Origin: Eledone cirrhosa
Lineage: Eukaryota
Assembly (NCBI GenBank): GCA_964016885.1
Contig: OZ024742.1
Coordinates: 176,948,001-177,012,000, forward strand
DNA: 64,000 bases
Direction: 5' to 3'
Shown here piece by piece: positions 1 through 64,000 of this stretch. A model generated the notes under the pieces. That model did no database searches. It saw only the letters and a list, made by a program, of their open reading frames with translations, and had not been told where the DNA came from. The translations under genes and the position numbers were made by a program. Numbering within the stretch: position 1 is the stretch's first letter; the number at the start of each line of letters is the position of its first letter.

Positions 1-489
1 TATATATACATATACGTACCTACACACACACAGAGATACACTCACATACATGCACACACCCATATATATATATATGGATATGTATATTTATATATATATA
101 TATACAATTGTAACTTTTATTTGCGATGCACTTGATAATTTTATTGCCATGAAATCCGTATAATAATCTATTTGTTCATCTTATTTATTTATTCATTTAT
201 TTAATTATTTATATATCGACTTATTCTTGTCGTTTTTATTTGCCGTATTTCTCGAGAATATGTATTCATGTGCTTGTGTGAAATGTGCGTTAGCTGTCAT
301 GTACAGCATAATTAAATCTCCAACGTTTTTTGTACATCACGTTGACGCTCGTTTTGCATCGTATTGCCTTCATCTTCCTTCCTTTTCTTACTGCTGTATT
401 ACAGAAAATGTTCTTCCCACTCGTCTTTCTCTTTGTCAATATTATTCTGTAAATATGTCCGTATGTATATATTATATATCTATTTATTG

Positions 490-490
<1 letters not shown>

Positions 491-584
<94 letters not shown>
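491..584. repeat. (TA)n microsatellite, representative of many TA, CA, TACA, CTA and TAA tracts in the window
   Basis: Direct read; such tracts account for the YIYI, CVCV and poly-T/L/S/V ORFs in the track. Confidence 0.98.
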
Positions 585-588
<4 letters not shown>

Positions 589-688
589 AAACTTGGAGGG
601 GAACAAAAACAGAGAGGCAGATATACACACACTTTGTTTTTGTATTTGTTTCGCATACTTTCTTATCTGGAAACGTGTGTTGAAATAG

Positions 689-1080
689 ATATTGTTAAAC
701 TTTAGGAAGGTCTTGCAGCCAAGAAAAACACACGCACCTATTGCTTTTCACTTCAATTTTTTATACATTTCCAATCGTTTATTTAATAACAGGATGGTTT
801 TTAAATGTTGATTGTCAAATGTCCTTCGTCACACATTCTTTGACATCATTAATGAATCCTCCCACACCATAATAGGACAGAATTAAGGAGATATACGAAT
901 TAGAAACAAACTTAATCAATGAGGATGTCACAGAATATTTGACGGTAGAGCACTATAATCAAAAACTAAACAACCATTCGGATATTAAACTAACAACCGG
1001 CTGGTAGTTTATAAGAATTTGAAGTGAAAACCATAAAGTGAGTGCGCTTTTATTGGCAGCATGACTCTTCCAAAATATAA

Positions 1081-1081
<1 letters not shown>
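689..1081. mobile_element. ORF-less pair of diverged Penelope-type 3' ends joined head-to-head
   Basis: Both ends resemble the terminus TTGTTATACTTTGGGAGGGTCATGTTGCCAATAAGAAACACACGCACC..TTTCACTTCAA at 17126, in opposite orientations; decayed copies of that family's hammerhead region at about 821-857 (-) and 915-960 (+). Confidence 0.65.
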
Positions 1082-1118
<37 letters not shown>

Positions 1119-1216
1119 ACACACACACATATATATATATGTGTGTGTGTATGTGTATATATATGTGTGTGTGTGTATATATATGTATATTGTGAAGGCG
1201 TGTGGCTGATTCGCAA

Positions 1217-1942
1217 ACTAACTATGAACAAACCTTATTGTTCATAGTATATTATTCACCCTAGCGAATTTGGTCCCTTATAATTTGAACACATATATGT
1301 ATATATTTGTGTTTATCTCTCTTTATTTTATCAGATTATATTATACGGCTCGGAAAATATTTTCCTTGAGCTATTTTAATTGTAAGGGACTATTCTGAGT
1401 TTCTAACTCAATATATACTTTTGATAAATACAGCTCCTTGAATTTTGTAGAGCTTAATCATTGTCGAGTCAACCAGGCTGCTATTTTTAGCAGCATAAGT
1501 TTTTACGAGACACACTAGACTCTGAATGTCATGTGCGATATTTTCAACACGCGCTTCATTTAGTCTTCTAAGAAACTTAGAAGTGAAGGGTCTACTAATT
1601 TTTACATCTACCGAAGAGCAATAGAATTGGAAATTCCCTCACTTGATGCGAAACCGTTTTACTAAAGATGGTCTGGATGTTTCATATTTATCACGATCGG
1701 TTTGTACTTTTTCTTAATTTAATCTTTTAATTGAGTCTGGCAAACCGTATTGTTCATAGTTAGTATATTATTCACTGTAGCCAATTTGGTCCCTCATAAT
1801 TTGAACACATATATGTATATATTTGTGTTTATCTCTTTTTATTATATTAAATTATATTATACGGCTCGGAAAATATTTTCCTTGACCTATTTTAATTGTA
1901 AGGGACTATTATGAGTTTCTAACTCCATATATACTTTTGATA
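1217..1942 (+). mobile_element. Retrozyme-like partial tandem (about 1.4 units of a 512-bp monomer), family A
   Basis: 1229-1426 is repeated directly at 1741-1942; a hammerhead motif lies in the unique middle; ends in (TA)n; 15-nt inverted segment at the 5' junction. Confidence 0.7.
1604..1680 (+). ncRNA. Type I hammerhead ribozyme motif (U4C core variant), family A
   Basis: Stem I ACATCTA/TGGATGT, core CCGAAGA, stem II GCA..TGC, GAA, 8-bp stem III ACCGTTTT/AAGATGGT, GUC cleavage triplet. Confidence 0.7.
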
Positions 1943-2176
1943 TATATATAAATATATATATTTGTGTGTGTGTTTGTGTGTATGCTTGTGTGTGCAATCC
2001 CTCTCGTAGTTTTACCGTTTAGCCTACCTATTTCTTGATTTAAACTTTTAACGACATCATTTACTATTCTGTAGTTAGGATTAACACAGGTCGCTAACTT
2101 GATTCTTCAGAATTTCGTTTACTCTCGTTTAACATTAGAAATGCTATGGTACAATTCATACACCAATATTGCCCAT

Positions 2177-2207
<31 letters not shown>

Positions 2208-2251
2208 AACTACTACTACTACTACTGCTACTACTACTGGTGCTGATGCTG

Positions 2252-2311
<60 letters not shown>

Positions 2312-2357
2312 TTACTATTATTACTACCGATACTACTACTATTTTTATTATTATTAT
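2177..2357. repeat. (CTA)n/(TTA)n microsatellite
   Basis: Direct read. Confidence 0.95.
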
Positions 2358-2422
2358 CATGGGCATGATTGTTGTTTAGGTGGTGGTTTTTATGTGAATT
2401 CAGTGTTTTTATGTAAATATAC

Positions 2423-2534
<112 letters not shown>

Positions 2535-3440
2535 GTGTAGGAAAGAGAGAACAATCAAGAAATATATAAGATTCTAATAGAATTCAAAACCACCCTTTTG
2601 ATTAGCCTGTGGCCATATAAGAGCTTTTCAAGTGGAATTACTTTGGAACATACCTTCTAGTACTTTTTCTATATTAAGGTAATTCTGAAGATGCTCCTTC
2701 AAAAGAATTATAAGTTTTGTAGGTGGTCAATTAAACAACTCGTCAACATATCATCTGTTGAAGTGTAATCGTATTTAACTATCTGAAGAATTAACTACTT
2801 GAGAATTTAGCTATATTGGAATTGTTCCCTTTAAGTATCTTATATTTCTGTAAATCCGTGTAAAAATATAATATTTGGCTACTGTGAGAGCTGAATTCAA
2901 CCGTCACTCTTTCAGAGATATTCATTCATTTGCCTTTCCTAGATTTTGATAATGCCTATTCATTTCTTTAACCCACCAATTGCTATGTTCTTAATGCCTA
3001 TAAGTTTGATTATAATGACACTGATGTGACGATTTGTCGCGTTATTAAGCTAGTGTCTGGAATACTCCCTAACAACATCATGAGGTAAGATATGTAGATA
3101 AGTGTAAACTTTTTCCCGCCCTCATTACCATATTTCTAATTGAAACCTTAGCAATAATTTCCAATTCTTTGAAAATTGATGAATCTATAGGGATCTACTA
3201 ATATAACTAATTCTCCAATTATTAATCAGTCGTTTGGAAAATAATTTAACAAATTTCCGATATAATATTATGATGGAAAAATGGGAGATAAATATGAACA
3301 CTTTCAAATAAACATTTGCTTGCATAGAACATGAAGTGTAAAGCAACTGAACATTCAACTAATGTAATTAACGTATAAATCACAAAGTACTACAAAAACG
3401 TGAGTACATGTACTTATTTCTTTGCGGGAGAATATATAAT

Positions 3441-3625
3441 TGTTTCTACTTTTGACACAAGGGCAGCAACTATCCCAGTGCATTACTGGTATTTTATTTT
3501 ATCGACCTCGTAAGGATGAAAGGCAAAGTTAACCTCGGCGAGATTTGAACTCAACCCATAAAGGGCCGTAACTCTTTGCTGCAAAGCATGGCGTCGGACC
3601 CTCTACTGATACTGCCTATCCACCG
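3441..3625 (-). mobile_element. tRNA-derived SINE (octopus OK-like) with 20-bp target-site duplication
   Basis: Exact TTTGCGGGAGAATATATAAT at 3421-3440 and 3626-3645; B-box GAGTTCAAATC on the minus strand; homologous to 43499, 44918 and 49931. Confidence 0.9.
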
Positions 3626-3728
3626 TTTGCGGGAGAATATATAATGACAGGCCATCATAGTTACAGGTTTAATCTACTCGATTCAGATTCAATAACATCT
3701 CCGTCTACCCAAATTCACACACAATTCT

Positions 3729-4650
3729 TGGGTCAAACTGTGTCTATGCTAGAATTGACTTAGCATTGGTCGAACAGTGTCTATGGTAGAATTGACTTAG
3801 CATTGGTCAAACTGTGTCTATGCTAGAATTGACGTAGCATTGGTCGAACTGTGTCTATGCTAGAATTGACTTAGCATTGGTCGAACAGTGTCTATGCTAG
3901 AATTGACTTAGCATTGGTCGAACAGTGTCTATGCTAGAATTGACTTAGCATTGGTCGAACAGTGTCTATGGTAGAATTGACTTAGCATTGGTCGAACAGT
4001 GTCTATGGTAGAATTGACTTAGCATTGGTCGAACAGTGTCTATGGTAGAATTGACTTAGCATTGGTCGAACAGTGTCTATGGTAGAATTGACTTAGCATT
4101 GGTCGAACAGTGTCTATGCTAGAATTGACTTAGCATTGGTCGAACAGTGTCTATGGTAGAATTGACTTAGCATTGGTCGAACAGTGTCTATGCTAGAATT
4201 GACTTAGCATTGGTTGAACAGTGTCTATGGTAGAATTGACTTAGCATTGGTCGAACAGTGTCTATCGTGGAATCGACTTAACTTGGGTGGAACAGTGTCT
4301 ATGGTATAATCGACTTAGCTTGGGTCAAACAGTGTCTATAGTAGAATTGATTTAGCTTGGGTCGAACAGTATCTATGGTAGAATTGACTTAGCTTGGGTC
4401 GAACAGTGTCGATGGTAGAATTGACTTAGCTTGGGTCGAACAGTGTCTATGGTGGAATTGACTTAGATTGGGTCGAACAGTGTCTATGGCAGAATTGACT
4501 TAGCTTGGGTCGAACAGTGTCTATGGTGGAATTGACTTAGATTGGGTCGAACAGTGTCTATGGTGGAATTGATTTAGATTGGGTCGAACAGTGTCTATGG
4601 TAGAATTGACTTAGCTTGGGTCGAATAGTGTCTATGGTTGACTTAACTTA
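3729..4650. repeat. 37-bp minisatellite, about 25 units
   Basis: Unit TTGGTCGAACAGTGTCTATGGTAGAATTGACTTAGCA repeated head-to-tail with no spacers. Confidence 0.95.
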
Positions 4651-4903
4651 ACTTGAATGCCACAAAGTGGAACCCTTGTGATTACTCAACGAGCATCTTA
4701 ACCACACATTCCTTAACTATATGACTATACCTACACCTTCGAACGCTTGTGTTATATGTGAGGGACGGGTTCAGATGTCATATGACTGTATTTGTGTGTA
4801 TGATCTTTTGCTGCCGCTAGACATGGAATCATTATCTTTCCACAAGCATGCTAACTTCATTTAAAAATGTGTGTCTATATATATATATATATAATTATAT
4901 ATT

Positions 4904-5021
<118 letters not shown>

Positions 5022-5049
5022 ACACACACATATATATATACACATACTT

Positions 5050-5410
5050 TTTTCTCTCTCTCCGTCTTGTTTCTTTCTCTCCGTCTTTTTCTAATCGTCC
5101 TTAACACTAAGACTTATTAAAATAATATAAACAATTCACTATCCAGATGGCATCCAAAAATAATGGTTGCATTTTAAAAGGGTATGTCAAAGCTTATTTG
5201 TAAAACTGTTATATATTGTATTTTGTCTGATGAAGGCATACCATGATTTAATTTGGTATCCCTGAAATATGTATAATGAAATAAATATGGTTTTATAAAT
5301 ATAGTTTCCATTTATGAATATCGTATATCTACTCCAAATATTGTCGAGTGCTTTATATCAGTTATAAAAATATTTACTTGTTGTACCCCAACAATTTTAA
5401 ATAGAACTTT

Positions 5411-5413
<3 letters not shown>
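5050..5413 (+). mobile_element. About 360-bp non-coding hammerhead-bearing element in (TA)n, family B copy 1
   Basis: Reverse complement of 14972-15330; flanked by TA tracts; no meaningful ORF. Confidence 0.8.
5219..5283 (+). ncRNA. Minimal type I hammerhead ribozyme, family B
   Basis: TATTTTGT-CTGATGA-AGGCATACCA..TGGTATCCCT-GAA-ATATGTAT-A-ATGAAATA; intact core and near-palindromic stem III. Confidence 0.85.
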
Positions 5414-5468
<55 letters not shown>

Positions 5469-6813
5469 TATATATAGAATGATTAGGTATCGAGAGAGAG
5501 AGAGAAGAGAATGGAAAGATGGTCGATACATATATTTAGTTGCCAATAGTTTATGCATGTGTGCTCAATACTCGTGCCTACAGGGTTAAATATTAGAGGT
5601 GTCAATATTTAGTGGGCGAGAAAAAATAAGCAGAGCGATTATAAAGGAAATGAATACAAAGAGTTTCAAACCGTTAAAACATCTTCATATAATTGTGCAC
5701 CTACGTACGTGTCGGCCTTAGCAGGTAATCAAGGACATGGAAAACAAAATAATGTTCAATATACGTCCCACACTTTTGAAGGTTTATTATAACATTCTGT
5801 GGCTCTTTTGAGCTAATGTTCAATATCTCATATTAGATGTTTAGTAATGATTAATACGAAATGAACTTAAACAGAATTCTATATTATAAATTCACTTAAA
5901 TAATTATCGTGTCGCCTTGAGTTCGTTATGAGTTTCTTTTTTTTTTATAAAAGGCTGCCACAGAGTGTACTAGAGATAATGATTACAATATTTCTGAGCA
6001 ACAACTCAAGTCCCACAATTTCTGTGGCTCTTCTGAGCTTGCGCATTTTTCAGGTCTAGTTTAATATTTTGTTAAGGCAACGCTTGCAATAACTCTAGTT
6101 AAACATGATATATATTAATAATAAATTATCTTTGTAATGTAATTAGATTATATAATTGTTATTTTATAAATGATCTTATAAATATTATTGTAAGATGTAT
6201 AAAAATATTTTCAGACTTTTAATATAAACAACTACAAAAGACAATCAATATTAAATAAATATATTCTACATAATAATTGTTATAGTTGAATTAAGAAAAA
6301 TTAAATATTACATACATATAGTCTACCGTAATATTAGAAAAATAATCTAACATAATATTAACAAAAATAATCTAACGTAAAACGAACAATAATATGGACA
6401 AATATACAAGGAAACATGATACAACCAATATTATAAGCATGTTATAACGAAATGAAAAGAAAAATAGTTAATATATATTTACAAAACCATATATAAATTA
6501 TCAATATAACTTACGAAAACGGGAAAAATATTTTGATGATAAACGACGAAATACAGGAGGAAGATTAAAAAGCGAAACGATAAATAAACGTGCAAACAAA
6601 ACGGCGGATACTTTTGAGCAACAATTACTCTCTTTGGTTGATTAGCCAATAAGACGATGAAATTAGCCAATAAGACGATACATTACAAAACATGTTTGGC
6701 AGCGATCACCACGGCCAGCGACCCCCTTGAATCTGTTATTCATAAACTACGCATATATGTCAGACACGCAGACTTAATACACTCTGTTGTTAGTCACTGC
6801 GTGTCTTACAGTT

Positions 6814-6867
<54 letters not shown>

Positions 6868-6980
6868 CGAAGGAAATGTGGTAAGGAACCAGGTGGACCA
6901 TAACGCACCAAAGTACCCAATACTTAGGGTAGTAGAGTGGCTTAAACGGCTTGAGCTCAGCCGTCGGGGTCCTACTTGTT

Positions 6981-7088
<108 letters not shown>

Positions 7089-7324
7089 ATAGAAAAAGAC
7101 ACCTTGTTATAGATCAAATCGTCAGAATATTCAGGTGTATGAAGAAAACTTAATCTTGTGAGAAGATTAATGTGTTTGAATATATTCCAATGTTCATACA
7201 AACACCTTCCAATTATTTATACCTGATGAATGCTCAAATCTTGAGATGCATACACGCATCTATTTAACTTATCTATCTATCTATCTATCTATCTTTCTAT
7301 TTATTTCTCCGTTTATATACCCAA

Positions 7325-7441
<117 letters not shown>

Positions 7442-8121
7442 TATATACAGACACACATATATATGTGCGTGTGTGTGTCGACAGAGAGTGTGTAAGGGAA
7501 AGAGAGGGTAGTACAAAGTTTTTATATACTTATATTTCAGCGAATATATAATTTATTATTCAAGGCTCCCTTAATGAAACTTAATATTATTTCCATTAAA
7601 TTAAATCCATTTTATGTATTGATTTTAAATGCATAACATACATACTTAATTCAAAATGCATATATTAAATTTGTATATAATTTCATTTAGTCATATTTTC
7701 TCATATGTTATGTATTATATATTGTCACTCCGTATAATTATGATTTTATAAACTCGAAGATATGCTATAATGCTCAAATAAATACATACAACGTGAATAA
7801 GTTGATTAAAATATCTCTGGTTTTAAAATCATGCTAATGAGTGGCGAGTTGGGATATTGGTTATACGTGTTTTCGTCTCGTATACTAGAAATTCATGGTT
7901 CAATTCCAACATAGCGTCCTGCCAACAATATTCCATCTCCAGTGTATTCTATATCATTTATTCAAATATTATATATTGTATATATCAAATAGTATATACA
8001 TTGTGGGAGCCCTTCATAAATCAAATATGTTTTCAAATTTCATCGATTCTTTGAAAACGCACCACTGTTTATATTTAGCTTGAGAAATGAAAGCTTCTAA
8101 AATGACGAGTATGATACTTTT

Positions 8122-8280
8122 GGAGTGCTGTGGTGTAATGGGTAAGCACGATACCCGGTATTTGGAATTGTCGTTCGATTTTCGCAGCCGGTTTTGTCTC
8201 ATTCTCTCACTGAATTAGAGTATTTTACTTGACTATTACTTTGGTTCTTCTGGAGTATGACGGGATTAAAAAAAGAAAAA
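8122..8280 (+). mobile_element. Decayed tRNA-derived SINE-like sequence
   Basis: A-box-like TGGTGTAATGG, B-box-like GTTCGATT and an A-rich tail; a similar decayed head lies near 7842-7920. Confidence 0.4.
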
Positions 8281-8699
8281 AACATCTTCAAATCATCTAG
8301 CAGTCTACATAGTCACACATCTCTCCATCTCACTTAAAGTTTGAAAATCATGAAACTGTGAAACCGGTAAATGTATAAGTTATTGTAAATATACATTTTT
8401 AAGGACTCCAGTTGCATTAAGGGGACATCGGTGCGTGAAATATTCAGCCAACTAGGCGTAAATTTAATAAACTGGCTCTTTAAAGGCACGCACAACGTTG
8501 TAACCCACGGAGGTCCATTCAGGTATATATCAGGCATCCAATTGATGAATTATAGAATCAATCAATGTAATATTCAATAAATATAATTAACAACTCTCTC
8601 CGAGTCGCCCAATCCCTCAAAAGTGACAAACGTCTAAACAGTTAAAGAGACCTCATCTATCTTATTGAATATATATATATATTTAACGGTAGCATGCAT

Positions 8700-8736
<37 letters not shown>

Positions 8737-8739
8737 TAC

Positions 8740-9330
8740 ATTTTACGAAATGTTATATATTTTTATATATTTTATTCTCTCACCTAAAGTTCGGAAAAGT
8801 TTTTCCGTTTTCAATTATTTCCCCATGACTGAATCACATTTATTTTCATTTCACCAAATTACGGTAAATTCTTGTAAACTAAAACAAAATGAGCTTTAAA
8901 GAATAAACCGTGAGAGGTAAAGCTACACAACGTTTTATGACCGATCAATTTCATCAGAATTTTGTAAACATGAAGAAATTGAAACATGAAAATCAAATAA
9001 ATTAAACGAGTGACAAGACAACTACCTCGATAAATTGAAAAATTGGGAGAAATAAATATATTTTGAAACAATTGTCAACATTAACAATCTTCCTATCCAT
9101 TTCAAATACTTTAATTTCCTATGTTTAAATCGTACAATATTTAAATTATTCTACATTATAATTTCCACCTTTCTGTGAAAGCTTTAAATGTTAAGTAACA
9201 ATTCTCCTTCAAAATAATTGTTTCAGATTTTATTCATTCTATCGTCTAAATTACATTGTCATTTCATTACATTTCTTATTTTGTTTTTATTTTGATTTTC
9301 TTTCTGCATGTAAGCGTAAATCATTGCTAT
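8740..9330 (+). repeat. Unclassified dispersed repeat of about 590 bp, copy 1
   Basis: Diverged reverse complement of about 34400-34990 (shared CTGAATCACATTTATTTTCATTTCAC and ATGACCGATCAATTTCATCAGAATTTTGTAAAC). Confidence 0.8.
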
Positions 9331-9419
9331 TATAAATATGTGCTTCAATGTGTTATATATGTTTATTCATATGCATTTATGATATAAGTGTATATGCATC
9401 CGTACAACTATCTATCTCC

Positions 9420-9626
9420 TGGAGATGAGGTTTGCTCATTTTTTCGGGGGTATGTGTTACCCATATGTAATGTCTCCCCCTATTGGGGAAAATCGATTGA
9501 TTTTTAAATTGCATTTGTGATAGTATTTTACACGTTTTTATTGTATGTAAACTTCTCCCTTTGTATTTGTCTCCTTTCTTTGTGCCCCTGTGGCTAATAA
9601 AGAAACATATCTCCCTATCTATCTAC
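9420..9626 (+). mobile_element. 3'-UTR-only copy of the adjacent Tx1-like LINE
   Basis: 9491-9625 matches 14759-14895 (..GTGGCTAATAAAGAAACATATC(TATC)n). Confidence 0.85.
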
Positions 9627-9892
9627 CAACAACAATAACAATGATAACAACAACACCACCAACAACAACAGCAACACGAACAACTCCACAAACAAGGAAA
9701 ATATTTCTTTTGCTCAAACCATCCAAAATACGGAACTGTTCACATACCTTGACATTTCCAATGCTAGGGAAATGTTAAGCGATGCAAAACAGTACGTGAC
9801 TTTTCGTGAGAGTGGTGCTTTCAGCATCACTTCTCCTCAACAGTTACGCAGAGAGACTGTTCTAAAAACAGTAATTTTTAAGACGGTCTCAA

Positions 9893-11286
9893 ATGTGTCG
9901 AAAAAACCAGTTCAGTTATCCCAAAACGATATTGACTGGTTCTGAAGAATTCCATGAAGGATATTGCCTTCATCCAAAAAGGGAAACTTTTTGGAAGCAT
10001 TTCGGTGCTGTTGAAAGACCAATTGACAGCACAAAAATATTCTTTATCGCCGATTGTGTCCCCCCTTTACACATTTTTCCCCACAAATATGGGAAAAAGA
10101 AATAAAAAATAAAAATGTTGAACATTGCACCAAATGTAAACGTCTGGTGGATTCTAACTGGCTTCATCGATTTCGACGAAGACACCATCATTTCGGTGGG
10201 AAAGTCCTCCAGAGGCACATTCAATGGTACAAGCATGGAAGTTCTGGTCCAAATGAGGCCAGAACGGATAGCTAAAATGCCCCAACGTGTGCCTCTGGGT
10301 AGAATTTCACACATAAACATTTCTGTTGAGGGTAGGCGGCCTTCATGTTACCACTGTTTAAGCGGTGGTCACCTGAAGGCTTACTGTCCTCAGTTAACTA
10401 AAAAAAAAAGAGGCACTACTGCCAATACCCAAAACAAACAACACAACCACCACCACCACCACCACAACAACAACAACAACAAGAACAACACGCAACCACA
10501 ACCAAAACAAGAACAACAAACCAACCTGCAAGCACAGTCCCACCCAACACCACTCCACCTAAAACCACTTCAAGTACACCCACAAACACAACAGGTCCCC
10601 AAAACATACCACTTCCAAATAACACAGACACCACAACGGACGAGGCCCCCACATCATCAACAAGTGATGATGAGGGAGAGCCTCTCCGTTCGAAAAGAAA
10701 GAAGAAAATACACCACAAGAACAAAAAAGAAACAAACATCACTAAAAACATACAACCACCAATACAAACAACACAAACATTACAAACAAAAACCCCCCGT
10801 CCCGAAAACAAAACCACGATATCACTCCAAACACAAACACCTACAACAAAACGAAAGCTCCCACAAGAACAACAGACAAAAACCACCGCAACACAACAAG
10901 AACATTACACATACATAAACAGTAAAAACAAAACTTTAATGGAGGTCATCTCCAACCACCCTTCGGTGAAAACCGATGGCAAACCTTTTTCGAACTGTGT
11001 AGACAAACCTAATTTAAAGAGGATTAGGGTCCCTACGGACAACTATAAGTTTTTAAAGGAAAACTTTCCTAAGGGCGTGGGTAATCTTTGTGTTAAACCC
11101 ATTAACCGCGTCCTTTTAAAAAGTTTCACCGCCATCACCCCAGACACCCCCACCCTCCAAACATCTACGTCCCCATCACGCCGGAAACCACCATCCAACC
11201 AGACAACTCCTCTAACACCCCCATGGAAACCGTGCGGCCTGATCCCCGGGAGACGAAGAGGTGAGTGTTTTCTTCTCCTCTTTTAA
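9893..11286 (+). pseudogene. LINE ORF1 (gag-like), frameshifted
   Basis: CYHCLSGGHLKAYC (CX2CX4HX4C) in ORF 10115-10918, followed by low-complexity sequence. Confidence 0.75.
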
Positions 11287-11301
11287 CTTTTCAGAACCAA
11301 C

Positions 11302-14300
11302 ATGGCCAATATAAGAGTTCGGTGTGTGAATGTACGCGGCCCGGGGATGCCCTGGAAACAGGGCAAACTCTTAAACGACCTCAGGTCGCACAGTATGGAT
11401 GTAGTAGCCATTTGCGAGTCCACAGCGAGCGACAACTGGCCCCCATCTTCGATGAATTTGAGATCTACGCATCTCTCTGTCAGCCGGTGGGTGGGGGCGG
11501 GGTTGCCGTTTTGCTGCGGAAACAACTGGCCCTAGTAACACAGACGGTACATCTGCCCCCGGAGGGTCGACTGGTGGTCCTAGACGTTGACGGTAGGGAA
11601 AGTGGAGCCTTCAGGCTGGTGGCCGCATATGCCCCATCCGGGACACCGCGTCCAGACTTCTTCAAACGTCTAGAGACTTTTCTGGGAGCGTCCCGCTCCT
11701 TGCTTTTGGTGGGGAACTGGAATGGAATCCTAGATGCACGTTGGGACTATGTGGGAGAATGTCCCGATAAAGGGAGGGGGTGTAACATTCTCAAACAGTT
11801 AATCGGCCGATTTGACCTGGCCGATAGATATCGACTAGATTTTCCGACTGTGCCACTGTAGACGTGGACTAATCGTAGCGGAACATCTAGATCGTACCTA
11901 GATAGGGTTCTAGTTACAAATAAGGATAGGGACATGTTAAGCTGTCCACAAATGTTCATGGTTGCCTATTCAGATCACAAACTAGTGACATGCATGGTCA
12001 ACCTTGATAGAACCCATAGACAAGGACCCGGCTACTGGAAGATGAACTTGTCGTTACCAACATGCAAAGCCTACAGTAGACGGATTAGCACTTTAGTTAA
12101 ACAGCACTTGACAGCGGCCATTGTCAACAACAGATGGTGGTACTCTCCTGAGAGGGCAGTTAGATTAGACTAGTTAGATTTTAGTAAAGAATTAGCGTTA
12201 GATAGAAATAGAACCGAGAAAGAACTGGTAGATAAAGTAGAAGAGGCAATTAGAAGTGGCAACGTAGCCAGCGTGCTAGCAACGAGAACGACCTTGGACC
12301 AGTTCTTCGACGATGAGGGCTGCGTTGTCAGAAGCAAAATACGTGCTCTGGGAAATGAGGGAGCCAAAGCTGTTAGCTGGGCCCGAGTGACGGAGGCAAA
12401 AAGTGGCAACAATTCCATGATTCGGTCTTTGAAGGACCAAAACGGACGCGTGATACGTGAGCCGAAGCAGATGTGTGCGGCCTTTCAGCGGCACTTTGCT
12501 CGGCTGTTCGGGCAGGGTGGCGCGCCGGGAGGGGCTATGGATTTCGGTCCATACCTCGACGGCCTACCGCAACCCTCAGACAACGAGGCAAAGTTCTGCG
12601 AAAAGCCGATTTCAGCGGCTGAGATAGGGGACGCGTTGAGCCAATGCGGCAAACGCAAATCTCCGGGTCACGAGGGTCTACCCTACGAATTTTACGTAGC
12701 AATGCCGGACTTATTCTCCGGTCTCCTGGAAGCGGTCTACTGCAACTGGCAACAGAACGGGAGAATTCCCAGTTCTGTGACCGGGGTCGTAGTCACACTA
12801 GTCAGGAAGGACGAGAATAAGGGGGATGACATAGGCAACTTCCGGCCCATAACTCTGCTAAACACAGTTACAGATTTTGGCCAAGGTGTTGGCAAAGTGG
12901 CTGGCGCTTGTCGTCGAGAACCTGGTGGGAGAAGCGCAGACATGCGCAATCCCGACCAGGTCCATACACGACAAACTCCACCTCATGCGATACATCATAG
13001 AGAGGGTAGGGTGTAAACCCGGCTTCGGTGGGGCCCTGATCAACTTGGATCAGTCTAAGGCTTTCGATAGGGTTGACCATCGTTACCTGGATGCGTTGTC
13101 CAGGCAGCAGGCTTCGGACCCGTGTTCAGGGGCTGGATTGCTGTAATGCATAACAGCAACATCTGCTCAATGGTTAAGGTGAATGGCTACCTCTCGGAGC
13201 CGTTCCATATCACGCGATCCATCCGAGAGGGATGCTCGCTCTCCTCCCTTCTGTACGTATTGACTCTCGAGCCACTACTGCGGAAGTTGGAGCTATTGCA
13301 GGGCATCCCTCTGGAACCGGGACTGCGGAAAGCGGCGTCGGCCTACGCGGACGACGTGACAATAATGCTGTCGAGCGCCTCGCAGATCGAGGAAGACGGC
13401 ACCTTACTGAAGGAATACGAAAGGTTCACAGGAGCGAAGCTGAACCGGGACAAGTCCATCGGTTTGCAACTCGGATTGTGGAGAGGCAAACCGATGCCTT
13501 CCAATGGCGTCGTCGGACGCTGGACGGAAGGACCAGTAAAGCTGCTCGGGGTCTGGTTTTGTCCGGACCTGCAGGTGGAGAAGAACTAGAACGAGGTGTC
13601 GGCCAAGGTGTTTGCACTCACCCAGAAGTGAGCCGAGTGCAAACTATCCTTGAAAGGTCAAGCGGAGGTGGCGAACACATTTATAGCCTCCGCCATCTAC
13701 TACCGCTTGACCGTCATGCCTTGTCCAGCCAAAACCCTCGCCAAAATGGAGCGCGCGCTCTTCCAATTCCTTTGGAAGAGGCAGGCTCCTTTGGTGAGAA
13801 GATCCATCTGCTGCCAACGCCCTTCCAACAGAGGGCTGGGAAAGTTGTGGTTGACGATGCGCAAACACGCTCTCAGGCTGCGGCATCTCTACGTATTCCT
13901 CTCCGGACAACCGGTGTGGACCCCGTTCGTGAGGCGAGCCTTCCCATGACTCGTCTCGCTGACCGAGCTGCAGTCCTGGGTCAAGCAAAGACCGAGGAAA
14001 ATGGGCGACTAGCACATCGAATTTGCTCAAGCGCTCACAGCCCTCTGGCAGGCGGACCCGGCAGTCAGTGGAGACTCCACTTCGTCATTCTATAGAGGGT
14101 TGATCCGCAGCAAGTGCGACGACGTGCTCGGTTAAATGCTAGGCGTAGAGGAAGACGAACTGGTCAGTCTGTTCGGTAGGACCCTCCGCCCGGGACCGAT
14201 GGACAACTTCCAAAAGTCCCTGGCCTGGCAGTGCTACCGAGGAGCTCTACCAGTTCGATACATGCTCTACAGACATGGGCGACCGGGCAGGGACCCTGCA

Positions 14301-14726
14301 AAAAAGATCTGTCCGAGGTGTGTTCGAGACGAAGAAACCGTCGCGCACGCATTCATACACTTCCCGGGCGTCACGGACCTGTGGGGCTATGTGGAACGAC
14401 TATTGTCGCAGGTGGGACCAATCCAGTTGACCACCGAGTCCATTGTCATGATCAAACCGCCACCCTCCATCAAAAACGAAGGACAGGCGGTTTTCCTTTG
14501 TGTGATAGCTATGGTGAAAGAGGTTGTATGGTGGACAAGTTTGAAAGGGCCGAGGTCAGACACCTTTCTCTCCAGCCAACAACTGATACTTTTTTTCAAA
14601 TACCACTTTGGCAGAAGAATCAGAATGGAGAGAGAAGTGCTGTACCCCAGCAGGTTTTATGAAAGGTGGGTGAAAGTGGCGAGAATGGCCCGAGTGAATG
14701 GGCCTTCTCTCTATAACAGACTGTAG
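11302..14726 (+). pseudogene. LINE ORF2 (AP endonuclease, reverse transcriptase, C-terminal zinc finger), broken by stops and frameshifts
   Basis: NVRG, AYAPS, SDH, KSPG.EGLP, FRPITLLN, DQSKAFDRVDH, GCSLS, AYADD and CPRC..H motifs across consecutive ORFs. Confidence 0.92.
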
Positions 14727-14900
14727 GTTGAGGAAAAAGAGGAGGAGAGGAATGGAGTAAATCGATTAATTTTTAAATTGCATTTGTGATAATATTTTAC
14801 ACGTTTTTATTGTATGTAAACTTCCCCCTTTGTATGTGTCCCCTGCTTTTGTGCCTCTGTGGCTAATAAAGAAACATATCTATCTATCTATCTATCAATA

Positions 14901-14971
<71 letters not shown>

Positions 14972-14974
<3 letters not shown>

Positions 14975-15330
14975 AAAGTTCTATTTAAATTGTTGGGATA
15001 CAGCAAGCAAATATTTTTATAACTGACATAAAGCACTCGACAAGTATTTGGAGCAAATATATGATATTAACAAATGGAAACTATATTTATAAAACCATAT
15101 CTATTTTATTATACATATTTCAAGGATACCATGTTAAATTATGGTATGCTTTCATCAGACAAAATACAATATATACCAGTTTTATAAATAAATTTTGACA
15201 TACCCTTTCAAAATACAACCGTTACTTTTGGAAGACATCAGGGATATTGGATTTGTTTATCTAAGTAAGTCATTGTGTTACGGAGAAGGAAAAAGACGGA
15301 GAGAGAGAAAAACCGAGAGAGAGATATAAA
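14972..15330 (-). mobile_element. Family B hammerhead element, copy 2
   Basis: Reverse complement of 5050-5413; abuts (TA)n. Confidence 0.8.
15102..15166 (-). ncRNA. Minimal type I hammerhead ribozyme, family B
   Basis: Minus strand TATTTTGT-CTGATGA-AAGCATACCAT..ATGGTATCCTT-GAA-ATATGTAT-A-ATAAAATA; compensatory changes relative to copy 1. Confidence 0.85.
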
Positions 15331-16399
15331 GAAAGAAAAAGAGAAAAAAAGAAAAAAAGAAATATCTATATCTATATATGTATATGTATAGATATATATA
15401 AAAATATATATATATGTATATACATATATATAATATTACCAGTACGATTCTTTAACCCTTCATTACGTTTATTGATTGTTGACGCGCGTTTCGCTATTGA
15501 TCTGCTCAAGTGCGATCTGTTTCGATCTGGCCCGAAGCTGGAATCAATCACTCGTCGACCTTTGGTGTTGTAATAACAGAATGAACATATAAAGCATAGA
15601 AATATCTGTAGCGTTTCGCGTTCATATGGTGGTCAATTTATGTTGTTTTGATTTGTGGTTTAGATATGAAGAATGTATTGGTATGTGTTATAAGTGGGGG
15701 GACGATCACCATTAATTCTTTATATATATTTTCAAATACTAACCGCATATGATAATTCCCTTCATTAATTCTTTATAGTGCAAATCCCCTTGAACGATGT
15801 CTAATCAGCTTACAAATAAGCCCCACCACAACCTAGTATAATCTACCTCACTTACCTGTCCCCTCCTTCCTTTCCTCTCATTCTTCCGTGACAGAAAATG
15901 CCCTACCACTATTACAGTATCGCACTCTTTCATGTCCTATCACGCACAGTCCTACCACATCTACACCACAGCCAGCACCGCTGAATCACTACGTACACGC
16001 CAAAATGTCTATGAAAGCCAAAACACCACCCTCCCGCAATTCGCATCAAGAATCACTCCCCACCACCACCACCTCGTCACTATGCTCATACCCCCACCAA
16101 CACCTCGATACAGACGTGAATCTAAACATCGAGTGTTCACCTGGGTGAACCTACAGTAACTTCACGTTACACTCCCTGGATATATACATACACACACATA
16201 TATATATATATATATAAAGGTTTACATATACATAAATTTATATATGTTACAACCGGTCACCTTTTAGCTCCATGAAGAATTAATAAATTAAATACTCAGA
16301 GCAATATATTATTATAAATCATGTCTACAGAATTATTAGATAAACAAATTAAAATAAAATAAAATATATACAATATATATATATATATTTATATATATA

Positions 16400-16968
16400 A
16401 GTAAGTTATTCCGGGTTGAATGGGAGGTAACCACAGTAAGTAAGGTACTCAATACATAGCAGATTATAAAAGTTTTAATATAGATGAGATTCTACAGGAA
16501 TAGAATTGTTTCATTCTTTAGAAATCATCAGGAATCTGGCTTTCCAAAATAAATGTTGTGGTATTTATATCTGTCCAGGTGGTAGGAGAGGGTGCGGAGT
16601 GGGATGGGTGAAGGTCATTGGTTGAAAGAAAAGGGAATTCATTAAAAGCTAATTCTTTAAGGCTATAATTTATAATTAGAGTGACAAAGGCAGATAGAAT
16701 TCTATAAACAGGTTCGGAATGGGGTGCCACTCCTTATTTTTAAGTTTCTCTTAGGCTAACAATGCCTATATTTCAGGTGTCTATAAGATTGTTGAGGGTC
16801 AGTCATGGTTGATGGATTTAAAGAAGAGGGAAATTCTTTAAAAGCTAATTCTTTAAAGCTCTACTCAGCGTGACAAAGGCCAAGAGAATTCTATAAACCA
16901 GTTCAAAATATTGGGTACCTATCATATCATTATTGTCATATTTCTCTTAAGCTAAATTCCAGGTGTCA
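16400..16968 (-). mobile_element. Non-coding hammerhead-bearing element, family C copy 1, with an internal duplication of about 195-bp period
   Basis: 16470-16880 is the reverse complement of 28385-28791; TTAAAAGCTAATTCTTTAA..GTGACAAAGGC..GAATTCTATAAAC occurs twice. Confidence 0.75.
16487..16537 (-). ncRNA. Type I hammerhead ribozyme, family C
   Basis: Minus strand AGATTC-CTGATGA-TTTCTAAAGAAT-GAA-ACA..TGT-A-GAATCT; GUA site. Confidence 0.75.
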
Positions 16969-17017
16969 ACAGACACATTCACATACACACACACATACAT
17001 ACATATATACATACACA

Positions 17018-17130
<113 letters not shown>

Positions 17131-17297
17131 ATACTTTGGGAGGGTCATGTTGCCAATAAGAAACACACGCACCGGTTGCTTTCACTTCAATTTATTATAT
17201 ATTTATAAATTTATAAATTTACAAATCTACAAACCTATAAATTATAAATTTCTGGTTGGTTGGTTGGTTCCACAACCAGATAGTTGTTTATATATAT

Positions 17298-17342
17298 AGT
17301 CATAGTCCTTTCGTCACACACTCTGTGACCTCTTCAGTGACT
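17298..17342 (-). ncRNA. Minimal hammerhead in pLTR, family D
   Basis: Minus strand AGTCA-CTGAAGA-G-GTCACA gagtg TGTGAC-GAA-AGGACT-A-TGACT. Confidence 0.75.
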
Positions 17343-17619
17343 GGGGATTCCTTTCTTCGTTTCTGTGCCTTTTCTTTCTTCTATCCTACGCCATTTTGTT
17401 TCTGTGTGTGTGTTGTGTGCTCAGTTTGCGCATGTGCCACATCCGGGTGTCTGTGTGTATTCGTGTTCATTTTTCTATTTGTTTATTTATTTATTGTTGG
17501 TTGGTTGTTTGTTCTATGTGTGTGTGTGTTTTCATTTTGTCCTGTGTGTGTTTTCATTTTGTGTGTGTTTTCAATTGTAAGTTGTTTTTTCTATGTGTGT
17601 GTGTGTTTTCATTTCGTCC

Positions 17620-20600
17620 TTAATTGTAAGTTGTGATGTTGCTGTTCCACTCATATTTTCTATTTAATTTTGGTTTTAATTCTTTTATGCTTACTGCCTC
17701 TGTAATTTGCCTAAACATTGCGTCTTTTCTGTGCGTGGATTCTATTTTTATTTCTATGCTCTCTAATCTACCCCTGTGTTCTATCTTAGCATGTTGGTAG
17801 AGCACAGATGATTCTTTATTATCTTGGAGGTCTCGCCAGTGTTCATTTATTCGTTCCCCTATACTACGAGCTGTCTCACCTATGTACACTATATTTTTGT
17901 TTCTACATTGTCCTTCAGTACATCTTATGCTATACACTACATTTCTAGTTTTACAGTTAATATGGGGGCTTATTTTACAGGTTATACATTTCTTATCTAT
18001 ACATGAGGGTCTTTGGAACGGGTATGTCTTGCTAATAAGTGTTTTTACGGAGGTACCTGGTCTTTCTACTATCTTAATATTGAGTTTATGTTTATTTAGG
18101 GCCCTTCTAAATTTGTAGGCTAGTTCGCCTCTAGGGGTTGTATTGATGAACATTACACTCTGGTATTTATTACTATCATACCATGAGTTTATTCTATTGG
18201 CCTTGTTCCTAGTTCTTTCTATTCTATTCCAAAATTTGCTCCTATACAAGGGGCAGGTCTCATTTATGTCATTATTTACCATTTTTTCCCATTTGGTTCT
18301 GGCTCCTCTATACACTCTGATTTCTTTCTCTCTGATTGTAGCCAGAGAACTGCATACGGTGGATGAAGTGTTGTATGTGTCTCTCTAGTTCTTCAGGGTT
18401 GCACATGCGGGACACGTTTCTCATCACCCGTACCAAATCCGCAATCAGTATGTTGATTTTGGTATGGTCCGAAACGGCCGAGTTTCGGTGGATCAGATGT
18501 TTGGAAGTCATGGGTTTGGCATAATGGGAACGGAGGATTTGTTTTTTGTTGTTAATGGTATCTAACCAGAGCTCTGTGTCTAGTACAGGTAATCGATGGT
18601 TGGGGTGTTTACTTGGGTAGTCTATAGTAACTCTAATGCTCTGGTAGATGGAGTTTGCTATTTGCTGGATGCTTTCCATTGTGTTTTTCTCTAGTTCCTG
18701 ACTGTTCTCTAGTGGGGGTGTCTTAACTACGATGTTTATATCATCAACGTAGCGGGAGTACATTATCAGGGTTAAGGGGTCTTCTAATTGTTCTTTAAGT
18801 TTAAGTTTAAGTCTACTGTCCCACCATGCCATGAATAAGTTAGCTATGTCACCTGCAATGCTAACACCAATGGCTGCTCCTTCCCCTTGGGCATATGGAA
18901 AAACATACCAAAATCAACATACTGATTGCGGATTTGGTACGGGTGATGAGAAATGTGTCCCGCGTGTGCAACCCAAAAGAACTAGAGAGACACATACAAC
19001 TTCTAGAGAGACACATGCTCCTTCCTCTTGGGCATATGTTTTTCCTTTAAATTTGAACATATGTTCCTTAAGGGTTAGTTTTATGCTGGCCCCTACCGCA
19101 TGTACAATCATTTTCTTCAGTTCATCGTGGTTTTCGTGTGTCCGTATGGCTCTGGTCCACCCGTTCCATCTATCTGTGTGGGTTTTCTTGGCCATTGAGG
19201 TAATGGTAGGTGGTCTGCCGCTTGCTGGTCTTGTAGGGCACAGGTTGCTAAGGTCATATGTATCTAGGAAATTATTACTATAGGTAAGTTTAAGTAGGAG
19301 TCCCAGCTCACTGGTATCAATCCCACGGAACTCAACATTGCTCTCACTGATCATTTCTACGCATTTCTCCACAGAAAAATCCACGTCAATAGATGGATAC
19401 AGGGACACAACATCCATACTACCTATTATGCAGTTTGTTAGGTCCCTAGATCGGTTACTCACGCCGATTCTGCTGAGGAGGTCCTCCGTGCTGTCACATA
19501 CATCTGGGAACATTTCGATGATGGGGCGTATGATCAGGGAGAGGAAGTAGGACAGTCTGTAGTTACTAGCAATGTGAGCTCCACAGACTGGCCGTGTTGG
19601 TGGTCCCGCGACAGGGTCACTGCCCGTTTTGTGGTCTTTTCGAAGCCCATACAACGCCGGCACGTCATTGTTCCAGGCCTGGAAGTTGTTGGCAGTCCTT
19701 TTGTTGGGCTGCATTATATTCGTCCACATCACCATATGGGCATTGAGGGCTTTTCTCTATCCTCATGCTCCTGTGGTGTTACTTCTCTTGTGTTAGTGAT
19801 GTGGGGTTGCATTGCCTGGATGTAGTTTGGCAGGCTGTCAACCGACATTCTGCCAGACTTGTCTGTTGGAAAGCATGCTATCTCTCCATTACGGGAGCGC
19901 TGCATGAGCTTACGCAAGCCATTTGCAGATTTTTCTCCCAGTTGCTGGGCCTCCATTCTATTATGCTTCTTGCTATACTGTTCTATAATATTTCTAAGTT
20001 CGGATCTAGCTATACTAAATTGTGCTTCTGTTTGTTCATCGACCTGCGACGGCAATTGCGTGCGTTTGTTAAATGTTAAATTCGTGGCGTGAACTCGTCG
20101 CAGGTCGAACGATTTATCGGAGGGATTATAAAAACTAGAGTTCCAGGCTGCTGCTTTATGTGTACTAGTGCTATTGTTATTGTTAGTTGTGTTGTTTCTA
20201 TTTCTATTTCCACCAACAGCCTCATGGTTGTTTCTATGTCTCTCATAATTACTCCTGTCTCTTTCCACTGGCTCATTGTTGTTATCTATCCTATTTTGTG
20301 TGTCTGTGTGTTCGTCTTGGTTATTTTCTTTGTCCTTAGTCTCCCTTCTACTTTTAATCCTATTACTTTCCCTTATTTCTGTGATTTCTGTGCTACTGTC
20401 ATTACTTGTTTTCTGTGTCTGTGTGTTTGTTAAGATTGGGGTGTTGGTGAGAGTCATTGAATGTGTGTGTGTTGTTGTTGTTGATGTGTGCTGTTGTTGA
20501 TGTGTGTTGTTGTTGTCTCCGTGTGTGTTATCGTTGTTGTGTGTGTTGTTATTGTTGTTTGTGTCTGCGTGTCTGTTGTTGTTGTTTCTGGGTATGTTAT

Positions 20601-21330
20601 TATTGTTGTTGTTGGTGTGTGTTTTGTTGTTATTGTTGTTATTGTTGTTTGTGTCTGTGTGTCTGTTGTTGTTGGGATGTGTGTTGTATATGTGTGTGCG
20701 TATATTGCTGTTTTTGTTTTTGAGGCTCCAGCGTAGTTTTGTAAATGATTTTTCTATTTCTGACAGACAACTAATCATATTTACCTTCTTGAATGTCGCA
20801 TACTTAGGTGGAAGTTGTAATACAGATAATTCATCTTCATCTATTATTGTGTTGCCGTATATATTTGTGTTGTTGTTGTTGTTGAACTCATCTGTTAATG
20901 AGGTGTCGGCCATATTTATACCGTCAATTTTGTCGGGATATCTATTGGTATTCTCTATAGTATCCTGATTTAGCTTTATCTGCTTAAGCCACTTTAGTTT
21001 CTTGTTAAAGTGCTTATCACATTCTTGAGTAATGTACTGTTCTTCAGGAGAGTATAAGGCTTATAAATATTAGGTTCTCACTTGGTGTGGTGATCCTAGC
21101 TATTTCTTGTATTAGGTTACGCTTGTGTTTTTCTTGATGACTTAATTCTCTATAGATCTTCTTTTTTATGTTTAGAATTAGTGTTCGTTTTAGCCTATCT
21201 GCTTGATTTTTGGTGAGTTGTAATCTTCTTACGTCGGTGTTGATGGTGTTGGTGTAAACTCGGGACGAGGCACATTCTTTAAGAGGTGTAGTTGTCGAGA
21301 TGTTATGGTTTTTCGTAGACAACGGAACAT
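17620..21330 (-). pseudogene. Penelope-like polyprotein, frameshifted
   Basis: TDKSG, LYGLRKDHK, DVVSLYPSI, RYVDDI, Cys linker CIDKKCITC, NVVY..VYIGET..ERINEH (GIY-YIG). Confidence 0.9.
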
Positions 21331-21614
21331 GGGGCAATAAACATAAAAGAATTACAACCAAAATTAAATAGAAAATATGAGTGGAACAGCAACATCACAA
21401 CTTACAATTAAGGACAAAATGAAAACACACACACACATAGAAGAAACAACCAACCAGTAACATGTAAATAAACAAATAAATAAATGAACATAAACACACA
21501 CAGACACCCGGATGTGGCGAATGCGCAGACTGAACACACAACACACACACACAGAAACAAAATGGCGTAGGACAGAACAAAGGAGAGGCACAGAAACAAA
21601 GAAAGGAATCCGCA

Positions 21615-21657
21615 GTCACTGAAGAGGTCACAGAGTGTGTGACGAAAGAACTATGAC
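21615..21657 (+). ncRNA. Minimal hammerhead in the inverted pLTR, family D
   Basis: GTCA-CTGAAGA-G-GTCACA gagtg TGTGAC-GAA-AGAACT-A-TGAC. Confidence 0.7.
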
Positions 21658-21792
21658 AATATATAAACAACTATCTGATTGTTGAACCAACCAACCAACC
21701 AGAAATTTATAAATTTATTATAATAAATTGAAGTGAAAGCAACTGGTGCGTGTGATTCTTATTGGCAACATGACCCTCCCAAAGTATAACAA

Positions 21793-21836
<44 letters not shown>

Positions 21837-22363
21837 AAGGACCGGTTGATGTTCGTTAAATCGCTCCACATATGACGTATTATCTTCGTTTTTTTCGTTC
21901 ATCGCCAGAGAACGTCTCTATGCACCACCTAAGAGAACATTAGTCTACGACCTCTATTATACCATAAACGTGGTTCTGTCTTTGCGCGTAATTGTTTTTC
22001 ACCGCTCCTATTAATGACGTATTATATTCGTTTTTTCCCGTTCTTAGCCAGCGAACGTTTCCACGAACCAACGTATCGTCTTCCTGTCTTCTTCCGGCTG
22101 CAACGTTTTTTTAAATATCCAGTACTGCGTTTACAGATTGACTTTGTTAGTTTCAGAAGATCCCGTTAAGGGTGAAAGCAGCGATTCTTTGCTTAAACTT
22201 TAATCTGTTATTTTAATAAATATTTGCTCTACGGTTCTTATATATTTGATATATATTTATCCTTATCGAGCCCTCTTTGGATTTTAGTCTTCAAATTTAT
22301 TATTATTACTATATATATATATATAAAGCATGTAGACATCATAAAAAGGTAATTTATTCCGTG

Positions 22364-22475
22364 TGCTTACAAATGTTTCCACGGACGTACTACAGCCTAG
22401 TTATGCTATGTGCAAATTTACAACTATTTGCAGAACTCAAATATCCAGTTCTGTGACCACTGTATCCTCAGAGCA
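22364..22475 (-). ncRNA. Hammerhead with long stem II insertion, family E copy 1
   Basis: Minus strand TGCT-CTGAGGA-TAC..(about 85 nt)..GTG-GAA-ACATTTGT-A-AGCA. Confidence 0.7.
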
Positions 22476-22974
22476 GAATGGTTCAAATGTACAATGTAAA
22501 TACCCTTAAGTGGGGTTGTTGGAGAAGATAGAGTAGAAAAGGAGGAGAGAAAAGTAGGGGAGATGGAGAGAGAGAGAAAGATATGCAGGGGTTGGAGAAA
22601 TAGGAGAGAGTGGTTCGTAGATATCTTAATCAAAATGTTATGGTAGGGGTTTTATTATACTGGTTTCTTTTGGAGAGATCCGTTGATAGTTAAGGTCGGA
22701 ATTATTTATTGCTCCAGAGGGCAGGTTCATAGATGTGGAGAGGGAGGGAGGTAGGCCAAAGGCGAGAGGGAGAGAGAGTGTAATGGATGTAGAGAGAGAG
22801 AGATAGAGAGGGGACAGGCGAAGTCTGTGTGGTGAGTGAACTTTGTGTTCGTAGTAGTAATCTGCGAATTGCACTGAGTTACCATTTATAGTGATAAGCA
22901 GTGTATTGTCTTGTAGTGTGGGGGAAGAGAAGGTGGTTAGCTAGAAAGCGATGTTATAGTTACGGGTTCGAATG

Positions 22975-25300
22975 TTAAGTTATTTTATAGTGAGAGAATT
23001 TAGCTTTTAGTTTGTGGTTGCAGTATAATGATCGTTCAATTCTATCGTTAAGTAATTTGATTTTGGATTTTAATATGTAAAAGAGTTCAAGGTTACATAA
23101 CCTAGAGTACTTCAATCCACTCCGATATGCACTTGCGCTGGAAAGTATATCCCATTTTAAGGTGAACTGTTGGTTGCGTTCACGGAGTTGCCGGGTCTTG
23201 CTGGCGAGCGTGGTCACAAAACGGTGATTAAGATGTTTGATTGAGAATCGATGACGGTACCAGCGAGATTTAAACGAGGTGGTGGTAGATCCGATATAAT
23301 ACCATTTCTGGTCGTTCGATTCAACCGTGCATTGGTAAACAATGTTGGACTTTAGGCATTCATTCTTCAATGGACATCTTTCAGGTAGATGGCAGTTACA
23401 TTCTTTGTTGTGGATAGTGGTTATACCATGGATAGGTTGTGATAGCTGTACAGGTGGATTGTGTAATACCCGTCTCCCATTTAGTGGTTGGGACGCAGAT
23501 ATTACGTTCTGCCCGTCTGTTAATAACATATTTTGTTTTGTAGTGTTGTTTAATTGCTTTAAGTTACGTTTTTTATGTATGCTTCAATGTTTGGTGCCGT
23601 GGAGTATGATAGTCTAATAGTTTTAGAGTTCAGAATGTTGCTGTATTTATGGGAACTAGGGAAATGTTTGTTGATTAACTTAAAGAATGAAAGAGATAGT
23701 TTTGTACTAATCTAGGCATTAAAAATAGGATTATACCAGATATACTTTCTACAACGTGATTTATTTGGTGGTGATTTTCTATTATTAGTATGTCTGGTGG
23801 TACTGTGTGTGTGCGCTTGTATTTTAGTTCCCCGGTTACGTATTCCTTGATTTCGTGTAGAGCTATGTGTGTTATGGAGATTCCTATCAATGTATTCTAT
23901 TGTATCCCGGTGGTCGGCATTCCTTAATGCATTATTATAGTATTCAGCGTGTTCACTAAAAATATCAGATTTAGACGATAGGCGAGAGATTCTAAGAGAA
24001 ATACTCCGGGGAACCGATTTGATCATGGAGAGTGGGTGGTTTGAGTTAAAGTTAATATACGTAAGGTTCTCATTCATCTTGTGGAAGGGTCGTATCTGTT
24101 CGGTATTTAAATTAAGAGTTACGTCCAGAAAGTTTACTACTTTAAGATTGTATTCGTATGTTATTTTTAGACGCAGTCCACTAAAAGATTTTCTAATATT
24201 TTTCCGTAGCCTTTCAAGATTTTGGTTATTCAAGTTATTAACTAATAAAAGCCCGTCTTCTCTGTATATCCCCCCCCCCCCCTGTAGATTACTAAATTTA
24301 CATATGTAGTATGTGGGCTATGTAAATTCCCACAAGATCCGTGACCTCCGCTGAGACGTTGGAACCCATGGTAATGTCGAAGTTTGTGGGTCTGCCCAGT
24401 AGCAGTTATCAAACTTAATAATAGTTTTTCTAGCCTCGAGAATAATATTAATTTCGTCCTCCGTTAGGTCGGAGTTGACCTTAGCAAACGTAGGGCCTTA
24501 CATAAAGTGCTTGGTGACATTGAAGAGTAGTATTCGTCTATATCAAATTGTATAAACTTAGATTTATTCTTATTCTTAACGTTATTAAACCAGCGAATTG
24601 CTTCGCTAGTGTTGCCCCATAATTTAATTTCAATTTTCTGTTTCACTTGAGTTATTACTCTGTCAAATATATGTTTGCTAATTTTTCCTATGTCTGATTT
24701 AGAATGGCATATAAGTCTAATCTTAGGGTTAGAGTCAAAATTTACCTTATGGTCCTTCAGGTTGAAGGTGGGAGTAGCGGGTATAATCGGCTCGGTTCTA
24801 TCGTCTATCTTGAGATTCTTCACCACTTTGTATGCCTCGTTGTTAATATTTGTTAGCGTAGTTTCACTTGTTTTTCTATATTTTGTGTGTAGTTGATTGC
24901 GTATGAAGCTGTTGTATGTATCGATATCCATGGTATACACGTTAAAGGTCTTGTCAGCTTTCGCAACAATTCCATTGGTATTTTGCAGTCTTCGGAGTAG
25001 TGCTTTCATGTTGCTCTGCAGCTCATTATTTCTATGTTTGTTGAACTTAATGTTCATGGTCGTTTTGATTAAATCTTGTTCGAAAGCATCCAGATGAGGG
25101 TTTGTGGGTGGGTTTTTACATGATTTAAATCCATATGATTCAGACGAGTGACTGTCGCGTCACTTATCGAAATGGAAAGCTTTCCATCGTACACGCCGAA
25201 TGAAGTCATTATTGCGTGGAATCATACTAAGAATATATTCCCATTTGTTAGGTATAGGTATGTTTTTAAGTGACATACCTATATGATGCCGTGTGTCGGT
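22975..25300 (-). pseudogene. Naiad-like RT and GIY-YIG ORF, frameshifted
   Basis: SLKNIPIP N-terminus, ADKT, LKDHK..F..NPK.RLI, QFDIDEYY, FDITMGS, NFLDVT, IWYNP, CNC..CPL..C, IVY..YYIGST. Confidence 0.88.
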
Positions 25301-25527
25301 GTGGTTGCTCACCTGTGTAGGAGGCGATTATGAGGTATAGGATAAATCTAGATGTAGTAATCGTTAATTACTACACTGGATATGGTTGGCGTACGGTGAG
25401 AGGTTACTCTACAATTTATGGAAGAATTGTTGAAGAAACTTAGTTCCTGATCCTTCTGTATTCCGGAGTGTATATAAAGAATGAATAATAACAGGTAGAC
25501 ATCATAAAAAGGTAATTTATACCGTGG

Positions 25528-25637
25528 GCTTACAAATGTTTCCACGGTGGTACTACAGCCTAGTTATGCTATGTGCAAATTTACAACTATTTGCAGAACT
25601 CAAATATCCAATGCTGTGACCACTGTATCCTCAGAGC
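25528..25637 (-). ncRNA. Hammerhead with long stem II insertion, family E copy 2
   Basis: Minus strand GCT-CTGAGGA-TACAGTGGT CACAGC..GCTGT AGT ACCACCGTG-GAA-ACATTTGT-A-AGC. Confidence 0.72.
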
Positions 25638-26982
25638 AGAATGGTTAAAATGTACAATGTAAATACCCTTAAGTGGGGTTGTTGGAGAAGATAGAGTGGA
25701 AAAGGAGGAGAGAAAAGTAGGGGAGAGGGGGAGAGAGAGAAAGATATGCAGGGGTTGGAGAAATAGGAGAGAGTGGTTTGTAGTTATCTTAATCAAAATG
25801 TTGTGGTAGGAGCTTCATTATACTAGTTACTTTTGGAGAGATGCGTTGATAGTTAAGGTCGGAATTATTCATTGCCCCAGAGGGCAGGTTCATATATGTT
25901 GAGAGTGAGGGAGGTAGGCCAAAGGCGAGAGAGAGAGAGTGTAATGGATGTAGAGAGAGAGATAGAGAGGGGACAGACGAAGTCTGTGTGGTGAGTGAAC
26001 TTTGTGTTCGTAGTAGTAATCTGCGAATTGCATTGAGTTCCATTTATAGTGATAAGCAGTGCATTGTCTTGTAGTGTGGGGGAAGGGAAGGTGGTTAGCT
26101 AGAAAGCGATGTTATAGTTACGGGTTCGAATGTTAAGTTATTTTATAGTGAGAGAATTTAGCTTTTAGTTTGTGGATGCATTATAATGATCGTTCAATTC
26201 TATCGTTAAGTAGTTTGTTTGGGGATTTTAATATGTAAAAGAGTTGGAGGTTACATAACCTAGAGTACTTCAATCCACTCCCATATGCACTTGCGCTGGA
26301 AAGTATATTCCAATTTAAGGTGAACTGTTTATTGCGTTCACGGAGTTGCCAGGTCTTGTTGGCGAGCGTGGTCACAAAACGGTGATTAGGATGTTTGATT
26401 GAGAATCGATGACGGTACCAGCGAGATTTAAACGAGGTGGTGGTAGATCCGATATAATACCATTTCTGGTCGTTCGATTCAACCGTGCATTGGTAAACAA
26501 TGTTGGATTTTAGGCATTCATTCTTCAATGGACATCTTTCAGGTAGATGGCAGTTACATTCTTTGTTGTGGGTAGCGGGTATACCATGGATAGTTTGTGA
26601 TAGCAATACAGGTGGATTGTGTAATACCCGTCTCCCATTTAGTGGTTGGGAGGCAGATATTACGTTCTGCCCGTCTGTTAATAAAATATTTTGTTTTGTA
26701 TTGTTGTTTAATTGCTTTAAGTTAAGTTTTTTTATGTATGCTTCAAGGTTTGGTGCCATGGAGTATGATAGTCTAATAGTTTTAGAGTTCAGAATTTTGC
26801 TGTATTTATGGGAACTAGGGAAATGTTTGTTGATTAACTTAAAGAATGAAAGAGATAGTTTTGTACTAATCGAGGCATTAAAAATAGGATTATACCAGAT
26901 ATACTTTCTACAACGTGATTTATTTGGTGGTGATTTTTTATTATTAGTATGTCTGGTGGTACTGTGTGTGTACGCTTTCAAA

Positions 26983-27115
<133 letters not shown>

Positions 27116-27339
27116 TGGTACATATATATATATATATATGGTGGTACTGTGTGTGTGCGCTTACAAATATATATATATACATATATATATATACACATAC
27201 AAACATGCACAAACATGCCCATATGCAGGTACAAATGAACGAACGTACACAGCGATACTCATACAAATACATACAAACATGTACTCATAAATATACGTTT
27301 TTACACAGGCACATAAAAACAGCAGAAAATGCAGATAGG

Positions 27340-28385
27340 TAAGAGGTACTTACATAACCATAGTGCCGTGTTTCAGGTTGAGAAGGGGTAGGGGTGGGGT
27401 GGGAAGGAGGTAGAGAGGCTATTTTGTCGGCTGGCGTTTAAAAGAAAAAAGGGGGAAGTCGTTCTTAACCATCGGGCATTAACACTGGCATAAGGTATTT
27501 GAAAGTTGCAAAGTTTTTGCGCATGCAGTTCGGGAAATGTTCAGAGAGTTTGTTTAGTAGCGGGCCCTTGCCTAATAAAATTGTGTAGCTCTCTGAGATA
27601 CAAAGGTCTTAGCACTTGTGTCCTCCGTTGTATGAGCGCGCTTTCTGGAGTATTTTCCATTTAATCGTGAAGGGGGCGGAGTTCCTTTTGAGGTCCCAAA
27701 CATAGGAGGTGAGTGTTGTCTGGTTTGATTTGTCCGGTATTCTGAAAGAGTGGGTATGGGCATACCACCGGGTCTTAAAGTTATTGGAAGTCATGCCGAT
27801 TTAAGTATTTTTTGTTGCAATCATCGGTGCCTGAGATGACATCGCATTTGTATACGATATCATTGTTCATGCATTTGTTTTATAGTGGGCAGACTTCCTT
27901 ATTTAGGCAATTACACAAGGCCCAAGTCCGAGGATTGGGTTCGGAGGTGGTTGGCTTATTTAATTTTTTAGAATTGTGATTGGCTATATTCCTCGCGAGG
28001 TTAGGTGTAGGGAAGTAGGAGAGTCTTATTGTGTACTTATTAAATATGGTGTAGTACCTATGTTGTATGGGAAGTGTGTGTTCAGCAAAGTGAAGAATAT
28101 CCTAGTTATAGGTGTAGAGACCTCTCTATTGAAGGGACGGTTGTACCAGCTAATCTGCCTATGCCTATTCCTCCTATGCAGGCTGCGGTGGTTTCTGGGT
28201 AGATTATCTTTCCTTTAAATACGCTGCAGGCGAGGGCGTCATTGTAGTAGGAGGCACAGGCGTTCAACATTTCTTCATTGGCAGAGAGGCCAGAGATTCT
28301 AATAGAGACGCGTTTTACTAAGTTATCAGTGATGTTCTGGGGTGGTTAGAATTAACATTAATATATCTAAGGAACCCATTGGGTT
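27340..28385 (-). mobile_element. Second Naiad-like Penelope family, 3' fragment (thumb and GIY-YIG), decayed
   Basis: CNC..CPL, FKTRWYAH..SF, TTLTSYVWDLK, IKWKIL, *DLCISE. Confidence 0.8.
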
Positions 28386-28791
28386 TTGTCACTCTAAGTA
28401 GAGCTTTAAAGATTTAGATTTTAAAGAATTTCCTTTTTCTTTAAATCCATCAACCATAGCCGACCCCCAACCATCTTATAGACACCTGAAATATAGGCAT
28501 TGTTAGCTTAAGAGAAACTTTAAAATAAGGAGTGGCTCCCCAATCTGAACTTGTTTATAGAATTCTTTCTGCCTTTGTCACTCTAAATATAAATTATAGC
28601 CTTAAAGAATTAGCTTTTAATGAATTCCCTTTTCTTTCAACCAATGACCTCCACCCATCCCACTCTCCGCCCCCTCCTACAACCTGAAAAGATATAAATA
28701 CCACAACATTTATTTTGGAAAGCCAGATTCCTGATGATTTCTAAAGAATGAAACAATTCTAGTCCTGTAGAATCTCATCTATATTAAAACT
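28385..28791 (+). mobile_element. Family C hammerhead element, copy 2, fused to the 5' break of the Naiad-like fragment
   Basis: Reverse complement of 16470-16880; ends in (TA)n. Confidence 0.75.
28725..28775 (+). ncRNA. Type I hammerhead ribozyme, family C
   Basis: AGATTC-CTGATGA-TTTCTAAAGAAT-GAA-ACA..TGT-A-GAATCT. Confidence 0.75.
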
Positions 28792-28959
28792 ATATATATA
28801 TATATATATGTATATACATAGGCATATACATATGCATTCACACGTGAATGCATATATATATGCATTCACACGTGAGCATGTTACATGTTATGTGGGATGA
28901 TATGTTTGAAAAGATCGACAACTTTAATTTGAGTGACAGAGTATACACACGAGTATTTA

Positions 28960-29600
28960 TAAAGCTCCCAGAAAATTAGAATTGGACGCAGTAAACGATA
29001 TGACAAACAATTATCTGAACGCCAGTCTAGAGGTATGAAAACAACATACGAAGCCGTTTACCTTTAGATATACGGCTCAGCCTTCACATTCTCATCTATC
29101 ACAACCAGCTGAAGCCACGAAATCGAGATATAAGCAGAAAGTCTGAACAATATTGGGCATGTAACTAAGTTGGTTTTTCTGAGATTCTTGTAGTTATGAG
29201 TTGTACCACAGACAACAATTTTACACGATATCAGAACCACGTAAATAACTAGAGAGGCGATTTGTAGATACAAGCTTCAAAGCTCCAACAACAACTCACA
29301 GCTACAGCTGGAAAGCTATATTATAAACGGTGAATGCTGAATGACTTAGTTGCCAGAGATCCCAGATTAAGAGTTACTAGAGATCTCTATGAAAAACAAA
29401 AGGTGAATGCAACAAACAAATTGTGTGGCTAAAAGAACTTGAGTAAAAGCAATATGAAATAGACAAAATAATATTAGAAACAGTTTTACAGAAAATGTCA
29501 AACAAAAAATCCCAAGATCCAGACCTCATAACAGTTTTCTGGCTAAAAAATGTCACCTTTTATTGGGGAGGTCTCACCCGCCTGTATGGAGAAATTAACA
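28960..29600 (+). pseudogene. Heavily decayed R4/Dong-like LINE fragment
   Basis: Remnant resembling K.PGPD.I..FWLK near 29505-29560; otherwise weak. Confidence 0.35.
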
Positions 29601-29859
29601 ATTCACTTAGAAGGCTGTATATGTGTACTTCAGACGAAGAATACAGAGCATAGATTGGATATACCATACTAAAATCTTGTTATTGAGTGCCGATAAGTTC
29701 ATATCATCCCACCCTGGAGGGCATCTCCATGCAACCTAGGAACAAAATAGGAAGATCATCATTTGACAATATATGTAGGCTATGCAACTAAGAATATTGA
29801 TGGGCTCACAGAAATACCAGTGAAACCTAAATATAAAATCTACCTTTAAATTAAAACGG

Positions 29860-30295
29860 ACTCATATAGTTGTTTGGCAACACAATAACGTTGACAATCC
29901 TGGGGGGTTGTCAATGATAGCCCTTATATTCCGACAGGATATTTTTAGCTTTACATTGGATCTTTTTGACATTTTGTTATTTCAAGCGAATAGTACGCAT
30001 CTGTTAGCCACGCTAAACTAGCCTGGTAAGGCTGGCAATGTTCGGAGCACCTTTTCTAGACCCCTCTGGATTTAATAGTGAGCAGTCCTGTCCCTAAAAG
30101 AGCAGCTCAGTCATCTTTAGAGCAAAGTAAATTCACCTCTGCCCCGATAAAATAGGGATTTGTATCTACCAAATTTCGCCAGTGTGAAGGTAGGCTGCTA
30201 CTTACTTGCAGCCCAACAGAATTGTATGCATCACAACCTTCCCAACGCCAATGGGCTTCAAAAGACAGGAACAGACAATGTTAAGTGTGAGCAAC
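29860..30295 (-). mobile_element. Probable 5' fragment of an RTE-type LINE
   Basis: Minus-strand LKISCRNIRA resembles an APE N-terminus; it is preceded by a GC-richer leader that abuts (TACA)n. Confidence 0.35.
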
Positions 30296-30414
30296 ATACA
30301 TACATGCATACATACATACATAGATACGTACATCCATCCATCCATCCATACATACATACATACATACATACATACATACATACATACATACATACATACA
30401 TACATACATACATA

Positions 30415-30815
30415 CATGGTAGCTGCCAACTCGTTTTCGAGTACGGCCACTACTTTATATCCATGTAGGAGAACCCCTACCGATGCGCTGAACGAGTGTG
30501 ACTCTTTAGTCCAGCCAGCGACTTGAAAACTCTGGTACAAACACTACACTTGTGACAATATTGACACATAGTGCTGGGCCCATGGTACCATGTGACGACA
30601 AGTGCAGAGAGATCTCCAGATATAAAGCAATGCCTGTGCCGTGAAGCTTTTATAGTGAACAAAGGCAATGCACAAAGCCAGTCCCACTCTCTTAACCAAG
30701 ATGATATTTACCAAAAAGAAGAACAAGTCAACATCATTGGATACCATCAGAGTTGCAGGTGTTATATCAGAGTTTTCCTTCTCCTAGAATTCTGCCTTGA
30801 CAAAAGCTAAGGGGT
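30415..30815 (-). mobile_element. Non-autonomous RTE-derived element, 5'-truncated
   Basis: Near-identical to 33672-34071; encodes a C2H2-like remnant CSVCTRVFKSLAGLKSHTRSAH; (GTAT)n tail. Confidence 0.75.
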
Positions 30816-30854
30816 CTACTCTCTACATATACGTACATACATACGTATACACGC

Positions 30855-33650
30855 TGATCACTCACAAACAAGAATTGAGAGCTGTTAGCGAAAAACGCCG
30901 ATACCTGAAGAAGGTAGACGAAACCAAACATCAGTCTATAGACATATGAAGAACAAAATAATAATTGTCACTAAGGCCCCATCCCAGAAAACATTCTTTT
31001 TGGAGAAAAATATGGGGTGAAAGAAGAATTTCAACCAAGATGCAGTGTGGCTCAGAGAAATCCGAAAGAACTATTGCTCCTACACTACAACAAAAATATA
31101 CGAAATAAGTGAGGGTACCCTTGAGACTGTGATAGGAAAATTCCAAGATGAGAAAACACCAGGAAGAGACATGATTGTCGGCTACTGGTACAAAAACTGA
31201 TATTCTATCGGAGGTATCTTACTGACCTCTACCAACAAGTTCTTAAGGGAGATACACTTATACCAGAATGGTTGACATTAGCGCAAACACTACTGGTCCC
31301 CGAGAACAGAGACACCCACTTGGCATAAAAATACCGACCCATTGCATGCCAGAACCTGCTGTATAAGATGTATACAGCCTGCCTGAAGCTATTCCTCCTA
31401 GATCACTGTGAAAATAATAACACCATCACAGAGGAACAAGCAGCTGGAAAGAAAGGCGTTTGGGGATGTGCTGAACAACTCCTAATCAACAAAACTGCAA
31501 TGTCCGAGGTGCGACAATTTAGGAGGAATATGGCTGCAGTCTGGCTGGACTACAGGAAAGCTTTCGATTCTGTTTCCCACTCTTTGATGATAGAGGCCCT
31601 ACAACTTGCTACATTCCCAGACATTATTGTCAAAGCCATTGAGAGGTTGTCTTCTTCTTGGGCTACTATCCTAAAGTTAAAGACAGTGAAGGGCGACTCT
31701 ATTTTCACTGATAAATAAAATATCGCAGGTGTATATTTCAGGGAGACAGTCTCTCTGTGATATTATTCATGTTGTCAGTAAACCCCTTGTCCTTTCTGCT
31801 CAAGAAATGTGAGGGATACATCATTGGCTCACAGGAGGACAGAAATACGAACCTAACCCATAATTTCTTTGTGGACGATCTGAAAATCTATGCTAAGAAC
31901 ATGGATGGGATGAGGAAAATTCTTGACCTGGTTACAACGTTCTCAAAGGATATAGGAATGGAGTTTGGCCAAGATAAATGCTCATACATGACTGTAAAGC
32001 GGGGAAAAACAACCACCCAATCTAGCAACATTGTCATCAATGGCCTAACTGTTTCACCGATATCTGATGAGGACTGCTACATATACCTGGAGATAGATGA
32101 GAACATATCCTCTAATGGTATCTGTAATAAGGAACGCGTAAGCAGGAAATACTGCACCCGATTAAGAAAGATTTGGTCATCGGAACTCTCTGCGCAAAAC
32201 AAAACAGTGGCTCACAATGTGTTTGCTGTGCCCTCCTAACACCAATTTTTGGAATACTCAATTGGACGATAGAGGAAATCCGAGCGATTGATGTTAGAAC
32301 TCGAAAAATACTAAACAACACCGGAAACTTCCACATCAACAATGCCATAGACCGCCTTTACTTAAAACGTAAGCAGGGAGGCAGAAGCCTAACATCAGTC
32401 CAGACAACATTTGAATGTTGCAACATATCTCTCCGACAACATCTACGAGCTTCGAAGCGTAGGAGACCGTTTCTCGAGCAAGTCTATCTGCATGAAACAG
32501 ATAAGATCATGAGAGTTGGGAAGGATCTCCTCGAGAGATATTCCCTGTATGATTATGAAAAACTCACACCCAGGGAAGTTGCTCCGCAGTATCGTAGTGA
32601 ATCCATGGATGAAAAACTGCATACTTATCAGCAAAAAGTCATGCATGGATATATTGCCAGGAAGCTCCAGAGTGAGAGTAATATAGATAAGGAAAGTAGT
32701 CTATCTTGGACCAACAACCGCTATATTGGCTCCCACTTTGAAGGATACGCTTTTGCAATCCAAGAACAGGAGATTAACACGAAATACCTGATTAAAATAA
32801 GAGATAGGGATATCAGGCAAAACACCTAGATGTGATAACAAGTGCAGACTCTGCAGAACTAACATCGAGGATATCACCCATGTCATCAGCAGCTGTACAA
32901 AGAAGTCATCGCGGTACTATCTACCTATGAGGCATAATGTAGTGGCCAAAATACTGTACAATGCAGTTCGTAAAAAAGATAGCTCCGATAATAAACACAT
33001 TAAAAGCTACAGCAATGTGGAAGACATCCATGTACATAATATGAAAGAGTACTGGTGGAATGTTCTAGTAAAAACCCCAATAAAATGCAGGCATAACAGA
33101 CCAGATATTATGATATGGGACAGTGGTGAAGAAAGCATGCACAATAGTGGAAATTTGCTGCCCAGCAGATGCCAATATAATATCAAAGTTTAGCGAAAAG
33201 GAGAATATTTATGCGGAATTGATGAGAAATCTGCAGAAACTCCACCCTGATTACACTTTCAGATTCGTGCCTGTGATTATTGGGGCATTGGGTATGTTAG
33301 TAAATGCCTCAATACAGATCTTGAGAAGCTAGGTTTCACAGGAACAGAAAGAACACAACTAGTTAGGAAATTACAAGTACAATCCATTAATGGAACAGTA
33401 AAAATATGTAAAACATTCCACAATTTTTGCATCTAATAACTGCATATACACATGTAAAGATACAAAGCATATACACATGCACACATACAACTCAAAACAT
33501 ACACATCCATATCTTCACATGCATGAATGCATACCTAATCTAACTAGTTGATGTTGTGTAAATTCCAATGAGAGAGTTTTGTGTCTATGTTAGAAATCGA
33601 CTCTCTCTCTCTATTGGGAAAAACATTGTGAAATTATAAAACCAGAAGAA
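30855..33650 (+). mobile_element. 5'-truncated RLE-type (R4/Dong-like) non-LTR retrotransposon with (CATA)n tail, inactivated
   Basis: YRPIAC, WLDYRKAFDSV, QGDSLS, FFVDDLK, CRLC..HVISSC, RHN, HNRPDI..IVEICCP. Confidence 0.9.
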
Positions 33651-33671
33651 CATACATACATATATACATAC

Positions 33672-34278
33672 ATGGTGGCTGCCAACTTGTTTTCGAGTAC
33701 GGCCACTATTTTATATCCATGTAGGAGAACCCCTACCGATGCGCTGAACGAGTGCGACTTATTTGTCCAGCCAGCGACTTGAAAACTCTGGTACAAACAC
33801 TACACTTGTGTCATTTATTGACACATAGTGCTGGGCCCATGGTACCATGTGATGACAAGTGCAGAAAGATCTCCAGATATAAAGAAATGCCTGTGCCGTG
33901 AAGCTTTTCTAGTGAGCAAAGGCACTGCACAAAGCCAGTCCCACTCTCTTAACCAAGATGATATTTATCAAAAAGAAGGACAAGTCAACATCATTGGATA
34001 CCATCAGAGTTGCAGGTGTTATATCAGAGTTTTCCTTCTCCTAGAATTCTGCCTTGACACAGCCTAAGGGGTCATCTGTCCCGGTGATTTTGCATGGCCA
34101 TTGACTCTTAAGAGCTCCTTTGCTCTTTGACAGGTTTTGTTTTTAGTCCTGCAGGGTGTCCAAAGTCACCCTCCTCACCAAGAAACCTTGGTAGTGTTGC
34201 CAGTTTAGTCGCCAACGACCCGACCATAGGACAGGTTGTACTGGGATACACGTTACCAGTAGCACCAACTGGTGACCT

Positions 34279-34280
<2 letters not shown>
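33672..34280 (-). mobile_element. Non-autonomous RTE-derived element, apparently complete (about 610 bp)
   Basis: 5' part homologous to 51953-52145, 3' part to 30415-30815; (GTAT)n tail. Confidence 0.78.
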
Positions 34281-34332
<52 letters not shown>

Positions 34333-34399
34333 CATACACACATACATATATGAATACATACATTCCTGCATACGTACATACATACGTATTCAGATATAG

Positions 34400-34990
34400 A
34401 TTTGTAATGGATGTAGAAAAATAAGAAGAGAAAAAACATTCAGAAGACAAAATAAACAAAACCAATGTAAGAAATATAAACTAAATGAAACTGTTATTAA
34501 GAAGATATTTGAAATAATTATCATGAACGAGAATTGGTCCTTAACATTTAAAGCTTTTACATAATGTGGGAAATTATAATGTGGAATGATTTAAATGCTG
34601 TACGGTTATAAAAATAGGAAATTAAAATATTTGAGATGAACTAAGATGATTTTTAATGTTGACAATTGTTTCAAAATGTATTTATTTTCCCCAATCTTTC
34701 AATTTATCGAAATAGTTGTCTTGTCACTCGTCTAATTTATCTGATTTTCAGGTGCCCATTTCTTTATGTTTACAAAATTCTGATGAAATTGATCGGTCAT
34801 AAAACGTGTTGTAGCTTTTTCCCTCACTGTTTATTCGTTTAAGGTTTTTTTCTTTTAGTTTACAAGAATTTACCGTAATTTAGTGAAATGAAAATAAATG
34901 TGATTCAGTCACGGGGAAATAATTGAGAACGGAAAAATGTTGCAGAAATTTAGTGAAAGAATAAAACATATAAATGCAAAATATTTTGTA
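34400..34990 (-). repeat. Unclassified dispersed repeat, copy 2
   Basis: Reverse complement of 8740-9330. Confidence 0.8.
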
Positions 34991-35353
34991 AAAGGATTTT
35001 TGTATTCCTCATCACCCTTCAACATTCAATTAAGTAGAATTTTAATATTATTATTATTACGGAACTCCATTAAAATACACGAGGTGAATGTATCTGTTGC
35101 GACGTTTATCTTTTCGAAAGAGATTGGACGACATTCAGAGCGATGTTGTGACAGTAACAAGAAATAATTGTTGATAAACACAGTGATTGAATATTCAATG
35201 ATGGATGGAATAACGAATTAATTGAATGACTGATGTATATCTAATAATTGAGAGGGAGAGCGAATAAGCAATAGTTGTATATATATATATATATAAATGT
35301 GTGTGAGTGTGGGGGGTGGGGGGTATATGCGAGATTGTCTCTCTCCCGTTTTA

Positions 35354-35471
<118 letters not shown>

Positions 35472-36371
35472 CTGTATAATAAACAATACAATATAATTAC
35501 CTCATTACCAGAGGTTTCCCGAATAAGACGAATACGAAAAACGTCCTCATTCGTTCGTCGAACAAGGCAATTTAAAGCAGTGAAATATTTGAAAAATCTC
35601 CTCAAGAAAGACAAGAGTTTAACGGGCAAAAAATATATAAATAAAAGTAATGCAAGAGATATATAAAAAAATATATATATAGTTAGGGTATGTGTATATG
35701 TATGTATATACACTCACAAATGTACATATGTGTGTATGTACAAATGCATGTGTATGGTGAAAGTGTGTGCGTAAGTACATATATGAGGGCAAGTATATTT
35801 GTGTATTTGTGACCACAAATACGTATATGAGTTGAAAAAGAAATTGTAAGATAATATAGTTAACACGCATCCAGATACAGGCATTAAATACACATACGAA
35901 TATGAAAGCACGCATATAAACACACACACACCCGCGCGGTCACTTATATGCGGAAGATAAAGAGGGAAGGGAGTGTAATAGTAAAAAGAAGTGTCATTCG
36001 CGATATATGTATACAAATGATACAATATATGAGAATGAAAAAATTGTTTTAAATCAAAGAGAAAGTAATCAATTAACACTAGCGGAAAGAAAACAAACAT
36101 AGGTACGCACGTACACACACACATATATATATAAAAAAAATATTTATACACACAAATACGTACAGACAAAAGCGCATGTCTCATACTCATGCCGCTAAAA
36201 ATAGCAGCTGAGATTATGAGACTAAAGTTTAGCTCTACATACGGAGACGAAAATATCATAGATTGAGTTATAAACTCAAAATAGTCTTTTACAATTAAAT
36301 AGCTCAAAGATGGGAAACTTTCTGAGCCGTGTAATATAATTGGATATATGAAGTGTGTGAACACAGATATA

Positions 36372-36614
36372 AGTATATATGTGTTCCAATTGCAAATGAC
36401 CAAGTTAGCTAGGTTGAAAAAATGGCTTTCACTTAATAAATCTTGCGGAACAAATTTTGGGTCTTTCCGAGCATCAAAGGCTATTGCCCGATATAGATTT
36501 GTTATTTTTATTGATTTATTACTTTAAATCGAGTCAGACAAACAATATTGTTTTAAATTAGTATTTTTTCAACCTCGCTAACTTGGTCATTTCCAATTGG
36601 AACACGTGTATACT
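36372..36614. mobile_element. MITE with terminal inverted repeats of about 50 bp (Tc1/mariner-like TA context)
   Basis: GTGTTCCAATTGCAAATGACCAAGTTAGCTAGGTTGAAAAAAT (36381-36423) mirrored at 36563-36605 with 2 mismatches. Confidence 0.8.
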
Positions 36615-36629
36615 ATAGTTTTGCTTACA

Positions 36630-39490
36630 CTATTTAAGCAAAAGTTGACAGCGGGGATCATCAACAACAGATGGTGGAGATTCTCAAAAGAAAGATTAGA
36701 GTAACTTCGATAGAGTTCAGCAAAGAACTAGCGTTAGAGAAAAATAGAAAGGAGGGGGAGCTGGTAGAAAAGTTAGACGGGGCTATTTGTAGTGGCATTG
36801 CAACTGACGTGCTAGCGGCGAGAATGGCATTAGACCATTTCTTCAATGCGAGACACAAACGTTGCATTGTCAGAGCTAACGCGCGTGCGCTGAGAAACGA
36901 GGGAACCAAAGCTGTTCGATAGGCCCGCGTGGCGGAGCGCATCGTGGTAATAAAACCACAATTCGGTCTTTGGCGGACCGAGATGGACACGAGATAAGCG
37001 ATTCCAAGCGGATGTGTGTGGCCTTTCGCCAGCACTTTGCTCGGTTGTTCGAGGAGAGTGACGAGTCAGAGAGAGTAGCAGATTTCAGTCCCTATCTTGA
37101 CGGCTTACCGCGCATCTCGACGGTCGAGGCTGAGCGCTGTCAAAGGCCGATTACTTCAGCCGAAATTCAGGACGCCCTTGTCGGCTATATGAGGCGCAAG
37201 TCACCCGCTTTGGATGGCCTGCCCTATGAGCTTTACGTAAATATGCCAGACTTGTTCGCCGATCTCCTCGAAGCACTTTACTGCAACTGGCAGCAGAATG
37301 GGAGTAATCCCAGTACTCTGAGCAGGGGAGTGGTGATGCTGATAAGGAAAGACGAGAACAAGAGGGATACATTAGACAACATCAGGCCCACAACTCTGCT
37401 CAACACAGAGTTTAAGATTTTGGCCAAGGTGTTAGCAAAGAGATTGGCGCTTGTCGTTGAGGATTTGGTTGGGGAGGCGCAAACTTGTGCAATCCCAGCC
37501 AAGGTCCATACACGACAATCTCCACCTCATGCGATACATCATAGAGAGGGTTGGGTGTAAACCTGGCTTCGGTGGGGCACTGATCAATTTAGATCAATCG
37601 AAAACATTCGATAGAGTCGACCATCGGTATCTGGAGTTTGTCCTCAAAGCTTTTGGCCTCGGCCCTGACTTCAGAATCTGGATCGCTGCAATTCACAGCG
37701 GCACACGTTCGGTGGTCAAGGTTAATGGCCACCTCTTGGAACCATTTCGGCTCTCCCGATCGGTCCGTCAAGGGTGTCCTCTCTCTTCCCTTCTGTTCGT
37801 ATTGACTCTCGAGCCTTTACTGCGGAAGCTGGAGTTATTGCAGGGCATCCCACTCTAACCGGGACGTGGAAAGACGGTGTCGGTTTATGCAGACGAGATC
37901 ACCGTGCGGGATGGTGTCGGACACCTCTGAAATCGAGGTGGTCGGCACCTTATTGAAGGAATATGAAAGGCAAGCCGATGCCGTCCAACAGCGGCGTGGG
38001 GCGCTGAACGGACGGACCGGTAAAGTTGCTCGGTTTTGGTTCGGTCCAGACCTCCAGGTTGATAAGAATTGGGACGTGGTAATGAGCAGAGTAGCCAGTC
38101 TCACCCAAAAATGGGCTGGGAGGAAGCTATCACTGAAAGGTTGCACGGAGGTGGCGAATACGTACATCGCGTCCGTCATCTACTACCGCCTGACCGTCGT
38201 GCCTTGCCCCCGTCCGCGCCTCGTCAAGTTGCAACGGCTCCTCTTCAAATTCTTGTGGAAAGGACAAGTTCCGTTGGTGAGGCGGTCCATCTGCTGCCAG
38301 CACCCTCTACGCGGAGGGCTGGGCATGCCGTGGCTAATGATGCGCAGACATGCGCTGAGGCTGCAACATCTCCTGATATTCTGCCTAAACGGTAAACAAG
38401 TGTGGTCGCCATTTATCAGACGGGCCTTTCCGCAGATCGTTTCTTTGACTGAGCTGCAGTTCTGCGTCAAGAAGAGATCGAGACTGGGTGACTGGCACCT
38501 GGAATGTTGCAAGGCACTCACTGACCTCTACCAAGCGGGCAATGCGATCAGTGGAACTACCTCTCGAGTTCTATAGAGGATTAATGGTGGGAAAGTGCGA
38601 TAACGCACTCGGAGAAGCTTTGGGCCTCGACGAAGTCGAACTGACCAGTCTGTACCGGATGACTTTCGAGCCGGGGACGATGGACAATTTCCAGAAATCA
38701 CTCGGTTGGCAGTGCTACTGGAGGGCACTGCCGGTTCGGCATAGACTCTACAAGCATGGAAGTGCTGTCAGACTGACCTGCCCAAGATGGGCATATAGCA
38801 ACGAAACCGTTCTGCACGCACTTGTCCAATGTCCGTGCATTACTGACTTGTGGAGTTATGTCGAACAGCTACACACGCGTGTGGAATGCATCTGGCTATC
38901 GGCCGAGTCCATAGTGAAGATCGATCCACCGCCTTCCTTAAGTCAGGAAGAGCAGGCAATTTTGCACTGTCTGGTGGCCGTTGCGAAAGATGTTATATGG
39001 TGGACCAGATGAAAAGAACTGAAGACGGACACTTTTCTCTTCGGCTAATCCCTCATCAACTTCTTCAAGTTTCACCTGGAAAGGAAGGTGAGGGTGGAGA
39101 GTGAAGTGCTGCCCCCTAGTACATTTACTAAAAGGTGGATGAATGTGGCAAAAATGGCTCGTGTGAATGGGCCTACTCTGACCATGCGCCAATAGACTAG
39201 CTACCTTCATGCAAAGGATGCTCTCTCTGGGCGCTCTCGAAACGCAGGGTGGTTCAGGATTGGTGGGGTACCTGAGTCACCCCTGGGTCGTCCACCCCTT
39301 ATAGGGGAATTTATTTTGTTATATTTATGCACAGTTTATTTATATTTGTATATCTTCATTGTTAAATTAGTCTTGCCAATGTGCACATTTAATCGACCCT
39401 ATTGTAAACCCCCACTGTCCCTGTCTTTGTATTGACCCCTACATGTCGGCCCTTGTGGCTAATAAATGAAATCATTATTATTATTATTAC
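36630..39490 (+). mobile_element. 5'-truncated Tx1-like LINE, second subfamily with (ATT)n tail
   Basis: RT motifs DQSKTFDRVDH and RQGCPLS; homologous to about 12090-14726; AATAAA followed by (ATT)n. Confidence 0.92.
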
Positions 39491-39803
39491 AATCAGGCCC
39501 GATCTTTTTTCTTTGTCCAAAACCACCAGCTCAGGCCTATTGTGTTCTAATTTCTTGTCCGTCTGTGTCCTAAAATCCCATAGCACCTTCACCTGATCGT
39601 TTTCTATCACCGACTCTGGATTATACTGGCTTATGGTAAACAATTTATAACTTCTCCGAATGTGGTAAATTGTTTACTTTGCATAGATGCCAGTGGATCA
39701 CCCTGCCCATCACATCATGTCTCCAGTCGTTATAGGGAGTCTGGCCTAGGTGTTTACACTCGGATACAATGTGAGCCACAGTACCTCTCTCTCTCCACGG
39801 ATC
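39491..39803 (-). mobile_element. Internal fragment of the Dong-like element (zinc finger/RLE region)
   Basis: VLWDFRTQTDKKLEHNRP; homologous to about 45580-45880. Confidence 0.85.
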
Positions 39804-39819
39804 CTTATTATTATTATTA

Positions 39820-42800
39820 TTGTTCTTTGAGTCTCAGTCATTGATGTTATTTAACTGGAATGTTTGTTGAAATGAATATCAAGCCACTACCTGCAGCCTC
39901 AGATATTCAGGACATATCGGAGGGTTCTTGCTGTTTCCAGCAACCATACCCTTTGAGGTGTTCCAAAAAGCGGGGCGGGAACAATTTTCTTTAACTATCC
40001 TTGGAAACTCTTTGAGATAGTGCCTAGTACGCCTATGACAATCGGGACCACTTTGACCTCATGGCAGTTCCAAATCCTTTTTACCTCCCACTTTAAGTCC
40101 TGGTATCGGTTAATTTTCTCCCTCTCCTTCTCTTGCACTCTCGTGTCGAATGGGCAGGCTACATCCACAATGAGCCACGATCTTTTTCCCTTGTCCCAAA
40201 CCACCAGGTTAGGTCTATTGTGTTCCACTTTCTTGTCCCTCTGTATCCTAAAATCACACAGCACCTTCACCTGATCGTTTACCATCACCGACTCTGGCTT
40301 ATGCTCATACCACTCATACCAGAATGTGTTAAATTGTTTACTTTGCATAGGTTCCAGTGGATCACCCTGCCCATCACATCATGTCTCCAGCCTTAATAGT
40401 GAGACTGGGGTAGGTGTTTACGCTCGGATACAATGTGAGCCACAGTCACCTCTCTCTATCCACAGATCCTACAAAGTGGGCTAGCCACCTCCTTGTAAAT
40501 ATGGTGTTTCAGCCATTCCGTTTTGAGGGCCTGCTCTTGCGCAGCCATTAGCATTCCTTCGGTAGCCTTTTTAAGGTCTCCTTTTTCAACCAGTTCCATG
40601 TCTGTGGATCTCTAAATTCAGTTTTCTCAAAGAAGGCACTATGGAGGGATTTTTCATGAAGGTTGTTCTTCTTCCTTGTTGTTATTTCCTCCTTGGACAT
40701 CCCCTGGTATATTGTCCTCTCCTTCAGTACAATTCTGAGCATTGCCTCCCTACTATCAGTCACGTATTTGTGTAGGTTGTTTTTCTTCCTATCCATTTCT
40801 TTTTCTTCAGCAATATTCCACCTCAGAATTCCCGCACTGTACCTAATAATATACACAGCTCGGGAATTTACTGCACTTATGGCATTCCTACTGTTCAGAT
40901 GTGACTTTAATACGCTCCTTACGCCCCGAATGTATTCAGATCTTATCAATTCCATCATTTTTTTGTTCTTAATGTCATCAGACTCCAGAAGACCTAAATA
41001 TTAAGATCGTCCATGAAGAGGAGGTGATTGATGGTAAGCTCTGCCTTTCACAACTTGTATCCTGCTCTCACTTTTCGTATACTTGTCAGGGGGATCAGGG
41101 CAAGGACAAACATCAGAGGGGACAAACTATCTCCGTGAGGATCAAGAGAGGTCTCTTGATCCTCACGCCTCCCAAGGATTCTCCACCCGATGTTAACTCT
41201 GTTTTCCAGGACTTCATACTTTTGCTCAACAACTGTCTGATGTTATCTGCCACCCTGAAGATCCCTAGGCTTTTGGTTATCCAAGAATGAGGTACCATGT
41301 CGAATGCCTTTTTGTATTCTATCCATCCCATGGCAAGACCAGTGTGTCTCCTCCTGCAATTCCTCATTACCATCTTATCAATAAGTAACTGGTCCTTTGT
41401 ATCACGGGACTTCTTTTGGCATCATTTCTGTTCGTCCGGTAACAAGTTGTTTATGTGGAGGTGATGGTAGATTTCATCAGACACAATGCTTGTTAACAGT
41501 TTCCACATTACGGACAGACATGTGATAGGTCTATAGTTGGTAACATCATTACCCTTGGTTCGGTCTTTCATCAAGCAGTCATTGAACATGGTTGTCAGTT
41601 TCGAGTGGAAGGATGTTATTTTTTAATCCAATACCCCTGCACACCATCTGGGCCTGGTGATTTCCAGTTGGTTAGTTTTCTGGCCTGCCCTTTAAGAGTC
41701 TCAACTGTGATACTTAAATCAGTTCGTTGGTGTGCTTGTTCACCAATCTTCTTTTGTACTGTCTCAATCCACACTGTCTGATCATTATGTTAAACATCCT
41801 GCTCCCATATTCCTCTCCAGAATGCATTAGTCTGTTCCGCCTCAGGGATCAAGTCGTTGCCTCTTTCTTTCCCTTCAAGCTGCCCAAACAACATCTGGTT
41901 GTTGTGAAACATGCGGTTCTGTCTATTCTGACTGACTCTGCTCTCATACCGCCTAATATTTGCACTCTTTGCTACAATGCGTTGCTTCAGTTGCTCAATG
42001 ATAATATTTAGCTTTTTCCACCTAATTTTGTACTTTATTTCCAGTCTATGTTTAGTGTCTATGTTTTGTAGTGTCCCATTCAGTAGGGACCCAAACTTTC
42101 CAATGTAATTTCTCATTTCCCTGATTTAACCATTCAGTCGTTTCTTCCACCAAGGTTCTGATCTTTCTTGTTTGTTGTTTCCTCTCGTTTTTATGCCAAG
42201 TAATTTCCTCACCGCATTTGCTGTTGCTTTGAGGATATTGTTGCATTAGTGAAGGTTCCTCGCCTCAAGGTATGGGATGACTTTGTTTACCTTAGCTGTT
42301 GTTTCTTTTAACTTTTTCTTGTCTACAAATCTTAGGTTCATATGTTTCCCACTATCATTTTTCATTTCATCTACCACTAAGTTTAGGATATCAACCAAAT
42401 CTTGTCCTAGCCTGGTAAAATCAGGGAAATGAGAAATGACATTGGAAAGCTTGAGTCCCTACTGAATGGGAGACTACAAAACATAGACACTAAAAATAGA
42501 CTGGAAATGAAGTTCAAAATTAGGAGGAAAAAGCTAATTTCCTCAATGGTCGCATCTTTGTTCCAGATGTTATTTATGTCAGCATTCAGATCATTGTCTG
42601 CTTTGGATGCTTCCTCCGATCTCTTAACCTCTTCACCTTCATTTTCCACTGGCTCGTTTGCCTGGCATACTCCACTCTTCATTTCCAACCTAATCTCTCT
42701 GCTCAGTTCCTCCAATTCCAGTTAGCTTATCCACCTATTAGTTCTTATTACCCGAGCCTGCCCGGTCAAATTTTGTTCATCTAATTTAAATAGACCAATC

Positions 42801-43480
42801 TCGTTCCAGATGTTATGCATCCGTTTCCTATAGTCTTTTTCCTTGGGGTTACTCTACAGGTAACATTGTATAACAGTTCTATTCAATTATTTCGTCCAGT
42901 TGGTTCTTGTCCCTTTCCTTCTTCTTCTTCCTCTAACACCAGCAGTATTTGGATGACAGCCAGGTCCCTGCCGCTGGGCCAGGAGCACCTGCTGAGTGAG
43001 AGCCTGTCACATAACGTTCCAGTCTCCACTTCACCGTTATTCGATCTGTTTAGGTTCGACATTTAAACACTCATATCGAGGATTGGTGAATGTATGGTTA
43101 CATAACCACCGGAGATATCACCACCCAGAGTGATTTCATCACCCCCCGGTGATTTTAGCGTGGCACCATCACGCTGTAGACGAACATAAATAAATAAATA
43201 AATAAACAAATTAGATAAAAACTTTCTAAAATGAACATAAGTTTCATTGTAATGTTTGAATGTCTGACTTAGTTTTGGTTTGTTTGTTTGATTTTTTTCC
43301 TTTGCGTTTTTCGTTTTTCAAGGCAAGTAACACCGGTTACTAGTGTTGTTGTTGTTGCTGCTGCTAAGGGAAGTTGGGGTTGTTGTGTTCAAAACTTTTG
43401 AAATTTGTGTCTGTTGTTTCGTTTGCTTCTGTCTGTGTTCTGTTCGATAATTGTTCGACTTGTTGCTTATCATTATTATT
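39820..43480 (-). mobile_element. Dong/R4-type element, near full length but with deletions and rearrangements
   Basis: Colinear with 45232-48950; (TAA)n at the 3' end and a short TAA tract at the 5' end. Confidence 0.9.
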
Positions 43481-43498
43481 TTTATTCTTCCTTACGGA

Positions 43499-43703
43499 AG
43501 GGCGGTGGATTGGAGGTATCGGACGCCATGCTTTCCATCATAGTTACGTCCCTTTACGATCTGAGTTCAAATCCCGCCGAGGTTGATTTTGCCTTTCATC
43601 CTTACGGGGTCGATAAAATAAAGTACCAAAATAAATGCACTGGTTAATTGCTGGCCTTGTGCTAAAAGTAGAAACATTTATTATTATTATTATTATTATT
43701 ATT
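43499..43703 (+). mobile_element. tRNA-derived SINE (OK-like) with (TTA)n tail
   Basis: GAGTTCAAATCCCGCCGAGGTTGATTTTGCCTTTCATCC body shared with the other copies. Confidence 0.88.
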
Positions 43704-43704
43704 A

Positions 43705-45230
43705 CGTCCAGTTGCTCGGCACCGCTCTCAAGGAATACGAAGCGGTGACAGGAACAAAGATAAAACAGGAAAGGTCGGTGGGCTTGCAGCTCCGCACCTG
43801 GAGAGGCAAGTCCATACCGTCCGACAGCGTCGGGTGGAGGACTGGGCATGCCATTGCTGATGATGCGCAAACATGCGCTGAGGCTGCGGCATCTCTGATG
43901 CCTCCTTGACGGTGAACAGGTGTAGTCGCCGTTCGCCAGGCACGTTTTCCCACAGCTCGTCTCCTTGACGGAGCTGCAGTCCTGGGTCAGAAAAAGACCG
44001 AGGGATAGCGCTTGTATATGGAATGTCTCCAGGCGCTCAATGCCCTCTCCCAGCTCGGCACCAGTATCGGTGGAATATCCACCTCGGCGTTCTATAGAGG
44101 ACTAGTGGAGGGGAGAGAGCGACAACATTCTCGGAGAGATCCTGGGCGTCGAAGAAGATCAGCTGTTTGCTCTCTTCCGGAGAACTTTCAGCCCGGGGCC
44201 TATGGATAAGTTCCAAACATCCCTGGCCTGGCAGTGCTACCGGGGAGGGCTGCCGGTTCGAGATAAGCTCTACAGGCACGGAAGTACCGTCAGCTGAGCC
44301 TGTCCGAGATGCGCGTAGAGCGACGAAACCGTTGTGCACGCACTCTTTCAGTGCCCGAGCATTGCTGACTTGTGGAGCTATGTCGAACAGTTGCTGTCGC
44401 GTGTGGGACAGATCCGGTTGTCGACTGAGTCCATTGTGCAGATGGTCTCGCCGTCTTCCTTCGAGGAGGAAGGGAAGGCGATTTTCATCTGCCTGGTGGC
44501 CATGGCAAAAGAGATTGTGTGGTGGGCAAGGTTAAAAGGGTTAAAGACAGACACTTCCCTCTTCGGCGAAACCCTAATTAACTTTTTCAAGTTTCACTTG
44601 AAGAGGAAAATCAGTGTGGAGAGGCAAGTGCTGCTTTCTAGCAAGTTTGTTGAAAGGTGGGAGAATGTAGCGAGAATGGTCCGAGTGAACGGGAACACTC
44701 TGAATATAGGTCTGTAGTTTGAGGGATGGAATCATTGAGAGTGGGAGCTTGCTCTGGTGGTCAGGGTGGCCGTGGTCTTTTGTGTGGTTTTCGCAACGAG
44801 TAACCCTCGGAGTGTTCCCCCCTATTGGGGAATTTTTCATTGTTTCAATTTTCAATTTTATTGTTTATATATATATATATGTTTCTATGTCTTTTTTTTT
44901 TCTTTTCTGATATACATAATTGTTTCTACTTTTGGCACATGGCCAGCAATTACCCAAAGCATTACTGGTACTTTATTCTATCGACCCCGGAAGGATGAAA
45001 GGCAAAGTTAACCTCGGCGGGATTTTAACTCAGATCATACAGGGAGGTAACTCGATGTTTCAAAGCATGGCATCCGATCCACTACCGATACTTATATAAA
45101 TAATAAAAATGTTTACACGCACAAAACCCATATCGTACCGTCCTGTACCGTCCTGTGCCGTCTGTAATGTTTTTCTTGATGTCAGCCCTTGTGGCCAATA
45201 AAGAAATCATTATTATTATTATTGTTATTG
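43705..45230 (+). mobile_element. 5'-truncated, internally deleted Tx1-like LINE with (ATT)n tail, interrupted by a SINE
   Basis: Homologous to the ORF2 C-terminus of the other two copies; ends GTGGCCAATAAAGAAATC(ATT)n. Confidence 0.88.
44918..45092 (-). mobile_element. tRNA-derived SINE (OK-like) in the LINE 3' UTR
   Basis: Homologous to 3441-3625. Confidence 0.88.
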
Positions 45231-45231
45231 T

Positions 45232-48200
45232 TATTCCTTGAATCTCAGTCATTGATGTTGGTTAACTGGAAAGTCCGTTGGATTGAATATCAAGCCACTA
45301 CCTGCAGCCTCAGATATTCAGGACGTATCGGAGGGTTCTTGCCGTTCCAAGCAAGCATGCCTTTTGAAGCGTTCCAAAAAGCGTGAAGGGGCCGATTTTC
45401 TTTAACCATCCCTGGAAACCTTTGGAGATAGTCCCCAGTGCGCCTATGACAATCGGGATCACTTTGACTTCATGGCAGTTCCAAATCCTTTTCACCTCCC
45501 ACTTTAGGTCCTGGTATCGGTTAATTTTCTCCCTCTCCTTCTCTTGCACTCTCGTGTCGAACGGGCAGGCCACATCCACAATCAGGCACGATCTTTTTTC
45601 TTTGTCCACAACCACCAGGTCAGGTCTATTGTGTTCCAGTTTTTTGTCCGTCTGTATCCTAAAATCCCACAGCACCTTCACCTGACTGTTCTCCATCACC
45701 GCCTCTGGCCTATGCTCATACCATTTCTCAGAATGTGGTAGATTGTTTACTTTGCACAGGTGCCAGTGGATCACCCTGCCCATCACATCGTGTCTCCAGC
45801 CCTTATAGTGGGTCTGGGCTAGGTGTTTACACTCGGACACAATGTGAGCCACAGTCTCCTCTCTCTCTCCACAGATCCTGCACAGTGGGCTAGCCTCCTC
45901 CTTGTAGATATGGTGCTTCAACCACTTCGTTTTGAGGGCCTGCTCCTGCGCAGCCATTAGCATTCCTTCTGTAGCCTTTTTGAGGTCTCCTCTTCTCAAC
46001 CAGTTCCATGTCTGTGGATCTCTAAATTCAGTTTTCTCAAAGAAGGTACTATGAAGGGATTTTCCCTTAAGGCTGCTCTTCCTCCTTGATGTTATTTCCT
46101 CCTTGGGTATCCCCTGGCCTACTCTCCCCTCCTTCAGTACAGCTCTGAGCATTGGCTCCTTACTATAGGTCACGTATTTGTATAGGTTGTTTTTCTCCAT
46201 CTGAACACAGTCCTCTATGCTGATAAGACCTCTTCCACCCTCAGATCTCCTTAGGTAGAGTCTATCGACATCACTCCTCTTGTGGAACATGTTGTAGATA
46301 GTCAATAGCTTCCTAGTCTTCCTATCCATTTCTTTTTGTTCAGCAACATTCCATCTCAGAATTCCCGCACTGTACCTAATAATAGACACAGCTCGGGAAT
46401 TTACTGCGCTTATGGCATTTCTGCTGTTCAGATGTGACTTCAATACGCTCCTTACTCTCCGAATGTATTCAGTTCTTAACAATTCCTTCATTTTTTTGTT
46501 CTTTATGCCATCAGCCTCCAGAACGCCCAAATACTTGTATCCTTCCTCAGAGTCAATTTCCTTTATCATCTCACCTGTTGGTATCTGGATCCCGTTACTT
46601 CTGCTCAACCTACCCCTCCTCATCACAATGACTCCACATTTACCAATACCAAACTGCATACATATATCACTGCTGAAAATACGGACAGTGTCAACAAGCA
46701 CATCCAACTCCTTCTCACTTTTCCCGAAGAGCTTAAGATCGTCCATGAAGAGGAGGTGATTGATGGTAAGCTCTCCCCTTCCCAACTTGTATCCTGCTCT
46801 CACTTTTCGCAGCATAATGGTCAAGGGCATCAGGGCAAGGACAAACAACAGAGGGGACAGGCTATCTCCCTGGAAGATACCTCTCTTGATCTTCACGCTT
46901 CCCAAGGATACTCCAGTTGATGTCAACTCTGTCTCCCAGGACCCCATACTCCTGCCCAGCAACTCTCTGATGTTATCTGCCACCCTGAAGATCTCCAGGC
47001 TTTTGGTGATCCAGGAATGAGGCACCATGTCAAATGCCTTTCTGTAGTCTATCCATCCCATGGCAAGATCAGTGTGTCTCCTCCTGCAATTCCCCATTAC
47101 CATCTTATCAATAAGCAACTGGTCCTTTGTACCACGTGACTTCTTTCGGCATCCTTTCTGTTCGTCCGGCAACAAGTTGTTTGTGTGGAGGTGATGGTAG
47201 ATTTCCTCAGACACAATGCTCGTCAACAGTTTCCACATTACGGGCAGACATGTGATAGGTCTATAGTTGGTAACATCATTACCCTTGATTCGGTCTTTCA
47301 TTATCAGAACTGTGGTACCTTTTGTCAACCACTCTGGCACCTCACCCGACACCAAGCAGTCATTGAACATGGCCGTCAGCTTCGGGTGGAGGGATGTTAA
47401 ATGTTTAATCCAATACCCCTGCACACCATCTGGGCCTGGTGATTTCCAGTTGGTTAGTTTTTTGGCTTGCCCCTTAAGAGTTTCAACTGTGATACTCAAA
47501 TCAGTCTGTTGCTGTGCCTGCTCACCGATCTCCCTCTGTACTGTCTCAATCCACCCTGCCTGGGCATTGTGTCTAACATCCTGCTCCCATATTCCTCTCC
47601 AGAATGTTTTAGCTTGTTCCGCCCCAGGGATCAAGTCGGTGCCTCTTTCTTTCCCCTCAAGCTGTCCAAACAGCATCTTCTGGTTGTTGTCGAACATGCG
47701 GTTCTGTTTATACTGACTGACTCTGTTCTCGTATCGCCTGATTTTGGCACTCTTTGCTACAATGCGTTGCTTCAATTCCTCTATGATAATATTTAGCTTT
47801 TTACTCCTAGTTTTGTATTTTATTTCCAGTCTATTTTTAGTGCCTATGTTTTTTAGTGTCCCATTCAGTAGTGACTCAAGCTTTCCTATGTCATTTCTCA
47901 TTTCCCCGATTTGCCCACTCAGTCGCTTCTTCCACCACGGCTCTGCTCTTTCTTGTCTGTTGTTTCCTCTCGCTTTTATACCAAGTAGTTTCCTCACCGT
48001 ATTTGCTGTTGCTTTGAGGATATTGTTGCACTGGTGAAGACTCCTCGCCTCAAGGTATGGGATGACTTTGTTTACCTTAGCTGTTGTTTCTTTTAACTTT
48101 TTCCTGTCTACAAATCTTAGGTTCATAGGTCTCCCACTATCATTGTTCAACTCATCTACCACTAAATTTAGGATGTCAACCGAATCTTGTCCTAGCCCGT

Positions 48201-48960
48201 CAGCATTCATCTCCTCAGTGGCCGTATCTCTGTTCCAGGTATTATTTATCTCAGTATTCAGATCATTGTCTGCTTCGGGTGGTTCCTCCGCTCTCAGGAC
48301 CTCCTCACCTTCATTTCCCGCCGGCTCGCTTGTCTGGCATACTACACCCGCCATCTCCAAGCCATTCTCTCTGCTCAGTTCCTCCAGTTCCAGCTCGCTT
48401 ATCCACCCATTAGTTCTTATTACCCGAGCCTGCCCGGCCAATTTTTGTTCATCTAATTTAAATAAACCAATCTCGTTCCAGATGTTATGCATCCGTCTCC
48501 TGTAGCCCCTCTCCTTGGGGTTACTTTTCAGGTAGCATTGCATAACAGTTCTATTCAATTCTTTCGTCCAGTTGGTTCTGGCCCCTTTCCTTCTTCTTCT
48601 TCCTCCAACATCAGCAGTATTTCGTTGACAGTCAGGTTCCTGCTGCTGAGCCAGGGGGCACCTGTTGGGTGAGAGTCTGTCACATGACGTTCTAGTCTCC
48701 ATTTCACCGTTATTCGAACTGTTTATGTTCGATATTTAAACACTCTTATCGAGGATTGGCGAATGTATGTTTACATAGCCATCTGTGGATCCGCCATCCC
48801 ACTTGGCCCTTGTGTGGCATTATCACCACGCTGTATACGGACACACATAAACAAACAAACACACGGGCAGAAAGGGCCCCAAAAATGAATAAGCATAAGT
48901 TTCATTGTAATGTAGTATTCGAATGTCTGACTTAGTTTTTGTTTTTTAAGTTTTACTTTT
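45232..48960 (-). mobile_element. Dong/R4-clade non-LTR retrotransposon, apparently intact; 5' boundary uncertain
   Basis: Single long ORF, short 3' UTR ending in (TAA)n, 5' UTR partly shared with 43040-43330. Confidence 0.93.
45310..48702 (-). CDS. 1130-aa retrotransposon polyprotein: N-terminal domain, reverse transcriptase, CCHC finger, restriction-like endonuclease
   Basis: Uninterrupted ORF with KSPGPDG, YRPITCL, WIDYRKAFD, GIFQGDSLSP, LFMDDLK, YLGV, CRIC..HIVSEC, RHD, RPDLVV..IVDVACP and KINRY. Confidence 0.95.
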   Translation of the reverse strand: METRTSCDRLSPNRCPLAQQQEPDCQRNTADVGGRRRRKGARTNWTKELNRTVMQCYLKSNPKERGYRRRMHNIWNEIGLFKLDEQKLAGQARVIRTNGWISELELEELSRENGLEMAGVVCQTSEPAGNEGEEVLRAEEPPEADNDLNTEINNTWNRDTATEEMNADGLGQDSVDILNLVVDELNNDSGRPMNLRFVDRKKLKETTAKVNKVIPYLEARSLHQCNNILKATANTVRKLLGIKARGNNRQERAEPWWKKRLSGQIGEMRNDIGKLESLLNGTLKNIGTKNRLEIKYKTRSKKLNIIIEELKQRIVAKSAKIRRYENRVSQYKQNRMFDNNQKMLFGQLEGKERGTDLIPGAEQAKTFWRGIWEQDVRHNAQAGWIETVQREIGEQAQQQTDLSITVETLKGQAKKLTNWKSPGPDGVQGYWIKHLTSLHPKLTAMFNDCLVSGEVPEWLTKGTTVLIMKDRIKGNDVTNYRPITCLPVMWKLLTSIVSEEIYHHLHTNNLLPDEQKGCRKKSRGTKDQLLIDKMVMGNCRRRHTDLAMGWIDYRKAFDMVPHSWITKSLEIFRVADNIRELLGRSMGSWETELTSTGVSLGSVKIKRGIFQGDSLSPLLFVLALMPLTIMLRKVRAGYKLGRGELTINHLLFMDDLKLFGKSEKELDVLVDTVRIFSSDICMQFGIGKCGVIVMRRGRLSRSNGIQIPTGEMIKEIDSEEGYKYLGVLEADGIKNKKMKELLRTEYIRRVRSVLKSHLNSRNAISAVNSRAVSIIRYSAGILRWNVAEQKEMDRKTRKLLTIYNMFHKRSDVDRLYLRRSEGGRGLISIEDCVQMEKNNLYKYVTYSKEPMLRAVLKEGRVGQGIPKEEITSRRKSSLKGKSLHSTFFEKTEFRDPQTWNWLRRGDLKKATEGMLMAAQEQALKTKWLKHHIYKEEASPLCRICGEREETVAHIVSECKHLAQTHYKGWRHDVMGRVIHWHLCKVNNLPHSEKWYEHRPEAVMENSQVKVLWDFRIQTDKKLEHNRPDLVVVDKEKRSCLIVDVACPFDTRVQEKEREKINRYQDLKWEVKRIWNCHEVKVIPIVIGALGTISKGFQGWLKKIGPFTLFGTLQKACLLGTARTLRYVLNI

Positions 48961-49684
48961 TCCCCCCTCTTCTCTGTCCGTCCGCCTGCCTCTCTCTTCA
49001 TTCTTATTTTCTTTACGTTTTGGGGGTTTCTTTTTTTGTTTTTGTTTTTCTCTGTTTTTCTCGTTTTTTACTGTTGTTGCTGTGCTGCTTTTGTTGTTTA
49101 TTTTTTCTTTTTTCTTTTGAGTCTATCTATATATTTTGATGCCTTCCTCTTTTTTAGCAGTAGGGATTCTATAATGTGGTGGCAGCAGCCAGCTAAAAGA
49201 AGAAGTGGGAGACTGGCGGCGGTAGCGATACTGAGACAGTGGTGGTGGTGATGTCGATACCGAGACAGTGGTGGCGGTGATGTGACCGTATTACTGTAGC
49301 GATGGTGCTGTAGCGGTGGCAGCAGTGAAGGAGTGAAGGGGTGGTGGCGGCGGTGATGGGATAATGGTTGTAATGATGGCCGTAGTGATCGGTGGTGGTT
49401 TAGTGTACACAGGTGATAGGGTGGGTGGTGTATCTAGTTTCTGGTGTTGGTGAGTTTGGCTGTTCTATATAGTGTATACAGAGGAGGAGGGGGGGGGGTT
49501 CTTCTTCCATTTATAGCCATTTTCTTTTTTGGATATACAGTGTACAATACAAAGTTGAATATTTGAATATTTGAGCCTTATAACAATATATTTTGGGTCC
49601 GAATTTTTTGGGGCTCAAGCCGGGTGCTTTACGTAGCATTTGTACTAAGAGTTGTTATTTCACAAATGGTTTAAATATGTTAAA

Positions 49685-49744
<60 letters not shown>

Positions 49745-49930
49745 CATCATCACTATTCGTATAAATATGCAGCTTAACAATATTCTGCATTGACAATACA
49801 TCTAATGCTGAAACCGGTATTGTAAATAAATTAATTGTTTTTGCTTTATGCACAAGGCCAGCGATTTACCAGTACATTACATTATTTTTTCAGTGAAATA
49901 TCAAAACATTAATATATTTACAATACGGTG

Positions 49931-50103
49931 AAGGGCGGTGAATTGGCTGTATCGGTAGAGGGTTGGACGCCATGCTTTCTAGCATAGTTACGTCCCTTTA
50001 CAGTCTGAGTTCAAATCCCGCCGAGGTTAACTTTGCCTTTCATCTTTACGGGGTCGATAAAATAAAGTACCAGTAAGGTACTGGGTAATTGCTGGCTTGT
50101 GCT
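49931..50103 (+). mobile_element. tRNA-derived SINE (OK-like)
   Basis: A-box TGGCTGTATCGG, B-box GAGTTCAAATCC and the shared body. Confidence 0.9.
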
Positions 50104-50449
50104 TATTATATATATATATATATATATATATAGTTGTACTGCCTTTCAACGCGGTAGAAAAGTACGAAGAGCAAATGATGACAAATGATACAAAAAAAAA
50201 CAATGTAATGTTTTACCAAGTGTATTTAGGCATGGTATTCCTGCGCTAGTGCCTTCCTTTCACATGCGAAACTGAAACAGTCTAAGTAAAAAACAAACGA
50301 GGTATAAGGTCTCTTATTGTTTTCTTCTCTAGCTGTCTATGTGTTTGCTTCGTATGTTTGCTGTAGCGATTCCTCACAAACGCATGTCTTTTGCAAGCAC
50401 GTAGACCAGTTAGGGAAGAACATTTTGAAAACTCAGATAGCTCGTTTGT

Positions 50450-51027
50450 TTTGACTTGAACTGTTCCGCTTTACGTCTGAAAGCAGGTTAATAGCCATGA
50501 AATATCATGCTGAAATACACTGGTTAAAACATTACTTGAGGTTGTACATCATGGAGAATGTTCATCAAGTATGGATGCGATGTATTTGAGCAAAAGCGAG
50601 AGAAGCATTTTGCTTGAAACGTTCATTCCATAAGCAGCTCTCGGGTGTTGTTACTGCAAAACTCCAACAGGAATTGAGGTGCAATATATGTGGTCGATTT
50701 CTCCAATCAAGAGCTGGATTTATCAACTATTTGAAGTCAAACAAGGCAGCAAGTAAAGTCACTTCTGAGATAGTCCACCGCCACGCACTCCACGAAACAT
50801 TTGCAATGAATATCCCTTAATTTGCAAGTCAGCTGGTGGACTGATCAGACATGGTAGAATGAATGAAAACACACTACAGTCGGTATAGCCAGGAGACAGA
50901 CAGTTCATGCGTCACATCTTCGAGCGTGCTTGTAAAGCAGAAGCTGATCTGAAAGGTCACCTGCATGCACATAATCGAGCATTATTCAATGAAGGATTGG
51001 CTCTCAAAAGGTATGAATGTATGTATG
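50450..51027 (+). mobile_element. Decayed 3' end of an RTE-type LINE with C2H2-finger remnants
   Basis: CNICGRFLQSRAGFINYLKS, a second remnant ending LKGHLHAH, and a (GTAT)n-like tail. Confidence 0.55.
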
Positions 51028-51632
51028 TTCTCCTGGATTTATAATTTCACTAATTTTTACCAATAGAGAGAGAGAGAGAAAGTCGGTTTCTACCATAGAT
51101 GCAAGAGTCTCTCATTGGAATTTACACATCATCAACTAGGTAAATATGTCTGCCTGTCTGCATGTGTATGCAGATATAGATGTTATTGTATGTGTGGATG
51201 TGTACTTTTTTAGTTATATGTGTGCATGCGCATATGCTTTGTATCTGTACAAGTGTATATGCAGTTATTGGATGCAGAATTAATGGATTGTACTAGTAAT
51301 TTTTAAACTAGTTGTGTTCTTTCTGTTTCTGTGAAGCCTAGCTTCTCAAGATTTGTACTGAGGCAGCTACTAACATATCCCAATGCCCCAATAATCACAG
51401 GCGTAAATCAATCTGAAGGTATAGTCAGGGTGGAGTATCTGCAGATTTCTCATTTTTCTGCATAGATATTCTCCTTTTCGCTAATATTTAATATAATATT
51501 GGCATTTGCTGAGCAGCTAACTTTCACCACTGTGCATGCCTTCTTTCCCTGTCCCATATCATTATAACTTGTCTGGTATGCCTGCATTCTATTGGGACTT
51601 TGACTGGATCATTCCACCAGTACTCTTTCATA
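51028..51632 (-). mobile_element. 3' fragment of the (CATA)n-tailed R4/Dong-like family
   Basis: Diverged reverse complement of about 33030-33650. Confidence 0.85.
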
Positions 51633-51952
51633 TTATGTATGTATGGATATGTGTATGTATATGTTTTGTATGTAGGTATACTTGCAAGTGTGTGTATATA
51701 TATGTGTTATTTAATATAATCATTGTTTAAAAATATACAATACACGTATTTCAAGATTTGAGCGTCAACACCCGTGTTAACACTTAAGATCCGAAACATG
51801 CATACAACGTTTGAACTTTTTATATCAGTCTACATTAAAAAAAATCATGTCTCGAAAATTCAGCTTCAGTTAGAATCTAACTGCTCAAAAGTAATTTATG
51901 TATTTATGTAAATAGACGTGTGTGTATGTTATTATATATGCATGTATGTGTA

Positions 51953-52450
51953 TGTCAGGTCGCTCTCAAGTGCTACTGGTAACATGTTACCCAGTACAAC
52001 CTGTCTCATATTCGGGTCATCGACGACTAAATCGGTAAACCCACCAAGCTTGCTTAATGAGGAGGGTGATATTTGGACACCTTGCGGCATGAAATACAAG
52101 ATCCGGCAAAGGGCGGAGGAACTCAACAGTGTCAACGGGCATCCAAACAGTACTTTTGTTTTTTTGTTTCTTTACACCTTGGAGTTAAAGGCCCACAGTT
52201 GTCGTCACAACACCTTTCTAGGAGAGGGAAACTCTGAAAAAAAAAAACCTGCGGCTTCAGAAGCATCCGATGATGTTGACAAGTTCTCCTTTTCAGGTAG
52301 TGTTTTCAATGCTCAGAGAGTGAGATTTGTCGAGTGCAAGACCTTTCCCCACTTAAAAAAAGCCTTCAAAGCACAGGCATTGCTTGTTCAGGATCTCTTA
52401 CAAGCGATTGCATTACTCTTAGCAGAGTTTGCAGCCATCATGTGTATTAG
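51953..52450 (+). mobile_element. Non-autonomous RTE-derived element, diverged subfamily
   Basis: 5' end GTCAGGTC..TACTGGTAAC..CCAGTACAACCTG..CGACTAAA and 3' part GCACAGGCATTGCTT..GCAGCCATCATG align with 33672-34280. Confidence 0.75.
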
Positions 52451-52577
52451 CATACATACATAGACACACACAGCCACACACACACAGCCACACACACACA
52501 GACACACACACACAGCCACACACACACAGCCACACACACACCCACACACACACATACACACACACGTATATATATAC

Positions 52578-52609
<32 letters not shown>

Positions 52610-53421
52610 ATATGTATGTATGTATGTAAAAAAAATATCATGTCTCGAAAATTCAACTTCATATGCATGTTTGTTTGTATTATGATATGTGTTTATTCAC
52701 ATATGTATTTATGTATGATCTAAGACGTGTGTTATACGAACGTTTTATTGATGGTAATATCGAAATGTTATTAAAGAAAGATCAAATAAATATATATAAA
52801 GAAGAAAGACGAAAAATCAACACAAAAAGCTTTCGGTCAAACACACTCAGTTCCATATAAAGAGAAAAACAACCTCGTATTACAAATAACATCTAGCTGT
52901 GACCGGTTTACAATGAAGCTTTTGCAGGTCTGATGTCTTTCGTGACGAGTTATGCCCCATGGCTAACTCGAGAACATAGTATCACAGTCCGATATATTTA
53001 CGCTAGGTATATCATTATAATGGTGGGATCCAGTTTCATCTTTGTGCTTTGCAATTGATACATAAACATACACAAACACATACTGATAAAGTCACACAGT
53101 CAAACGCATACGCAATTACAGTCACATACTTACAGTCACATACACTGCCAAACACGCACTTACAGTCACATACACTTTCAAACACACACGCAGGCACCCC
53201 ACTACACACACACAGTCACACACACACACATAGTCACACAGAGTTAGACAGTTAAAATCACACAATAGAAGTATCTAATATATATAGTGGGACACTGGGT
53301 ACACACATAATTATCTCACACTATTCTCTCTTTCTAACTCTGTCTCTGTTTCTCAACCTCTCACTACCACTCTCACACCATCTCTATCCGCCTCCCTCCT
53401 CCCCCCTCCCACCCCTTCTCT

Positions 53422-53499
<78 letters not shown>

Positions 53500-53555
53500 T
53501 AATAAAAATAATGAATAAAAACAAAAAAACAGTTACTTATATTAAAAAAATTCAT

Positions 53556-53683
53556 CATTTTACGATCGTTTCTAGGATATATATGTGTGTTGGTATGTAT
53601 ATTATATAGATCTATGTAAAAGTTTTACAAACTATCAGAGGGAATATACATACCTACACATATATATGCTGTCTTCAGAAATA
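53556..53683 (-). ncRNA. Hammerhead with long stem II, family F (left arm)
   Basis: Minus strand TATTT-CTGAAGA-CAGCATATATATGTGT..ACACATATATATCCTA-GAA-ACGATCGT-A-AAATG. Confidence 0.75.
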
Positions 53684-53700
53684 AATTTAAAATCACACAA

Positions 53701-53830
53701 TATTTCTGAAGACAGCATATATATGTGTAGGTATGCATATTCCCTTTGATAGTTTGTAAAACTTTTACATAGATCTATATAATATACAAACCAACACACA
53801 CATATATATCCTAGAAACGATCGTAAAATG
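53701..53830 (+). ncRNA. Hammerhead with long stem II, family F (right arm)
   Basis: Same motif; perfectly palindromic stem III ACGATCGT and a GUA site. Confidence 0.75.
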
Positions 53831-54025
53831 ATGAATTTTTTAATATAAGTAACTGTTTCTTTGTTTTTATTCATTATTTTTATTAATTTATCTAGACTCT
53901 GTTTTCCTGTGTTTTTTCATTGAAAACATTTTTAATACATCTTCTCTTTTCATGATATTTGGATTACATTGAGTTCTTCATACGGATTGGACACTACCGT
54001 ATATTTTGGTAGATTTATCTATCTA

Positions 54026-54125
<100 letters not shown>

Positions 54126-54544
54126 GTTTCTGGCGGGGATCATTTAAGAAAAATCTTCGTCCAAGTGAGTTTGTTTCCTGATGATTTCGAAGCTCGTGAA
54201 TTTATCCTTGATCGGATATTTCCAAACGCGAATGAAATTCCATGGGGTAGAAACGTAATCTTGGAATGTTTATATACATTTTTTCTACTAACTTTAATTT
54301 TATACCTAATTGTGTATGGTTGACGATATATTTAATCAATTTCCACGTGCTATTGAAGTGGTGGGTAAATATTCTATAGCTGTTGATCGCGAATAGATGG
54401 CTGTCGTTTATTTATCTATTATTTCTTCATAGGTGCCTTTTAATCTTATAGCCTGGTTTAATTGTTTTTTTGTGAGGTTGATTATGCTGATTGGGAGAGG
54501 AGATGGTGTATATATCTTATCAAACGATTCTACGGACATACGTT

Positions 54545-54608
<64 letters not shown>

Positions 54609-55146
54609 TATATATATATATATATACAATAACTTATGTCCATAGAATCTTTGATAAGGTATATAAATTTTATTTTCCTTCGTTTTTAACAACATTATTT
54701 AATAACATCTAACTCTTATTTTTCACATATTATGAATTAATATAAATTTATCCTTATAAGCATACCTACCAATCAATTAAATTTCTTGTTATAGATCTAA
54801 ATTCCTTGTGTTTTAAATAAGAGTGGTATTTCATACTAACACCTTCACCCTAACATTTTATTCTCCTTCGATTTTAACATTAGCATTATTCTTTAATAAC
54901 ATCAAATGTTCGTGTACCTTTCACCGGCTTCACCTCTTTTCATCCCCAAACTATTATTTTCATTCAAAGTATTATTTCCATTCAAAACTTAAGTATGCAT
55001 TCCTCTACCCCTAAATTAAATTTCTACTACTACTATTCTATCAACTTGAACACTTACTACTTTTCTATTGGTCAATTCAAAACCTGTTCCCAAACAGACC
55101 TATTATATAAAATCTTTGTTGTTTTTTTTCAATAAACAAATATAAT

Positions 55147-55330
55147 TATTTCAGAAGACAGCATATATATGGTATATATAGGTATTTATATTTCCTCTGA
55201 TAGTTTGTAAAATTTGTACATAAATCTATATGATATAACACACATATATATCCTAGAAACGATCGGAAAATGATAAATATTTTAATATAAGGAACTTGTT
55301 CTTTGTTTTTATTCATTGTTTTTATTAATA
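55147..55330 (+). mobile_element. Third family F copy with mutated hammerhead (CAGAAGA core, GGA site)
   Basis: Aligns to 53701-53891 and ends in (TA)n; 54627-55146 may be its upstream body. Confidence 0.75.
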
Positions 55331-55455
55331 TATATATATATATATATATAAGTATGTATATATATATATAAGCATGTATACGTACATACATATATGTATA
55401 GGGACGTACAATAGTATGTATATATATATATATACATGCACACATATATATATGT

Positions 55456-55910
55456 CCGAATAAAGCCGTACAGTGTCTAGCAACCATCGTTGCTCATTTG
55501 TTCAACACTGACAAAGGAAGGCTGTACTAGTTTTAAGCTTATTAGCTATCGTCAACAACGTATACCTTCCTGACAGATGATTGAACGTCTGAAAGTATAT
55601 ACTTGCCTTATGCATATTAACGGCTGAGCAGCCTAATTTGCATAACGAGTGAGTTAATCGCCCGGGCGCACGGAAAATGATAAACAGAAAAAATGAAACG
55701 AAATTTCATTTCTCACTCTTAGTATGGCTGTTACTTAAATATAAGTATGTATACGTACATACATATATGTACACATATATATATATATATGTACGTATGG
55801 ATTCACCGAACATTTATTATAATGCTCGGTGTGTTTGTAAACAAACATCCCGAATTAAGCCGTAGTGTCTAGCAACCATAGTTGCTCATTTGTTCAATAC
55901 TGACAAAGGA
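55456..55910 (-). mobile_element. Retrozyme-like partial tandem (about 1.15 units of 394 bp), family G, with decayed hammerhead at 55521-55559
   Basis: 55456-55518 is repeated at 55850-55910; TA-flanked; homologous to 62667-63428 in a different permutation. Confidence 0.72.
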
Positions 55911-56110
55911 TATATATATATATATATACATGCATGTGTGTGTGTGTGTGTCTGTGTGTCTACGTGTGTGTGTTGAATTATTCCCTGGCGCCCGATGAGA
56001 GGTCAGTGGTGAAACGGCTGCTCTACCATACAGTGGTAGGCATAACTGGAGCCCGAACCTTAAATTCACGGATACTTGGTTAGTGAACGTAATTTTAATT
56101 ATACTATACA

Positions 56111-56150
<40 letters not shown>

Positions 56151-57439
56151 CGGTGTTTTCATGTGCGGAGGTGTTATAAGATAGCTTACAAAATAGTTTG
56201 GAGACTCTTCGAGAAGGAAGATGATGTTGCCATCGGCTACTATGGGGAATCGAATCTCGTATATCCCAGATATTGGCTTTTAGTTTCAAAGCGCAAAACC
56301 GGTATCTGGAGACCAACCGAGCTGATAGATGTCATACAACAACCATCTTGATCGTGGTCTAACTCTGAGTGTGCTACTTTAGAATCTGCGTAGGGATTCT
56401 TTCCTTAGACATGCTAAGAAGTTGTTCACAGTATCGGATCTGTGCTCAACCACATACATATAAATACCATGGGTAGGCCGTTCCTTTGATCGAGTAATTA
56501 GAACACTAATCTTCTAAACCGACGGAGGTCCATACCTTCAATAATACCCGACATTCTACTTTTACTATGTTGACTAGTTTCCAAATATAATTATATGTCC
56601 TTTCTTTGTCGCTCCTCCTCTCACGTGATCTCTTTCATTTTTTTTCCATCACCTTTCACTCTTTTTTTATATCCCGAAATTAATATATAAAGTAATAAAT
56701 CTTCTGAAAGAAAATGTCATTAGAATGTTATCGATCTTTTCTCACTCTTTGTGCAGACACAGTTTCCTCTCTATGCAGTTGTTCAATTTAACCTGATTTC
56801 ACCATCCACTCAAATGCTGGCGTTTTCCTTTATCAAAGCATCTCTTTGTAAATATATTCACTTTAATCTCGGGTTAAGTCCAAAGAACCTAACGCATTAA
56901 ACTCGTTTCATTTTCTCCTGAATCTATTGTCTAAATTGCGAGATCCGGAATACAACTGAAGGGTTTTAAAGAAACATTTTTGATGTTTTGATATAAATGT
57001 AGTTCTATATGGAATCCCTAATACAACATTCGTATTGGAGGCCTAACGAGAGGAGATCATTCACGCATTTGCTTTACAGTTCCCTTGTCAGAAACAGAAG
57101 TTGTCATTCAATTTAGAAGCTGCTCTAGCTTCCCTTTAAGATTCTTTGACGAAATATCAATGTGTGAAATTACTCATCTCAAGAGAAATATTATAAATGT
57201 ATTGTTTCTAAAGGAAAAAGTCAGATTTGTACAGCCATGTAAATATTCTGTTTGATTAGGGATCGGATGATCAACTTAAATATAAATGTAAATATCACTC
57301 CAGAGAACTCATGGTAAAGTAATTGAAGTCTTCCTTGCCAAATTATTTCATGATTCTGGTCGGTTACGATTGTGAATTTTGGAAACGATTTTACCTTACA
57401 AATATATCTTCAGTCAGGAGCCATTGAAGCGTCAGAAAA

Positions 57440-57585
57440 TTCTTAGCAGTTCTGTTTCGGCTCCAAATGTTTATAGCCCGCCGAGGCCATCTTTGCCTTT
57501 CATCTTTCTGGGATCAATATATTCGGCTTTCTTCTTCTCTCAAAGTTTCTGGCATTGTGCCTACTTTAAAAATCCTTATTATAAT
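57440..57585 (+). mobile_element. Old OK-like SINE
   Basis: GCCCGCCGAGGCCATCTTTGCCTTTCATCTTTCTGGGATCAATA. Confidence 0.6.
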
Positions 57586-58651
57586 AAACAATTGGAAGGT
57601 AATGCACTATTTCTGACCCAATGAAATTAAACTCGAATTATTTGGCAAATCAGTTTTATAAAATATCACCAACATTCGTTCAGATCAAATCCAGTATAAT
57701 TTCATTAAAACAGTCTGCCGCCCAAATATCTATTTAACATGTTTTTTCTACATCACATATCTCAACGAGTGATATTTTATGAACGTAATTCATGAAACAT
57801 TGATTGATAGTGTCGACAATGAACTCTGTGTATTCGAGGCGAATTTTTTTACTGTGAATGAGCAAAACATTTGGTCACGGATCTCAAGTTTCTGACCGAT
57901 GAAACTATATAAGAGCTTTTGATTATATTAAAAGGTCATTAGAACTCTCTCCCTCTCCCGATAAGATAATTCCAGAACCGACTGTTATACATGTTCCTCA
58001 AAATATTTTGTACAACACTGAATTATTCATATAGATTTATACCCACAACATGGCAAGGTATTTGTTTTTACGACTGTGAAAAAAAAAAATAAACACCGAA
58101 TGCTATATAATATAGCTCGGTGTGATATATAGTTTTCCACCTCATCGCAAGACATTTCATGTAAAACATCGACAATTTCAAAATGCCGGTGTTAACAAAC
58201 ATTGGAAAAATTTGAAATAAATGTGTCCCAACATAAATGAACATAATAATAGTTGATCACTGGCACACGCCTCTGTTCAATTTTGTCCGTTACCAGGTGT
58301 ATTTTAACCATTTTCTCCTTTAATATCCATTGCGATCGCCTATTATTATGGCATGCCAACATTTCAAATTGATACGTACATATGATTCTTCATATTACTC
58401 CATAAATATTGTTGTAGTTTGCCAGCTTCATTGGAATGTTGGACATTGCAGTATTTGTTTCAGTTCTTTACACTGATTTCAAATGTTTCTCAGGTCAATT
58501 TCGTCCGTCATAATTTCGAGTCAGATAAAATAATGTACCAATGAAGTACTCAGACTATTTAATCGACTAACTACTTAACACCAATGCTGCAGCTTTGTGC
58601 TTTCCTTTGGAAATATGTTATTCTGTGAAGTTTTGAAAATTACAGAGTGCA

Positions 58652-58950
58652 TGGTGAAAGCGTATGGCTTGCTGGTGAAGATGTTCAGCTCATAATTGTA
58701 ATGTCACGTGTTTGATTCCTGACAGTGTATTCTTAATTCCATGTGCTCCAGTTCACTCAGCCACCAAAAGCGAGTTTTGCCGGTAAATCAGAGGCAATAT
58801 TATCACAACCTGCTGGACACTGAATATACTTGAAAAACACTTTAAATATACATATGAATGCTCAGTAAAAAGCGCGTAAATTTCACCAACAGGCTGTTCC
58901 GTTGATGGAATCCACTAGAAAAGCTGTCGTCAGAAACAATACCGGCCCAA
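58652..58950 (+). mobile_element. Old tRNA-derived SINE of a second family
   Basis: A-box-like TGGCTTGCTGGT, B-box-like GTTTGATTCC and a GCTCCAGTTCACTCAGC core. Confidence 0.5.
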
Positions 58951-59287
58951 AACACAACAACGAGAGTAAGGAGGAATATTCTCATTAATATATCTTCGTG
59001 ACGATTTCGAATCTTCTTTGAAGCAGTTTTATTTCTCTTACACTTTTATATCTTTCAGATATGCACAATCTAATTCAGAACTATAAACTTGTAATATTTT
59101 ACACCAGGAATAAATCAATATTACACTACCAACAAGAAATATTACTTTTACTGTATGCATACTTTATGGAAATTCCAATGTAAATTCAAGATTGGTTATG
59201 AATATGATTTTAATGTGAAACAGTTAGAGGAAAAAAGCATATTTAATTTAGAACATAAAATATATTCATTTTAATTTTCGCTTAGAA

Positions 59288-59500
59288 TATTTGTTTCTAA
59301 TTCTGTTACAAAGGCAGCAATGTTAGCGTGGAAGGGAAGGTCGAAGGAATTGATCCCAAAACTATATTTTATCGTTTATGGTAGGATGAAGGGCAAAATC
59401 GATCTTGGTCGGATTTGTTCCCAGAACATAGAATATCGTAACAAAATACTGCCAAACATTTTATCCGACACACTAACAATACTGCCAATATACCGCCTTG
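59288..59500 (-). mobile_element. Old OK-like SINE
   Basis: GGATGAAGGGCAAAATCGATCTTGGTCGGATTTG; diverged homologue of 3441-3625. Confidence 0.65.
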
Positions 59501-60369
59501 TGTCCGTATTTTATCAGTAAAAGTGGACATACCCAATCAAGTTAAACAGAAATTCTTTACAAAAGTCTGCTGTTAGAATTTGATTATTCACCTAAGAGTT
59601 AAGCCAGGGTTTTAGACAAAAAAACATTGATTACTCTCATTGATAGTGTTTCCTTTGTATACATGAAGTTTTCAACGTGATGTTTACGTGATGAGAGTTT
59701 CCTAAAAGAAAACCAATGGAATAATCTACAATTCATTACAAAGAAAAAATAGACTGAATGTGTCTAGAATGTGCATATTTCTCCGTCTCATACTTAATAT
59801 CCATCTCTCGATCTATCTATCTCAGAAGAGATACAAATTGTTAATTACAATGTGAAATGAGATGGATAACATCGGATAAGATATGTGAAACGAATTTTTT
59901 CATTTAAATGACGTGTCTTAGCATTAGGTTGTATGTGGAAAATATCTACCTAAGTCTATTAAAACACGGTCAGGTCTTGGTAGAGCACTCAATCGGAGCA
60001 AAGAGTTGTGATATACAGTTATTTATTACACTTAGAACAGTTTGCTTGACACGCGTTTCATTGTCAAATAATTCTTCCTTGCAGCTTGTCGTTAGCAAAC
60101 TGTATCTATTAGTGTATTATTAATATAAATATATAGGTATATCTGTATATATACAGATTGAGTAAATGACGCTGCCCAAGTATTTAGTTTCAATATGTAT
60201 GCATTTAAACATGCCAGAAAATATGAATTTACCTGTAAATTGAAAAGAAATGTCAAACACCTTTGATTAAGTTGGAACTAGTTGGGTTTCATCACAATCT
60301 TGTTTACCCACTGTGTATGTATACAGGTATAATTGTATCGTATACTTCGGCTGCATAGCGCACATCTTC

Positions 60370-60420
<51 letters not shown>

Positions 60421-60424
60421 CATA

Positions 60425-61228
60425 TATTGTTATACATTGGGAGGGTCATGTTGCCAATAAACCAGACGCACCTGTTGGGTTTCGCCTCTGTATGTCTTCA
60501 TTTTGTTCTTAATTACTAATTGTGATGTTGTTGTTATTCCACTTATGTTTTCTGTTTAATTTTGGTTGGAGTTCGTTTAAGCTTGTCGCGTCTGTAATTT
60601 GTCTGAGCATTGCGTCTTTTCTGTCTGTGGATATCATTTTTAGATCTCTAATGTGCCCCTATGTTCTATGTTGGCATATTGGCGGAGTACTGATTAGTTT
60701 TTCCCATCTTGGAGTTCTCAACAGTGTTCATTTATCCTTTCTCCTACGCTACGGGATGTTTCACCTATCTATGTTATGTTCTTATTCCAATAATCTCTTT
60801 CTGTACATCTTATGCTATATACTACGTTCCTAGTTTTGCAGTTTGTTTGTGGGCTTAATTTGCAGACTATGCATTTTCTATCAGTGGAAGGGGGTCTTTG
60901 AAACGGATATGTTTTACTAATTAGTGTTTTTTATGGAAATACCTGGAATTTTGACTACCTTAATAATCAATTTTAGATTGTCTAGAGCCTTTCTAAATCT
61001 TTGAGCTAGTTCGCTTCTGGGGTTTCAATTGACAAACATTACACTCTGGTATTTATTGCTATCATACCATTAGTTGATTTTATTTGTCTTTTAATCAATC
61101 CTTTCTATTTTATTCCATACTTTGCTCCTATAGATGTGGCAAGTCCTATTTTCTACACCCTTTGTCCATTTGATCCTGACTCCTTTATATACCCTGATCT
61201 GGCCTCTCTGTTTGTAGTCAGAGAACTG
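60425..61228 (-). mobile_element. Diverged 3' fragment (GIY-YIG region) of the 17126-21792 Penelope family
   Basis: Same terminus TTGTTATAC.TTGGGAGGGTCATGTTGCCAATAA next to (TA)n; body aligns to about 17600-18350; the hammerhead-bearing UTR part is missing. Confidence 0.85.
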
Positions 61229-61453
61229 GTGCGGAGCAAGGCTGGCCCATTAATTTACGCTTTCTGTCAACACATTTTCATTTACAAGATCGACAGTTAT
61301 TGAAAATAATAGTTGTCCAAATTGCCATTCGGCCATGTTACGTTCATATTTTTAATATATTAGTAAGAATTCACCGTGTCACATTGGAAAATCCCCCACC
61401 CCCTCCTCCTCCACTTCATCCTCCTCCTCCTCCTCCTCATACGATTACTACTT

Positions 61454-61523
<70 letters not shown>

Positions 61524-61970
61524 AAAGTATGGAATACAAGTACAATTGCCGCTCTGTGAATTCGAATAACCAATAATAGATGAATAATAGATTACGGACA
61601 CCGGTGGTAACAGCAGCGACAACAACAACAACATCAACAACAGCAACAGTAGTAGTAGTAGTAGTAGTAGTAGCAGTAGTAGTAGTAAGCTGTGATGGCG
61701 GCGGCGGCAGCAAAGACAAAATAGGAACTGCCACAAGAAATCCAAGACAAATTTCTATGTAAAGTTTGAAGTATTTCACTGAAATCAGTGCGTCTGTATT
61801 CCGGTATTGAAATGAAGAGGCGCAGGAAGTTTCCAGTTTTGATTCCTATTTATGTAGGAAATGTCACAATAAATTTTTGTTATACACAAAGTGAAGCCGA
61901 GCGTAGACTTCTTGCATCTTTACAGCTAATGGTTCTGTCTTGAAAAAATACGTATATGTGTGTGTGTGTG

Positions 61971-62016
<46 letters not shown>

Positions 62017-62025
62017 TGTGTGTGT

Positions 62026-62085
<60 letters not shown>

Positions 62086-62264
62086 GTACATGTGAGTATG
62101 TGTTTGTATTCTTTTCTGTTTCTTCTGCTATCTGCATATAAGTGTTTGTTAGGAATAAATTAGTTATTTTGACATTTGACAAGCTAAACCGTATATATTT
62201 TCCTATGTTTATATCATAGCATAGCAGTGCATATATTCACATACATACATACATACCTACATAC

Positions 62265-62615
62265 ATGAACGCTGCCCCTCGTTACCGAGTATGGCCATCG
62301 CACGATATACCATTATTAATAATAATTAATTAATTCTATCGTGCAATGCCTGTGCGAGAAGATATTTTTTAAAGTGAGGAAAAACTGTGCACTGAGCCAA
62401 TCCCACTCTCTGAGCGACAGTAGCTATAACCCGAAAAGAAGAAAAGATCAACATCATCGGTAACTACTGAGCCGCAGGTTTTATATCGGAGTTATCCCAG
62501 TTTCCTGAGTAGTTTTCTCCTAGAAGAATGCCCTGACAAAGGCTAGGAGTCCTTCACTCCCAGTGGTTTAACCACGTGATTGGCTGTCCAGCCCGACTAT
62601 TTCTATGTCCCCGCA
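62265..62615 (-). mobile_element. Diverged RTE-derived non-autonomous element
   Basis: GCAATGCCTGTGC..TCCCACTCTC..TCAACATCAT shared with 30415-30815; (TACA)n flanks. Confidence 0.7.
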
Positions 62616-62666
62616 CTTATACATACATATGTACATACATACGTAAATATATATATATATATATAA

Positions 62667-63196
62667 ATGGAAAAAAATGAAATTTCATTTCTCACTCTTA
62701 GTACGGCTGATATTTAAATATAAGTAGGTATTATTACATACATATATGTATACAGACGCACAGTAGTATGTATATACATACATACATGCACACATATAAT
62801 ATATATATATATATATATATGTACGTATAGGTTTACCGAACATTTATCATAATGTTCGGTTTGTTCGTAAACAAACAGCCCGGATTATTAGCCATACAGT
62901 GTTCGGCAACATTCGTTGCCCTTCTGTTCAACACTGACAAAGGAACGATGAACTAGTTTGCAGCTTATTAGCTGTCGTCAGCACTGTATACCTTCCTGTC
63001 AGTTGATTGAAGGTTTGAAAGTATCAGCCTAATTTGCATATCGAGTGATTTAGTCGGCTGGGCGTACTGAAAACGATAAATGAAAAAAATGAAATTTCAT
63101 TTCTCACTCTTAGTACAGCTGATACTTAAATATAAGTATGTATACGTACATATATGTATACATACGTACAGTAGTATGTATATACATACATACATG

Positions 63197-63281
<85 letters not shown>

Positions 63282-63428
63282 ACGTATAGGTTTACCGAAC
63301 ATTTATTATAATGCTCGGTTTGATTGTAAACAAACAGCCCGAATTATTAGCCGTACAGTGTTCAGCAACCCTCGTTGCCCTTTTGTTCAACACTAACAAA
63401 GGAACCATGAATTAGTTTCTAGCTTATT
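62667..63428 (-). mobile_element. Retrozyme-like partial tandem (about 1.7 units of 412-460 bp), family G, with hammerhead at 62948-62984
   Basis: 62667-62968 is repeated at 63079-63428; minus strand GTG-CTGACGA-CAGC taataa GCTG-CAA-ACTAGT-T-CAT. Confidence 0.78.
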
Positions 63429-64000
63429 TACAGAAGTAGTATATGGTGCACTATCTCTCTCTCTCTAGTGAGTTATCTTTTCCACATATTGTATTATAAA
63501 GAACTCGGGATTCCTTCTTCTTTGAGGACATTACTGACAGGGAATAGCGAGAGTTTAAGGCTCCGTTAATTTATCGTGATATTTCGCTCCTTATAACAGT
63601 CTTTCCTCTCTCTCTGTTTGGTTGAGCACACTTCTCTGAGTATTTTGGGCTGCCCTTTCTAGCAGCTCGTTCCTCAGAGACCACTGGTTACTGCCGTAGG
63701 CACGCTGTGAATTCTCTCTCCCACGTGTGGCTGGACAGTCGCTTTAGATTCTCTTAGAGTTGTCTGAAATGTATAGCCTTACACACGCTGATGATCCATG
63801 GGCTAATCATTTCTGTCAACAACTTATTTGGCGAAACAGATCTTTTTTGGATTTGTACGTGTGTGTTAGATAGTTATCAAGGTATGTATTTACACTTTAA
63901 TTCATACTTTTAATTATTGTGTGTCTACTCTGCCTTCCATGGGCTATATATTCCATACACTGGTGGTTATTCCCTGTTTGACTGATGGCGCACTATCTCT

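Follow-up and report, generated by a model that had tools for sequence, protein, structure and literature searches.

A 518-nt non-coding hammerhead repeat of Eledone cirrhosa, probably mobilized by Penelope-like elements and likely copied from circular RNA

Near the start of a 64,000-nt stretch of the Eledone cirrhosa genome (the window), two direct repeats flank a single hammerhead motif on an insert longer than one repeat unit. Which machinery placed such a copy in the genome, and was its template a circle? An initial annotation, made from the letters alone, described the locus as a 1.4-mer of a 512-bp monomer, left by reverse transcription of a circular RNA. We find that it is an old, mutated, non-coding copy of a many-copy mobile repeat. 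We propose that this 518-nt element is mobilized by a Penelope-like element (PLE) and likely copied from circular RNA, a reading which, based on sequence comparison, we hold at a probability of roughly 0.6.

The boundaries first assigned to the insert, 1217 to 1942, proved right, and its features are the following (window coordinates):

1191..1216, plus strand: 5' flank outside the element, inferred to be an internally deleted SINE-like head, abutting a (TA/TG)n microsatellite
1217..1231, minus strand: 15-nt inverted arm at the 5' junction, with a 3-nt overlap (CAA) with the forward copy
1229..1430, plus strand: partial unit on the upstream side, covering unit positions ~311-518; the second pass, truncated at its 5' end and with a 4-nt gap near its start
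1346..1351, plus strand: CGGCTC motif 3' of site A in the upstream copy, read from the sequence
1431..1942, plus strand: one full non-coding unit, running from the junction between units to site B, the fixed 3' end
1431..1436, plus strand: junction motif CAGCTC (CGGCTC in the family), which comes after site B in the template
1604..1680, plus strand: type I hammerhead, from descriptor scan and family covariation
1855..1867, plus strand: site A (~1857), the alternative fixed 3' end, with CGGCTC at 1862-1867
1940..1946, plus strand: site B, the fixed 3' end TTTTGA/TA, which merges with the TA-repeat target

The direct repeats (1229-1430 and 1741-1946) are 91.7% identical over 206 columns, in line with the ~200-bp repeats originally described on either side of the single hammerhead. 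Their offset is 512 nt over the first ~20 nt and 516 nt thereafter, reflecting the 4-nt gap in the upstream copy. The family unit, taken from the unit consensuses of subfamilies A1 and A2, measures 518 nt, and the insert from 1229 to 1942 (714 nt) spans 1.38 units; the 1.4-mer thus stands, with a monomer of 518 instead of 512 nt. The inverted arm is an exact reverse complement of 1750-1764, as had been noted. No stop-free frame of at least 150 aa overlaps 1217-1942, so the copy is non-coding, and no target-site duplication could be read in the microsatellite flanks. The two passes of the window copy share 7 variants and differ at 13 of 172 sites, and from these differences we conclude that the copy is old.

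The hammerhead consists of a 7-bp stem I (1604-1610/1674-1680), the core CCGAAGA (1611-1617) with a U4C change at 1612, a 3-bp stem II (1618-1620/1647-1649), GAAA at 1650-1653, an 8-bp stem III with two G-U pairs (1653-1660/1665-1672) and GUC at 1671-1673, with the predicted cut after 1673. The long stem III and the GUC site agree with the first description, as does the distinction from the two other hammerheads of the window, at 5227 (plus strand) and 15158 (minus strand), which belong to a different family and have a minimal palindromic stem III of 3 bp. An Rfam scan of the window at E<=1 listed no hammerhead, only microsatellite-driven matches, and the hammerhead is the MFE fold, although its stability does not exceed that of shuffles (z -0.4 to -0.6). 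The assignment therefore rests on the descriptor scan and on covariation within the family. In an alignment of 69 of the 175 distinct hammerheads recovered from fetched loci, 80% of the cells in the three stems are paired, and compensatory swaps are clear at two pairs of stem I and one of stem III; none of 500 shuffles reached the observed covariation score, a control that kinship among the sequences inflates. Loops II and III (window 1627-1634 and 1658-1666; UUGGUAA/UUACCAA) are complementary over 5-7 nt, which is kept in 81% of cells, with covariation not above shuffles. Their pairing possibly forms an alternative, inactive fold.

The core CUGA(U/A/C)GA is found in 133 of the 175 family hammerheads (as CUGAAGA, CUGACGA or CUGAUGA), GUC in 138, and a fully intact core, by regular expression, in 99. 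The family core is thus of the kind anticipated for the consensus. CCGAAGA occurs in 1/175, the window copy, and the U4C change is therefore private to it. Such a change cripples hammerhead cleavage. With a stem III of 5-8 bp or more, the family hammerhead is predicted to work as a monomer. The window copy has a single ribozyme, and restoring U4 would not enable it to free a monomer, for which two cleavages are needed; because it holds one ribozyme with a mutated core, we predict that it is a dead end.

A search of the 3.0-Gb genome returned 3,502 candidate copies of the insert (40 were scored). They are dispersed, which upholds the multi-copy retroelement first proposed and speaks against a single-copy locus or a simple local duplication. 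The window copy belongs to the older subfamily A1, whose unit consensus agrees with that of A2 at 431 of 509 aligned positions. Two sister families, B and C, were first met beside GIY-YIG loci. Family B has a 534-nt unit (1,218 candidates), a GUA cut site and a hammerhead with a long stem III; family C has a 549-nt unit (2,680 candidates). Both are young (93-99% identity), homologous to the A unit along its full length (alignment scores of 186-517 against shuffled maxima below 85) and near-identical to each other over ~35 nt in stem III. The units are low in GC (32-34%), and those of A1, A2, B and C fold as circles more stably than shuffles (15 approximate shuffles each). The sister families were studied at the following loci:

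Family B: L355 (G000:C3:274494800-274499200), L356-L359 and L325-L354
Family C: L398 (G000:C3:4975740-4979186) and L371-L400

The window also contains a distant head-to-head relative of the 518-nt unit, ~72% identical, at 36236-36612.

The ends of the copies were examined with two motifs. A 25-nt motif of the 3' end has 111 exact matches in the genome, of which 100 were analyzed, and 86 of these copies end within 8 nt of the motif, at site B (window 1942-1944). Copies ending there lie nearly all in TA repeats and are 37-772 nt long; eight copies of the 3'-motif set are at least one unit long. The junction motif gave 366 matches, mostly in A2, and 91 junctions were analyzed at 90 of the 100 places listed. 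Site A is the 3' end of 37 of these 91 copies and site B that of 26; the other 28 end elsewhere, and the upstream partial copies vary from 18 to 576 nt. Sites A and B lie ~86 nt apart and neither is the GUC cut site. The copies are therefore not freely permuted, as had been expected of copies of a circle: the 5' ends do vary, while the 3' ends are fixed at two sites. Fixed LTR-like boundaries are not seen either, since the fixation concerns the 3' ends only. Of 30 junction loci, 29 continue into the non-coding unit, and the remaining one (L223) has an internal deletion.

Three apparent patterns were discarded. The copies with the best scores seemed to have a hard 5' limit a little downstream of the cut, and starts seemed to pile up at the cut, both of which came from selection and BLAST end effects; L215, considered as a 1.7-mer or an autonomous continuation, consists of two pieces parted by another repeat. 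Directly after site B at this locus (L215 1020-1200) comes a young, unrelated repeat (96-99% identity, 1,553 candidates).

An inverted 5' arm is present in 61 of the 91 junction-bearing copies, extending to the family the Penelope-type inversion that had been recognized in the window. The outward end of 47 of the 61 arms falls at site A or B, at a threshold that admits chance matches, and this would fit priming from both target strands. The arm of the window copy stops at neither site, and we therefore regard it as a fold-back or as what remains of a longer inverted arm.

Judged by these copies, the element combines two fixed 3' ends with truncated 5' ends, partial tandems, inversions and insertion into TA repeats, which is the PLE pattern described by Craig et al. 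2021 (PMC8557442). PLEs are reported to share the partial tandems, 5' truncation, inverted 5' copies and AT-rich or (TA)n targets as well as two fixed 3' ends downstream of the hammerhead (PMC11167929, PMC8557442, PMC4209133). The two ends of the PLE tail are described as internal start sites of reverse transcription in vitro, with AT-rich targets (Frangieh et al. 2024, PMC11167929). We are thus highly confident that we are dealing with a non-autonomous hammerhead retroelement of the PLE type, whichever template it uses. In contrast to autonomous PLEs, which carry reverse transcriptase and GIY-YIG domains between pLTRs, it has no reverse transcriptase or endonuclease frame. Its tail measures 64-86 nt against 30-40 nt given for PLEs, and its stem III is long where that of metazoan PLEs is described as minimal and palindromic; long helix III is reported for fungal and protist PLEs (PMC11167929, PMC8557442, PMC4209133).

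Another feature that sets the family apart from the PLEs compared is a common motif after both start sites. Each unit of A1, A2, B and C contains exactly two C(G/T)GCTC motifs, one on the 3' side of each site at a distance of ~2-6 bases that is blurred by TA microhomology. From this placement, we infer that the motif may direct the initiation of reverse transcription. An old internal duplication could account for part of the likeness between the two motif sites. At site B, the motif forms the first bases of the next unit, so that beyond a full-length copy it would be present only on a circle or a multimer.

A 1.4-mer by itself is an ordinary PLE partial tandem and not specific to a circle, and on this point the inference drawn from the length of the window copy falls short. 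What stands of it is the common template. The passes within one insertion differ by 7.7%, compared to 12.4% between insertions, and shared non-consensus variants per site amount to 3.3% within and 1.2% between (33 rows, with one locus, L021/L224, counted twice). The downstream copy of the same insertion is the single closest match in only 12 of the 33 cases. The sequence differences indicate that the two passes of one insertion come from one template.

Passage through a second cut site was seen in 4 of the 91 copies, with 5.5 expected from the stopping rate, so that there appears to be no barrier. The longest copy in the A family, L234, reaches 1.95 units. Genome-wide, the exact A2 pattern for crossing the second cut gave 12 matches at 11 loci, all below two units, and two crossing loci, L407 and L409, hold two intact cores; the corresponding exact-motif test for A1 gave no match, but with its control giving only one it has no power. 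Family B includes insertions of 3.5, 3.1, 2.9 and 2.6 units, most of which end at the fixed 3' site, and family C one of 4.0 units; these were drawn from the top-scoring copies, so that their lengths say nothing about frequency. Crossings of the cut site are free of indels in 44/44 cases in B and 40/41 in C (counts for the old subfamilies, confounded by subfamily length variants, were left out). There is no sign that stopping rises after a full turn: in the first 90 nt past the junction, counted by hand, 18 of 37 copies ending at site A stop, compared to 14 of 26 ending at site B. A long array was absent from the A2 exact-motif scan (12 matches, one pair at unit spacing) and from the scored B and C candidates, a partial scan of an assembly that may miss arrays. 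We favor a circular template because of the missing barrier at the second cut, the seamless crossings, the 3.5-4-mers of the sister families and the lack of a long array in these scans. Weighing against it are the steady stopping rate past a full turn, the closest matches that fall to the own downstream copy in only 12 of 33 cases and the five longest B multimers, whose units have no private variant in common.

Linear, uncut multi-unit transcripts of tandem source loci, likewise mobilized by a PLE and with the ribozyme only trimming the transcripts, would likewise be expected to give fixed 3' ends, cut sites without seams and passes that are nearly identical, and families B and C do have multimers of the size of such a source (3.5-4 units). 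For the anole PLE, the one examined in vitro, ribozyme cleavage is reported as dispensable and uncut RNA as the main template (PMC11167929). We nevertheless consider this origin unlikely. Each round of copying from such transcripts could only keep or lose length, yet four subfamilies and families of different ages make copies of more than one unit, and the partial scans of A2, B and C gave no long array that could serve as the source.

Linear monomers cut by the ribozyme could also mimic a circle, if the reverse transcriptase, on reaching the 5' end of one monomer, jumped to the 3' end of that monomer or of a second one. First-pass stops are mildly enriched near the cut, with 6 stops at 255-283 nt (~1.0 per 100 nt, against 0.45 before and 0.32 after), an interval picked after the data had been seen, and the copy at L083 starts at the cut site. 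Because of this excess, we propose that part of the templates were probably linear cut RNAs. Template jumps often leave inserted or missing bases at the junction. In the young families, 84 of the 85 crossings of the cut site show neither, and jumps between molecules would dilute the sharing of variants within insertions. As a general explanation, we therefore regard template jumping as improbable.

That the repeat is a tandem duplication of local origin or a pair of fixed LTRs, with multimers arising later by unequal crossing-over, is largely refuted and in our view highly improbable: the 200-nt direct repeats could recombine and the two passes age in an LTR-like manner, but there are thousands of dispersed candidates with repeats of 18-576 nt, the units of the C 4.0-mer differ from each other at 7-12 of 547 positions, about as much as from other loci, so that this multimer is about as old as its insertion, and the five longest B multimers (2.2-3.5 units) have no private variant common to their units, as late duplication of an aged unit would give. 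Five two-arm B insertions do carry a private variant common to both arms, and 31 of 64 B units are nearest to a unit of their own insertion.

Under the favored reading of a circular template, the cycle would begin with the transcription of rare source loci with two complete ribozymes. Double self-cleavage would free the 518-nt monomer, and a host ligase would close it into a circle. A Penelope-like reverse transcriptase/GIY-YIG protein, likely acting in trans, would nick a TA repeat and begin reverse transcription at an internal position of the RNA, at site A or site B, each of which lies a few bases 5' of C(G/T)GCTC. Copying would break off at a random point, in most cases within the first turn, sometimes after 1.4 turns, as in the window copy, and rarely after 2-4 turns, and these longest copies would remake source loci with two ribozymes. 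The inverted 5' arm would represent a second priming event on the other target strand. More tentatively, and slightly short of even odds, we suggest that the families form a long-lived, recently active clade of ORF-less circles that is propagated by rolling-circle, target-primed reverse transcription of PLEs, with starts marked by C(G/T)GCTC and up to four turns.

To find a partner, we scanned 40 GIY-YIG loci (150 listed; 10,596 candidates) and the window by BLAST and with profiles. None of the 40 loci held an autonomous PLE whose terminus matches that of the family, and a comparison of 610 flanks gave only other repeats and sister mini-families among the matches listed. Intact frames with reverse transcriptase or GIY-YIG matches exist in the genome, with no link to the family, and the broken Penelope-like frames of the window have no sequence link to the hammerhead element:

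L111 3006-5822, minus strand: intact frame of 938 aa with reverse transcriptase and GIY-YIG matches
L113 1075-4365, plus strand: intact frame of 1096 aa with a reverse transcriptase match (retrieved as a GIY-YIG match)
Window 17620-21060, minus strand: broken Penelope-like frame with a weak GIY-YIG match
Window 22975-27083, minus strand: broken Penelope-like frame
Window 45310-48735, minus strand: intact frame of 1141 aa, which we take to be a non-LTR reverse transcriptase protein

Elements of this kind are already known from mussels, corals and amphibians. Metazoan non-LTR retrozymes, as described by Cervera and de la Pena 2020 (PMC7229834), likewise have a non-coding head-to-tail unit with one type I hammerhead per unit, a low GC content and PLEs in the same genome, and for them, too, a circle and rolling-circle copying by PLE enzymes have been proposed (bioRxiv 10.64898/2026.07.22.740005). 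At least two complete ribozymes in head-to-tail order occur in the family (L407, L409 and the B and C multimers); the window copy has one. The units of 518-549 nt exceed the 170-400 nt given as typical (PMC7229834) and fall within the 51-972 nt of a 2026 survey (bioRxiv 10.64898/2026.07.22.740005). As 518 nt falls within the surveyed range, a unit size of about 150-400 nt is descriptive and not a defining limit. Stem III has 5-8 bp or more in our family, compared to 1-2 bp, and its copies are mostly dispersed, 5'-truncated and shorter than a unit, whereas metazoan retrozymes are described as dimers to long arrays (PMC7229834). Circular RNAs have been demonstrated for retrozymes of mussel, coral and axolotl (PMC7229834), whereas the circles of the present family are predicted from genome sequence.

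Chlamys PLEs such as MRC1 resemble the family as non-autonomous PLE derivatives with pLTRs and multicopy head-to-tail insertions (PMC8557442). MRC1, in contrast, comes from an alga and belongs to a clade in which canonical hammerheads are reported to be lacking, and its 3' end is described as resembling an identified autonomous family (PMC8557442), for which we found no counterpart among the 40 GIY-YIG loci. Plant LTR retrozymes differ in their type III hammerhead, fixed-length LTRs and 4-bp target duplication, as opposed to the type I hammerhead and the repeats of 18-576 nt seen here. The literature covered, mostly outside subscription papers and outside Repbase, held no account of this family, of a cephalopod retrozyme or of the start motif.

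The family joins two proposals that stand apart in the papers covered, namely that retrozymes ride the PLE machinery, as argued for the PLE origin of non-LTR retrozymes (Li, Clavereau and Pollet, bioRxiv 10.64898/2026.07.22.740005), and that PLE copies longer than one unit come from circular RNA, as proposed already in 2014 (Cervera and de la Pena, PMC4209133). It brings the PLE footprint of two internal starts, inversions and TA targets together with multi-turn copies in one non-coding element, and the candidate start signal and young sister families provide assayable material. If the circular reading is true, families B and C would be well suited to testing whether circular templates explain the partial tandems of Penelope elements.

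At L122 4888-5560, a family B copy is joined head-to-head, without a spacer, to the 3' end of another repeat with a minimal hammerhead. This junction could be the product of two RNAs primed at one target.
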